A stretch of DNA of 64,000 nucleotides from Nemertoderma westbladi. Its lineage: Eukaryota; Animalia; Xenacoelomorpha. The stretch is from positions 21,845 through 85,844 of the forward strand of contig JAUCBJ010006911.1 in NCBI GenBank assembly GCA_032718475.1. The letters run 5' to 3'. Numbering within the stretch: position 1 is the first letter of the stretch; each line of letters opens with the position of its first letter. This document shows positions 1 through 64,000 of the stretch, piece by piece. Made by a program: the position numbers and the translations under genes. Under the pieces are notes generated by a model. The model saw nothing but the letters and a program-made list of their open reading frames with translations, did not search any database and had not been told where the DNA came from.

Positions 1-99
1 TGTTATTACATTAATATGATGATTAATGTAATCTTGTTGCGCTGGGAGGCATGCTGATTAATTGTAAAAATTATCTAGTTACACAAACTTTCAGAAGAT

Positions 100-1662
100 T
101 GTAGGGCCTTATCACCCCTGGACATTATCGCCCCCTGGGAACTTATCGCCCCTCCATCTCAAATGGTCCTATATCGCCCCTTGGGAACATATCGCCCCTG
201 GGACTTTATCAACCCCGGTCCTTTATCGCCCCCCGGTCTTTATCGCCCTTGGGTCTTTATTGCCCCCGGGTCTTTATCACGCCCGGGTCTTTATCGCCCC
301 CGGGTCTTTAATCACCCCAGGGTCTTTATCGCCCCTGGTAACTTATCGCCCCTGAGTCTTTATCACCCCCGGGTTTTTATCATCCCTGGTCCTTTATTGT
401 CCTTTGCACCATTACCACCTCTGGCCATTATCGCCCCCGGGTCTTTATCGCCCCCGGTTCTTTATTGCACCCTGGTCTTTATCGCCCCCGGGTCTTTATG
501 CGCCCGGGTCTTTATCGCCCCTGGGTCTTTATCACCCCTGGGTCTTTATCACCCCTGGTCCTTTACGCCCCTGGTCCTTTATCGCCCCCAGGTCTTTATC
601 ATCCCTGGTCCTTTATCGTCCCTTGCACCATTACCGCCTCTGGACCTTATCCCCCCAGGTCTTTATTGCCCCTGGGTCTTTATCACCCCGGGTCTTTATC
701 ACCCCTGGGTCTTTATCACCCCCAGATCTTTATCGCCCCCCCAGTCTTTATCGCCCCTGGGTCTTTATCGCCACTGGGTCTTTATCGCACCCGGGTCTTT
801 ATCGCCCCCGGGTCTTTACTGCCCCCGGGTCTTTATCGCCCCCGGGTCTTTATCGCCCCCGGGTCTTTATCACCCCCGGGTCTTTATCTCCCCTGGTCCT
901 TTATCACCCCCGGGTCTTTATCGTTTCCGGATCTTTATCGCCCCTGGGTCTTTATCGCCCCTGGGTATTTATCATCCCTGGGTCTTTATTGACCCCGGTC
1001 CTTTATTGCCCCTGGTCCTTTATCGCCCCCGGGTCTTTATCGCCCTGGTCCTATATTGCTGCCGGGTCTTTATCACCCCTGGTCCTTTATCACCCCAGGT
1101 CCTTTATTGCCCCCAGGTCTTTATCGCCCCTGGGTCTGTATGGCGCCCGGTTCTTTATCGACACCGGGTCTTTATCGCCCCTGGGTCCGTATTGCCCCGG
1201 GTCTTTATTGCCCCTGGGTCTTTAATGCCCCGGGTCTTTATCGCTCCCGGGTCTTTATTTCCCCTGGGTCTTTATCGCCCCCGGGTCTTTAATGCCCCTG
1301 GGACTTTATCGACCCTGGGTCTTTATCACCCCCGGGTCTTTATCACCCCTGGGTCTTTATCTCCCCTGGTACTTTATCGCCCCTTGCTCCATTACCACCT
1401 CTGGCCCTTATTGCCCCCGGGTCTATATCGCCCCCGGGTCTTTATCGCTTGTGGGTCTGTCTTTATTGCCCCCGGGTCTTTATCACCCCCGGGTCTTTTT
1501 CGCCCCCGGCTCTTTATCGCCCCCGGGTCTTTATCACACCTGGTCCTTTATCGCCCCTGGGTCTTTATCACCCCTGGGTCTTTACCACCCCCGGGTCTTT
1601 ATCGCCCCTGGTCCTTTATCGCCCCCAGGTCTTTATCGCCCCCGGGTCTTTATCGCCCCTTG
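100..1662 (+). repeat. Degenerate ~17-bp tandem repeat (cgcccccgggtctttat)
   Basis: Visible periodicity; produces spurious ORFs in all three frames; the motif resumes at about 4255-4300 after the nested insertions. Confidence 0.92.
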
Positions 1663-3081
1663 TGTAAGCGGATCCAATTCGCTGCACTACCTAGCGGAAA
1701 ATGGGGAAAGTGGCTTTTTACAAATTATAGTTGGCTAGGTGACATTACAAATATAATGTCACCTAACAACCAATGAAGGCAATATACATTGCCAGCCACA
1801 AAGAGAGATGACAGGCTGTAGGCCATCTCAGGGGGATGAAGGAAGCTAGCACGTGGGTATCAGAGAACAGGGAGTGCCAAGGGAAGGAAGGATAGGTTAG
1901 CCAATGGTGGGGCAGAACACCATATTATTGGAATGCATCCATTGGCCAGGCCACGTACCAAGTAGCAATATTCCATATGTGTTAGTAATATAACCATTGC
2001 CTTTATTACCTGTTGTTCAGTTGGTTTGTCTAGAGCTGTGGAAGCAAGACGGTTTACACCATCGTCGTCATCAGTCAGTAACCATGCTATTATTGTATTC
2101 TGACTGTGCTATTATTGTATTCTGACATTACGAACAACTGCCACTAAAAACTCAGTTATTCTTTCGGCCTCTAGCCTTTCAGATACCACAAGCCTTTCAG
2201 CAGCCAGCGGACGCAGCGACGCATATTACTCAAAAGCAAACACATCAGTTGGGATTCCATCACCAACTCGGGGATCCCGTCACAGTTTAAACCGCGCTTA
2301 GAAAGTCTAAACCACCACTTCAAGAGATCCGAAGACAAACTGTGACAGCGCAAACGCCGATGGAACAACCATGAGTGAATAACGAACGCCCCAGGGTTCA
2401 GAGAGGGGCGGAAGTCTGCCGCGAACCCCGAGCGACAGAGCGATTCAGGAAGCAGAGACAAGGCGGTACCAGCCTGCCACACGGCATTCGCCGAGGAACG
2501 ACGATTCGGTGGTAGAGGAGGAAGACGGACGGGTATGAGGGGACGAGAAACGGGGGTCGACATGGAACGGGAGCGGTAAAAGGAATACCAGAGTCACCAG
2601 CCAACCAGCTGCTACAGGTGGCGAGCAGGCCCACCGGAATGGCAATGGTAGGGCCAACGGTACCATGCTGGACGAGGAGAGGAGGTAAAGAGGTCGAGGA
2701 GGAGGACGTCAGTACGATTGATCGCCTGCGACAGGCATATAACGCCACAAAGAAAACTCTAAAGGATGCTAAGACTGGAGGAAAGGTAGACGAGCCCAAG
2801 TTGAACCGGAGACTCGGTGAGTGTAACAAACATTTTCACCACCTAGCCCGATTTGGGCAGGGGGAACTGGCGAGTGAAAGGGCGAGGGGGGTCGCCACTG
2901 AATTGTGGCGATCTGAGATAATGCCATATGGTGTAGTGTACATAGGCCTTATCAGTGGATGCACGGGGAATTAAGTTAGTGGGATGGGCGGATCCATCAG
3001 CCAGCGGACGCGGCGACACGTATTACCCAAAAGCAAACAAATTGGTAGGGATTCCCTCACCAACTCGGGGATCCTGTCACA
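1663..3081 (+). mobile_element. Internally deleted LTR retrotransposon: 5' LTR 1663-2284, leader and possible gag start, last ~85 bp of 3' LTR
   Basis: TG...CA ends; 5-bp TSD ccttg at 1658-1662 and 3082-3086; about 2200-2284 repeated at about 2997-3081; related to the solo LTR at 35683-36305. Confidence 0.8.
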
Positions 3082-3097
3082 CCTTGCACCATGACCA

Positions 3098-4245
3098 CGA
3101 TTGGTCTAAATGCTCTTTGCAGCAGCCTTCACTTCTGCAAAGGAGATATCGCCAATGGGAATATCCGGGAGTACAGACTCAGACACTTTTACTTCTATAA
3201 AGTTATCAGGCAATACCCTGTCATTATTGAGGAGCTTTTCAAAGTGGGCTTTCCAACCATTGAGGCGATCGGCTGGTGATTCAGCCTTAACCTTGGTGGT
3301 TGGTTGGCTTTTCCGCCCAGTAAGCAAGTTGATCGATTTCCATGCCTGGTATGATTGCCTGCTGTCGTCAGCATCATTGATGGCATCAACCTGTTGGTTT
3401 ATTAGCTCATGTAGATTAGCAGAATACTGCCTGTTCAGGGACCTAGATGCAGCATTAACTGCATTCTTGGCCGCTGCAGTCTGTTTGAGTCGAGACTCTT
3501 TCTGCGCCTTATAGAGCTCATTTTGGCACTTCTGAATCCTGTTCTGAATTATATTTTGTCCAATGCTGCATGTGCAGTTGGATTCATCAATAGACCAATT
3601 CCACCATTGCCACTATCATCTGCTGATGCGAGGGCGAGTCGCCAACCGCCCCCCATGTCCTTAATAAGAACCTCATCAGTCTGTCCAGTCTGCATTCGGT
3701 GCTCTTGAACACCCACTGCGCTAAGATAAAGCTTTTCTGCCAAGGCAGTCAGCTCACCTTGTCGCATCGGGGACCCCAGTGTTAGGGTGTTTACTGAGGC
3801 TAGTCTAGTGACTTGCCTCAGATTCACCAATGGCTTTGTTGGTTGGGGTGGAACATGAGAGTAGCCTCCAACTCCAGAATCCCTCTCCCCCTCACAATCT
3901 GGCCTCCCTGGTGACCCAGGGTTTGGGCCAGAATGGTCATCAGGAAAGGGACTCAAAGAATTGTTGGCTGCTCTCTCTCCAGTAGGGGTGAGACAGGCAG
4001 CCGATCAGGAGATAACTGAGAGGTGACTGTGATGACTGTGAGGCCGATTGTGTCCGGTAATTCCACTGGCCTCTAGTGGCCGGACCTCCGCATTACTAAT
4101 GTAATCCATAGTGGGGGTTGGGGGGTGCTTTTTTGCCGAGTCAGCTCTCGGGGCAAATACCACACCCTGGTTTGCCATTCCACAGGGTGGGTGTCGCAGT
4201 GGAGTCAGATATGAGGCCCATCACCCATATCTACTCTGGCGCACA
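3098..4245 (-). mobile_element. RTE-clade LINE 5' fragment (5' UTR, APE N-terminus, internal deletion, no RT)
   Basis: Near-identical to 12497-12935 and 13685-13933; ASVNTLTL...GVQEHR APE motif. Confidence 0.85.
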
Positions 4246-4679
4246 TGACCCACCATTGGCTGTTATCGCCCAGAGTCTTTATCGCCCCTGGTAACTTATC
4301 CGCACTGTGACAAATATGAATTTTGAATGGGAGAAACGCATCTGGCATTGGTATTTGTATTGTTTATTATTGTCAAGAGTTTTGCAGTTAAATTGCGAGA
4401 CACATGACATACATTGAATTGCCTAAGTACAAATGTTATAAATAAAAACAATATGTTATTTGAAATAAGAACTGTATAAATTACTATTTAATATTTTAAC
4501 GCCACATACTGTAGAGATACTTGTGAAAAATAGAGTATTTCAAAATAATTAATAATTAAACTGCATGTATACTGCCACAGCATAGGTAAAATTGGAATAA
4601 TAAGTACGAAGGTCTAGTGCAAAAAATACGTTAAAATAAATCGAGTTGATAAAATAGTAACATTTGAATGGGAGAATCT

Positions 4680-5360
4680 TTTAGGCTCGTTAAGCCAAGG
4701 AATGCCTGTTCACCACCATGGGTGATCTTCCACAGTAAACCCTTCCACTCTGTATCCCAAGTTGCCTTGGTTCCCATTTATCGACCACTGAAGGATGAAA
4801 GCCGGGGTTGGGCTAGGCTGCAGCATTTAAAGCACTGTGCCCAAACAGTGCTGCCCCATCTAGGGATCGATCCCGGGCTCCCTAATCGGAAGCACAGTAA
4901 TGTCACCACTCAACCAAGCTGCAATAGTAACATTTAGACTCAGTAAGCTAGTGAATGCCTGTACGCCGTCAAGGGTGATCTTCCACAGTAAACCCGTCCA
5001 CTCTGTTTCCTAAAGCGCTAAAGGAATGCTTGTTCTCCACAATGGGTGATCTTCCACAGTAAACCCTTCTACTCTGTTTCCTAAAGGAATGTCTGTTCAC
5101 CACCATGGATGATCTTCCACAGTAAACCCTTCCACTCTGTTTCCTAAAGCGCTAAAGGAATGCTTGTTCTCCACAATGGGTGATCTTCCATAATAAACCT
5201 TTCCACTCTGTTTGACAAGTTATCATGTTCTCATTTATCGACCAGAAAACCTTGCATTTAAAGTCCCGTACCAAAACAGTAAAAAAAAGTGCGTCGTCCA
5301 GGGAACGAATCTGGAACCTCCTGAATGAAAGCCCAGATTGTTAACACAAAATCAAGCTGC
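4680..5360 (-). mobile_element. Degenerate tRNA-derived SINE copies with an internally repeated segment
   Basis: B-box-like heads at about 4860 and 5300; ctttcatcc...ggtcgataaatg core resembles the MetaSINE-type central domain (recalled); gatcttccacagtaaaccc repeated about 5 times. Confidence 0.5.
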
Positions 5361-5564
5361 TGCTTAGTCTATAAATCGAATAATTGAAAATTGAATATGA
5401 AAAATATGACTAATATAATTTCTAATTGTAGGCCTCCTCTAACTGAAACTATTTGAGTATAAATATAAATGTAAACTAAAACTATAACTAGGCCCTACAG
5501 TAAAATATGTGACTTAGAGGAAGTATGAGAAAGTTGGGGGAAAGTATCCTGTATATAATGACAG

Positions 5565-5965
5565 TGGCGATAAAGGACCAGGTGCGATAAAGACTCGGGG
5601 GCGATAATGACCCAGGGGCGATAAGTTCCTAAAAATTCAGAACTGGGAGGCGATAAGTTCCCAACAAAAATGCAATTTATAGGGGCGATAAGGTTCCAGG
5701 GGCGATAAAGACTTGGGGGCGATAAAGACCCAGGGGCGATAAGTTCCTAAAAACTCAGAGCTGGGGGGCGATAAGTTCCCAACAAAAATTCAATTCATAG
5801 GGGCGATAAGGTTCCAGGGGCGATAAAGACTCGGGGGCGATAAAGACCCAGGGGCGATAAGTTCCTAAAAACTCAGAACTGGGGGGCGATAAGTTCCCAA
5901 CAAAAATTCAATTCATAGGGGCGATAAGGTTCCAGGGGCGATAAAGACTTGGGGGCAATAAAGAC
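5565..5965 (-). repeat. Inverted copy of the 17-bp motif (ggggcgataaagaccc) arranged in ~120-bp higher-order units
   Basis: Reverse complement of the 100-1662 unit; the array continues at 7144 after an insertion. Confidence 0.85.
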
Positions 5966-7143
5966 TGTAAAAGCTTTTGCGGATATAGCTAGTTATTTTC
6001 CCCGCAAAGTACTGTGTAGGTATTTTAGTGGACATAAAAAGCCATTTTTCTTACTGTGTAGGTGTTTTAGCGGACATAAAAAGCCATTATTCTGTATGTG
6101 TACTTTAGCGGACATAACAAGCCATTTTATGCCGCAATGCGTCAAAATACTCTTAATACAGTGTAGTTCAGATGACGACATCTATCAGCTGATATGTCGA
6201 TGTGGAGCTTTTGGCTTTCTTTGTTCAGGCTCACTCACTCGACCAATCATAGCGATTTTCATTTTATTTGCACAGAAGCCTCCGGGAAATCGCGCAATGC
6301 ATTGTGGTCTTTGTTTGCCTTTTTTCCTGAGCCCAGAACATCGGCTGTGGAATTATTCTGTGTTTCAGACTTTGGCCAAGCATTAGGGCGGCTTTGATCA
6401 TAGAAACGTATAACTGTTATCATATTGTCATATTGTCAAACCTGATCACATACAAACACCGCATTATTTTACTGCTATTTACTGTCGGTTATTAATTGTA
6501 TCAGTTGATGGATATGTTGTTATATTTGGAGAATATCGATAAATAATCAGAAAACCCAATCTTCTTGATATACTGAAGGTTAGAGAGACCGGTTACATAT
6601 AGCAATTGCGACTTATATTATAGTGGTTTTGGAGTGAATTGAATGCTATTTCATAGGCCCTACATGTGTCAGTTGCTGTTCTCCTTATATATGACTAAAA
6701 TTAGTGAAGGTCGGCAGATCAGTGTGCAGCAGTGTGCGGTAGTGTGCATGAGTATGACAGATAACAAAGCATTTCCTAAAGAATGCGCTTTATACGTGAA
6801 TCATTAGCCATCCCGTTGTGTTTAGTGTAAGTCATAACTCTGTTTACATACTTAGAGCGCCACGTCCTAAAGGAACTGTTAATATTTCCCGAAAGTGAAT
6901 AATATTTGTCAGAGATATTATAGTAACGATCAATCGAATAATACAGTAGGTCTACACCGCAATAAGGTCAGAGCATCCGAATCCAGTCTCCCTTAACCGT
7001 GGGTGAATGATCGCGCATAGGCTGGCTTCGGCTAATGTAACTTTATGTGTATCAAATACTTGTTATAGGCTAAAGTCGATTTATAACCTAGAAGACACCT
7101 AAATTTGGCAGGTTAAACTGCTAAAGGTCTAAAAGCGCGAACA
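5966..7143. mobile_element. Solo-LTR-like insertion, 1178 bp
   Basis: TGT...ACA termini with imperfect IR (tgt....gctttt); 5-bp TSD aagac at 5961-5965 and 7144-7148; the same terminus recurs inverted at 63931. Confidence 0.75.
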
Positions 7144-7910
7144 AAGACCCAGGGGCGATAAGTTCCTAAAAACTCAGAACTGGGGGGCGATAAGTTCCCA
7201 ACAAAAATTCAATTCATAGGGGCGATAAGGTTCCAGGACCGATAAGGTTCCTGGACCGATAAGGTCCTGGACCGATAAGGTTCCAGGACCGATAAGGTTC
7301 CTGGACCGATAAGGTCCTGGACCGATAAGGTTCCAGGACCGATAAGGTTCCTGGACCGATAAGGTTCCTGGACCGATAAGGTTCCTGGACCGATAAGGTC
7401 CTGGACCGATAAGGTTCCAGGGCCGATAAGGTTCCTGGACCGATAAGGTCCAGGACCGATAAGGTTGCTGGACCGATAAGGTTCCTGGACCGATAAGGTT
7501 CCTGGACCGATAAGGTCCTGGACCGATAAGGTTCCAGGACCGATAAGGTTCCTGGACCGATAAGGTTCCTGGACCGATAAGGTTCCAGGACCGATAAGGT
7601 TCCTGGACCGATAAGGTTCCTGGACCGATAAGGTTCCTGGACCGATAAGGTTCCTGGACCGATAAGGTTCCAGGACCGATAAGGTTTCTGGACCGATAAG
7701 GTTCCTGGACCGATAAGGTTCCTGGACCGATAAGGTTCCTGGACCGATAAGGTTCCAGGACTGATAAGGTTTCTGGACCGATAAGGTTCCTGGACCGATA
7801 AGGTTCCAGGACCAATAAGGTTCCTGGACCGATAAGGTTCCTGGACCGATAAGGTTCCTGGACCGATAAGGTTCCTGGACCGATAAGGTTCCAGGACCGA
7901 TAAGGTCCTG
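7144..7910 (-). repeat. 17-bp tandem repeat (ggaccgataaggttcct), related to the preceding family
   Basis: Homogeneous periodic array from about 7228. Confidence 0.92.
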
Positions 7911-8067
7911 CTTCGCTTCGTTTCAGAAGTTTCGTGTCACATGATTTTATAATTGATCGAGTAAATCCACAATCATTGATGTATATGTATTAAAATTGCC
8001 CAATTGCCTTTCATTCTCGGCTCGGCTCGGCTCGGTTCATAGGTTTTGTTCGGTTTTTTTATTTTAG

Positions 8068-8244
8068 GTTTCTCTCACATCTTTAATCATGGAGTTGTCA
8101 GACACCAAGGCGTCTTCAGTTTCTGCTAATTCCAACAATTCTGCAACAACATCTGCGGGTTCCAACTTGGCGTATCTTCGAGCTATTCGTATACTTCGAG
8201 CGTTTCGACCACTTCGAGCAATTTCCCGTTGGCAAGGAATGAAG
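8068..8244 (+). CDS. Nav2: Nav2-type channel exon: DIII S3, extended S3-S4 linker, S4 (VSLTSLIMEL...LRAIRILRAFRPLRAISRWQGMK)
   Basis: attttag acceptor, gtaacg donor, 177 nt, phase 0/0; S4 R-x-x repeat; RAISRWQGM is typical of Nav2 DIII. Upstream exons lie before the window. Confidence 0.93.
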
Positions 8245-8576
8245 GTAACGACCAATCTTTGAAATATAATAGTCGATAAAAACTTACTACTGTTAGCCCT
8301 TTGAAAATTCGTTATTAGTTTTTATAAAAATTATGCGATATTGGTATTAACTAAAAGGGCACCTTTTAATTTCTTTTTGAAAGATATTAATTTTTATTTC
8401 TTTTTGACCATTTTGTATCATGCTATAACCGCGATATTTATTAGCAACTGGCGCCAGACAGTCACAACGTATATTGGGCCTGGGATCCATGTCAATAAAA
8501 CTAAAACTCCTTCCGTACTCAATATTATGTAATTGTAATTGTAATTATTTATTATTTTTAATTAATTTTATTGTAG

Positions 8577-8685
8577 ATTGTTGTTAACGCATTATTTTCC
8601 GCGATCCCACAAATTTGCAATGTACTGCTGGTGTGTTTGATATTCTGGCTGATATTCTCAATAATGGGAGTACAATTTTTTAAAG
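8577..8685 (+). CDS. Nav2: Nav2 exon: DIII S4-S5 linker and S5 ([37 protein letters not shown])
   Basis: ttgtag acceptor, gtaag donor, 109 nt, phase 0/1; [18 protein letters not shown] is a conserved Nav DIII S5 motif. Confidence 0.96.
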
Positions 8686-9422
8686 GTAAGATAATTCTAT
8701 GTATTCTTTTTCATGTTGAATTTATGTAACTTGTAATATTTCCATGTCGGACTTTATTTAGGCAGTGTAATTGAGCCGCACTCTCTTCAGATTATATAAG
8801 TAGTATATGAAGATATGATCACGGATCAAGGTTACCCATAGCCCAGCATTACCATGTTTTCTACTACTGCATCCAATCAGAAGCCACCATTTCAACCATT
8901 ACCAGTGGTCGTTATTATTTCAACCAATCAGATGCCAGCATTTCAACCGTGACCATGGTAACTTCTCAAGTTCCCGCATTTTCCGCTAGAGGTGTTATTA
9001 GTCACCCAGCTAACTCCCTCTCTACTCATTGTAACCAATCGCGAGCCTTTATTTTACAGGTGCTCGGGTGTCTACACTTAGTAGCAGGTAACTTCTACTA
9101 TTTTTCAAATCGCTATTTTCACCAACCAGTATTTTCATATCATTTATTTCAGGTGTCTTTCTACCTGTAATTTTTCACCAGTAACTAAATTTAATTTTGC
9201 AATTTTTCAGATAACAAAATATTCAACTGGGATCGAACTCGGGACCTTTATGTTTTGCCTATTTGTAAACATCTGCGACCAGTTATGAAGAATAAATCGA
9301 TCTTGAATAATTATTACTTGGCATTCAACAGCTATAACTCGAATATTTGACGCCTTTTTCTCTCGGGGTTGGATGGAAGAGTGAGCGGTGAATTGTTGTA
9401 CAGCCATGGCTCCAATGCTGTT

Positions 9423-10160
9423 CTAAATACTGCTTGGCAGCCCAGCACCGTCCTCAAACCCCTGCCCACTTCTCCACTTCACCCGCGAGCCCCGTTGACA
9501 ATGGGAGGCCCCGCGAATTATCGCGAACTGGCCGCGAGTTCGGACCCAGCCCTTTGTGGTGCTGAAAGGTCGCCCCCAGGAATGGTGCAGCCTATCAGCC
9601 AATATGAGGAGGAGGTGGTTTGCCTGCGGAGTGGGTACACTGTCACAGGACGCAACAAACGGAGAGAAGTCGCCCAGTCGTGCCATCACTGCTTCCGCGT
9701 ACAGCCTCTTCTTTTGGTCTTCGGCCGACTCGAGGACAGACATTGCAGTGCGACCCACATAGGACCCGGCTTCAAGGTTGATAACCCGAATGTCTATCAA
9801 CGCCTGGATCGGTGGGTTTAGCACACCCCGTATCCCCACGTCGCACCGAAGACCTGCGGCGCCCTCAACTCCCTGCTGCTCGCGGACAACCGTCTCGCAG
9901 ACTACGTTACGAGGTCCGAAAGCCATAGCGGCGAGGTCTCCAACCACGTCCCATAGTTCGTTATGGCGCTGTATAACGAGGCCGCCTTTTTTACAATTTA
10001 AACCGTGGTTTAAATCGAAGGCGGCCCTGCACCCGTCGCACCGGCTTGGCACCGCCGCCAGGGGGCGGCCGTATCGGATCGCCAGCGCGTCCCGGAACTC
10101 CAGGGGAGACAAGTCCATCTGGTGGTCGGCCATGGGCAGGGAGGAGATCCACCCACTCAA
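9423..10160 (-). mobile_element. CRE-like non-LTR retrotransposon 3' fragment (zinc knuckle plus restriction-like endonuclease)
   Basis: FRDALAIRY, C-x2-C...H..NC, RHN, RCD...IDIRV, K...Y, F.PFV motifs. Confidence 0.78.
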
Positions 10161-10977
10161 ATCGCCGTTGGTTGATTACCTTCCGCCGACCTTGTCAGCA
10201 TGTCTGGCCGTTGGTTGATTACCTTCCGCCTATCCATGGCCTACAGCCCTGCTGCCGACTGTAGGGGTCCTTTTGTTACACCCTGAACCAAGTGTGCCTC
10301 CTGGGTTAGGTTATCTAACACTGGTAGAGGAGCATCCAGTATAGACAGGGCGGGGCGTGTATCATCTCTAATGCAGATGCGTATCAAGCCTTTGCCTTCA
10401 ATGGTGCCCTAGGCGCTATAGCCCTCAATGACTTACTTAGTTGATGGGGCTGAACCAACCCACTCTTGATCAACTAAACAATGAATAGGCTATGCTTATC
10501 GGGCCTGCCCTACTGGGCTGACAGCTACAGGTAGTACCACATTACAGCCATAGTGGTAGCAGGATCTGGGGACCTGACCTGACCTAAGTAAAACAGACAG
10601 GTTTTATTATAATGGGAACCCTATAGATATCGTAAACCGCTACATGTACCTGGGAATTACACTACAGCCGACACTTAGTTTCAGTTTCCACATAGTAAAT
10701 ATCCAGTGTAAATGTATCAAGGCTATCCACGCAATGAAAAACCCAAAGTTGTTACAGTCTTCCCACAGGTTTAATTTAAAGATTCGGCCTTTGCTAGTTA
10801 TAATATTGCGGTAATATGGGAATCTTTGAAAGCACAAAAGTTTGTCAGTATCGACAAAATAAAGAGAAGATTTCTCAAGAGGGTACTCTGTGTCGAAGAC
10901 ATCCCAGAACCGATTGGTCTTGGAAATTACAGGGGAAAGGAATATGTGTGTTGATCTCCAGAACATTCTTAGATTAC

Positions 10978-13933
10978 CGGCATGCTGCATTGCAGCTGCA
11001 TTTTTAAGAATGCTGTGCCGGCTTGTCAACAAAATTGCGCCGCCACAACTCCCTATCACCCATGACATTTGCCATCTTCAAGACCAGTGTCCTTTAAGAT
11101 GCGTCTCTAGAAAGTCATGGACTGTCCACCATGCTTATTCACTCCATGAGGCTGCCAAAGTACAAGATTATGCACTGGCTGGTCCTCACGGCGAAAGCAA
11201 TGTCCTGCAAAGCGGAGGCGATTTTGTTCTAGTGTCAAGCTTGCGGGAACCAATGAGACACCTCCAATGTTATATAGTGTCTGGTTGGAGATGTGTGCAT
11301 TGTACTTGACACAATGAACCCGACGTAGCATTCTTGTGAATGTGCCATCCAGAGATTTGGTATCCTCAGCAGTTAGAGCCCAGCATGGACTCCCATAGAG
11401 GAGTACTGGAACTACTGCTGCTCTAAATAATCGGACCTTAAGTTTCCGATTAATTCTCGGTGACTTCCAAATCCTGGAAAGCCTATTCAAGGTTGCCCAT
11501 GCCTTTTCCTTACGTATTCGAAGGTTTTCACCTGACTTCCGGTTCCATGATCCCAGGTAACAGAAGTCGTCCACATGCTCAAGCATACCATCCTGTGAGC
11601 TTATGCTCATCCGATCAGAAACTTGCTGAGAACTTTCAAAGTTAACTGTCAAAATTTTGGTATTTCTGGAGTTAATAAAAAGACCAACACTAGAAGCAGC
11701 ATGTTCTAATGAGCTGAGGAGCCGTTGGGCTCCCTCTAGTGATTCTGAGAGTACTCCTAAGTCATCAGCAAAGTCTAGATCAGTTAGGTACTTGGCAGGA
11801 TTTCTTCGACTTCTGGAGCCAGTAGGTGGAGTTATCATCACCCCATCATCATTATGATGATCGAAGGACATGCGTAGAACAGTCTACAACAATTATGAAC
11901 AAGAATGGTGCAAGTGTGTCTCCCTGGAGGACGCCCCATAAAACTTCAAATGGTTCTGTGTCACCGTCAACAGTAGACACAAATGTTGTCGAACCATCGT
12001 ATACTGATCTGATTGCTGCAATAATTTTATCAGGAATCCCATATAATGACAGAATGCTGAACATACGTGAGCGGGAGACTGTATCAAAGGCCTTGAAGAA
12101 GTCAACAAAGATAACAGCCAGATGCCTGTCTTTCTTTTTTGATAACTCTTCAATTATCCTTCTAAGTGCCAAAATGGGCTCCATGGTCCCACGACCTTTA
12201 CGGAACCCATTCTGATTTCCACGGAGCAGTCTCTCAATGGGATCCCTGATGCGATTTAATAGAATCCTATTGTATAGCTTTGCAGCAATCGAGATCAAAG
12301 AGATTCCCCGAAAAGAACCATAGAGTGTTAGGTTGCCCTTCTTGGGAACAGCTGGGGAACTGGCACCAACTTATTTGTTTTCATTTCTTGTGGGACTCTT
12401 GTTGTTCGGTACATGTCTACTATGATGGGATAGATGAGCTTTAAACACTCAGGTATTTTAAAGACCTCAGGGGGAACACCATCTACTCCACTGGCACGAT
12501 TGGTCTTAATGCTCTTTGCAGCAGCCTTCACTTCTGCAAAGAAGATATCGCCAATGGGAATATCTGGGAGTACAGACTCAGACACTTTTACTTCTATAAA
12601 GTTATCATGCAATAATCCTGTCATTATTGAGGAGCTTTTCAAAGTGGGCCTTCCAACCATTGAGGCGATGGGCTGGTGATTCAGCCTTAACCTTGGTGGT
12701 TGGTTGGCTTTTCCGCCCAGTAAGCAAGTTGATCGATTTCCATGCCTGGGATGATTGCCTGCTGTCGTCGGCATCATTGATGGCATCAACCTGTTGGTTT
12801 ATTAGCTCCTGTAGATTAACAGAGTACTGCCTGTTCAGGGACCTAGATGCAGCCTTAACTGCATTCTTGGCCGCTGTAGTCTGATTGAGTCGGGACTCTT
12901 TCTGTGCCTTATATAGGTCATTTCGGCACTTCTGGATTTTGTTGTCAGTCCAGGGGGCCCTTTTCCTGTTTCGAGGGTATACAGGAACTGTTTCTGCAGC
13001 TGCTAACTTAACTGCTTCTGTGAAGGCAGTATAGCCCACACAGTGATCTGCCGCCTCAGAGGCAAGAACCTCATACCTGTCGCTCAGCTGTAGTGTGAAG
13101 CTGGATCTCACACTTGGCTGTTGCAACAGAGAGGACCAGTCATGCCGCTGCAAGGCAGATTTCGTTGTTCTGCTAGCACGCAGACTAAGTCTTACCTTGG
13201 CCACAATAAGGCGGTGATCACTGGAGTAGGGTCGAAGTGTAAATGCATTACAGTCTTGTATAGAGCTCCTGTACAGCCTACGAAACAGAATATGGTCTAT
13301 CTGGGACTTGTGACCACTGGTTCCACTATGAGTCCATAGCTTTTCAGTTTGCTTCTTGAACTGGGTTCCAGCCGAAAACAATCCATTTCCAGAGATGAAA
13401 TCCTGAAGATGGACGGAATTTCGGTTGAGACTATTGCTATAGACCCATGGCGATGTAGGTGATTGATGCAGACTTGCATTAAAGTCTCCCAGGAATGTTA
13501 AGAATGCATGCTGATCCAATCCATCAGTAGCTGCTTGTAGATTGTGGTAGAAATTTTCCACCTCCTCTACAGGGGCAACACTAGTTGGAGAGTAGCACAC
13601 AATTAGAACCACCTTAGGAAACCTCTTAGCTAGTCTTCCAGAACATGAGAAGTGGCAATGGATGATGCGGTTAGAGATTTGGTCTATTTTGTCCAATGCT
13701 GCATGTGCAGTTGGATTCATCAATAGACCAATACCACCATTGCCACTATCATCTGCTGACGCGAGGGCGAGTCGCCAACCGCCCCCATGTCCTTAATCAG
13801 AACCTCATCAGTCTGTCCAGTCTGCATTCGGTGCTCTTGAACACCCACTGCGCTAAGAGAAAGCTTATCTGCGAAGGCAGTCAGCTCACCTTGTCGCATT
13901 GGGGACCCGAGTGTTAGGGTGTTTACTTAGGCT
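10978..13933 (-). mobile_element. RTE-clade LINE, near full length but frameshifted (APE plus RT)
   Basis: YSPT, GDFNA, IDHIL, SDH (APE); QNGFRKGR, VDFFKAFD, GVLQGDTLAPFLF, DLDFADD, FCYLGS (RT), split over several ORFs. Confidence 0.92.
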
Positions 13934-14262
13934 TGTGTAAACAGAAAGGGGCGGGCAGTCACGGGCTTTACCGGTAGCCTGTTAATCCATATATTCCAAT
14001 GATCTGTGGTAATTTTGCTCTCCATTCCTTGAACTTTCGAATATTGTGTATTTTTATTATGATTTATTATTGACCAAACTGTCCAATTGGAATTGAATAT
14101 AACACTATAATCAGATCAAGCCAACAAATTGATACTTTACGAAACGAATTGTGAAAATTTATTTAATTATTTTATTTTCTTTATTCCATCGGGCCGAAAC
14201 CCATTGTGCATAGGCCACAATATGTAATATTGTACAATACAATATTATAGTAATACATATAT

Positions 14263-14293
<31 letters not shown>

Positions 14294-14469
14294 CAATATA
14301 TAGTAATACAATAGACCTACAATATGCACGATATATATACAAAAATCAACACAACACAATAATTTGCACAATTGATTATTACTGGGTTATGTTCCCAAAA
14401 CTCGTTTCCATCTATCAATAATGACAGAATCATCTTTCGTAAACTAGATAACAAGCTGCTACAATTCGA

Positions 14470-14820
14470 TTATTTGACTTGATTATACATAGAATACATG
14501 TTACTACGTAACACCGATTTAAATGTATTTACTCTGTTAGCGACAAAAAATGTGTCGGCATCCTCAGTTCGGCCATATTTAAATAGTAACCTAAACGCAG
14601 TATTATATGCAACCTTCAGCTTGCGCTGACATTCTACTCGAAAAATAGACCAAAGTGCACAACAATATAAATTATAACAAAAAACCTTAAAAAGCACCAC
14701 TTTTACAGATTTCGAATATACTGAAAAATGCCGAGCTAACTGGTTACCACGACAATATATGCCACTTCTCAGACGCATCATGTCTGGTTCGTCTGGTTCG
14801 AAAAGCAATATCTTATTCAT
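14470..14820 (-). mobile_element. Non-LTR retrotransposon C-terminal fragment, next to a (TA)n microsatellite at about 14257-14292
   Basis: LFKVFC..LYCCALW...LKVAYN..FR is typical of the post-RT region of LINE ORF2. Confidence 0.6.
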
Positions 14821-15773
14821 AATATTGGTAAACTATAGCAAAACCTAAAAAGGTACCAGATGCGGCACTCAAGAACCCTAAATAATAATCCTAAATAATC
14901 GCCATAATACGAGTGACAAACAAGATGAAAATAATTTGTATGTTTACTCAGAGAGATAAATAAGTAAATTATTAGTAATTTAGTTAGAAACATACGTCGA
15001 CTGCATAATGTATAACAATTCGAAATCTAAATACAATAAATACTAAATTTTCAGCACATCTAACAGTTCGTATATGTATTGCATAATGGTATGTATTGGA
15101 TCACTAGACAAGACAGCGGAGGGGGACGAATAATCTAGAGAGTATTTATGCCTAACGCCCTCAACAAAGGGGCATGAACAAATAACATGTGATTCTGATT
15201 GGGGCGAGCCACACTTGCATAAGCTTCGTTCATACGGAACTCGGTTCCATCTCCCTATCTCAACAGTGAGATTCGTCGACTATAGTATGATAGAGTGGAA
15301 GGGGATAGTAGGAAACTCGCCATTCGGTCGCCAGCCATAAATCCGGTGCTGGTACCACCTGATGGTGCTACTGAAATTGTGTCATCTTGCTCATATGAGC
15401 CTTAGCAGAAGCTCAAATTCTGCTAAACTTACCTGAGAGCTTTAAGTAATTTCTCGTCGAAGTACTCGTCGAAGTCATCATCTTGTACCTCAGCATCGGA
15501 ATGCGCCTAACGAGCATAACGTTGCCTCGAAACCGCAACATTATTGGAGGGAATCAAAATTACCAGGCAATGTAAAGCCACCAAAGTCATCCCAAATTTA
15601 CAATGAGAATATCATTTATATTATTGTATGTAGATCATAAATAATCAATAAATAATATATATATATATCATATATAGAAGAATTTGAGGTAATTTTCTCC
15701 CCATCCGCTGTACATTAATATTAACTAAAATTTGATAGTGATATGAGTATTACTTGAGGACTTATTGTTTTAG

Positions 15774-15857
15774 GACAATTTTTTCGATGCCTCGATAATA
15801 ATGGAAATATAATGGATGCCGATGTAATACCAAATAAGACTGCATGTATTGCTCGAG
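15774..15857 (+). CDS. Nav2: Nav2 exon: DIII S5-P extracellular turret (GQFFRCLDNNGNIMDADVIPNKTACIAR)
   Basis: ttttag acceptor, gtgagt donor, 84 nt, phase 1/1; F-x-x-C...PNK-x-x-C turret pattern; joins both neighbours in frame. Confidence 0.92.
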
Positions 15858-18800
15858 GTGAGTTAAATACTGAATGTGTAGCAGATGTACTAGAGGTGAG
15901 TGAAATACTGAATGTGTAGCGGATGTAGTAGAGGTGAGTGAAATACTGAATGTGTAGCGGATGTACTAGAGGTGAGTGAAATACTGAATGTGTAGCGGAT
16001 GTACTAGAGGTGAGTGAAATACTGAATGTGTAGCGGATGTACTAGAGGTGAGTGAAATACTGAATGTGTAGCGGATGTACTAGAGGTGAGTGAAATACTG
16101 AATGTGTAGCGGATGTACTAGAGGTGAGTGAAATACTGAATGTGTAGCGGATGTAGTAGAGGTGAGTGAAATACTGAATGTGTAGCGGATGTAGTAGAGG
16201 TAAGTGAAATACTGAATGTGTAGCGGATGTACTAGAGGTGAGTGAAATACTGAATGTGTCGTGGATGTACTAGAGGTGAGTGAAATACTGAATGTGTAGC
16301 GGATGTACTAGAGGTGAGTGAAATACTGAATGTGTAGCGGATGTAGTAGAGGTGAGTGAAATACTGAATGTGTAGCGGATGTAGTAGAGGTGAGTGAAAT
16401 ACTGAATGTGTAGTGGATGTAGTAGAGGTGAGTGAAATACTGAATGTGTAGCGGATGTACTAGAGGTGAGTGAAATACTGAATGTGTAGCGGATGTAGTA
16501 GAGGTGAGTGAAATACTGAATGTGTAGCGGATGTACTAGAGGTGAGTGAAATACTGAATGTGTAGCGGATGTACTAGAGGTGAGTGAAATACTGAATGTG
16601 TAGCGGATGTACTAGAGGTGAGTGAAATACTGAATGTGTAGTGGATGTAGTAGAGGTGGGTGAAATACTGAATGTGTAGCGGATGTAGTAGAGGTGAGTG
16701 AAATACTGAATGTGTAGCGGATGTACTAGAGGTGGGTGAAATACTGAATGTGTAGCGGATGTAGTAGAGGTGGGTGAAATACTGAATGTGTAGCGGATGT
16801 AGTAGAGGTGAGTGAAATACTGAATGTGTAGCGGATGTACTAGAGGTGAGTGAAATACTGAATGTGTAGCGGATGTACTAGAGGTGAGTGAAATACTGAA
16901 TGTGTAGTGGATGTAGTAGAGGTGAGTGAAATACTGAATGTGTAGCGGATGTGCTAGAGTTGAGTGAAATACTGAATGTGTAGTGGATGTAGTAGAGGTG
17001 GGTGAAATACTGAATGTGTAGCGGATGTAGTAGAGGTGAGTGAAATACTGAATGTGTAGCGGATGTACTAGAGGTGGGTGAAATACTGAATGTGTAGCGG
17101 ATGTACTAGAGGTGAGTGAAATACTGAATGTGTAGTGGATGTACTAGAGGTGAGTGAAATACTGAATGTGTAGCGGATGTACTAGAGGTGAGTGAAATAC
17201 TGAATGTGTAGTGGATGTACTAGAGGTGAGTGAAATACTGAATGTGTAGCGGATGTAGTAGAGGTGAGTGAAATACTGAATGTGTAGTGGATGTACTAGA
17301 GGTGAGTGAAATACTGAATGTGTAGCTGATGTACTAGAGGTGAGTGAAATACTGAATGTGTAGCGGATGTAGTAGAGGTGAGTGAAATACTGAATGTGTA
17401 GCGGATGTAGTAGAGGTGAGTGAAATACTGAATGTGTAGCGGATGTAGTAGAGGTGAGTGAAATACTGAATGTGTAGTGGATGTACTAGAGGTGAGTGAA
17501 ATACTGAATGTGTAGCGGATGTACTAGAGGTGAGTGAAATACTGAATGTGTAGCGGATGTACTAGAGGTGAGTGAAATACTGAATGTGTAGCGGATGTAG
17601 TAGAGGTGAGTGAAATACTGAATGTGTAGCGGATGTACTAGAGGTGAGTGAAATACTGAATGTGTAGCGGATGTATTAGAGGTGAGTGAAATACTGAATG
17701 TGTAGCGGATGTACTAGAGGTGAGTGAAATACTGAATGTGTAGCGGATGTATTAGAGGTGAGTGAAATACTGAATGTGTAGCGGATGTACTAGAGGTGAG
17801 TGAAATACTGAATGTGTAGCGGATGTGCTAGAGGTGAGTGAAATACTGAATGTGTAGCGGATGTACTAGAGGTGAGTGAAATACTGAATGTGTAGCGGAT
17901 GTAGTAGAGGTGAGTGAAATACTGAATGTGTAGCGGATGTACTAGAGGTGAGTGAAATACTGAATGTGTAGCGGATGTAGTAGAGGTGAGTGAAATACTG
18001 AATGTGTAGCGGATGTAGTAGAGGTGAGTGAAATACTGAATGTGTAGCGGATGTAGTAGAGGTGAGTGAAATACTGAATGTGTAGCGGATGTAGTAGAGG
18101 TGAGTGAAATACTGAATGTGTAGCGGATGTAGTAGAGGTGAGTGAAATACTGAATGCGTAGCGGAAAAAAAAAGTGAAATACTGAATGTGTAGCGGATGT
18201 ACTAGAGGTGAGTGAAATACTGAATGTGTAGCGGATGTACTAGAGGTGAGTGAAATACTGAATGTGTAGTGGATGTACTAGAGGTGAGTGAAATACTGAA
18301 TGTGTAGCGGATGTGCTAGAGGTGAGTGAAATACTGAATGTGTAGCGGATGTATTAGAGGTGAGTGAAATACTGAATGTGTAGCGGATGTACTAGAGGTG
18401 GGTGAAATACTGAATGTGTAGTGGATGTACTAGAGGTGAGTGAAATACTGAATGTGTAGCGGATGTACTAGAGGTGAGTGAAATACTGAATGTGTAGTGG
18501 ATGTACTAGAGGTGAGTGAAATACTGAATGTGTAGCGGATGTAGTAGAGGTGAGTGAAATACTGAATGTGTAGCGGATGTACTAGAGGTGAGTGAAATAC
18601 TGAATGTGTAGCGGATGTACTAGAGGTGAGTGAAATACTGAATGTGTAGTGGATGTACTAGAGGTGAGTGAAATACTGAATGTGTAGCGGATGTAGTAGA
18701 GGTGAGTGAAATACTGAATGTGTAGTGGATGTACTAGAGGTGAGTGAAATACTGAATGTGTAGCGGATGTACTAGAGGTGAGTGAAATACTGAATGTGTA

Positions 18801-21800
18801 GTGGATGTACTAGAGGTGAGTGAAATACTGAATGTGTAGCGGATGTAGTAGAGGTGAGTGAAATACTGAATGTGTAGTGGATGTACTAGAGGTGAGTGAA
18901 ATACTGAATGTGTAGCTGATGTACTAGAGGTGAGTGAAATATTGAATGTGTAGTGGATGTAGTAGAGGTGAGTGAAATACTGAATGTGTAGCGGATGTAC
19001 TAGAGGTGAGTGAAATACTGAATGTGTAGCGGATGTACTAGAGGTGAGTGAAATACTGAATGTGTAGTGGATGTACTAGAGGTGAGTGAAATACTGAATG
19101 TGTAGTGGATGTACTAGAGGTGAGTGAAATACTGAATGTGTAGCGGATGTACTAGAGGTGAGTGAAATACTGAATGTGTAGTGGATGTACTAGAGGTGAG
19201 TGAAATACTGAATGTGTAGCGGATGTAGTAGAGGTGAGTGAAATACTGAATGTGTAGCGGATGTACTAGAGGTGAGTGAAATACTGAATGTGTAGCGGAT
19301 GTACTAGAGGTGAGTGAAATACTGAATGTGTAGTGGATGTACTAGAGGTGAGTGAAATACTGAATGTGTAGCGGATGTAGTAGAGGTGAGTGAAATACTG
19401 AATGTGTAGTGGATGTACTAGAGGTGAGTGAAATACTGAATGTGTAGCGGATGTACTAGAGGTTAGTGAAATACTGAATGTGTAGTGGATGTACTAGAGG
19501 TGAGTGAAATACTGAATGTGTAGCGGATGTACTAGAGGTGAGTGAAATACTGAATGTGTAGTGGATGTACTAGAGGTGAGTGAAATACTGAATGTGTAGC
19601 GGATGTAGTAGAGGTGAGTGAAATACTGAATGTGTAGCGGATGTACTAGAAGTGAGTGAAATACTGAATGTGTAGCGGATGTACTAGAGGTGAGTGAAAT
19701 ACTGAATGTGTAGTGGATGTACTAGAGGTGAGTGAAATACTGAATGTGTAGCGGATGTAGTAGAGGTGAGTGAAATACTGAATGTGTAGTGGATGTAGTA
19801 GAGGTGAGTGAAATACTGAATGTGTAGCGGATGTAGTAGAGGTGAGTGAAATACTGAATGTGTAGCGGATGTACTAGAGGTGAGTGAAATACTGAATGTG
19901 TAGCGGATGTACTAGAGGTGAGTGAAATACTGAATGTGTAGTGGATGTACTAGAGGTGAGTGAAATACTGAATGTGTAGCGGATGTACTAGAGGTGAGTG
20001 AAATACTGAATGTGTAGTGGATGTACTAGAGGTGAGTGAAATACTGAATGTGTAGCGGATGTAGTAGAGGTGAGTGAAATACTGAATGTGTAGTGGATGT
20101 AGTAGAGGTGAGTGAAATACTGAATGTGTAGCGGATGTAGTAGAGGTGAGTGAAATACTGAATGTGTAGCGGATGTACTAGAGGTGAGTGAAATACTGAA
20201 TGTGTAGCGGATGTACTAGAGGTGAGTGAAATACTGAATGTGTAGTGGATGTACTAGAGGTGAGTGAAATACTGAATGTGTAGCGGATGTAGTAGAGGTG
20301 AGTGAAATACTGAATGTGTAGTGGATGTACTAGAGGTGAGTGAAATACTGAATGTGTAGCGGATGTAGTAGAGGTGAGTGAAATACTGAATGTGTAGCGG
20401 ATGTACTAGAGGTGAGTGAAATACTGAATGTGTAGCGGATGTAGTAGAGGTGAGTGAAATACTGAATGTGTAGTGGATGTACTAGAGGTGAGTGAAATAC
20501 TGAATGTGTAGCTGATGTACTAGAGGTGAGTGAAATATTGAATGTGTAGTGGATGTAGTAGAGGTGAGTGAAATACTGAATGTGTAGCGGATGTACTAGA
20601 GGTGCGTGAAATACTGAATGTGTAGCGGATGTACTAGAGGTGAGTGAAATACTGAATGTGTAGTGGATGTACTAGAGGTGAGTGAAATACTGAATGTGTA
20701 GTGGATGTACTAGAGGTGAGTGAAATACTGAATGTGTAGTGGATGTAGCAGAGGTGAGTGAAATACTGAATGTGTAGTGGATGTACTAGAGGTGAGTGAA
20801 ATACTGAATGTGTAGCGGATGTAGTAGAGGTGAGTGAAATACTGAATGTGTAGCGGATGTACTAGAGGTGAGTGAAATACTGAATGTGTAGCGGATGTAC
20901 TAGAGGTGAGTGAAATACTGAATGTGTAGCGGATGTACTAGAGGTGAGTGAAATACTGAATGTGTAGCGGATGTAGTAGAGGTGAGTGAAATACTGAATG
21001 TGTAGCGGATGTAGTAGAGGTGAGTGAAATACTGAATGTGTAGCGGATGTAGTAGAGGTGAGTGAAATACTGAATGTGTAGTGGATGTACTAGAGGTGAG
21101 TGAAATACTGAATGTGTAGCGGATGTACTAGAGGTGAGTGAAATACTGAATGTGTAGCGGATGTACTAGAGGTGAGTGAAATACTGAATGTGTAGCGGAT
21201 GTACTAGAGGTGAGTGAAATACTGAATGTGTAGCGGATGTAGTAGAGGTGAGTGAAATACTGAATGTGTAGCGGATGTAGTAGAGGTGAGTGAAATACTG
21301 AATGTGTAGCGGATGTAGTAGAGGTGAGTGAAATACTGAATGTGTAGTGGATGTACTAGAGGTGAGTGAAATACTGAATGTGTAGCGGATGTACTAGAGG
21401 TGAGTGAAATACTGAATGTGTAGCGGATGTACTAGAGGTGAGTGAAATACTGAATGTGTAGCGGATGTAGTAGAGGTGAGTGAAATACTGAATGTGTAGC
21501 GGATGTACTAGAGGTGAGTGAAATACTGAATGTGTAGCGGATGTATTAGAGGTGAGTGAAATACTGAATGTGTAGCGGATGTACTAGATGTGAGTGAAAT
21601 ACTGAATGTGTAGCGGATGTATTAGAGGTGAGTGAAATACTGAATGTGTAGCGGATGTACTAGAGGTGAGTGAAATACTGAATGTGTAGCGGATGTGCTA
21701 GAGGTGAGTGAAATACTGAATGTGTAGCGGATGTACTAGAGGTGAGTGAAATACTGAATGTGTAGCGGATGTAGTAGAGGTGAGTGAAATACTGAATGTG

Positions 21801-23741
21801 TAGCGGATATACTAGAGGTGAGTGAAATACTGAATGTGTAGCGGATGTAGTAGAGGTGAGTGAAATACTGAATGTGTAGCGGATGTAGTAGAGGTGAGTG
21901 AAATACTGAATGTGTAGCGGATGTAGTAGAGGTGAGTGAAATACTGAATGTGTAGCGGATGTAGTAGAGGTGAGTGAAATACTGAATGTGTAGCGGATGT
22001 AGTAGAGGTGAGTGAAATACTGAATGCGTAGCGGAAAAAAAAAAGTGAAATACTGAATGTGTAGCGGATGTACTAGAGGTGAGTGAAATACTGAATGTGT
22101 AGCGGATGTACTAGAGGTGAGTGAAATACTGAATGTGTAGCGGATGTACTAGAGGTGAGTGAAATACTGAATGTGTAGCGGATGTGCTAGAGGTGAGTGA
22201 AATACTGAATGTGTAGCGGATGTATTAGAGGTGAGTGAAATACTGAATGTGTAGCGGATGTACTAGAGGTGAGTGAAATACTGAATGTGTAGCGGATGTG
22301 CTAGAGGTGAGTGAAATACTGAATGTGTAGCGGATGTACTAGAGGTGAGTGAAATACTGAATGTGTAGCGGATGTAGTAGAGGTGAGTGAAATACTGAAT
22401 GTGTAGCGGATGTACTAGAGGTGAGTGAAATACTGAATGTGTAGCGGATGTAGTAGAGGTGAGTGAAATACTGAATGTGTAGCGGATGTAGTAGAGGTGA
22501 GTGAAATACTGAATGTGTAGCGGATGTAGTAGAGGTGAGTGAAATACTGAATGTGTAGCGGATGTAGTAGAGGTGAGTGAAATACTGAATGTGTAGCGGA
22601 TGTAGTAGAGGTGAGTGAAATACTGAATGCGTAGCGGAAAAAAAAAAGTGAAATACTGAATGTGTAGCGGATGTACTAGAGGTGAGTGAAATACTGAATG
22701 TGTAGCGGATGTACTAGAGGTGAGTGAAATACTGCATGTGTAGCGGATGTAGTAGAGGTGAGTGAAATACTGAATGTGTAGCGGATGTAGTAGAGGTGAG
22801 TGAAATACTGAATGTGTAGCGGATGTACTAGAGGTGAGTGAAATACTGAATGTGTAGCGGATGTACTAGAGGTGAGTGAAATACTGAATGTGTAGCGGAT
22901 GTACTAGAGGTGAGTGAAATACTGAATGTGTAGCGGATGTAGTAGAGGTGAGTGAAATACTGAATGTGTAGCGGATGTACTAGAGGTGAGTGAAATACTG
23001 AATGTGTAGCGGATGTAGTAGAGGTGAGTGAAATACTGAATGTGTAGCGGATGTACTAGAGGTGAGTGAAATACTGAATGTGTAGCGGATGTACTAGAGG
23101 TGAGTGAAATACTGAATGTGTAGCGGATGTAGTAGAGGTGAGTGAAATACTGAATGTGTAGCGGATGTACTAGAGGTGAGTGAAATACTGAATGTGTAGC
23201 GGATGTACTAGAGGTGAGTGAAATACTGAATGTGTAGCTGATGTAGTAGAGGTGAGTGAATTACTGAATGTGTAGCGGATGTAGTAGAGGTGAGTGAAAT
23301 ACTGAATGTGTAGCGGATGTAGTAGAGGTGAGTGAAATACTGAATGTGTAGCTGATGTAGTAGAGGTGAGTGAAATACTGAATGTGTAGCGGATGTAGTA
23401 GAGGTGAGTGAAATACTGAATGTGTAGCGGATGTACTAGAGGTGAGTGAAATACTGAATGTGTAGCGGATGTACTAGAGGTGAGTGAAATACTGAATGTG
23501 TAGCGGATGTAGTAGAGGTGAGTGTAATACTGAATGTGTAGCGGATGTAGTAGAGGTGAGTGAAATACTGAATGTGTAGCGGATGTACTAGAGGTGAGTG
23601 AAATACTGAATGTGTAGCGGATGTACTAGAGGTGAGTGAAATACTGAATGTGTAGCGGATGTACTAGAGGTGAGTGAAATACTGAATGTGTAGCGGATGT
23701 ACTAGAGGTGAGTGAATTACTGAATGTGTAGCGGATGTACT
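15855..23741 (+). repeat. 38-bp minisatellite, about 207 copies (gaggtgagtgaaatactgaatgtgtagcggatgtacta)
   Basis: Period measured from 15855 to 15893; fills almost the whole intron; the first unit overlaps the real splice donor. Confidence 0.97.
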
Positions 23742-23964
23742 TGGAAGTAAGGCTATCTATTGTTTTAGACTGAATGAAATGTTGAAATATATTGAACAAA
23801 TCCATTTCTAGTTGTAGTGGAATTGTTCCTATTATATTAAACTTATTTAAGTAAAATTTATATACTGATTGGTTGGTTTGAGCTTTTCGAAGCCCTGGCA
23901 TTAATAAAATGGCACCGACCAATGCCAGTGTAAGATATTATAAATCTTGTATTTTAATTTATAG

Positions 23965-24092
23965 CTGATTTGCAATGGGTTAATACCCATATAAACTTTG
24001 ATAACGTCATTCACGGATACCTAGCCTTGTATCAGGTGGCCACTTTTGAAGGTTGGATGGAGGTCATGGCTAGTGCTGTAGACGTCAATGGG
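23965..24092 (+). CDS. Nav2: Nav2 exon: DIII pore loop ([43 protein letters not shown]); filter residue Glu
   Basis: ttatag acceptor, gttagt donor, 128 nt, phase 1/0; [17 protein letters not shown]; filter codon GAA at 24048-24050. Confidence 0.96.
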
Positions 24093-24455
24093 GTTAGTTT
24101 TATATAAAGTTGTTGATAGATACACATCTGAGTATAGCAGTGTTAGAGGGGATTTAACATTTAACACATGAACTGCGTTATTTATAATAGTGTTCAAATT
24201 TGTGTGAGGATAGTGTCCAACTGAGGCCGACCTCATCTGGATGGCTGATATACAGCTGTATTGTATTATTACAGCTTTCATCTGCGTCTTCGAGCTGTTT
24301 CAGCACAAGCTCGCCCGAGAAGATGTTGGCCCGGCTGTGGCAGTGGGGAGTGGTAAAGAAGAAGCAACCAGGCCGGATTGGAGTTTCCTGTGTAAGGGTG
24401 TTGGAGAAACATGATAGATAACGAATTTCAAATCAATTTAACTAATTATTTGCAG

Positions 24456-24593
24456 GTTGATAAACAACCTATTTACGAAAATCAACTTGGATGGTATGCT
24501 TTCTTTGTGTTCTACATCGTAGCAGGTTCTTTCTTCACTCTCAACCTCTTCATTGGAGTTATCATCGACAACTTTAATCAGCTTAAGAAGAAG
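24456..24593 (+). CDS. Nav2: Nav2 exon: DIII S6 ([10 protein letters not shown]...[23 protein letters not shown])
   Basis: ttgcag acceptor, gttagt donor, 138 nt, phase 0/0; near-invariant [18 protein letters not shown]. Confidence 0.97.
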
Positions 24594-25014
24594 GTTAGTG
24601 CGATTGCATAATGTATTATTCTCAAATACTTACCATTTTTTTGGAACTTTAATACTTTGCTTACTCACGCATTGAGCAAGCAAAATTCTGTAGAAAATGT
24701 TTGAAAATATTGGTTAATATTTACGATGACAATTTTTTATATGGCTTCATGTTTTAAATGTTTGTACATCTACATAATTGGTGCATATATATGTATATTT
24801 AAATTAAGCGCCATTTTAGTTGGGATAAATTACCCCATAAGTTCAAAAATCTTCAAAAACTAAATCAATCCAAAAGTTGTACTCGTATTATATATTTTAC
24901 CTGAACAAATAATAACTTATATATATATATAGAGAGAGAGAGAGAGGACCCCATATATATATATAGAGAGAGGGCCCCTTATATATAGAGAGAGAGGGCC
25001 CCTTATATATAGAG

Positions 25015-28000
25015 AGAGAGGACCCCATATATATAGGCCATTTGCTACAGATGACAGTAGATGAGGACCCCATATATATAGGCCATTTGCTACAGATGAC
25101 AGTAGATGAGGACCCCATATATATAGGCCATTTGTTACAGATGACAGTAGATGAGGGCCCCATATATATAGGCCATGCTACAGATGACAGTAGATGAGGG
25201 CCCCATATATATAGGCCATTTGTTACAGATGACAGTAGATGAGGACCCCATATATATAGGCCATTTGTTACAGATGACAGTAGATGAGGGCCCCATATAG
25301 GCCATTTGCTACAGATGACAGTAGATGAGGGCCCCATATATATAGGCCATATGTTACAGATGACCTTAGATGACGGCCCCATATATATAGGCCATTTGTT
25401 ACAGATCACAGTAGATGAGGGCCCCATATATATAGGCCATATGTTACAGATGACCTTAGATGAGGGCCCCATATATATAGGCCATTTGCTACAGATGACA
25501 GTAGATGAGGGCCCCATATATATAGGCCATTTGCTACAGATGACAGTAGATGAGGACCCCATATATATAGGCCATTTGCTACAGATGACAGTAGATGAGG
25601 GCCCCATATATATAGGCCATTTGCTACAGATGACAGTAGATGAGGACCCCATATATATAGGCCATTTGCTACAGATGACAGTAGATGACGGCCCCATATA
25701 TATAGGCCATTTGTTACAGATCACAGTAGATGAGGGCCCCATATATATAGGCCATATGTTACAGATGACCTTAGATGAGGGCCCCATATATATAGGCCAT
25801 ATGTTACAGATGACCTTAGATGAGGACCCCATATATATAGGCCATTTGCTACAGATGACAGTAGATGAGGGCCCCATATATATAAGCCATATGTTACAGA
25901 TGACCTTAGATGAGGGCCCCATATATATAGGCCATATGTTACAGATGACCTTAGATGAGGACCCCATATATATAGGCCATTTGCTACAGATGACAGTAGA
26001 TGAGGGCCCCATATATATAGGCCATTTGCTACAGATGACAGTAGATGAGGGCCCCATATATATAGGCCATATGCTACAGATGACAGTAGATGAGGGCCCC
26101 ATATATATAGGCCATATGTTACAGATGACAGTAGATGAGGACCCCATATATATAGGCCATTTGCTACAGATGACAGTAGATGAGGGCCCCATATATATAG
26201 GCCATTTGCTACAGATGACAGTAGATGAGGACCCCATATATATAGGCCATTTGCTACAGATGACAGTAGATGAGGACCCCATATATATAGGCCATTTGCT
26301 ACAGATGACAGTAGATGAGGACCCCATATATATAGGCCATTTGCTACAGATGACAGTAGATGAGGGCCCCATATATATAGGCCATTTGCTACAGATGACA
26401 GTAGATGAGGGCCCCATATATATAGGCCATTTGCTACAGATGACAGTAGATGAGGACCCCATATATATAGGCCATTTGCTACAGATGACAGTAGATGAGG
26501 ACCCCATATATATAGGCCATTTGCTACAGATGACAGTAGATGAGGGCCCCATATATATAGGCCATTTGTTACAGATGACAGTAGATGAGGGCCCCATATA
26601 GGCCATTTGCTACAGATGACAGTAGATGAGGGCCCCATATATATAGGCCATATGCTACAGATGACAGTAGATGAGGGCCCCATATATATAGGCCATATGT
26701 TACAGATGACAGTAGATGAGGACCCCATATATATAGGCCATATGTTACAGATGACAGTAGATGAGGGCCCCATATATATAGGCCATATGTTACAGATGAC
26801 AGTAGATGAGGGCCCCATATATATAGGCCATATGTTACAGATGACAGTAGATGAGGGCCCCATATATATAGGCCATATGTTACAGATGACAGTAGATGAG
26901 GGCCCCATATATATAGGCCATATGTTACAGATGACAGTAGATGAGGGCCCCATATATATAGGCCATTTGCTACAGATGACAGTAGATGAGGACCCCATAT
27001 ATATAGGCCATTTGTTACAGATGACAGTAGATGAGGGCCCCATATATATAGGCCATATGTTACAGATGACAGTAGATGAGGGCCCCATATATATAGGCCA
27101 TTTGCTACAGATGACAGTAGATGAGGGCCCCATATATATAGGCCATTTGCTACAGATGACAGTAGATGAGGACCCCATATATATAGGCCATTTGCTACAG
27201 ATGACAGTAGATGAGGGCCCCATATATATAGGCCATTTGCTACAGATGACAGTAGATGAGGGCCCCATATATATAGGCCATTTGCTACAGATGACAGTAG
27301 ATGAGGGCCCCATATATATAGGCCATTTGCTACAGATGACAGTAGATGAGGACCCCATATATATAGGCCATTTGCTACAGATGACAGTAGATGAGGACCC
27401 CATATATATAGGCCATATGTTACAGATGACAGTAGATGATGACCCCATATATATAGGCCATTTGCTACAGTTGACAGTAGATGAGGGCCCCATATATATA
27501 GGCCATATGTTACAGATGACAGTAGATGAGGGCCCCATAGGCCATTTGCTACAGATGACAGTAGATGAGGACCCCATATATATAGGCCATTTGTTACAGA
27601 TGACAGTAGATGAGGGCCCCATATATATAGGCCATTTGTTACAGATGACAGTAGATGAGGGCCCCATAGGCCATTTGCTACAGATGACAGTAGATGAGGA
27701 CCCCTTATATATAGGCCATTTGTTACAGATGACAGTAGATGAGGGCCCCATATATATAGGCCATATGTTACAGATGACAGTAGATGAGGACCCCATATAT
27801 ATAGGCCATTTGCTACAGATGACAGTAGATGAGGGCCCCATATATATAGGCCATTTGTTACAGATGACAGTAGATGAGGGCCCCATATATATAGGCCATA
27901 TGTTACAGATGACAGTAGATGAGGGCCCCATATATATAGGCCATATGTTACAGATGACAGTAGATGAGGACCCCATATATATAGGCCATTTGCTACAGAT

Positions 28001-31000
28001 GACAGTAGATGAGGGCCCCATATATATAGGCCATTTGTTACAGATGACAGTAGATGAGGGCCCCATATATATAGGCCATATGTTACAGATGACAGTAGAT
28101 GAGGGCCCCATATAGGCCATATGTTACAGATGACAGTAGATGAGGGCCCCATATATATAGGCCATTTGCTACAGATGACAGTAGATGAGGGCCCCATATA
28201 TATAGGCCATATGTTACAGATGACAGTAGATGATGACCCCATATATATAGGCCATTTGCTACAGATGACAGTAGATGAGGACCCCATATATATAGGCCAT
28301 TTGCTACAGATGACAGTAGATGAGGGCCCCATATATATAGGCCATTTGTTACAGATGACAGTAGATGAGGACCCCATATATATAGGCCATTTGCTACAGA
28401 TGACAGTAGATGAGGGCCCCATATATATAGGCCATATGTTACAGATGACAGTAGATGAGGACCCCATATATATAGGCCATTTGCTACAGATGACAGTAGA
28501 TGAGGGCCCCATATATATAGGCCATATGTTACAGATGACAGTAGATGAGGGCCCCATATATATAGGCCATTTGTTACAGATGACAGTAGATGAGGGCCCC
28601 ATATATATAGGCCATATATTACAGATGACAGTAGATGAGGGCCCCATATATATAGGCCATTTGTTACAGATGACAGTAGATGAGGGCCCCATATATATAG
28701 GCCATATGTTACAGATGACAGTAGATGAGGGCCCCATATATATAGGCCATATGTTACAGATGACAGTAGATGAGGACCCCATATATATAGGCCATTTGCT
28801 ACAGATGACAGTAGATGAGGGCCCCATATAGGCCATTTGCTGCAGGTGACAGTAGATGAGGGCCCCATATATATAGGCCATATGTTACAGATGACAGTAG
28901 ATGAGGGCCCCATATATATAGGCCATATGTTACAGATGACAGTAGATGAGGACCCCATATATATAGGCCATTTGCTACAGATGACAGTAGATGAGGGCCC
29001 CATATATATAGGCCATATGTTACAGATGACAGTAGATGAGGGCCCCATATATATAGGCCATTTGCTGCAGGTGACAGTAGATGAGGGCCCCATATATATA
29101 GGCCATATGTTACAGATGACAGTAGATGAGGGCCCCATATATATAGGCCATATGTTACAGATGACAGTAGATGAGGGCCCCATATATATAGGCCATATGT
29201 TACAGATGACAGTAGATGAGGACCCCATATATATAGGCCATTTGCTACAGATGACAGTAGATGAGGACCCCATATATATAGGCCATTTGCTGCAGGTGAC
29301 AGTAGATGAGGGCCCCATATATATAGGCCATATGTTACAGATGACAGTAGATGAGGGCCCCATATATATAGGCCATATGTTACAGATGACAGTAGATGAG
29401 GACCCCATATATATAGGCCATTTGCTACAGATGACAGTAGATGAGGGCCCCATATATATAGGCCATTTGTTACAGATGACAGTAGATGAGGGCCCCATAT
29501 ATATAGGCCATATGTTACAGATGACAGTAGATGAGGGCCCCATATAGGCCATATGTTACAGATGACAGTAGATGAGGGCCCCATATATATAGGCCATTTG
29601 CTACAGATGACAGTAGATGAGGGCCCCATATATATAGGCCATATGTTACAGATGACAGTAGATGATGACCCCATATATATAGGCCATTTGCTACAGATGA
29701 CAGTAGATGAGGACCCCATATATATAGGCCATTTGCTACAGATGACAGTAGATGAGGGCCCCATATATATAGGCCATTTGTTACAGATGACAGTAGATGA
29801 GGACCCCATATATATAGGCCATTTGCTACAGATGACAGTAGATGAGGGCCCCATATATATAGGCCATATGTTACAGATGACAGTAGATGAGGACCCCATA
29901 TATATAGGCCATTTGCTACAGATGACAGTAGATGAGGGCCCCATATATATAGGCCATTTGTTACAGATGACAGTAGATGAGGGCCCCATATATATAGGCC
30001 ATATGTTACAGATGACAGTAGATGAGGGCCCCATATAGGCCATATGTTACAGATGATAGTAGATGAGGGCCCCATATATATAGGCCATTTGCTACAGATG
30101 ACAGTAGATGAGGGCCCCATATATATAGGCCATATGTTACAGATGACAGTAGATGATGACCCCATATATATAGGCCATTTGCTACAGATGACAGTAGATG
30201 AGGACCCCATATATATAGGCCATTTGCTACAGATGACAGTAGATGAGGGCCCCATATATATAGGCCATTTGCTACAGATGACAGTAGATGAGGGCCCCAT
30301 ATATATAGGCCATATGCTACAGATGACAGTAGATGAGGGCCCCATATATATAGGCCATTTGCTACAGATGACAGTAGATGAGGACCCCATATATATAGGC
30401 CATTTGCTACAGATGACAGTAGATGAGGGCCCCATATATATAGGCCATATGTTACAGATGACAGTAGATGATGACCCCATATATATAGGCCATTTGCTAC
30501 AGATGACAGTAGATGAGGACCCCATATATATAGGCCATTTGCTACAGATGACAGTAGATGAGGGCCCCATATATATAGGCCATTTGCTACAGATGACAGT
30601 AGATGAGGGCCCCATATATATAGGCCATATGCTACAGATGACAGTAGATGAGGACCCCATATATATAGGCCATTTGCTACAGATGACAGTAGATGAGGAC
30701 CCCATATATATAGGCCATTTGTTACAGATGACAGTAGATGAGGACCCCATATATATAGGCCATTTGCTACAGATGACAGTAGATGAGGGCCCCATATATA
30801 TAGGCCATATGCTACAGATGACAGTAGATGAGGGCCCCATATATATAGGCCATATGTTACAGATGACAGTAGATGAGGGCCCCATATATATAGGCCATAT
30901 GCTACAGATGACAGTAGATGAGGACCCCATATATATAGGCCATTTGTTACAGATGACAGTAGATGAGGACCCCATATATATAGGCCATTTGCTACAGATG

Positions 31001-31063
31001 ACAGTAGATGAGGACCCCATATATATAGGCCATATGTTACAGATGACAGTAGATGATGACCCC
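25015..31063. repeat. 45-bp minisatellite, about 135 copies (ccccatatatataggccatttgctacagatgacagtagatgaggg)
   Basis: Periodicity; TA-run length variants shift the frame of the spurious ORFs. Confidence 0.97.
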
Positions 31064-31246
31064 ACTACCAACTGCATATGTGAAGTGAACTGACATCCGT
31101 TGTGTGGTAGCTGCCCCGAGAGCCAAGTCACCTACACATATTATAACCATAGAGATAGCAATTAATACAGAAGTCAACATGGGAAAAATTAGAATTCGGA
31201 CATCAAGTGTCCTACTGGCGTCAACTATCGCCTGGTCGGATGCATG

Positions 31247-32621
31247 TCAACACTTGTACAGGAGAAGGAGTTGGCTTGAGTGTTGGGCTAACGCTTTCTG
31301 TGTCTCCTGTCAGGCCCAACACTTGTACAGGAGAAGGAGTTGGCTTGATTGTTGGGCTAACGCTTTCTGTGTCTCCAGTCAGGCCCAACACTTGTACAGG
31401 AGAAGGAGTTGGCTTGAGTGTTGGGCTAACGCTTTCTGTGTCTCCAATCAGGCCCAACACTTGTACAGGAGAAGGAGTTGGCTTGAGTGTTGGGCTAACG
31501 CTTTCTGTGTCTCCGCCGAACACTTGTACAGGAGAAGGAGTTGGCTTGAGTGTTGGGCTAACGCTTTCTGTGTCTCCTGTCAGGCCGAACACTTGTACAG
31601 GGGAAGGAGTTGGCTTGAGTGATGGGCTAACGCTTTCTGTGTCTCCAGTCCGGCACAACACTTGTACAGGAGAAGGAGTAGGCTTGAGTGTTGGGCTAAC
31701 GCATTCTGTGTCTCCAGTCAGGCCGAACACTTGTGCAGGAGAAGGAGTTGGCTTGAGTGTTGGGCTAACGCTTTCTGTGTCTCCAGTCAGGCCCAACACT
31801 TGTACAGGAGAAGGAGTTGGCTTGAGTGTTGGGCTAAAGCTTTCTGTGTCTCCAGTCAGGCCCAATACTTGTACAGGAGAAGGAGTTGGCTTGAGTGTTG
31901 GGCTAACGCTTTTTGTGTCTCCAGTCAGGCTGAACACTTGTACAGGGGAAGGAGTTGGCTTGAGTGTTGGGCTAACGCTTTCTGTGTCTCCAGTCAGGCC
32001 CAACACTTGTACAGGAGAAGGAGTTGGCTTGAGTGTTGGGCTAACGCTTTCTGTGTCTCCAGTCAGGCCCAACCTTTGTACAGGAGAAGGAGTTGGCGTG
32101 AGTGTTGGGCTAACGCTTTCTGTGTCTCCAGTCAGGCTGAACACTTGTACAGGAGAAGGAATTGGCTTGAGTATTGGGCTAACGCTTTCTGTGTCTCCTG
32201 TCAGGCCCAACACTTGTACAGGAGAAGGAGTTGGCGTGAGTGTTGGGCTAACGCTTTCTGTGACTCCTGTCAGGCCCAACACTTGTACAGGAGAAGGAGT
32301 TGGCGTGAGTGTTGGGCTAACGCTTTCTGTGTCTCCAGTCAGGCCCAACACTTGTACAGGAGAAGGAGTTGGCTTGAGTGTTGGGCTAACGCTTTCTGTG
32401 TCTCCAGTAAGGCCCAGTACTTGTACAGGAGAAGGAGTTGGCTTGAGTGTTGGGCTAACGCTTTTTGTGTCTCCAGTCAGGCTGAACACTTGTACAGGAG
32501 AAGGAGTTGGCTTGAGTGTTGGGCTAACGCTTTCTGTGTCTCCTGTCAGGCCCAACACTTGTACAGGAGAAGGAGTTGGCGTGAGTGTTGGGCTAACGCT
32601 TTCTGTGTCTCCTGTCAGGCC
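31247..32621. repeat. 69-bp minisatellite, about 20 copies
   Basis: 23-aa period in the ORF track; unit begins aacacttgtacaggagaaggagttggc. Confidence 0.95.
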
Positions 32622-33059
32622 TGATGGTGAAGTTCTGATTGGAGGAGACCTAAGCTTCTAGACCAAGACATTGCCTGTATCTAAAAGTGCTCGTTGACAT
32701 CCAGTCAGGGATATCACGGTTTCTGAATTACTCTGAGTTGCAACTTTTCAGATAAATCTTGTGGTGTTGACGGTGTACCACATGAGGTTTTCATGTGCAT
32801 GAATATCTAATCCATTCCATTTTCTACATCATATATTGCTCAAAGAGTGTACCACAATAACTGAACAATAACAGGTTATTTTTACTTTCTCATGAAAGTG
32901 AACTTGAGACTAACTGATATATCATAAATCACTTACACCTAGACGAGTTCCTATAATAAAAATGTATATTAAGGAACACCTCGAAAACACAGCTTGCCAA
33001 CATATTGTTAATATCATTAATATCACTCATGTGTGATATTATGTTACCAGATTGAATTC

Positions 33060-33740
33060 GTTTACAGGGGTTTTAATTGCGTGGAAACTAAATGGCTTCC
33101 GAAAAGGTAGAAGAACCCTTCCCAAGTGCTCATTATGGCACTCTGGTGAATTGAATTAAATACAAAGAAAGATAGACATCTAGTTACCATCATTGTAGAC
33201 TTCGTCAAGGGTTTCGTCTTTGTCTCATTCCCTTGCATGCATTCCTCATGATCTGTCAGAAATACTGGGTAGTACTATGACTAAGCTAGAACAGGTGGCA
33301 TGGAATGTTGGGCAATTTGTAAATGTTACAAATACTAAAATTATGACTGAATACTAGGATACCATCAGATTATTGGTAATCAATATGTTCAGTCAATGGT
33401 TTGCGGGGCTTGTCACATAGAATACTTCTGCAACCGAATAGGGTCTTGGATTAGGAGATCCATTCTAAAGACCTACAATTACGAAAGGGCAATGTGTGGT
33501 CTTAGGCAAGGCGTGGTCTAAGCAAGGCGTGGTCTATGCAAGGCGTGGTCTACGTTTAATAAACTATCATAGAGTTAGTAAATAATCTGGAATCAAACAT
33601 TACATGTAGGTTTTTTTCCGGGCAGCAGTAGATCTTGTGCTGCCATATGGCAGTTCCTACCGGATCTCTTGATGGTGTTTACACCAGGATGTGTCCCATA
33701 AAACTAATCACTCGCTTAATAAATGAGACATTGTACTTTA
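33060..33740 (+). mobile_element. Highly degraded RTE RT remnant in sense orientation
   Basis: aatggcttccgaaaaggtaga (NGFRKGR), gtagacttcgtcaagg, gggtcttggatt and cttgatggtgtttacaccagg are collinear with the RTE copies. Confidence 0.6.
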
Positions 33741-33765
33741 AGTAAATTGCCTTGTTTGTTAAGTA

Positions 33766-36550
33766 TACTACTACTAGGATCGGCATGCTGCATTGCAGCT
33801 GCATTTTTAAGAATACTGTGCCGGCTTGTCGACAAAATTGCGCCGCCACAACGCCCTATCACCCATGATATTTGCTAGATCATCGTCATCCTCAAGATCA
33901 GATTCGTCTCAAGAAAGTCATGGGCTGTCCACCATGCTTATTCACTCCATGAGGCTGCCAAAGTACAAGATTATGCACTGGCTGTTCCTCACGGCGAAAG
34001 CAATGTCCTGCAAAGCGGAGGCGACTTTGGTCTAGTGTCAAGCTTGGGGGAACCAATGAGACACCTCCAATGTTATATAGTGTCTGGATGGAGATGTGTG
34101 CATTGTACTTGACACAATGAACCCGGCGTAGCATTCTTGTGAATGTGCCATCGAGAGATTTGGTGTCCTCAGCAGTTAGAGCCCAGCATGGACTCCCATA
34201 GAGGAGTACTGGAACTACTGCTGCTCTAAATAATCGGACCTTAAGTTTCCGATTAATTCTCGGTGACTTACAAATCCTGGAAAGCCTATTCAAGGCTGCC
34301 CATGCCTTTCCCTTACGTATTCGATGGTCCTCATCTGACTTCCAGATCCATGATCCCAGGTAACAGAACTCATCCACATGCTCAAGCATACCATCATTTG
34401 AGCTTATGCTCATCCGGTAAGAGACTTGCTGATGATTTTCAAAGTTAACTGTCAACATTTTGGACTATCTGGAGTTAATAAAAAGACCAACACTAGAAGC
34501 AGCCTGTTCTAATGAGCTGAGGAGCCGTTGGGCTCCCTCTAGTGATTCTGAGAGTACTCCTAAGCCATCAGCAAAGTCTAGATCAGTTAGGTACTTGGTA
34601 GGATTTCCTCGACTTCTGGAGCCAGTAGGTGGAGTTATCATCACCCCATCATTATTATGATGATCTAAGGACATGCGTAGAACATAGTCAACCACAATAA
34701 TGAACAAGAATGGTGCAAGTGTGTCTCCTTGGAGGACGCCCCATAACACTTCAAATGGTTCTGTGTCACCGTCAACAGTAGACACAAATGTTGTCGAACC
34801 ATCGTATACTGATCTGATTTCATCAGAAATCTCATATAATGAAAGTATGCTGAACATAGTTGAGCGAGAGTCTGAATCAAAGGCCTTAAAGAAGTCAACA
34901 AAATATAACAGCCAGATGCCTGTCTTTCCTTTTTGATATCTCTTCAATTATCCTTCTAAGTGCCAAAATGGCCTCCATGGTCCCACGACCTTTACGGAAC
35001 CCATTCTGATTTCCACGGAGCAGTCTCTCAATGAGATCCCTGATGCGATTTAATAGAATTCTATTGTATAGCTTTGCAGCAATAGAGATCAATGAAATTC
35101 CCCGAAAAGAACCATAGAGTGTTAGGTTGCCCCTCTTGGCAACTGGCACCAACTTATTTGTTTTCATTTATTGTGGGACTCTTGTTGTTCGGTACATGTC
35201 TACTATGATGGGATAGATGAGCTTTAAACACTCAGGTATTTTAAAGACCTCAGGGGGAACACCATCTACTCCACTGGCACGATTGGTCTTAATGCTCTTT
35301 GCAGCAGCCTTCACTTCTGCAATGGAGATATCGCCAATGGGAATATCTGGGAGTACAGACTCAAGACACTTTTACTTCTATAAAGTTATCAGGCAATACC
35401 CTGTCATTATTGAGGAGCTTTTCAAAGTGGGCCTTCCAACCATTGCGGCATTGAGGCGATCGGCTGGTGATTCAGCCTTAACCTTGGTGGTTGGTTGGCT
35501 TTTACGCCCAGTAAGCAAGTTGATCGATTTCCATGCCTGGGATGATTGCCTGCTGTCGTATGTCATCAACCTGTTGGTTTATTAGCTCCTGTAGATTAGC
35601 AGAGTACTGCCTGTTCAGGGACCTAGATGCAGCTTTAACTGCATTCTTCGCCGCTGTAGTCTGTTTGAGTCGGGACTCTTTCTGTGACTGGATCCGAGTT
35701 GGCGAGGGATCCCGACCGGTGTGTGTTTCGAGTTGTATAGGCAATACGCGTTGCCGCGTCCACTTAGTCACTGAAAGGCCGTTAAGGGGCTGAAAGGCCG
35801 ACAGGCCGGTTTAACAAAGCTAGAGTTTGGGGTAAACCCATTTATTGTTGTTGATAATTTCAGATGTATGAGTACCGGTAATATAGCACAATCAGAATTA
35901 CACAATGGCAGCAGTAACGACAACGGTTTAAACCATTTAACTTCTACCCTGAGTAATAGCCAACTGAATCATAATTAACACTGAGTAATAGTTATATGGA
36001 CATTACATGGAAGGTTACACACATTGCTTACTGTATTGACCTACCAATAGATACGCGCTAATTGATGGTGTACCACCCCACTATTGGTTGGTTTACCTGT
36101 CCTAGCCACTCCCTGTCTTTCCTGGCCCTGTGTTGGCTTCCCTCTGAGATGTATTGCTATCTCTCTCTCTAGCTGGAAATATATCGCCTTATTCCATCTG
36201 GTATGCAATATTGCGTTGGGCAATACTGCATATCTAATCGTGATTCGTAAATCACGATTTCCCCATTTTCTTGTTGGGTGGTGCAGCGGATTGGATCCGC
36301 TAACACTTTCTGCGCCTTATAGAGATCATTTCGGCACTTCTGAATTTTGTTGTCAGTCCAGGGGGCCCTTTTCCTGTTTCGAGGGTATACAGGAACTGTT
36401 TCTGCAGCTGCTAATTTAACTGCTTCTGTGAAGGCAGTATAGCCCTCGCAGTGATCTGCCGCCTCAGAGGCAATAACCTCATACCTGTTGCTCAGCTGTA
36501 GTATGAAGCTGGACCTCACACTTGGCTGTTGCAACAGAGAGGACCAGTCA
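33766..36550 (-). mobile_element. RTE-clade LINE, 5' truncated, with (GTA)n tail; interrupted by a solo LTR
   Basis: High similarity to 10978-13140; tail tactactactag; possible TSD aagtata. Confidence 0.92.
35683..36305 (-). mobile_element. Solo LTR (623 bp) nested in the RTE
   Basis: TG...CA with IR tgt..(c/t)ggatcc; 5-bp TSD ctttc at 35678-35682 and 36306-36310; removing it restores the RTE sequence. Confidence 0.88.
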
Positions 36551-36779
36551 AGTATAAGTTAAGTTAAGTTAAGTAAGTATACTTAATTCACCCACTACTA
36601 AGGGGGTTGGAGGTGAAAGTATGTTACAAATGTTATGCAATCTAACTAAGATATGACAAAAAAAAAATTTGGGGGGGGGGGGGGGGAGGGGGGGGTGTGC
36701 GCTGGAATTAAGACACTTTATTCCAGGAGATGGAATAGCCGTTTGTCAGATATAATAACATGTATTTACCCCGCTGTAG

Positions 36780-36896
36780 TATGCAACTGATGCACCTCTT
36801 ATGGTGTTTCTTACTGATACGCAAAAAAAGTTTTACACCACAATGACACAATTTGGCTCGAAGAAAAAGCCCAAGAAGAATATAAATAGACCGCAG
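36780..36896 (+). CDS. Nav2: Nav2 DIII-DIV linker exon, alternative A (YATDAPLMVFLTDTQKKFYTTMTQFGSKKKPKKNINRPQ), gate motif VFL
   Basis: ctgtag acceptor, gttaga donor, 117 nt, phase 0/0, no stop; aligns to the IFMT/MFLT-x-x-Q-K-x-Y-Y...GSKKP...RP linker. Not in the ORF track. Confidence 0.88.
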
Positions 36897-37504
36897 GTTA
36901 GATAAAATTACCGGGGAAATTTATCGAAACTAATTATATAGTTTCTATAGCGGAATCATTCTCATTAAACATTATTGCTGTTTCATTATCATCATCTTAC
37001 TAATTATTAACCGTATTGAATTCTGACTTGGGAGATTTGGCCCACCAATCAAGGTAATTTCCGATAACGTATAATAGGATATATAAAGCATCATGTTTAT
37101 CTTATTTTAATCAAATTGGTTTTATATTTTATTGTGTTGCAGTAATTCGTTACAATTACTGATTGATTATTTAGTAGCTCTATTGAGGCTGTTGGTTGCC
37201 GATGTTTTTCCCTTATTGTAATAAGATAAGCCCAAGAAAACATAAGTAAATAAATAAATCAAAAGCATAAATAAATTAGGTTATAAAAAGGTTATATTAT
37301 GTAAAAGGGACACAAAACTAAAATTTTACTGGTAGTTATGTAGTGAATGCCGTGGACTGCCTGATGCTTTACCTGTATTTGTATTTGTATTTGTACTTTA
37401 TTTTATCATTATTTTACTTTATAGCTTTACATTTATATCTGCACTGATGGTTTCTTCCAGGATGTATAATTATTAGACATATTTTATGTGGGTGAGTGGG
37501 TGAG

Positions 37505-38810
37505 TGAGTTTATTGGAGGTCATATCGGAATGGTTAGAGAGCCCGACTTTCAACCTGCTCGCCACCTCGAACTCTTGTGTGGATGAGTGGGTTTATTGGA
37601 GGTCATATCGGAATGATTAGAGTGCCCGACTTCCAACCTGCTCGCCACCTCGAACTCTTGTGTGGATGAGTGGGTTTATTGGAGGTCATATCGGAATGGT
37701 TAGAGTGCCTAACTTCCAACCTGCTCGCCACCTCGAACTCTTGTGTGGATGAGTGGGTTTATTGGAGGTCATATCGGAATGGTTAGAGTGCCTGACTTCC
37801 AACCTGCTCGCCACCTCGAACTCTTGTGTGGATGAGTGGGTTTATTGGAGGTCATATCGGAATGGTTAGAGTGCCCGACTTCCAACCTGCTCGCCACCTC
37901 GAACTCTTGTGTGGATGAGTGGGTTTATTGGAGGTCATATCGGAATGGTTAGAGTGCCCGACTTCCAACCTGCTCGCCACCTCGAACTCTTGTGTGGATG
38001 AGTGGGTTTATTGGAGGTCATATCGGAATGGTTAGAGTGCCCGACTTCCAACCTGCTCGCCACCTCGAACTCTTGTGTGGATGAGTGGGTTTATTGGAGG
38101 TCATATCGGAATGGTTAGAGTGCCTGACTTCCAACCTGCTCGCCACCTCGAACTCTTGTGTGGATGAGTGGGTTTATTGGAGGTCATATCGGAATGGTTA
38201 GAGAGCCCGACTTTCAACCTGCTCGCCACCTCGAACTCTTGTGTGGATGAGTGGGTTTATTGGAGGTCATATCGGAATGATTAGAGTGCCCGACTTCCAA
38301 CCTGCTCGCCACCTCGAACTCTTGTGTGGATGAGTGGGTTTATTGGAGGTCATATCGGAATGGTTAGAGTGCCTAACTTCCAACCTGCTCGCCACCTCGA
38401 ACTCTTGTGTGGATGAGTGGGTTTATTGGAGGTCATATCGGAATGGTTAGAGTGCCTGACTTCCAACCTGCTCGCCACCTCGAACTCTTGTGTGGATGAG
38501 TGGGTTTATTGGAGGTCATATCGGAATGGTTAGAGTGCCCGACTTCCAACCTGCTCGCCACCTCGAACTCTTGTGTGGATGAGTGGGTTTATTGGAGGTC
38601 ATATCGGAATGGTTAGAGTGCCTAACTTCCAACCTGCTTGCCACCTCGAACTCTTGTGTGGATGAGTGGGTTTATTGGAGGTCATATCGGAATGGTTAGA
38701 GTGCCCGACTTCCAACCTGCTCGCCACCTCGAACTCTTGTGTGGATGAGTGGGTTTATTGGAGGTCATATCGGAATGGTTAGAGTGCCCGACTTCCAACC
38801 TGCTCGTAAC
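37505..38810 (+). repeat. 83-bp minisatellite, about 16 copies, lying between linker exons A and B
   Basis: Period measured from 37511 to 37594; the unit contains a tRNA 5'-half/A-box-like segment (ggtcatatcggaatggttagagtgcccgacttcca). Confidence 0.95.
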
Positions 38811-39006
38811 CTGCTGACAACCCTGCTACCCTTTCCCAACGAATATTGTAATAGTACTTAAAATGGAAAAGATTTTGTTGAATATGTTTGGATGTTTTAA
38901 GATTGCTTCAGATAAAGTTTATCTCCGATATGAATAAAAACAATTACAGAATATAAATAACGTTCGCAAACTATGGACTTTCAATAATAATCGATTAATA
39001 TTTCAG

Positions 39007-39132
39007 TCGGTAGATTTCGTCGACTACATGGGCATTATTCTCACAGATCGGCAGACTAATTACTATATCACACTGAAGCGGGTTGTAGATAGTGTAGCCC
39101 ACAGACCGTCACCTGGGTTGGCTAAACCCAAG
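39007..39132 (+). CDS. Nav2: Nav2 DIII-DIV linker exon, alternative B (SVDFVDYMGIILTDRQTNYYITLKRVVDSVAHRPSPGLAKPK), gate motif IIL
   Basis: tttcag acceptor, gtacta donor (weaker), 126 nt, phase 0/0, no stop; keeps LT-D-x-Q-x-x-YY-x-T-L-K-R and terminal PK; most diverged copy. Confidence 0.75.
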
Positions 39133-39535
39133 GTACTATACAAATACTACCAAACCGAAATTCCCATTTTCCACAATGTTTTTACTTACACTTTAATCCA
39201 CCCCAAACCCTTTATTAAACTGTTTTTTTAACCCGATTTTTTTGCTGTAAACCTGCTAAATAATGCTAAATAATGCTAAATAATGCTTTACTGAAGATTA
39301 AAGATATTAATTAAAATTTATCCGTTTTTGGTAAATCATTTAAAACAAAAATTTAAAATTGTTGTGACTTGGTGTGAATATTAAAACTGGCCGATCTGAT
39401 GCAACGATCCAACCAACGACACTGTGTAATTTAAATCATTCAGTGTGTTATCGTATATTAATTGACATTTATTTGTGTTTTGGGTTTTACTTACTATATT
39501 TTCTGCTACTTTTCCACGCTGCTTTACAATCACAG

Positions 39536-39649
39536 TACGATGGTGACGGAGCTATAGATGTTCTATTGACGGCAAACCAACGTAGTTACTATCAAACTAT
39601 TAGAAGACTTAGTGTTAAAAAACCTAGGAAACATATTCAAAGGCCAAAG
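39536..39649 (+). CDS. Nav2: Nav2 DIII-DIV linker exon, alternative C (YDGDGAIDVLLTANQRSYYQTIRRLSVKKPRKHIQRPK), gate motif VLL
   Basis: cacag acceptor after a pyrimidine-rich tract, gtaatc donor, 114 nt, phase 0/0; LT-x-x-Q-x-x-YY...KKP.K.I.RP. Confidence 0.92.
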
Positions 39650-41296
39650 GTAATCGGAAACTACTAATTATAGAAGCATGTTGTATAGAAGATGTTTGTT
39701 TATTGTGTACTGAATAGTTTACATTATACAGTATAATATACCAACAGTTCTCTGGTAGACATATATCTCATATAAGAGAATCCTTAGGGTCTGTAGGCCT
39801 ACAGGTATAGACTTTATGTTTAATAATAAATTATTTAATGAATGAAGTCGTTAGTTATTATTAATTGTTATTAATGTGAATCCTGAGTCAGAATCGATTC
39901 TGAAAGTAGATGCATTTAAGGATATATTCTACTGCATGCGGAAAATGAGTTACTTGTACTGTAGGTTAGCTTTAGGAATAGTTTTAAATAAGCGTTTATA
40001 TGCATTTAGAAAAGTTATCACAATGTAATATTTCAGATGAACCATTCAATCATGGTGACGTAGACCACTGACATGAACATTCAGTGTATTTTTGTTTCAT
40101 ATTATATCCATATTTCATATCATATATCGTCCATATTATATATTATTGCGCAAATTGATTTGAATGAAGTCAAATGAGTTTGTCATGAAGACAACAAGTT
40201 ACAAAGAAACTAAATGGGGCGTTTGTTATAAAATAGAATGAGTAAATCTCAATTAACTAATTCACATTAACTACAGTTGAACATAATACTAACTACTGTA
40301 CAAACAATACAAAATCTACTGTAGGAATACTGTAGAACTGTATACAATGAATATTGGTGTGATATTGTCAAAATAATAATTAAAAATTCATTACTACTGT
40401 AATACTAGGATTATTTATTTTGCATTATGCGGAATTCGCACTTATATTCTTCCAACGATATTCTGCCTTGAGGTTTCATTGGTTTTTGAGTTTTGTTCTC
40501 AACCTTTTTTGTAATCTTAAAATAAATTAAATAAATTAAAATATTACAAAAATGTTAAATTTCATATTATTTCGTTATTACTGGATACAGGGATTGGTGA
40601 GTTAAGAATTCATAATTCGTTGACGCTTTCATTTTTCTATTTTCTGTTTTTTGCTTCGCTTTCTTGTTTTTGTTATTATTTCCGTTTGGTTTTTATTTCC
40701 GTTTGGTTTTTATTGTACTGTTTATGGTGATTTGTTTCTTAAAAGTTTGTTTCTCCGTAGCTGATTAAGTCACGTACAAATATCAAACTTAATATACAGT
40801 CTTGGTACAAATAGTTGTGGACTGTATTGTAAAATATTATTATCGCCGTAATTCTATTTAATTTCAGTATTATACTGCTTTCACTTTGCATGGTAAACTT
40901 TTTTCAAGCATTAGACACGTTTTAGCAGAGGCATGGCTTTACTGCTTGCAAGAAAAACGAATGTACATAAATTATTTTGAACTTTTTATTTTTCAAGCAA
41001 ACCATGTCTGCATAATGTCCTATATTATTATAAAATTAGCTATTTTATAAGCAAATAATTACAATAAGTGGGGTACATCGAAACCTTGAAACATCTCTTG
41101 AACCTGCCTAACAGCTACAACCGCCTCACTACAATGCCTTCTATAAATTCCTCTATTATTATCTTTAATTTCTAGAATAACTATTAAATTAAATTTAAAA
41201 CAGTATTGACAATACATATGGAAAAATATCTTGCAAAATATAGTCTTTACTTCTGCAGATTTTCTCGACGTGTTTGGGAGTGATAGTTCGACGTCT

Positions 41297-42080
41297 CCGT
41301 CAGCGGCCTAACGTCAGTAATATGTATTTACCTGTCCGTCAGCGGCCTAACGTCAGTAATATGTATTTACCTGTCCGACAGCGGCGTAACGTCAGTAATA
41401 TGTATTTACCTGTCCGACAGCGGCGTAACGTCAGTAATATGTATTTACCTGTCCGTCAGCGGCCTAACGTCAGTAATATGTATTTACCTGTCCGTCAGCG
41501 GCCTAACGTCAGTAATATGTATTTACCTGTCCGTCAGCGGCCTAACGTCAGTAATATGTATTTACCTGTCCGTCAGCGGCCTAACGTCAGTAATATGTAT
41601 TTACCTGTCCGTCAGCGGCCTAACGTCAGTAATATGTATTTACCTGTCCGTCAGCGGCCTAACGTCAGTAATATGTATTTACCTGTCCGTCAGCGGCCTA
41701 ACGTCAGTAATATGTATTTACCTGTCCGTCAGCGGCCTAACGTCAGTAATATGTATTTACCTGTCCGTCAGCGGCCTAACGTCAGTAATATGTATTTACC
41801 TGTCCGTCAGCGGCCTAACGTCAGTAATATGTATTTACCTGTCCGTCAGCGGCCTAACGTCAGTAATATGTATTTACCTGTCCGTCAGCGGCCTAACGTC
41901 AGTAATATGTATTTACCTGTCCGTCAGCGGCCTAACGTCAGTAATATGTATTTACCTGTCCGTCAGCGGCCTAACGTCAGTAATATGTATTTACCTGTCC
42001 GTCAGTGGCCTAACGTCAGTAATATGTATTTACCTGTCCGTCAGCGGCCTAACGTCAGTAATATGTATTTATTTACCTGT
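41297..42080 (+). repeat. 39-bp minisatellite, about 20 copies, directly upstream of the DIV S1 exon
   Basis: Unit ccgtcagcggcctaacgtcagtaatatgtatttacctgt. Confidence 0.95.
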
Positions 42081-42115
42081 TTATAACTATATCTTATTCA
42101 AATGTTCATTCACAG

Positions 42116-42247
42116 AATAAATTACTGGCTGCATTTTTTGATATCAGTATGTCATCGAAATTCGAGATAGCAATAATTATTGTGATCCTGATGAATACAG
42201 TTACCTTGGCAGTGAACCACTACGGCATGGATAAATCCTTTGAAGAT
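42116..42247 (+). CDS. Nav2: Nav2 exon: end of linker and DIV S1 (NKLLAAFFDISMSSKFEIAIIIVILMNTVTLAVNHYGMDKSFED)
   Basis: cacag acceptor, gttagt donor, 132 nt, phase 0/0; FD...KFE...I..N...HY pattern. Not in the ORF track. Confidence 0.93.
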
Positions 42248-42459
42248 GTTAGTACCGAATACTTAAAATAAATAGCTGGGGGGGGGGGGGGGGGGGGGGC
42301 TATGTGTAACTATTTGATAATAATACTGACAATACCTTCCTTCAACACACCCCTTATCCACCCAGTAGACCCTCTCTTTGGAATGCCGACCGTATCAAGG
42401 CAAAATCGTAGGTACAGGTAGTTATCGTCACGAGTTCAAATGGGGCGGGGGCCATCAGG

Positions 42460-43060
42460 TGGCAGCCGTCTCAGGGCTCAGCAAACAGCCGCACCATGCA
42501 GCCGCTCATGGCTCAGTAAATAGCCGCACCATGCAGCCGTCTCATGGCTCAGCAAACAGCCGCACCATACAGTCGTCTCAGGGCTCAGCAAACAGCCGCA
42601 CCATGCAGTCGTCTCAGCAAACAGCCGCACCATGCAGTCGTCTTAGCAAACAGCCGCACCATGCAGCCGTCTCAGCCAACAGCCGCACCATGCAGCCGTC
42701 TCAGCAAACAGCCGCACCATGCAGCCGTCTCAGCAAACAGCCGCACCATGCAGCCGTCTCAGCAAACAGCCGCACCATGCAGCAGTCTCAGCAAACAGCC
42801 GCACCATGCAGTCGTCTCAGCAAACAGCCGCACTATGCAGCCGTCTCAGCCAACAGCCGCACCATGCAGCCGTCTCAGCAAACAGCCGCACCATGCAGCT
42901 GTCTCAGGGCTCAGCAAACAGCCGCACCATGCAGCCGTCTCAGGGCTCAGCAAACAGCCGCACCATGCAGCCGTCTCAGGGCTCAGCAAACAGCCGCACC
43001 ATGCAGCCGTCACAGGGCTCAGCAAACAGCCGCACCATGCAGCCGTCTCAGCAAACAGCC
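42460..43060. repeat. 29/36-bp minisatellite (cagcaaacagccgcaccatgcagccgtct[cagggct])
   Basis: Visible periodicity with two unit lengths. Confidence 0.92.
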
Positions 43061-43789
43061 TCCATTATCTTACGGCTAGTTGCGGTATAAGGTTTGACGT
43101 AGTTTCGAAAATTGTTTCGTGTGATTTTGATGTATACCGGTACTACTAACAATTAATTAACAACTATAAAGTTGACTTACATATAATTGTTAAGCAAGAA
43201 GAAAAACACATACCGTTAGGTATTTAAAACAAAAGCATTAAACTAAATACAAATCGTGAGCAGTTTAGTTGCACGTAAAAGCTTGAGATGCATTACAATA
43301 GCTCGAGCCAGCCCATCATTAATAAGCAGAAACGTGATTGGCGTAGGCCTTTTTGTCAAGCTTAGTAAATTGTTAGTTAGGCAGACATCCACTTCATAGT
43401 TTTATAGTACATGTTTCTTCTCCCTTTGGATCTTTACTCGTGACACCCTGATAGGAGCCCCTTATGGGGCTAAACGTCCTGTTTGATTACATCTAATCTG
43501 GTCACAGTTACTTTTTTAGTTCAAAGTAAAAATATTATAAATAGAATAGTTGACTAGGTCGATCTCTCTCGACCTAGTATAGTACTTTTTAGTTATGTTT
43601 TTTTACATTCATACCGGAATTAATTGAACAATTTATAATTTCGTGTATTGATGAACTCAGATACTTAATATACAATATACATGGATCAATATGTTTTGGC
43701 AGTGGACTTTATTTTATCAAATCGTTTTTTTTAACGTAACGGAATATATTTCTAGTTAGTAAGAACGGTATGTTTTATGTTTATTCCAG

Positions 43790-43928
43790 GTACTCAGAAT
43801 ATTTAACATTATATTCACTGTAATATATTGTCTCGAAGCGGCTCTGAAAATAATCGGATTACGTCATCAGTATTTCCTAATCCCTTGGAATGTCTTTGAC
43901 TTCGTAATTGTTATATTCTCTGTAGCCG
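43790..43928 (+). CDS. Nav2: Nav2 exon: DIV S2-S3 (VLRIFNIIFTVIYCLEAALKIIGLRHQYFLIPWNVFDFVIVIFSVA)
   Basis: ttccag acceptor, gttagt donor, 139 nt, phase 0/1; LE...K..GLR..YF..PWNVFDF. Confidence 0.95.
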
Positions 43929-44289
43929 GTTAGTGTTCAATTATTGTATTTAGAATTTGGATAATTTAATCTCCATCTATTTGGTTAACAACATTTAGCT
44001 TTGTGTGAATGGAAGAGGTTGAAGGAAGAAAGTTGAGGTGTATTTTTTTATTTATCTACACCTCGTTGTTATTTTCAAGTATTCGTTTAAAATAAAATCA
44101 AGTATTTGATTTAGTTGACTGTAGGCCCTATAACTGTTTTTAGATTACACAGCAACTGGCTATAGGGGTATAAAATTTTGTTTGTTTTTTGATTGTGGTT
44201 GTAATATCTTAATATTTTGTTTAAACCCTGCTAAGTTGCTTTAATATACGTAATACCCTGTAAAAAAATAAAGTATATCAATCACTGGG

Positions 44290-47200
44290 AAAAGGCGTAG
44301 GCCTATTATATTATACTGGACTAAGGCGTAGGCCTATTATATTATAATGGGCTAAGGCGTAGGCCTATTATATTATAATGGGCTAAGGCTGTAAGGCATT
44401 ATATTATACTGGACTAAGGCGTAGGCCTATTATATTATACTGGACTAAGGCTGTAAGGCATTATATTATACTGGACTAAGGCGTAGGCCTATTATATTAT
44501 ACTGGACTAAGGCTGTAAGGCATTATATTATACTGGACTAAGGCGTAGGCCTATTATATCATACTGGACTAAGGCTGTAAGGCATTATATTATACTGGAC
44601 TAAGGCGTAGGCCTATTATATTATACTGGACTAAGGCTGTAAGGCATTATATTATACTGGACTAAGGCGTAGGCCTATTATATCATACTGGACTAAGGCT
44701 GTAAGGCATTATATTATACTGGACTAAGGCGTAGGCCTATTATATTATAATGGGCTAAGGCGTAGGCCTATTATATTATAATGGACTAAGGCGTGTAGGC
44801 CTATTATATTATACAGGTCTAAGGCGTAGGCCTATTATATTATACTGGACTAAGGCGTAGGCCTATTATATTATACTGGGCTAAGGCGTAGGTCTATTAT
44901 ATTATACTGGGCTAAGGCGTAGGCCAAGTATATTATAATGGGCTAAGGCTGTAAGGCGTAGGCCTATTATATTATAGTGGACTAAGGCGTGTAGGCCTAT
45001 TATATTATACAGGACTAAGGCGTAGGCCTATTATATTATACAGGACTAAGGCTGTAAGGCATTATATTATACTGGACTAAGGCGTAGGCCTATTATATTA
45101 TACTGGGCTAAGGCTGTAAGGCATTATATTATACTGGACTAAGGCGTAGGCCTATTATATTATACTGGACTAAGGCGTAGGCCTATTATATTATACAGGA
45201 CTAAGGCTGTAAGGCATTATATTATACTGGACTAAGGCGTAGGCCTATTATATTATACTGGGCTAAGGCTGTAAGGCATTATATTATACTGGACTAAGGC
45301 GTAGGCCTATTATATTATACTGGACTAAGGCGTAGGCCTATTATATTATACAGGACTAAGGCGTAGGCCTATTATATTATACAGGACTAAGGCTGTAAGG
45401 CATTATATTATACTGGACTAAGGCGTAGGCCTATTATATTATACAGGACTAAGGCTGTAAGGCATTATATTATACTGGACTAAGGCGTAGGCCTATTATA
45501 TTATACTGGACTAAGGCTGTAAGGCATTATATTATACTGGACTAAGGCGTAGGCCTATTATATTATACTGGACTAAGGCTGTAAGGCATTATATTATACT
45601 GGACTAAGGCGTAGGCCTATTATATTATACTGGAGTAAGGCGTAGGTCTATTATATTATACTGGATTAAGGCGTAGGCCTATTATATTATACTGGAGTAA
45701 GGCGTAGGTCTATTATATTATACTGGACTAAGGCGTAGGCCTATTATATTATAATGGGCTAAGGCTGTAAGACGTAGGCCTATTATATTATAGTGGACTA
45801 AGGCGTGTAGGCCTATTATATTATACTGGGCTAAGGCGTATAGGCCTATTATATTATAATGGGCTAAGGCTGTAAGACGTAGGCCTATTATATTATAGTG
45901 GACTAAGGCGTGTAGGCCTATTATATTATAGTGGACTAAGGCGTGTAGGCCTATTATATTATACTGGACTAAGGCGTATAGGCCTATTATATTATACTGG
46001 GCTAAGGCGTAGGCCTATTATATTATACTGGGCTAAGGCGTAGGTCTATTATATTATAATGGACTAAGGCGTGTAGGCCTATTATATTATACAGGTCTAA
46101 GGCGTAGGCCTATTATATTATACTGGAGTAAGGCGTAGGTCTATTATATTATACTGGACTAAGGCTGTAAGGCATTATGTTATACTGGACTAAGATGTAG
46201 GCCTATTATATTATACAGGTCTAAGGCATGTAGGCCTATTATATTATACTGGGCTAAGGCGTAGACCTATTATATTATACTGGAGTAAGGCGTAGGTCTA
46301 TTATATTATAATGGACTAAGGCGTGTAGGCCTATTATATTATACAGGTCTAAGGCGTGTAGGCCTATTATATTATACTGGAGTAAGGCGTAGGTCTATTA
46401 TATTATACTGGACTAAGGCTGTAAGGCATTATGTTATACTGGACTAAGATGTAGGCCTATTATATTATACTGGGCTAAGGCGTAGGCCAAGTATATTATA
46501 CTGGGCTAAGGCTGTAAGGCGTAGGCCTATTATATTATAATGGGCTAAGGCTGTAAGGCGTAGGCCTATTATATTATAGTGGACTAAGGCGTGTAGGCCT
46601 ATTATATTATACTGGGCTAAGGCGTGTAGGCCTATTATATTATACTGGAGTAAGGCGTAGGTCTATTATATTATACTGGACTAAGGCTGTAAGGCATTAT
46701 GTTATACTGGACTAAGATGTAGGCCTATTATATTATACTGGGCTAAGGCGTAGGCCAAGTATATTATACTGGGCTAAGGCTGTAAGGCGTAGGCCTATTA
46801 TATTATAATGGGCTAAGGCTGTAAGGCGTAGGCCTATTATATTATAGTGGACTAAGGCGTGTAGGCCTATTATATTATACTGGGCTAAGGCGTGTAGGCC
46901 TATTATATTATACTGGAGTAAGGCGTAGGTCTATTATATTATACTGGATTAAGGCGTGGGCCTATTATATTATACAGGACTAAGGCTGTAAGGCATTATA
47001 TTATACTGGACTAAGGCGTAGGCCTATTATATTATACTGGGCTAAGGCTGTAAGGCGTAGGCCTATTATATTATAATGGGCTAAGGCTGTAAGGCGTAGG
47101 CCTATTATATTATAGTGGACTAAGGCGTGTAGGCCTATTATATTATACTGGAGTAAGGCGTAGGTCTATTATATTATACTGGATTAAGGCGTAGGCCTAT

Positions 47201-49393
47201 TATATTATAATGGGCTAAGGCTGTAAGGCGTAGGCCTATTATATTATAATGGGCTAAGGCATGTAGGCCTATTATATTATACTGGACTAAGGCGTGTAGG
47301 CCTATTATATTATACTGGGCTAAGGCGTGTAGGCCTATTATATTATACTGGAGTAAGGCGTAGGTCTATTATATTATACTGGATTAAGGCGTAGGCCTAT
47401 TATATTATAATGGGCTAAGGCTGTAAGGCGTAGGCCTATTATATTATAATGGGCTAAGGCATGTAGGCCTATTATATTATACTGGACTAAGGCTGTAAGG
47501 CGTAGGTCTATTATACTATAGTGGACTAAGGCTGTAAGGCGTAGGCCTTTTATATTATACTGGACTAAGGCTGTAAGGCGTTGGCCTATTATATTATACT
47601 GGGCTAAGGCGTGTAGGCCTATTATATTATACTGGAGTAAGGCGTAGGTCTATTATATTATACTGGACTAAGGCGTAGGCCTATTATATTATACTGGGCT
47701 AAGGCTGTAAGGCGTAGGCCTATTATATTATAATGGGCTAAGGCTGTAAGGCGTAGGCCTATTATATTATAGTGGACTAAGGCGTATAGGCCTATTATAT
47801 TATACTGGGCTAAGGCGTAGGCCTATTATATTATACTGGAGTAAGGCGTAGGTCTATTATATTATACTGGACTAAGGCGTAGGCCTATTATATTAAATGG
47901 GCTAAGGCTGTAAGGCGTAGGCCTATTATATTATACTGGGCTAAGGCTGTAAGGCGTAGGCCTATTATATTATACTGGGCTAAGGCTGTAAGGCGTAGGC
48001 CTATTATATTATAATGGGCTAAGGCTGTAAGGCGTAGGCCTATTATATTATAATGGGCTAAGGCTGTAAGGCGTAGGCCTATTATATTATAGTGGACTAA
48101 GGCGTATAGGCCTATTATATTATACTGGGCTAAGGCGTAGGCCTATTATATTATACTGGGCTAAGGCTGTAAGGCGTAGGCCTATTATATTATAATGGGC
48201 TAAGGCTGTAAGGCGTAGGCCTATTATATTATAATGGGCTAAGGCTGTAAGGCGTAGGCCTATTATATTATAATGGGCTAAGGCTGTAAGGCGTAGGCCT
48301 ATTATATTATAGTGACTAAGGCGTATAGGCCTATTATATTATACTGGGCTAAGGCGTAGGCCTATTATATTATACTGGACTAAGGCTGTAAGGCATTATA
48401 TTATACTGGACTAAGGCGTAGGCCTATTATATTATACTGGGCTAAGGCTGTAAGGCGTAGGTCTATTATATTATACTGGACTAAGGCTGTAAGGCATTAT
48501 ATTATACTGGACTAAGGCGTATAGGCCTATTATATTATACTGGGCTAAGGCGTAGGCCTATTATATTATACTGGGCTAAGGCTGTAAGGCGTAGGCCTAT
48601 TATATTATACTGGGCTAAGGCTGTAAGGCGTAGGCCTATTATATTATAATGGGCTAAGGCTGTAAGGCGTAGGCCTATTATATTATAGTGGACTAAGGCG
48701 TGTAGGCCTATTATATTATACTGGGCTAAGGCGTAGGTCTATTATATTATACTGGACTAAGGCGTAGGCCTATTATATTATAATGGGCTAAGGTGTGTAG
48801 GCCTATTATATTATACAGGTCTAAGGCGTAGGCCTATTATATTATAATGGGCTAAGGCTGTAAGGCGTAGGCCTATTATATTATACTGGGCTAAGGCTGT
48901 AAGGCGTAGGCCTATTATATTATACTGGGCTAAGGCTGTAAGGCGTAGGCCTATTATATTATAATGGGCTAAGGCTGTAAGGCGTAGGCCTATTATATTA
49001 TAGTGGACTAAGGCGTGTAGGCCTATTATATTATACTGGGCTAAGGCGTAGGCCTATTATATTATACTGGGCTAAGGCGTGTAGGCCTATTATATTATAC
49101 TGGAGTAAGGCGTAGGTCTATTATATTATACTGGACTAAGGCGTAGGCCTATTATATTATAATGGGCTAAGGCGTGTAGGCTTATTATATTATAATGGGC
49201 TAAGGCGTAGGCCTATTATATTATAATGGGCTAAGGCTGTAAGGCGTAGGCCTATTATATTATACTGGGCTAAGGCGTGTAGGCCTATTATATTATACAG
49301 GTCTAAGGCGTGTAGGTCTATTATATTATACTGGACTAAGGCTGTAAGGCATTATATTATACTGGACTAAGGCGTAGGCCTATTATATTATAA
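44290..49393. repeat. ~31-40-bp variable minisatellite (ggactaaggcgtaggcctattatattatact)
   Basis: 5-kb array with interspersed unit variants; a lone unit lies at about 51400-51450. Confidence 0.95.
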
Positions 49394-49533
49394 ATAATTG
49401 GGTGGATAAAGGGTCTTCTTTTCCGCTAATTTAAATAAATGGTGATTACTGATGCATTTCTCCCTTAACGGGCTTCTTAAGAGTGATTTAAAATAAAAAT
49501 AAAAACACACAACGGCAACCGCAACCGCAACCG

Positions 49534-50380
49534 GTATCTAGCTACTAAGTCAGTATTACATTCTTAATATTAAATCTTAAATTATTAAAGTCAGCTATTC
49601 AAATTTCCCTCCAAATGTGCATGAAACTAAACGCAAAGGAATACAAATGAAATAACTGATTTTAAATGAATTACACCATAACTACAACAATTATTATTAC
49701 TATTAATAGTAATAATTAATATATTATTATTATATTATTATATTAAGAATACTAATTAATTATTAATTAATATAATATTATTATATTTAAATATAATAAT
49801 TAATTTGGGGTTAAAAATTGAAGTTGGCTTGAAGCCAAAATTTATTGTCTACGTTGCTGAGTAATTATTAATTAACTACAAATTGTCGAGTAATTAGTAT
49901 TGTAAACATTAATAGTAATAATATTTGAGATCCAATATCAATGCAATAAACGTTAATTACCAAATATGAACAAAACCACTGCTCAGCTCAATAGTGTCAA
50001 GTATTCATTTACCGTGGTATTAACAATAAACAATGTGTGTACAGACAACATACTATTAAAACTAACTACAGTAGTTAATTAGGAAATGTTTATAGTAGTG
50101 AAGGGAGTCCGGAAACATTCGGAAATTTACTAATTTTTGGGACTTGTAATTAATTATTATTGATCGACGAAAAATAATTGATATGTAAACCAGTAAACCA
50201 ATTTGCCCCGATTGGGGGCGTATCTTTAATATAAAAATAGTAATAATATTTGCTGTAGTTATGGAGTAATTCATTTAAATTTAGTTATTTCATTTGTATT
50301 CCTTTGCGTTTAGTTTCATGCACATTTGGAGGGAAATTTGAATAGCATACAGTAGTAATACTGACTTAGTAGCTAGATAC
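49534..50380. mobile_element. MITE-like element with ~150-bp terminal inverted repeats
   Basis: gtatctagctactaagtcagtattac / gtaatactgacttagtagctagatac, and gctattcaaatttccctccaaatgtgcatgaaac paired with its reverse complement; AT-rich core. Confidence 0.8.
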
Positions 50381-50453
50381 TACTACTAGGATCGGCATGC
50401 TGCATTGCAGCTGCATTTTTAAGAATGCTGTGCCGGCTTATCGACAAAATTGC
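50381..50453 (-). mobile_element. Extreme 3' end of the RTE LINE
   Basis: tactactaggatcggcatgctgcattgcagc is identical to the 33766 end. Confidence 0.8.
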
Positions 50454-50823
50454 TTTTAGATTTATTACTCTGTTAAATTTGTAATCAAAGTAAAACACGG
50501 TACTAAGGCCTAGTTTTTAAATTTAATAAATTTAATTAAAATTTAATTAAAATTTAATAAAAATCGTCATCCGAGCGGGTATGTTGGTACTCTAAAAAAA
50601 AAAAATTTATCAGTCAATTTCAGTTGTTCCGTATATTTTATCAGTCCGTTGTTCCGCATATTTTATCAGTCAGAGTTATTCCACATATTGCAACATCGAC
50701 ATCGACGAATACACCAATTATTTAAATTGAATAACTCACCCTCATCTACTATTGAATAAGATACCCATTAATGATATTCCTTATATATTAATATTAATTA
50801 AGTTGTATTTGAAAATATTCATA

Positions 50824-51340
50824 TGTGGGGCGAGCCACGAAGTTGGCGGAGCCTTAGCGAATTGACACTGTTAGGGGGTGGGTCAATTTATGCAAATAGT
50901 TGTCGTCGTCGTTGTCGTCGTCGTCGTCGTCGTTGTCGTCGTCGTCGTCGTTACGATTTTGACATGCTAATAACTTTGTCGGATTTAAAGCTGCCAAGTT
51001 GAAAATTTGTAGGTATCAATATGAGCAAAAGTTGAGATTTTTGAGAGACTTTCAGACACCATCAGTGCAATGGTCTCCCGCTAGAGGGCCACATGTCTAA
51101 ACATTAAATGCCCTCCCATTTCTTTGCTTTTAATCCGTTTAAGCTGAAACTTGGCAGATATGTATTAGACCATTAGCTGTGACTTTCAAAGGAGGCGAAT
51201 CCATCTGCAGTTCTCCAGTCTGCCGCTAGAGGGCCAACGTGACAACGACAACTATTTGCATAAATTGACCCACCCCCTAACAGTGTCAATTCGCTAAGGC
51301 TCTGCCAACTTCGTGCTGCGCGAAGTCCCCACTTCGTGTA
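50824..51340. mobile_element. Helentron/HINE (DINE-1-like) non-autonomous element
   Basis: ~75-bp subterminal inverted repeats, (GTC)n microsatellite, terminal mini-hairpin cacttcgtg; shares asymmetric ends with 57002-57609. Confidence 0.65.
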
Positions 51341-51756
51341 TGAATAAATACGTCTTCAATTTCAATGGCATCTTTCCGGGAGGCATGTCGTCTTACGTAA
51401 ATATTATATTATACTGGGCTACGGCGTGTAGGCCTAATATATTATATTTATATATGTTATACAATTTTACACTCGGATCGTAATGCTGAAAGGCGCTACA
51501 GTATTTTTCACACAATGAAATAAATAGTTAAAGATACCATATCGGTATAACTTTAGTATTATTATTACATTTTTGCTCTTTTGTCTTTTGAGTTTTATCT
51601 TTAGACGATAAGATCCTATTTATCATTTTCGGCCCTACATTTGTCGTTTAAATGTTTAAAGTAAGAGCTATTTAGAAGCTATTTTTATTTTTTCTATTTA
51701 ATTTGCAATTAATTAGTTAATTTTCAATTAAACGAATTAGAGGTTATTAAACAACT

Positions 51757-52030
51757 GTACTAGGATCGGCATGCTGCATTATATATATATTTCATATGTA
51801 TTAAGAATTCTGTGCCGGCTTGTCGACAAAATTGCGCCGCCACAACTCTCTATCACCCATGACATTTGCTAGATCATCCGCATCTTTAAGGCCAGTGTCC
51901 TTTAAGATGCGTCTCAAGAAAGTCATGGGCTGTCCACCATGCTTATTCACTCCATGAGGCCGCCAAAGTACAAGATTATGCACCGGCAGATATCCTGCAA
52001 ATCGGGGGCAGCTTTGTTATAGTGTCAACC
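51757..52030 (-). mobile_element. RTE LINE 3' fragment
   Basis: HNLVLW.PHG...RELWR matches the other copies. Confidence 0.82.
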
Positions 52031-52291
52031 TACTGTACTGGAACTAGGGAATCGGTGGATGTCTAAAAAAAAGAACTGAAATTCCGGGCATGAGGTAATA
52101 AAAGGTCGGACGCGATGAAACAAATGGCTGTGAAATAAAATAAAAAACTATAAAAACACTTGAGTTCGTGAAAAAAAATAAAAATAAAAGTCAAAAAAAT
52201 AAAAGTAATAATTAAAAGTAATATAAAATAAAAATAAAATAAAATAAAAAGGCTCTGTGTGCTAATCAGAGAGAGAACCTCGTAGAGACCT

Positions 52292-52570
52292 TCAGATAGG
52301 ACAGGTGGCTTGTTCCAAGGATGGAGGCCGTGTTACCGAGGAGTTAATGAATGCCGTCGTCTCGGGGCCAGGGCGACCGAGGGTCTCGAAGGCAACAGGG
52401 TAGAAGGAGTACCCTCGGTCAATCAGTTCCTGCCGAGTCTTTTGGGATTCTGCCTGCTCAACGACACGGCCTCCAGCCAACGCAGTCTGGGCGAGGTGGT
52501 TGGGCGCGAGCGGGTCCACGATGGTTGTGTCCCACACATTAGCACGTCCGCGGCTCCACGGGACTAGTGT
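52292..52570 (-). mobile_element. CRE-like retrotransposon endonuclease fragment (second family)
   Basis: WDTTIVDPLA...AE..K...FYPVAFETLG motif. Confidence 0.7.
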
Positions 52571-52817
52571 TACTATGTAGACGCGCTTACCGTCTCCCCG
52601 GCACACCAACTGGTGGTTCGAGTGCAGCGGGGACCCCACAGCTGGCGAGTGACCGGCGCACGATGTCATTGACCATCGAGTGACGTGGATGGCGCACGCG
52701 CGCACCTCATGCAAGACAGGCCGTGAAGCACGTCTGCTGAGACATCCTTTTCAATTAATTAATTAGCTTTTATTTTAACTGGAATGGACTTTTTTATATC
52801 TATTATTTATTTTTCAG

Positions 52818-52832
52818 ACTTGATTCCAAAAA
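52818..52832 (+). CDS. Candidate 15-nt cassette microexon in DIV S3-S4 (adds LIPKN)
   Basis: Long T-rich tract ending ttttcag, 15 nt, gtaagg donor; phase 1/1 matches the flanking exons and reads open. No transcript evidence. Confidence 0.4.
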
Positions 52833-53496
52833 GTAAGGTTTATCAGACATAATATTTGCGCATGCGCAGAAACTATTTCTATCCGACAATAGGCTACGCA
52901 CGCATGATATACAATACTAGTAATTTATGTACTATGGTAACTATGGAAACTTCAACCAAAGATCGGGATATAAGGAATTTTAAAAATGAAATATTATCGT
53001 ATTTAATAATTTTAGAAGAAAATATCATTTTGTAGAATTCTAGAACAACGTACCCCACAACTAAACAATAACTGCATGCATAATGAATTCGATTTACTAA
53101 CCACTAATATCACCAGAAAACTAATTTTACTATTAGTATAGTCTTATTTATTGGCAATTCTAGTCTGCAGGATAACAAGCTTCTTGAGTTTCGTATAAAT
53201 AAGTTACATATAGTTACGTACTCAATTAAAATTAATTATTCAATAGCCATAAGTATCCCGCTCTGCATGGGGAGACCCCATGGATTAGAAGAGTAGGCTG
53301 TGGGGGCGAGCGACGAAAGTAAGCGAGCTTAGCATACAGGTACCACTAACTCAATTGGTGTGTCTGTTGTGGGGCGAGCGACGGATTGGTTTACACCCAG
53401 ACATCACATCACATGACTCACACTTTCTTATTTAGCTCATTTCTATCAAACATGCAATTTTAAGTTATATAACCGGCTATCTCTATTATTAAATAG

Positions 53497-55093
53497 GGAG
53501 CACGTCACTGGGGTTCGAACTAGTGCGTTACCGTACAGGTGCACGTTTCTGGGGTTCGAACCAGTGCGTTACCATACAGAGGGAGCACGTCACTGGGGTT
53601 CGAACCAGTGCGTTACCGTACAGAGGGAGCACGTCACTGGGGTTCGAACCAGTGCATTGCCGTACAGAGGGAGCACGTCACTGGTGTTCGAACCAGTGCG
53701 TTACCGTACAGGTGCACGTCACTGGGGTTCGAACCAGTGCGTTACCATACAGGTGCACGTCACTGGGGTTTGAACCAGTGCGTTACCGTACAGGTGCACG
53801 TCACTGGGGTTCGCACCAGTGCGTTACCATACAGAGGGAGCACGTCACTGGGGTTCGAACCAGTGCGTTACCGTACAGGTGCACGTCACTGGGGTTCGAA
53901 CCAGTGCGTTACCATACAGAGGGAGCACGTCACTGGGGTTCGAACCAGTGCGTTACCGTACAGGTGCACGTCACTGGGGTTCGAACCAGTGCGTTACCAT
54001 ACAGAGGGAGCACGTCACTGGGGTTCGAACCAGTGCGTTACCGTACAGGTGCATGTCACTGGGGTTCGAACCAGTGCGTTACCATACAGAGGGAGCACGT
54101 CACTGGGGTTCAAACCAGTGCGTTACCGTACAGAGGGAGCACGTCACTGGGGTTCGAACCAGTGCGTTACCATACAGAGGGAGCACGTCACTGGGGTTCG
54201 AACCAGTGCGTTACCATACAGAGGGAGCACGTCACTGGGGTTTGAACCAGTGCGTTACCGTACAGGTGCACGTCACTGGGGTTCGAACCAGTGCGTTACC
54301 ATACAGGTGCACGTCACTGGGGTTCGAACCAGTGCGTTACCGTACAGGTGCACGTCACTGGGGTTCGAACCAGTGCGTTACCATACAGAGGGAGCACGAC
54401 ACTGGGGTTCGAACCAGTGCGTTACCATACAGGTGCACGTCACTGGGGTTCGAACCAGTGCGTTACCGTACAGGTGCACGTCACTGGGGTTCGAACCAGT
54501 GCGTTACCATACAGAGGGAGCACGTCACTGGGGTTCGAACCAGTGCGTTACCGTACAGGTGCACGTCACTGGGGTTCGAACCAGTGCGTTACCGTACAGG
54601 TGCACGTCACTGGGGTTCGAACCAGTGCGTTACCATACAGGTGCACGTCACTGGGGTTCGAACCAGTGCGTTACCGTACAGGTGCACGTCACTGGGCTTC
54701 GAACCAGTGCGTTACCGTACAGGTGCACGTCACTGGGGTTCGAACCAGTGCGTTACCGTACAGGTGCACGTCACTGGGCTTCGAACCAGTGCGTTACCGT
54801 ACAGGTGCACGTCACTGGGGTTCGAACCAGTGCGTTACCGTACAGGTGCACGTCACTGGGCTTCGAACCAGTGCGTTACCGTACAGGTGCACGTCACTGG
54901 GGTTCGAACCAGTGCGTTACCGTACAGGTGCACGTCACTGGGGTTCGAACCAGAGCGTTACCGTACAGGTGCACGTCACTGGGGTTCGAACCAGTGCGTT
55001 ACCGTACAGAGGGAGCACGTCACTGGGGTTCGAACCAGTGCGTTACCGTACAGGTGCACGTCACTGGGGTTCGAACCAGTGCGTTACCGTACA
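53497..55093. repeat. 41/44-bp minisatellite, about 38 copies, with a B-box-like palindrome
   Basis: Unit gcacgtcactggggttcgaaccagtgcgttaccgtacaggt. Confidence 0.95.
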
Positions 55094-55576
55094 GTTGCCT
55101 ACTACGATGTAGATAGACTATAGGAATTCTATTGTAAATCGTTGGGAAGAATGTTGAGTAATCAGTTGATAGAAATATATACTGTACATAATAGTGTGGC
55201 GCACAAGACGTATTGGATGTTTAATTGTATTGGATGTATTGGGTGTATTGGACTATCTAATAATTTAATCCTAAAATAATAACCATATATCATCAAAATT
55301 TATAATAAAGTTGATTGTCACCTAATTTTGCCCTCTTTATTAAAACTTCTTTCTTATATTAATTTTTCATATTATCGTCCGAGTAGTAAGCATTTTGTAA
55401 TTAAGTGCCAACTTTTTTCCACGTGGAGAGTTTGAATGGTACTGGTACAATCGCAGGCCATAAGAGTTGCTATTTTTGCAAAAATTAATAAATAGTGATT
55501 TGTCTTAATTAGTTATAATCTACTACAATAGGGTTAGCATGATGTTACAAGTTATTTGTATTTTTATTAATTTCAG

Positions 55577-56781
55577 ATATTGTATTGGAAAATCTGTCTA
55601 TAAATATTGGATTTAGTCCCTCTGCGTTGCGCGTTTTCCGGTTATTCCGTGTGGGACGGATACTGAGACTCATCAAATCGGCGAAAGGCATCCGCAAACT
55701 CTTATTCGCGTTGCTCATCTCTCTCCCGGCGCTGTTCAACATCTTCCTCCTATTGTTCCTAGTGCTGTTCATCTACGCCGTCATTGGCATGCAGGTGTTC
55801 GGAACGGTGAGAACAGAAGACAGCTCGGGGGGCGGCAACGAGGTACTAAACGACGTCGTCAACTTTAAAACATTTTTCAGTTCGTTAGTGATTTTATTTC
55901 GGTTGATGACAGCCGGGGGTTGGAACGACGTCCTCGAGCCATTAATGTCGACAGAACCCCCAGAATGTGATCCTAACATTCAACACACCGGGTTGCTATC
56001 AGGTGACTGCGGGAACCCTTATATCGCAGTGATCTACCTCGTGACATTCCTACTGGTGACCTACATGATAATCATTAATATGTACATCGCCGTTATTCTC
56101 GAGAACTTTAATTTAGCTCACCAGCAGGAGGAGATAGGCATAACTGAGGACGACATAGACATGTTCTATCTCGTGTGGCAGAGGTACGATCCCAAGGCCA
56201 CAGAGTATATTTATCATCACCAATTAACTAACTTTTGCCATGAATTAGACCCTCCTTTGAGATTACCAAGACCGAACAAAATTAAACTCGTCAATCTCGA
56301 AATCCCAATCACTACAGACGATCGTCTTCACTGCCTCGATGTTCTCAGAGCATTGATAAAACACACTCTCGGTGATATAGAGGACACAGACGAATTCACT
56401 CAACTCATCGAGCGCATGGATGATAAATTTAAAGAAGCCTTCCCAACCAGAAAGACTCTGAAGGTCACTTCATCTACGTTCAACCACCAACGACAAGAAT
56501 TCGCAGCTCAGGTTATTCAGCTGGCGTGGAAAAGGTTTAGGATGCGGAAGGGAATACGACGGGCCAGTGCCGTCTACCGCCACAAACGTAGCCTAGGGGA
56601 TGTGTTGCCAGGACAACAGGAGCGGATAGATGCGAGCATGGCGAAGCTCCGGAGTGGACTGGTGCTGCCCGCCCGGCAACGACGGACTAGCACATCTAGC
56701 GAGGCGAGTTTATCGGATAGCAGTATACGATACACGGGTCAGCCCAGCCCTGCCACTCCCAAAAAGGGGAAACCTAGCTAG
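55577..56781 (+). CDS. Nav2: Nav2 terminal coding exon: DIV S4-S6, pore loop TAGGW, EF-like C-terminal domain, IQ motif, stop
   Basis: tttcag acceptor, phase 1; LRVFRLFRVGRILRLIK, SLPALFNI, NMYIAVILENF, W..YDP.AT, LHCLDVL, AAQVIQLAWKRF; TAG at 56779-56781. Confidence 0.98.
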
Positions 56782-57001
56782 CTGGCAATGCTTGGCGATG
56801 GGAGATGCACTTGGCGAATATGTAATGTCTACCTACAGTAACTACTATATTTTTATCACTTACTTAAATACTGTTCTTTTATAATGTAATTATTTCGCTT
56901 GCAATGTAAGCGTATAAATGCCGCATAAATTATACATGCCACATTATTATCAATGTGACATTTAGCAACTACAGTATGTGATCCATACTGCCACTGGCAG
57001 G

Positions 57002-57609
57002 TACACGTTCGTGGGGACTTCGCGCAGCACGTAGTCGGCAAGCCTTGGCATACGGTTCATATAGAGCAAATGGGGCATGTCTAGTTTGGACCCCATATCC
57101 CATGCTATAAATGTATTCACTCGATATACAATCATATGTTAATCCGCTAGGTGGTGTCAAATTGTTATTCTGCACACTAGTTATAGTGCAGCACTGTACA
57201 GCAGTACCGTACCGGTAGGCCTATGTCATTACTTCTGAGTCTCTAGCGGATCCCCAATTAAATGTCTTAACTTTTCAATTTCGTAAAAGATGGACTTCAT
57301 GATTCTCTACAGGCCACCAAAATTTCAGCTCAGGAAAATGAGGCCTTCTCGAGAAATTTAACATTTTCTAAAAACCACATAATCTGTCGTAGCTGACGTC
57401 AGACTGCATGATTTTTCACCAAACTTTACAAACTTTCTAAACTTTCTCTCTACTACTTACCTACTAAGTTTGGTTCAATTCCGAACGAGCGATGCCGAGA
57501 AATTCGCGTTCAAACATTTACCAGACGGACAGACAGACAGACGGACATGCCCCATTTGCCCTATATGAACCGTATGCCAAGGCTCGCCGACTACGTGTCT
57601 CGCCCCACA
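57002..57609. mobile_element. Helentron/HINE-like element downstream of the Nav2 stop codon
   Basis: ~55-bp subterminal IRs, cagacggacagacagacagacggacatg microsatellite (DINE-1 hallmark), terminal hairpin cacgttcgtg. Confidence 0.7.
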
Positions 57610-57952
57610 GATGTAGAGTTGGACGGGAGACCAGTGCTTGTAAAAAATTTACTGTCTCCTTAAATGCGAGCAGTTTTGTTTTGCATCTTGATTCAGCTTA
57701 TTTCTTCCGAAAGTGAAAATGAATACTTTTATTATTAAATATAAAATGCAGAATAGACAGTATCTAATAACAAATTACAAATCAAGTGTTTGAAAAGAAC
57801 ATAAAACTACTGCTCCACAGCCCAGCGACCCTAAGTGAAAAGGGAAATTCAATTATATACCATATATTTTAATAAGAAATTACATTATAGGATACTTTAT
57901 TGAATTAGTCCAAAAATAAGCAAAATTCCGCCTACTAAATTTAGTAGTCAGA

Positions 57953-58940
57953 AGAATGTACAGAATGTATCTACAAAATGTATCTACAGAATGTATCTAC
58001 AGAATGTATCTGCAGAATGTATCTACAGAGTGTATCTACAGAATGTATCTACAGAATGTATCTACAGAATGTATCTACTGAATGTATCTACAGAATGTAT
58101 CTACAGAATGTATCTACAGAATGTATCTACAGAATGTATCTACTGAATGTATCTACAGAATGTATCTACAGAATGTATCTACAGAATGTATCCACAGAAT
58201 GTATCTACAGAATGTATCTACAGAATGTATCTACAGAATGTATCTACAGAATGTATCTACAGAATGTATCTACTGAATGTATCTACAGAATGTATCTACA
58301 GAATGTATCTACAGAATGTATCTACAGAATGTATCTACAGAATGTATCTACTGAATGTATCTACAGAATGTATCTACAGAATGTATCTACAGAATGTATC
58401 TACAGAATGTATCTACTGAATGTATCTACAGAATGTATCTACAGAATGTATCTACTGAATGTATCTACAGAATGTATCTACAGAATGTATCTACAGAATG
58501 TATCTACTGAATGTATCTACAGAATGTATCTACAGAATGTATCTACAGAATGTATCTACAGAATGTATCTACAGAATGTATCTACAGAATGTATCTACAG
58601 AATGTATCTACAGAATGTATCTACAGAATGTATCTACAGAATGTATCTACAGAATGTATCTACTGAATGTATCTACAGAATGTATCTACAGAATGTATCT
58701 ACAGAATGTATCCACAGAATGTATCTACAGAATGTATCTACAGAATGTATCTACAGAATGTATCTACAGAATGTATCTACAGAATGTATCTACAGAATGT
58801 ATCTACAGAATGTATCTACAGAATGTATCTACAGAATGTATCTACAGAATGTATCTACAGAATGTATCTACAGAATGTATCTACAGAATGTATCTACAGA
58901 ATGTATCTACAGAATGTATCTACAGAATGTATCTACAGAA
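57953..58940. repeat. 13-bp satellite (ctacagaatgtat), left arm
   Basis: Direct periodicity. Confidence 0.96.
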
Positions 58941-61466
58941 AGATTTAGAAAAAATTTGTGAAAAACATGTTCAGAAAAAAATAGTATCACCTCGAAAAAT
59001 GCCCGATAAACCTTGGATGACTGAATCTCTTGTATCCAGTACTATACAAAAAAATAAGTTATACCGGAAGTACTTAAAAAACCCAACAGAATCAAACCAC
59101 TCAATATTTAAAAAGTACCGTAATCAATTAACATCTTCACTACGCTCAGCAGAAAAACTATACTACCATAAACAATTTCAAGAGAACTCAAACAATATAA
59201 AAAAAACATGGTTGATTATAAACGCTGCTCTATCTAAATCTAAGAAATTAAACATTCCTAGTCAGTTAACAGTTCGATCAGAAAACGCAATAGAAACTAT
59301 CACAGATCCTTCCAGAATCGCAACTATTCTAAATAATCATTTTGCTACGATAGGACCACTACTTAATAACAAAATCCCTTCATCAAACCGCTCCCCACTG
59401 CGCCATATCCAACACTCTAACAGACATTCTAACTCATTTTCATTAGTAGAAACTTCACCTGTAGAAGTGCAATACTACCTTCTTCATCTCAATCCTAAAT
59501 CCGCTTCTAATGATACTCTTCCAACTAAACTTATAATGTTAGCAGCTCAACCTATTTCTATCCATCTCAATTACTTAATAAACCTCTCCATCTCGCTCGG
59601 CTTTTTTCCAGATTCACTTAAAATTGCGAAAATTATCCCATCTTTCAAATCTGAAGACCCATCCGATCCAAACAATTATAGACCCATATCCCTTTTGCCT
59701 GTACTTAGTAAAATAATAGAACAAATAATCAATTCACAGTTACTTTCATATCTCAATAAATTATCAATTCTCTCATCCTCCCAATATGGTTTCCGTCATA
59801 AAATCTCAACATCTCATGCATTACTTTCTGTAGTTGAAAAAATCCATCAGGCCTTAGACGATAAGAACTCAACATGCGCCATTTACATAGACCTAAAAAA
59901 AGCATTTGACACCATCAATCACGAGATTCTCCTCAAAAAACTTGAATGTTACGGTATTCGCGGCATCCCCTTACAATTAATAACTAGTTTTTTATCATCT
60001 AGACTCCAATTTGTTTCTATCTCTAATCATCATTCATCCCTTCTACCTCTAACCTGCGGTGTGCCGCAAGGCGGGGTTCTGTCACCATTACTATTTCTTC
60101 TATATATTAATGACCTACCTAAATGTACTAACCTACTAACTACTCTCTTTGCCGACGATACGACTCTCTTTCAGTCAGCAAACAATATAACGAACCTAAT
60201 TACTGATACTAATTTAGAATTGAACAAGCTGTCTGATTGGTTGATCGATAATCGCCTCTCTCTAAATCTTTCCAAAACTGAATATACTATTTATACGAAC
60301 TACCGGCATAATTTAGATAATCTACCTCCAATAAAAATAAATTCCAATAATGTAAAAAAATCCCAATGTACAAAATTCTTAGGCATCTATGTAGACAATA
60401 AACTCTCATGGAAACCTCACATAAAATATATTACTAAGAAAATTTCTAGAACTTCAGGCATTTTTTATAGGTTGCGCCATATTTTTCCTCTGAATATTCT
60501 ACGTCAGCTGTACTTTACTTTGATACACCCCTACCTATCTTATGGACTAATTCTGTGGGGGAGTACATACTCTACTATAATAAAACAGCTTTGTACTAAG
60601 GTAAATAAAATAATCAGATGTATAACATTTTCTCAATATCAAGCCTCTTCAAATCCCATTTACAAAACACTCCACATTCTACCTCTTAATCTACTATATA
60701 AACATCAACTAGCGCTCTTCATGTATGACATAAATAATTCTCAATCCGGAACTACTGATATAGGAATTTTTTTTAGAAAAACTGAATCAATACACAGGTA
60801 CCTCACTCGCTCTTCCTCTTGCGGCGATTATTACATACAAACTGCCCGCCTCACGTCTACCCAACAATCCGTAAGCTTCCAAGGCCCCCTGATCTGGAAT
60901 GTCATCCCACCCTATATCCGGGAAAAGAAATCCAAAACTTCATTTTCCCGAAATTACAAAAAAATACTGTTCTCTCAAATATAATAGGTCTCCACTAATT
61001 CCATATACTCAAAAATCCTTTACTATATCCTTCCCTCACTCTACCTTATTGTATTCAAATTTAAAAAAATAAATCCAAAATATTACACTTCATGTCTTTT
61101 TCGCTAGTCGAAAGACTAGTCGAAGATAGACTAGTCGAAATCCACAGGAAAAATTTTAAAATTTTAAATTCTAAAATACTGCTATCTAAAACATCAGTAA
61201 ATTTTACAACTCTGAAGTATTATCTTTTATAGAAACCAAACACGGCACCCCCCACCCTCCCCCCCCCCCCTTCCCCCTCAGTATCTATCAGCAACTGCAG
61301 TTGGGCTATACTAGCTTCGCTATTGCCCGGCCGCAGTAGCAGCACCAAGACCACACTTTAACATTTCCTTATTATATATTGCAACAATATTTTATTGTGT
61401 GCGATTTAATTTGATAGATACGAAAGAAATTAATATACTTAATACTTAATACTTACTTACTTACTT
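58941..61466 (+). mobile_element. 5'-truncated CR1/L2-group LINE with an intact RT ORF to 60984, inserted into the 13-bp satellite
   Basis: KPW, NYRPISLL, QYGFR, DLKKAFDT, GVPQG, LFADD, KFLG; no APE domain; 3' UTR ends in (tactt/ttac)n. Confidence 0.93.
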
Positions 61467-61940
61467 ACAGAATGTATCTACAGAATGTATCTACAGAATG
61501 TATCTACAGAATGTATCTACAGAATGTATCTACAGAATGTATCTACAGAATGTATCTACAGAATGTATCTACAGAATGTATCTACAGAATGTATCTACAG
61601 AATGTATCTACAGAATGTATCTACAAAATATATCTACAGAATGTATCTACAGAATGTATCTACAGAATGTATCTACAGAATGTATCTACAGAATGTATCT
61701 ACAGAATGTATCTACAGAATGTATCTACTGAATGTATCTACTGAATGTATCTACAGAATGTATCTACAGAATGTATCTACAAAATGTATCTACAGAATGT
61801 ATCTACAGAATGTATCTACAAAATGTATCTACAGAATGTATCTACAGAATGTATCTACAGAATGTATCTACAGAATGTATCTACTGAATGTATCTACAGA
61901 ATGTATCTACAGAATGTATCTACAGAATGTATCTACAGAA
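61467..61940. repeat. 13-bp satellite, right arm
   Basis: Same unit as 57953-58940. Confidence 0.96.
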
Positions 61941-62371
61941 TCTCCATAGTAGGCCTACTAGATTGGATACAAGGACATATAGATATATTCTGAAAGGTAT
62001 TGGACGGGCTTTGCATTTCCGTGGTCACACAACTAAAATACTCGCTTCTGATTGGGTAATCATGACCTACTATACTTATCTATAGTACTGTAGGTCACGG
62101 GGTAATAGCCAATTGCACGAAATTTTGATCGGGGTCCGTTCTCAAAAGTACCTCCTTCTACAGTTTTGGTGCACTGACTATCCTTTTATAGAATCCTTGG
62201 AGGAATTTTTGAATTTATTTTTCTAAATAATTTTATTGCACTATTTTTGCGACATGAAGTCATGCAATTTTCATTTTAATAGACTACACAGGCTTTAATC
62301 GAACTTTTCTCGAGAACTAGATCGAAATTCAAAATCCATCTAAGGAATCTATTCAGGAGAGACAGGATTCC

Positions 62372-62464
62372 AGTAAGAGATAGCGGCTCGGGTCTGGTAC
62401 AGAGTAAGAGATAGCGGCTCGGGTCTGGTACAGAGTAAGAGATAGCGGCTCGGGTCTGGTACAG
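62372..62464. repeat. 31-bp unit x3 (agtaagagatagcggctcgggtctggtacag)
   Basis: Direct repeats. Confidence 0.9.
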
Positions 62465-63375
62465 GGCTTTCTAACAAAAAAATAAGCCAAATTAGATAAA
62501 GATTGAAGGAGGAGATGTTTAGTGACTAAAAGTGTACGGAAATGGAGTTAGGCGTAAATGACAAAAACAAATCTCTTTTTTGAACCTTCCCACACAAACT
62601 GTCGGTGAATATGAAAGAAAGTCAGTTTAATATTGTCCGGCGATTGATAAACTAACTAAAAGATTAAAAGATCGGAGATTTCAGTTCCGATAAGATTTCT
62701 TTGTGTTTGGTGGAATCTAGGCTGTCTGCCTGTATGTCTGTCTGTTTGTCTTTTGATATAGAACGAAAAGTGCAAGTAGTAGTGTAAAAAAAAACAGTCA
62801 AGACTTGGTCTGATTTTTTACAAAAGTTTTACCATCGACCACAAAAACCTCACAAGAATTGTTTATGGTGCGAAAAGTGCAAGTATTGAAAAAAACAGAA
62901 TAACTTGAAAACGAATAGTATTGCGAAACCGCGTAAAGATTTGAAATCTCCGTAAAATTTTAATCTCAATGAAACAATAAAAAATATAATATTTTTCCCG
63001 AATTCGATTACCCCCCCCCCCCCCCCCCCTTATTATGCATGCGGTTTTGTTAAAGTGATTTTTATATTATTTTTATCATTATAATTTTACGCATGAATTA
63101 GCAAGATCGCAGGATCAGCAACACAAGAAACACTAATTTTTGACACTAAAATATGTTGGTCGTATTAGTGAATGTCTGGTGCGAAAAATATATCTAGACC
63201 AATGTACACCCCCCCCCCCTCCCCCCTCCCCCTGTACATTTGATCTAGATATGTATTTGCATCAACTTTACATTGGGCAAAGTTGATTAATAGGTTTAAT
63301 TTTAAAGACAAACGTCGACCCATTAACAAGGGGGTGGTTTGTTTAGACCATTTTTGAGGAACCATTATTTGAGTG

Positions 63376-63542
63376 TATGTGTGGCACACTATGTGTGGGG
63401 CATTATGTGTGGCGCATTATGTGTGGCGCATTATGTGTGGGGCATTATGTGTGGCGCATTATGTGTGGCGCATTATGTGTGGCGCATTATGTGTGGGGCA
63501 TTATGTGTGGCGCAATATGTGTGGCGCATTATGTGTGCCGCA
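63376..63542. repeat. 14-bp tandem repeat (ttatgtgtggcgca)
   Basis: Direct periodicity. Confidence 0.9.
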
Positions 63543-63930
63543 TACAAATTTGACATTTTGGAATATTATTTTGTTTTTAACGTGCACTGTACAATTACAA
63601 TATTGCGTTTCCTAGGAACAGCCAGCCAATTCCTACTGTTATGGGGCCTAAAAGTCACCCGCACACCAAGTGCTAATGGGGTTAACCTTTTTAACAATCA
63701 AGACAATTGATTATCAACCACCCTTTCATCTACACTAGGCCAATGCACCCACCAATTTGTATCGCTATGTTCATAATATTCTATGTATATAGATTAATTA
63801 TTGATTTAACACAGTATTGTGCCGAAATATTGTAATTACTGCAATGAATTTATTCAATGAAAATTAACTTTATCTTAGTTAAAAGCATTGCCTGCAATAT
63901 AGTGTCTTAATTCAGTCCCCCCCCCCCCCC

Positions 63931-64000
63931 TGTTCGCGCTTTTAGACCTTTAACAGTTTAACCTGCTAATTTATATGTCTATTAATACCTGACAGCCCAA
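63931..64000. mobile_element. Terminus of a second copy of the 5966-7143 LTR-like element, inverted, running out of the window
   Basis: tgttcgcgcttttagaccttta.cagtttaacctgc is the reverse complement of about 7108-7143. Confidence 0.75.

Follow-up and report, generated by a model that had tools for sequence, protein, structure and literature searches.

Mutually exclusive exons of Nav channel genes include c/d and k/l of para, which lie outside the linker that joins domain III to domain IV (the DIII-DIV or III-IV linker). More generally, voltage-gated channels with four domains are enriched in tandem duplicated alternative exons, which are present in 11 of 20 genes of the superfamily in humans and in 4 of 4 in Drosophila (PMC9741552), and the known alternative exons of Nav genes have been reported in the voltage sensors of domain I (DI) or DIII, or in other linkers (PMC13011093, PMC3805903, PMC5295241). 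The vertebrate exons 5N/5A (6N/6A) and 18N/18A are tandem homologous copies of which one enters each transcript, with a change in gating, and para of the booklouse carries four such copies (exons 27A-D), also used one per transcript (PMC13011093, PMC3805903). In NALCN, a four-domain channel, the alternative exons 15 and 31 of invertebrates swap the pore selectivity filter, a two-way choice that has been seen in transcripts and is conserved across phyla (PMC3557258). Alternative splicing within the III-IV linker is described for the Cav3 T-type channels, in which exons 25c and 26 alter activation and inactivation; these are optional inserts of 6-19 residues, generated by an alternative donor or as a cassette (PMC3376122). 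Honeybee CaV4 and Drosophila DSC1, which belong to the Nav2 subfamily, have a single linker with Phe in its motif, and this linker drives inactivation of the expressed channel (PMC10983803). In apteronotid electric fish, duplication of the whole Nav1 gene scn4ab was followed by rapid change of the inactivation regions and a persistent current, a case that differs from spliced exon duplicates (PMC5870949).

The locus described here, from Nemertoderma westbladi, contains three homologous copies (A, B and C) of the exon that codes for the DIII-DIV linker of a Nav2 channel. Our main reading, to which we give a probability of about 60%, is that the copies are old duplicates maintained by selection, that one of them would be included per mRNA, and that three channels with different inactivation are to be predicted. 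The array appears to work like the mutually exclusive exons mentioned above, a common strategy directed to an apparently undescribed target: the whole gate, in a three-way choice, with a Phe/Leu/Ile latch. On conceptual grounds, its closest match is found in the NALCN filter exons, in which alternative exons of a single gene swap one defining functional motif of a four-domain channel, as those of the array would do. NALCN differs in exchanging the selectivity filter and not the inactivation gate, in having two alternatives and in its conservation across phyla (PMC3557258), whereas A, B and C come from a single genome. The vertebrate and booklouse Nav1 exons are similar in arrangement but are located in S3-S4 of domain I or III, that is, in the voltage sensor (PMC13011093, PMC3805903); furthermore, vertebrate 18N carries a stop, whereas A, B and C are all open, and in the review table of Nav1.1-1.9 events none replaces the III-IV linker (PMC13011093, PMC3805903). 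An earlier sequence-only reading of this DNA had placed the known mutually exclusive Nav exons elsewhere than in this linker, in agreement with the vertebrate 5N/5A and 18N/18A pairs as described (PMC13011093, PMC3805903). The Cav3 channels share the spliced region, although they are described as lacking the IFM latch and their gate is not replaced as a whole by a homologous duplicate (PMC3376122). Honeybee CaV4/Drosophila DSC1 share the subfamily and the position of the motif, with one linker and an expressed channel, while the channel with A, B and C is known from its sequence (PMC10983803). scn4ab has in common with the array a duplication, and could be a model for the possible behaviour of B (PMC5870949). 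No description of duplicated III-IV linker exons or of a whole-gate swap was found in the literature searched, for the most part freely accessible papers. If the main reading is true, alternative splicing would replace the inactivation gate of a channel of the Nav family as a whole, and the array would add a new site to the exons that have been repeatedly duplicated in four-domain channels. Among the cytoplasmic parts of Nav channels, the III-IV linker is the one most constrained in length and sequence.

The channel gene and its linker exons

The window (the whole stretch of DNA that was analysed, 64,000 nt) contains a gene that could be modelled from DIII-S3 as far as its stop codon (56781), composed of eight constitutive exons and the linker array, with AG/GT at all junctions (Table 1). 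Every isoform with a single linker copy is free of internal stops in this model. Sliding HMMs detected no domain I or II exon in the window, and both domains, which would carry the Asp and Glu of a Nav2 filter (DEEA/DEES), lie upstream of it. The pore motifs, ATFEGW in DIII (Glu, not Lys) and MTAGGW in DIV (Ala, where Ala, Ser or Gly is expected), correspond to the Nav2 pattern, and 9 of 9 Nav2 homologues that were checked share the DIII motif. In database comparisons, bilaterian Nav2 proteins match best, with roughly 50-56% identity. A quick maximum-likelihood search (IQ-TREE, 39 rows and 689 columns) placed the gene inside the 35-row Nav2 side (SH-aLRT 100) as sister to three convolutid acoel Nav2 (SH-aLRT 99), with a long end branch (0.64), the acoel placement resting on three reference sequences; this position points to a xenacoelomorph outside Convolutidae as the likely source. 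By pore residues and tree position, the gene is a Nav2 channel that groups with acoel Nav2, and the Nav2 identity that had been proposed from the letters alone is borne out.

Table 1. Exons of the Nav2 gene in the window, with the evidence for each.
Feature	Positions	Strand	Evidence and remarks
Nav2 exon, DIII S3-S4	8068..8244	+	sliding HMMs, gene model
Nav2 exon, DIII S4-S5 linker and S5	8577..8685	+	sliding HMMs, gene model
Nav2 exon, DIII turret	15774..15857	+	sliding HMMs, gene model
Nav2 exon, DIII pore loop, Glu filter residue (ATFEGW)	23965..24092	+	motif, sliding HMMs
Upstream constitutive exon, DIII-S6, ending NQLKKK then GT, phase 0	24456..24593	+	Ion_trans 3.4e-09
Linker exon copy A, 39 aa	36780..36896	+	linker HMM 40.5 bits; latch V-F-L-T
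Linker exon copy B, 42 aa	39007..39132	+	linker HMM 18.0 bits; latch I-I-L-T
Linker exon copy C, 38 aa	39536..39649	+	linker HMM 55.7 bits; latch V-L-L-T
Downstream constitutive exon, linker end and DIV-S1, NKLL start, phase 0	42116..42247	+	sliding HMMs
Nav2 exon, DIV S2-S3	43790..43928	+	sliding HMMs, gene model
Last coding exon, from DIV S3 through the C-terminus, with Ala filter residue (MTAGGW) and IQ-like motif	55577..56781	+	Ion_trans 4.2e-39

The three homologues of the Nav2 DIII-DIV linker exon have lengths of 117 nt (A), 126 nt (B) and 114 nt (C) and are located between the DIII-S6 and DIV-S1 exons. A check of the sequence gave AG/GT ends, phase 0/0 and absence of stops for the three of them; coordinates, lengths and translations coincide exactly with those of the sequence-only reading, and the LT-x-x-Q-x-x-(F/Y)Y motif that it attributed to A, B and C is present in all three. 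A linker profile HMM, for which 51 distinct Nav linker exons from other animals were taken and A, B and C left out, has exactly three matches in the six frames of the window, the next best reaching 3.3 bits. When the 17.5 kb interval was shuffled the best score was 2.5 bits, and 0 of 200 shuffles reached 18 bits (99 of the 200 gave any domain). A Pfam search with A, B and C returned no family match. The other exons from DIII-S3 to the C-terminus were each found once in the window by sliding HMMs along a Nav2 alignment, so that one exon was duplicated and not a gene segment. DNA identity among the copies is 47-50%, and their flanks have no remaining homology. Stop codons follow the donors of A, B and C after 2, 32 and 5 codons, and nothing was found in favour of their being alternative terminal exons. 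Tandem arrays make up about 45% of the window, and one of them, of 83 bp, is located between A and B.

Homology and copy number of the linker exon in other animals

When C and A were combined with 11 homologous fragments into a profile, it matched solved Nav1 linkers at 1e-14. Thr, Gln (+3), Tyr (+7) and the terminal Pro are kept in A, B and C, and the three donors are all at the family position past the final Pro-x, which is also where the donor of the acoel genomic locus L015 falls. The ends of the linker exon are the same in genomic fragments of several animals; the exon is therefore an ancient phase 0/0 unit and, as such, easily duplicated.

The linker is nevertheless normally single-copy, as the sequence-only reading had held. 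Of 80 metagenome loci retrieved with the DIII-S6 exon, 44 loci of other animals reach from DIII-S6 to DIV-S1, and all 44 have one linker and no second copy in that interval; they contain 28 distinct linker sequences, the linker being its own exon in 29 loci and having an xLT latch in 13. A lower threshold adds one linker fragment, which lies outside the DIII-S6 to DIV-S1 interval (L006). The acoel locus L015 has one linker copy in view and ends about 640 nt beyond it. Core-swapping linker isoforms within one gene were found in 0 of 66 annotated Nav2 isoforms with a readable linker; these come from 88 entries examined out of 92 cluster members listed for ten annotated Nav2 proteins, the other 22 being fragments or pattern misses (including all five Ptychodera rows). 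Convolutid acoel isoforms have one linker core per gene. Among the best 150 matches listed of 1.84 billion representatives, one Nav protein has two linker stretches, a scorpion Nav1 model (P0001) in which linker and DIV-S1 both repeat identically, that is, a duplicated block and not alternative exons; three other multi-stretch matches among the same 150 are unrelated repeats.

A duplicated pore-loop/DIII-S6 exon, just upstream of the linker, is present in isoforms of two convolutid acoels and in one genomic locus; this lineage thus uses alternative exon arrays in Nav2. The origin of A in a Nav1 gene was considered and rejected, since A scores 46.3 on the Nav2-type profile vs. 43.6 on the Nav1-type one; amphioxus and arthropod Nav2 are among the sequences that it matches best.

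Age of the copies and selection on them

From the comparison of their sequences, A, B and C are best described as old tandem duplicates that have been kept intact by selection. The pS values of the three pairs are 0.75, 0.81 and 0.78, and hence saturated, against pN values of 0.51, 0.40 and 0.53 in the same order, the estimate of saturation being based on about 25 silent sites per pair and on paralogues only. Residues that are identical in two copies mostly have different codons (6 of 8 in A/B, 13 of 15 in A/C and 7 of 10 in B/C). In simulations of neutral decay to 45-52% DNA identity, the frame, the open reading and both splice dinucleotides survive in 0.07-0.5% of the runs, and 15-22% protein identity is left; identity to the best outgroup linker is 54% for A and 43% for B. 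These three lines (pS vs. pN, codon differences and simulated decay) agree with the old duplication under selection that the earlier reading had suggested.

At six positions, the latch Phe among them, A has kept the family consensus residue that C has lost, so that A is not a decayed C, and C in turn fits the consensus at five positions where A differs; A and C have, thus, been constrained independently. The alignment score of A is 100 with amphioxus Nav2 and 74 with C. C is the most conserved copy and the closest to acoel Nav2 linkers, with an end branch of 0.63 in the exon tree, compared with 1.55 for A and 3.35 changes per site for B. This tree (38 columns) cannot date the duplication, because neither an (A,B,C) clade (p-AU 0.14) nor a grouping of C with the acoels (p-AU 0.43) is rejected.

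B retains L-T, the Gln, the two Tyr and the T-L-K face of the helix, and its end is a K-P-K placed exactly at the donor position. Its C-terminal half has diverged, with a remodelled basic tail and three more residues after the Thr, and several near-invariant residues past the helix have been lost together with the Lys-rich K-K-P-x-K pattern. Signs of purifying selection (pS vs. pN and the decay simulation) are found on all three copies, and are weaker for B. The copies are not equals, and B, fast-evolving and far more diverged, could be losing function.

Probable inclusion of one linker exon per transcript

Between the same anchors, the linker has 59 residues with C, 60 with A and 63 with B, vs. 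98-102 with two copies, 140 with three and 21 with none. The length from the Thr to the end is 27 in 142 of 142 distinct linker cores of other animals, and the III-IV linker has been described as nearly fixed, at 54 ± 1 or 53-57 residues (PMC3376122, PMC6259924). Since isoforms with one exon keep the fixed length and two or three copies would nearly double it, inclusion of one exon per transcript, and with it mutually exclusive splicing of A, B and C, is likely.

Splice sites are ordinary GT-AG, and the introns measure 2110 nt (A-B) and 403 nt (B-C). All copies are in phase 0, so that co-inclusion or total skipping stays in frame and would not be removed by decay; no steric, U2/U12-clash or frameshift-decay device for exclusivity was found at the array. 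Signs of exclusivity through RNA pairing were not found either: inverted repeats are short and AT-rich, the RNA around B-C has no unusual fold (z 0.22), and a common docking/selector pairing does not rise above shuffles in 4 of 4 tests (in the best, 1 of 8 shuffles was equally good). The donor of A (CAG/GTTAGA) is constitutive-like and has the +5 G, which is present in 6 of 7 constitutive donors and absent from those of B (AAG/GTACTA, weak) and C (AAG/GTAATC), as expected of skippable exons; this would fit a regulated competition by splicing factors. It is proposed that one of A, B and C is spliced into each mRNA; as no device based on steric hindrance, U12 sites, frameshift or RNA pairing came to light, the choice is probably made by splicing factors of the cell type that act on weak splice sites.

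The unequal divergence of the copies could also mean a two-way switch, in which A and C are the functional gates and B, once used, is now drifting or is included too rarely to matter. B has the lowest linker score (Table 1), the longest branch, the weakest donor and the lowest acceptor pyrimidine content, its K-K-P-x-K pattern is gone, and an exon silenced recently is still intact in 21-32% of simulations at 0.1 substitutions per site. However, its core residues and the K-P-K at the donor have been kept despite saturated silent sites, and its length has changed in whole codons; such a switch seems unlikely to us. Co-inclusion has to be considered as well, with C constitutive and A or B as optional cassettes that are sometimes added ahead of it, producing a long linker with two latches or a switched-off channel. 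The common phase and introns that are long enough would allow it, no exclusivity device was found, short III-IV linker inserts tune gating in Cav3 channels (PMC3376122), and acoel and bivalve Nav2 isoforms have inserts of 4-7 residues at the end of the linker. Nevertheless, known inserts have 4-19 residues, whereas co-inclusion yields linkers of 98-140 residues in place of 59-63, and the latch and helix residues kept in A and B make sense only in the docking position, making cassettes quite improbable.

C is the most conserved copy and gives the exact family linker length, and it could be the only one used today, A and B being pseudoexons that lost function recently. Word-based searches, which are weak evidence, provided no transcript or protein with A, B or C, and hence no sign of expression of A or B: no Nemertoderma westbladi protein matched the last exon among proteins of 701-2000 aa or the acoel linker region among those of 1094-3483 aa, and 0 of 88 candidates scored with the A/B/C profile among proteins of 75-2000 aa. 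Use of C alone would require two independent recent losses following long selection, and the donor of A is better than those of B and C, A also keeping the six consensus residues absent from C; old neutral copies were broken in over 99% of simulations, and we consider this explanation very unlikely. An artefact of the assembly, or intron sequence that resembles the linker by chance, might be suspected from the abundance of tandem arrays in the window and between A and B, but collapsed or duplicated haplotypes do not yield copies with such low DNA identity and unrelated flanks, the neighbouring exons are single-copy, and no shuffle attained the score of B. The probability of either is almost negligible, and the sequence-only reading, which had judged an assembly artefact unlikely from the divergence, was right in this respect. 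Mutually exclusive use of three selected copies is, thus, the reading that we prefer.

Latch residues and predicted gating

Aligned on the invariant Thr, the latch of A reads VFL, that of C VLL and that of B IIL; the central Phe of IFM/MFL (F1489 of rat Nav1.2), the residue that is critical for latching, is, therefore, present in A and absent from C (Leu) and B (Ile). Phe occupies this position in 140 of 142 distinct linker cores of other animals, the exceptions being acoel IML and VML. In rat Nav1.2, the sustained current was reported as 3% for F1489L, 7% for F1489M and 18% for F1489I, and return from inactivation in F1489I is 50-fold faster (PMC2217064). The inactivation mode of Nav2 and the origin of fast inactivation are disputed, with a review that denies an IFM gate, according to which Nav2 lacks both the motif and what surrounds it (PMC6259924), and a 2024 bee study that shows the gate to be needed: in honeybee CaV4, the DSC1/Nav2 orthologue, mutation of MFL to AAA abolishes inactivation (PMC10983803). 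The latter supports the working latch that had been assumed for this Nav2 linker. Honeybee CaV4 is Ca2+-permeable and inactivates slowly (100-1000 ms; PMC10983803), suggesting that the process to be expected here is not millisecond fast inactivation.

By analogy with rat Nav1.2, from which values need not transfer, the three isoforms are predicted to differ in inactivation. The isoform with A (Phe) would latch tighter and show the tightest inactivation, C (Leu) would give the default isoform, with near-normal inactivation, and B (Ile) would give a weakly inactivating, leaky isoform, with more sustained current and faster recovery. That splicing switches this Phe/Leu/Ile series, and that cell types choose in this way a tight, a default or a leaky persistent-current channel, is a tentative proposal to which we give slightly less than even odds. 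If splicing is cell-type specific, an early-branching bilaterian would diversify excitability by gate swapping and not by gene duplication. Three natural gates on one identical backbone also allow a controlled test, with no designed mutation, of what the latch Phe, helix and basic tail each do in a Nav2.

A single-sequence AlphaFold prediction of B consists of one helix (residues 2-31, pLDDT 79.5, pTM 0.42), which is compatible with a helical linker and otherwise uninformative. The Tyr equivalent to Nav1.5 Y1495, a residue whose phosphorylation has been described to loosen the latch (PMC8379932), is kept in A, B and C.

Duplicated and variable exons in related channels

A Nav2 gene of convolutid acoel type carries the exon coding for the end of the DIII pore loop and S6 in two tandem versions, both of which keep the filter glutamate and which, in Symsagittifera and Convolutriloba, are annotated as separate isoforms (P0127/P0128 and P0136/P0137). 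This pair is likely to be conserved and mutually exclusive, acting on the pore and the activation gate. The DIV pore motif of the acoel Nav2 proteins P0003, P0047 and P0057 is TSGGW. The linkers of these three proteins lack the phenylalanine of the inactivation latch and have IML or VML instead, the only two exceptions among the 142 distinct linker cores compared. At the junction between the linker and DIV-S1, optional inserts of 4-7 residues are found in acoel and bivalve Nav2 isoforms (P0003, P0123, P0180, P0048).

In L006, a locus of another animal with a Nav1-type linker, a second linker copy, partial and diverged, lies 3' of the DIV-S1 exon (11227-11310), outside the usable interval between the DIII-S6 and DIV-S1 exons, and is probably a decayed duplicate. 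The linker exon is wholly missing from the whelk Nav2 gene model P0107; this absence is likely an annotation miss, and the model shows that the exon can be dropped without loss of frame.

Repeats and splice-site-like arrays in the window

Thirteen long tandem arrays, all intronic, make up about 45% of the window (1-64000). The repeat unit of a 38-bp array includes the donor of the DIII turret exon (15774-15857) itself, and 193 perfect AG/GTGAGT sites, spaced 38 nt apart, follow the real donor as decoys. A 39-bp array contains 18 copies of the branch-point-like CTAAC, the last one 67 nt 5' of the DIV-S1 acceptor. A dispersed repeat, with shorter copies at other places in the window, probably represents transposon remnants.

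Coordinates of the duplicated acoel exon and of the window repeats
Feature	Location	Position	Remarks
DIII pore loop end/S6 exon, two versions side by side	L015 (acoel genomic locus with Nav2)	1113-1253 and 1515-1655	
38-bp tandem array	window	15855-23741	208 copies; begins at donor of exon 15774-15857
39-bp tandem array	window	41296-42071	shortly 5' of DIV-S1 acceptor
Dispersed repeat, 1.9 kb	window	10978-12906 and 33781-35686	copies 93% identical

Follow-up and report, generated by a model that had tools for sequence, protein, structure and literature searches.

The window, the whole stretch of 64,000 nt analysed here, contains on its plus strand the 3' half of a gene encoding a four-domain voltage-gated channel, whose closest homologues among the matches listed are Nav2 / DSC1-like proteins, with roughly 50-57% identity. 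Eleven exons were mapped, all of them on the plus strand and with an AG acceptor, and the ten internal ones with a GT donor; the membrane exons match Pfam Ion_trans. Domain III (DIII) is encoded by five exons: an S3-S4 exon (8068..8244), which is bounded by AG and GT, open, and recovered by both Pfam Ion_trans and tblastn; an exon containing the S4-S5 linker and S5, with part of the latch receptor (8577..8685); an extracellular-loop exon (15774..15857); a pore-loop exon (23965..24092); and an S6 exon of 138 nt and phase 0/0 (24456..24593), which is the constitutive upstream neighbour of the inactivation gate. This neighbour is followed by three gate exons, named A (36780..36896), B (39007..39132) and C (39536..39649). 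Domain IV (DIV) shows an S1 exon of 132 nt and phase 0/0 (42116..42247), the constitutive downstream neighbour, an S2-S3 exon (43790..43928), and a last exon (55577..56781) encoding S3-S6, EF-hand-like and IQ regions and the stop codon. The joined exons give open frames of 742 aa with A, 745 aa with B and 741 aa with C. A tblastn search with nine homologues found no duplicates of the neighbouring exons. The DIII S3-S4 loop contains a long stretch rich in Ser, Ala, Asn and Thr, and the DIII S4 shows unusual substitutions. Tandem repeats occupy about 30 kb of the window, with arrays of up to 7.9 kb within introns, and the intron between A and B contains a non-coding 83-bp minisatellite (37496..38806, no strand assigned). 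Several LINE-like fragments are also present, and a long open reading frame (58459-60981) resembles what we take to be a reverse transcriptase.

The DIII filter residue is Glu (24048-24050), as in Nav2 and as the sequence-only reading of this locus had recognised, whereas Nav1 has Lys at this position. Nav1 channels also show an IFM or MFM latch, and here the third latch residue is Leu in A, B and C. By alignment, the DIV filter residue is Gly (55915..55917), which is common to the window channel and the acoels (D-E-E-G) and is replaced by Ala in all 117 non-acoel rows; of this filter, which is DEEA in full in Nav2, the window covers the DIII and DIV positions. The same Gly is one of four otherwise conserved residues that the window channel and the acoels have in common. 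A quick IQ-TREE analysis, with the linker removed, placed the channel within Nav2, on a long branch, as sister to three acoel Nav2 with a support of 99; this tree contains 39 rows, the window channel and 38 of 120 matches chosen for spread, and its support values are SH-aLRT and not bootstrap. The animal that this DNA comes from is likely a relative of acoels. The DIII Glu, together with the D-E-E-G filter of acoels, suggests Ca2+ entry, and the current would likely be carried partly by Ca2+.

Exons A, B and C are AG..GT-bounded, open, phase-0/0 copies of an exon encoding the whole DIII-DIV inactivation gate. Exon A has 117 nt (39 aa) and the latch VFL (36804-36812), exon B has 126 nt (42 aa) and the latch IIL (39034-39042), and exon C has 114 nt (38 aa) and the latch VLL (39560-39568). 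In an alignment with 256 homologues the three triplets fall in the IFM columns, as had been proposed from the sequence, and exon A was also aligned to the IFM of solved Nav1 chains. The span first given for this array, 36804..39571, runs from the latch of A to the latch of C, so it cuts exons A and C. Exon B is three residues longer than A and four longer than C, lacks the basic stretch and has a net charge of +2, versus +6 in A and in C, and the earlier description of B as a longer copy with this stretch replaced therefore holds. The length from the latch to the last Pro is 29 residues in A and 31 in B, whereas C shares its 28 residues with 255 of 255 homologues; the additional residue of A is a Lys before the first Pro, an insertion present in none of these 255. 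The three copies agree in eight columns, among them those of Leu +1, Thr +2, Gln +5 and the two Pro, and the number of strongly conserved family columns matched is 12 of 13 in C, 11 of 13 in A and 7 of 13 in B. Exon C is nearest to the acoel exons (50-57% identity), and its VLL latch was found in one other animal locus, a metagenome sequence (L005 594-704) whose linker exon is otherwise canonical. The boundaries of the linker exon are the same in the 13 genomic loci of other animals; 17 loci were fetched, the other four being three spliced transcripts and one unrelated sequence. A six-frame scan of the window found no fourth gate copy; the next best stretch scored 36, over a background of 19.7 +/- 7.1.

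Between the copies, identity at the third codon position is 0.26-0.29, the level of chance, versus 0.46-0.61 at the first and second positions. In simulations of neutral decay, no more than 13 of 20,000 runs without indels reached that divergence with the frame and both splice sites unbroken, and no more than one of 20,000 did so with indels. By this within-genome test, saturated third positions and decay simulations together, A, B and C have therefore all been maintained for a long time as coding exons. The exon flanks show no clear homology (one of six comparisons at p 0.03). The least probable of the alternatives weighed here is that C, or C and A, are the working exons and that B is a relic, or a rarely used copy that is drifting. 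Exon B matches the fewest conserved columns, is weaker in its splice signals than any other internal exon (U1 match 5/9, pyrimidines 10/20) and has no close relative among the 150 matches listed, all of which would fit a relic; however, neutral decay almost never keeps frame and splice sites, and B keeps all eight invariant columns, with which only a recent loss of use would be compatible. If C were the sole copy in use, the gene would be an unremarkable Nav2 of the acoel type that carries two spare exons of old origin. Regarding the order of duplication, and the idea that A and C are counterparts of the two acoel paralogues, ten placements were tested and none was rejected. Exon A had been described as retaining the central latch Phe and the Ser of G-S-K-K. 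The Ser is present in A, as detailed below, and the word "retains" goes further than the data, since acoels have neither this Phe nor this Ser and, with no order of duplication rejected, both residues of A may have been either retained or regained.

The three copies are homologous, show the same phase, have intact splice sites and are each under coding constraint by the within-genome comparison, as is characteristic of tandem arrays of alternative exons. One copy per protein is expected from the constant latch-to-Pro length of the homologues and from a linker of 53-57 aa across this superfamily (PMC6259924), and the sequence makes one gate exon per transcript the most likely arrangement. The copies might instead be non-exclusive, with two or three joined in one mRNA, or all of them skipped, giving long or gate-less linkers, which we consider very unlikely. 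Every combination tested is in frame: the exon lengths are all multiples of 3, and an open frame also results from tandem inclusion, with 822 aa, and from skipping, with 703 aa. The introns between the gate exons, of 2110 and 403 nt, impose no steric block, and among the routes to exclusion considered none was found by frame or steric hindrance, and each candidate RNA pairing failed at least one of the two null models. Against non-exclusive use, the linker length does not vary among the homologues, and each copy has both of its ends preserved, the start and the terminal Pro, as would be needed if each one alone bridges S6 to S1. Two candidate pairings did not prove robust. A duplex of 37193-37223 with 41057-41086 (-28 kcal/mol), by which B and C would be looped out, scored better than 15 of 15 shuffles in one test, but the other null model equalled this pair of introns in 64 of 200 cases. 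A helix between the B-C intron and the C-S1 intron was matched by 3 of 200 in one of 11 tests and by 4 of 15 in the other null model, and was not accepted.

Among annotated isoforms of homologues, ten clusters (66 sequences, four of them without the region) contain no alternative linkers; the variation in these clusters consists of short inserts after the exon and of a changed DIII S6 end. In the 13 animal loci no second linker copy was found on the coding strand, in flanks of 259-8006 nt, many of which are short and make this a weak search. A protein with two linkers (P0397, residues 184 and 704) was discarded: it is a gene model of a scorpion para channel in which the repeated parts lie far from each other, and not an exon array. 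A weak linker-like stretch on the minus strand of another locus (L001 716-772, 10.6 bits), 0.7 kb before the real exon, is probably a chance match. In the window, a candidate 21-nt phase-0 micro-exon (41259-41279) lies between C and the DIV S1 exon and is the sole candidate that passed the filter; it is placed where isoforms of Symsagittifera and bivalves show inserts of 5-7 aa, to which it has no sequence likeness.

According to the sequence-only reading, A would inactivate fast and be tuned by kinases, and B and C would inactivate weakly or slowly and allow a more persistent Ca2+ entry, a combination that we regard as rather doubtful. Its premise on the latch Phe is well founded. Of 275 proteins, 256 had the linker region and one of these lacked the exon; the other 255 rows show Phe (243) or Met (12), and all the Met rows belong to three acoel genes. 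In a profile search, 146 of 148 linker domains, obtained from 147 of the 150 matches listed (three did not align), show Phe, and both exceptions are acoel exons. In the honeybee CaV4, a Nav2 channel with the latch MFL, the change of MFL to AAA abolishes inactivation (PMC10983803). In favour of A over C, F1486L in human Nav1.5 is cited as increasing late current (bioRxiv 2021.02.06.430010), and a recent model gives the latch Phe an aromatic contact to a Phe of DIII S6, which no latch residue but Phe could make, while docking itself relies on bonds of the backbone with Gln, Asn and Pro (PMC12658180). The window keeps all these partners: Gln +5, the DIV Asn and Pro, and the DIII S6 Phe.

The separation of A from both B and C is less consistent with the Nav1.2 series. 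The sustained current in rat Nav1.2 is 2 +/- 1% in the wild type and 3 +/- 1% in F1489L, a difference that is not significant, versus 7% in F1489M and 18% in F1489I (PMC2217064, Table I). These data set B, with its Ile, apart from C, with its Leu. Thus, of the claim that B and C inactivate weakly or slowly, the part on B is supported, because of F1489I and of the low number of conserved columns in this copy, and the part on C is not, because of F1489L, of its position as the most canonical of the copies and of the Met latch of acoels. Exon B is predicted to be a fair candidate for persistent current and C to be near normal and close to A; a small penalty for C is plausible, and a large one is not predicted. 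The claim that A inactivates fast is not supported either: the wild-type honeybee CaV4 inactivates in 100-1000 ms despite its Phe, versus 2-10 ms in Nav1 (PMC10983803), so A need not be fast and would be so only in a relative sense. The one-residue insertion of A, without parallel among the homologues, also counts against the sequence-only reading. Slow inactivation together with a preference for Ca2+ is reported for NvNav2.1 (PMC3809514), and a review attributes the slow gating of Nav2 to the missing Nav1 motif context (PMC6259924).

The altered tail of B points in the same direction as its latch. In Nav1.5, a deleted or acidified basic, Pro-rich stretch gives more sustained current, which amounts to less than 1% of peak in the values covered (PMC2217430), and Pro residues of the hinge affect kinetics (PMC2217067). 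The changed tail would therefore strengthen the case for a leaky B modestly.

The second premise concerns phosphorylation. A Ser located 17 residues after the latch centre is present in exon A (36858-36860) and in 13 of 13 Nav1 rows, and is replaced by Asp in B, Val in C and Ala in acoels; the statement that A alone has a Ser at the Nav1 PKC position is thus borne out. This Ser is rare in Nav2 (28 of 242 rows, from amphioxus and bivalves, which are 3 of 63 distinct sequences). In A it lies in a basic context, as S1506 does, and is a putative PKC site. The other copies show a Ser one residue away from this position, at +18 in B and at +16 in C (39611-39613), the latter preceded by two Arg and followed by Lys at +2 from the Ser itself. 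By the consensus motifs as we assume them, Ser +16 of C fits both PKA and PKC, and C has in all one PKA-type and two PKC-type sites. Exon B presumably contains two PKC-type sites, both at Thr, as well as a Ser-Pro site, the context of its Ser +18 being poor. The sequences suggest that the copies differ in their predicted kinase sites and that A is not the sole bearer of them, which is contrary to the claim that only A would be kinase-modulated. Furthermore, PKC acting at S1506 of Nav1 slows the inactivation of brain channels (PMC2229346), which does not agree with a fast, kinase-tuned A.

All the isoforms share an unusual receptor. At the conserved-Gly position that corresponds to G1661 of hNav1.5, the last exon encodes Phe (55744..55746), and none of 398 aligned rows, those of 557 proteins that passed the filter, has an aromatic residue there: 372 show Gly, 15 Cys, nine Ala, and one each Val and Met. 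In hNav1.5 an Ile/Gly pair that includes this position directly apposes the latch Phe, and five receptor changes including this pair give persistent current in an electric-fish chimera of hNav1.5 (PMC5870949). A second oddity on the receptor side is a Gln at 8610-8612, which is codon 12 of its exon and belongs to the DIII S4-S5/S5 turn; in 277 homologue rows this residue is Ser, Ala, Gly or Pro. The ranking of A, B and C given above is borrowed from the F1489 series of a mammalian Nav1; since the pocket with Phe is shared by all the isoforms, the Nav1.2 order may not hold, and the ranking may not transfer to this channel. In an unlikely but coherent extension of this argument, latch and pocket would have co-evolved as key and lock: the pocket Phe would fill the space of the latch ring, and either Leu and Ile would fit best and A would be loose, or all three would leak. 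The rarity of a residue other than Gly at this position and the effect of the five changes that include the apposed pair are in favour of it, as are the acoel Nav2, in which the Met latch goes together with separate substitutions in DIV S4-S5 (Leu to Phe and Leu to Ile), a possible compensation for the Met. Nevertheless, the effect in the fish required five substitutions (PMC5870949), the pocket Phe is known from one genomic sequence, and its side chain may be turned towards lipid or a different helix.

The reading that we prefer, with about an even chance of being right as a whole, is that the three gate exons are likely alternatively spliced, with one gate per pore, B being predicted to give the least stable inactivation and C to behave approximately as A. 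Each transcript of this Nav2-type gene would take one of the three gate exons onto the same pore, all the isoforms would likely be slow-inactivating by Nav1 standards, kinase sites would differ from gate to gate, each having some, and the choice of splicing would set how long the current, likely carried in part by Ca2+, lasts. A stronger version of the preferred reading is possible, though we hold it only tentatively: in this relative of acoels the gate, normally invariant, would have become a three-way splice switch with a pocket rebuilt to accept Phe, Leu or Ile, and the one gene would yield Ca2+-permeable channels of a transient, an intermediate and a sustained type, each under kinase control of its own.

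The known channels share some of these features. Nav2, DSC1, BSC1 and the honeybee CaV4 are similar to the window channel in the DIII Glu, the boundaries of the linker exon, the xFL-type latch of A and the tree position (PMC10983803, PMC3809514); unlike it, the relatives examined have a single Phe linker exon of fixed length, whereas the window channel has three linker copies, the DIV Gly and the receptor Phe. The acoel Nav2 (Symsagittifera XP_063716752.1 and XP_063710219.1, and Convolutriloba XP_075240737.1) also show the DIV Gly and a non-Phe latch, but this latch is Met, the receptor Gly is kept, and among the annotated isoforms there is one linker sequence per gene, with optional inserts of 5-7 aa after the linker in one gene. 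Tandem, same-phase alternative exons are likewise found in Nav1, in the exclusive pairs 5N/5A and 18N/18A of DI and DIII S3-S4 (PMC13011093), and tandem duplicated exons in Liposcelis, exons 27A-D (PMC3805903); 5N/5A, 18N/18A and 27A-D encode S3-S4 voltage-sensor segments and not the inactivation gate. In the apteronotid Nav1.4b1 (scn4ab1), natural changes of the latch and of DIV S4-S5, one of them at the same Gly position, tune persistent current, but this channel is the product of a whole-gene duplication, still has the central Phe, is Na+-selective and has been recorded (PMC5870949).

Few parts of sodium channels are as constrained as the DIII-DIV gate, and the exclusive Nav exons listed above are located in voltage sensors. 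What is new here is the triplicated gate exon and the remodelled pocket, tandem exclusive exons in Nav as such being already known; the literature covered, which excludes most subscription journals, yielded no description of a Nav gate exon that is duplicated or exclusive, nor any of acoel Nav2 gating. Three natural gates on one backbone would be a ready test of how far inactivation in Nav2, the Ca2+-preferring relatives of Nav1, depends on the residue at the latch, on the basic stretch and on the pocket, and the change from Gly to Phe in the pocket makes the lock-and-key model testable with natural sequences.
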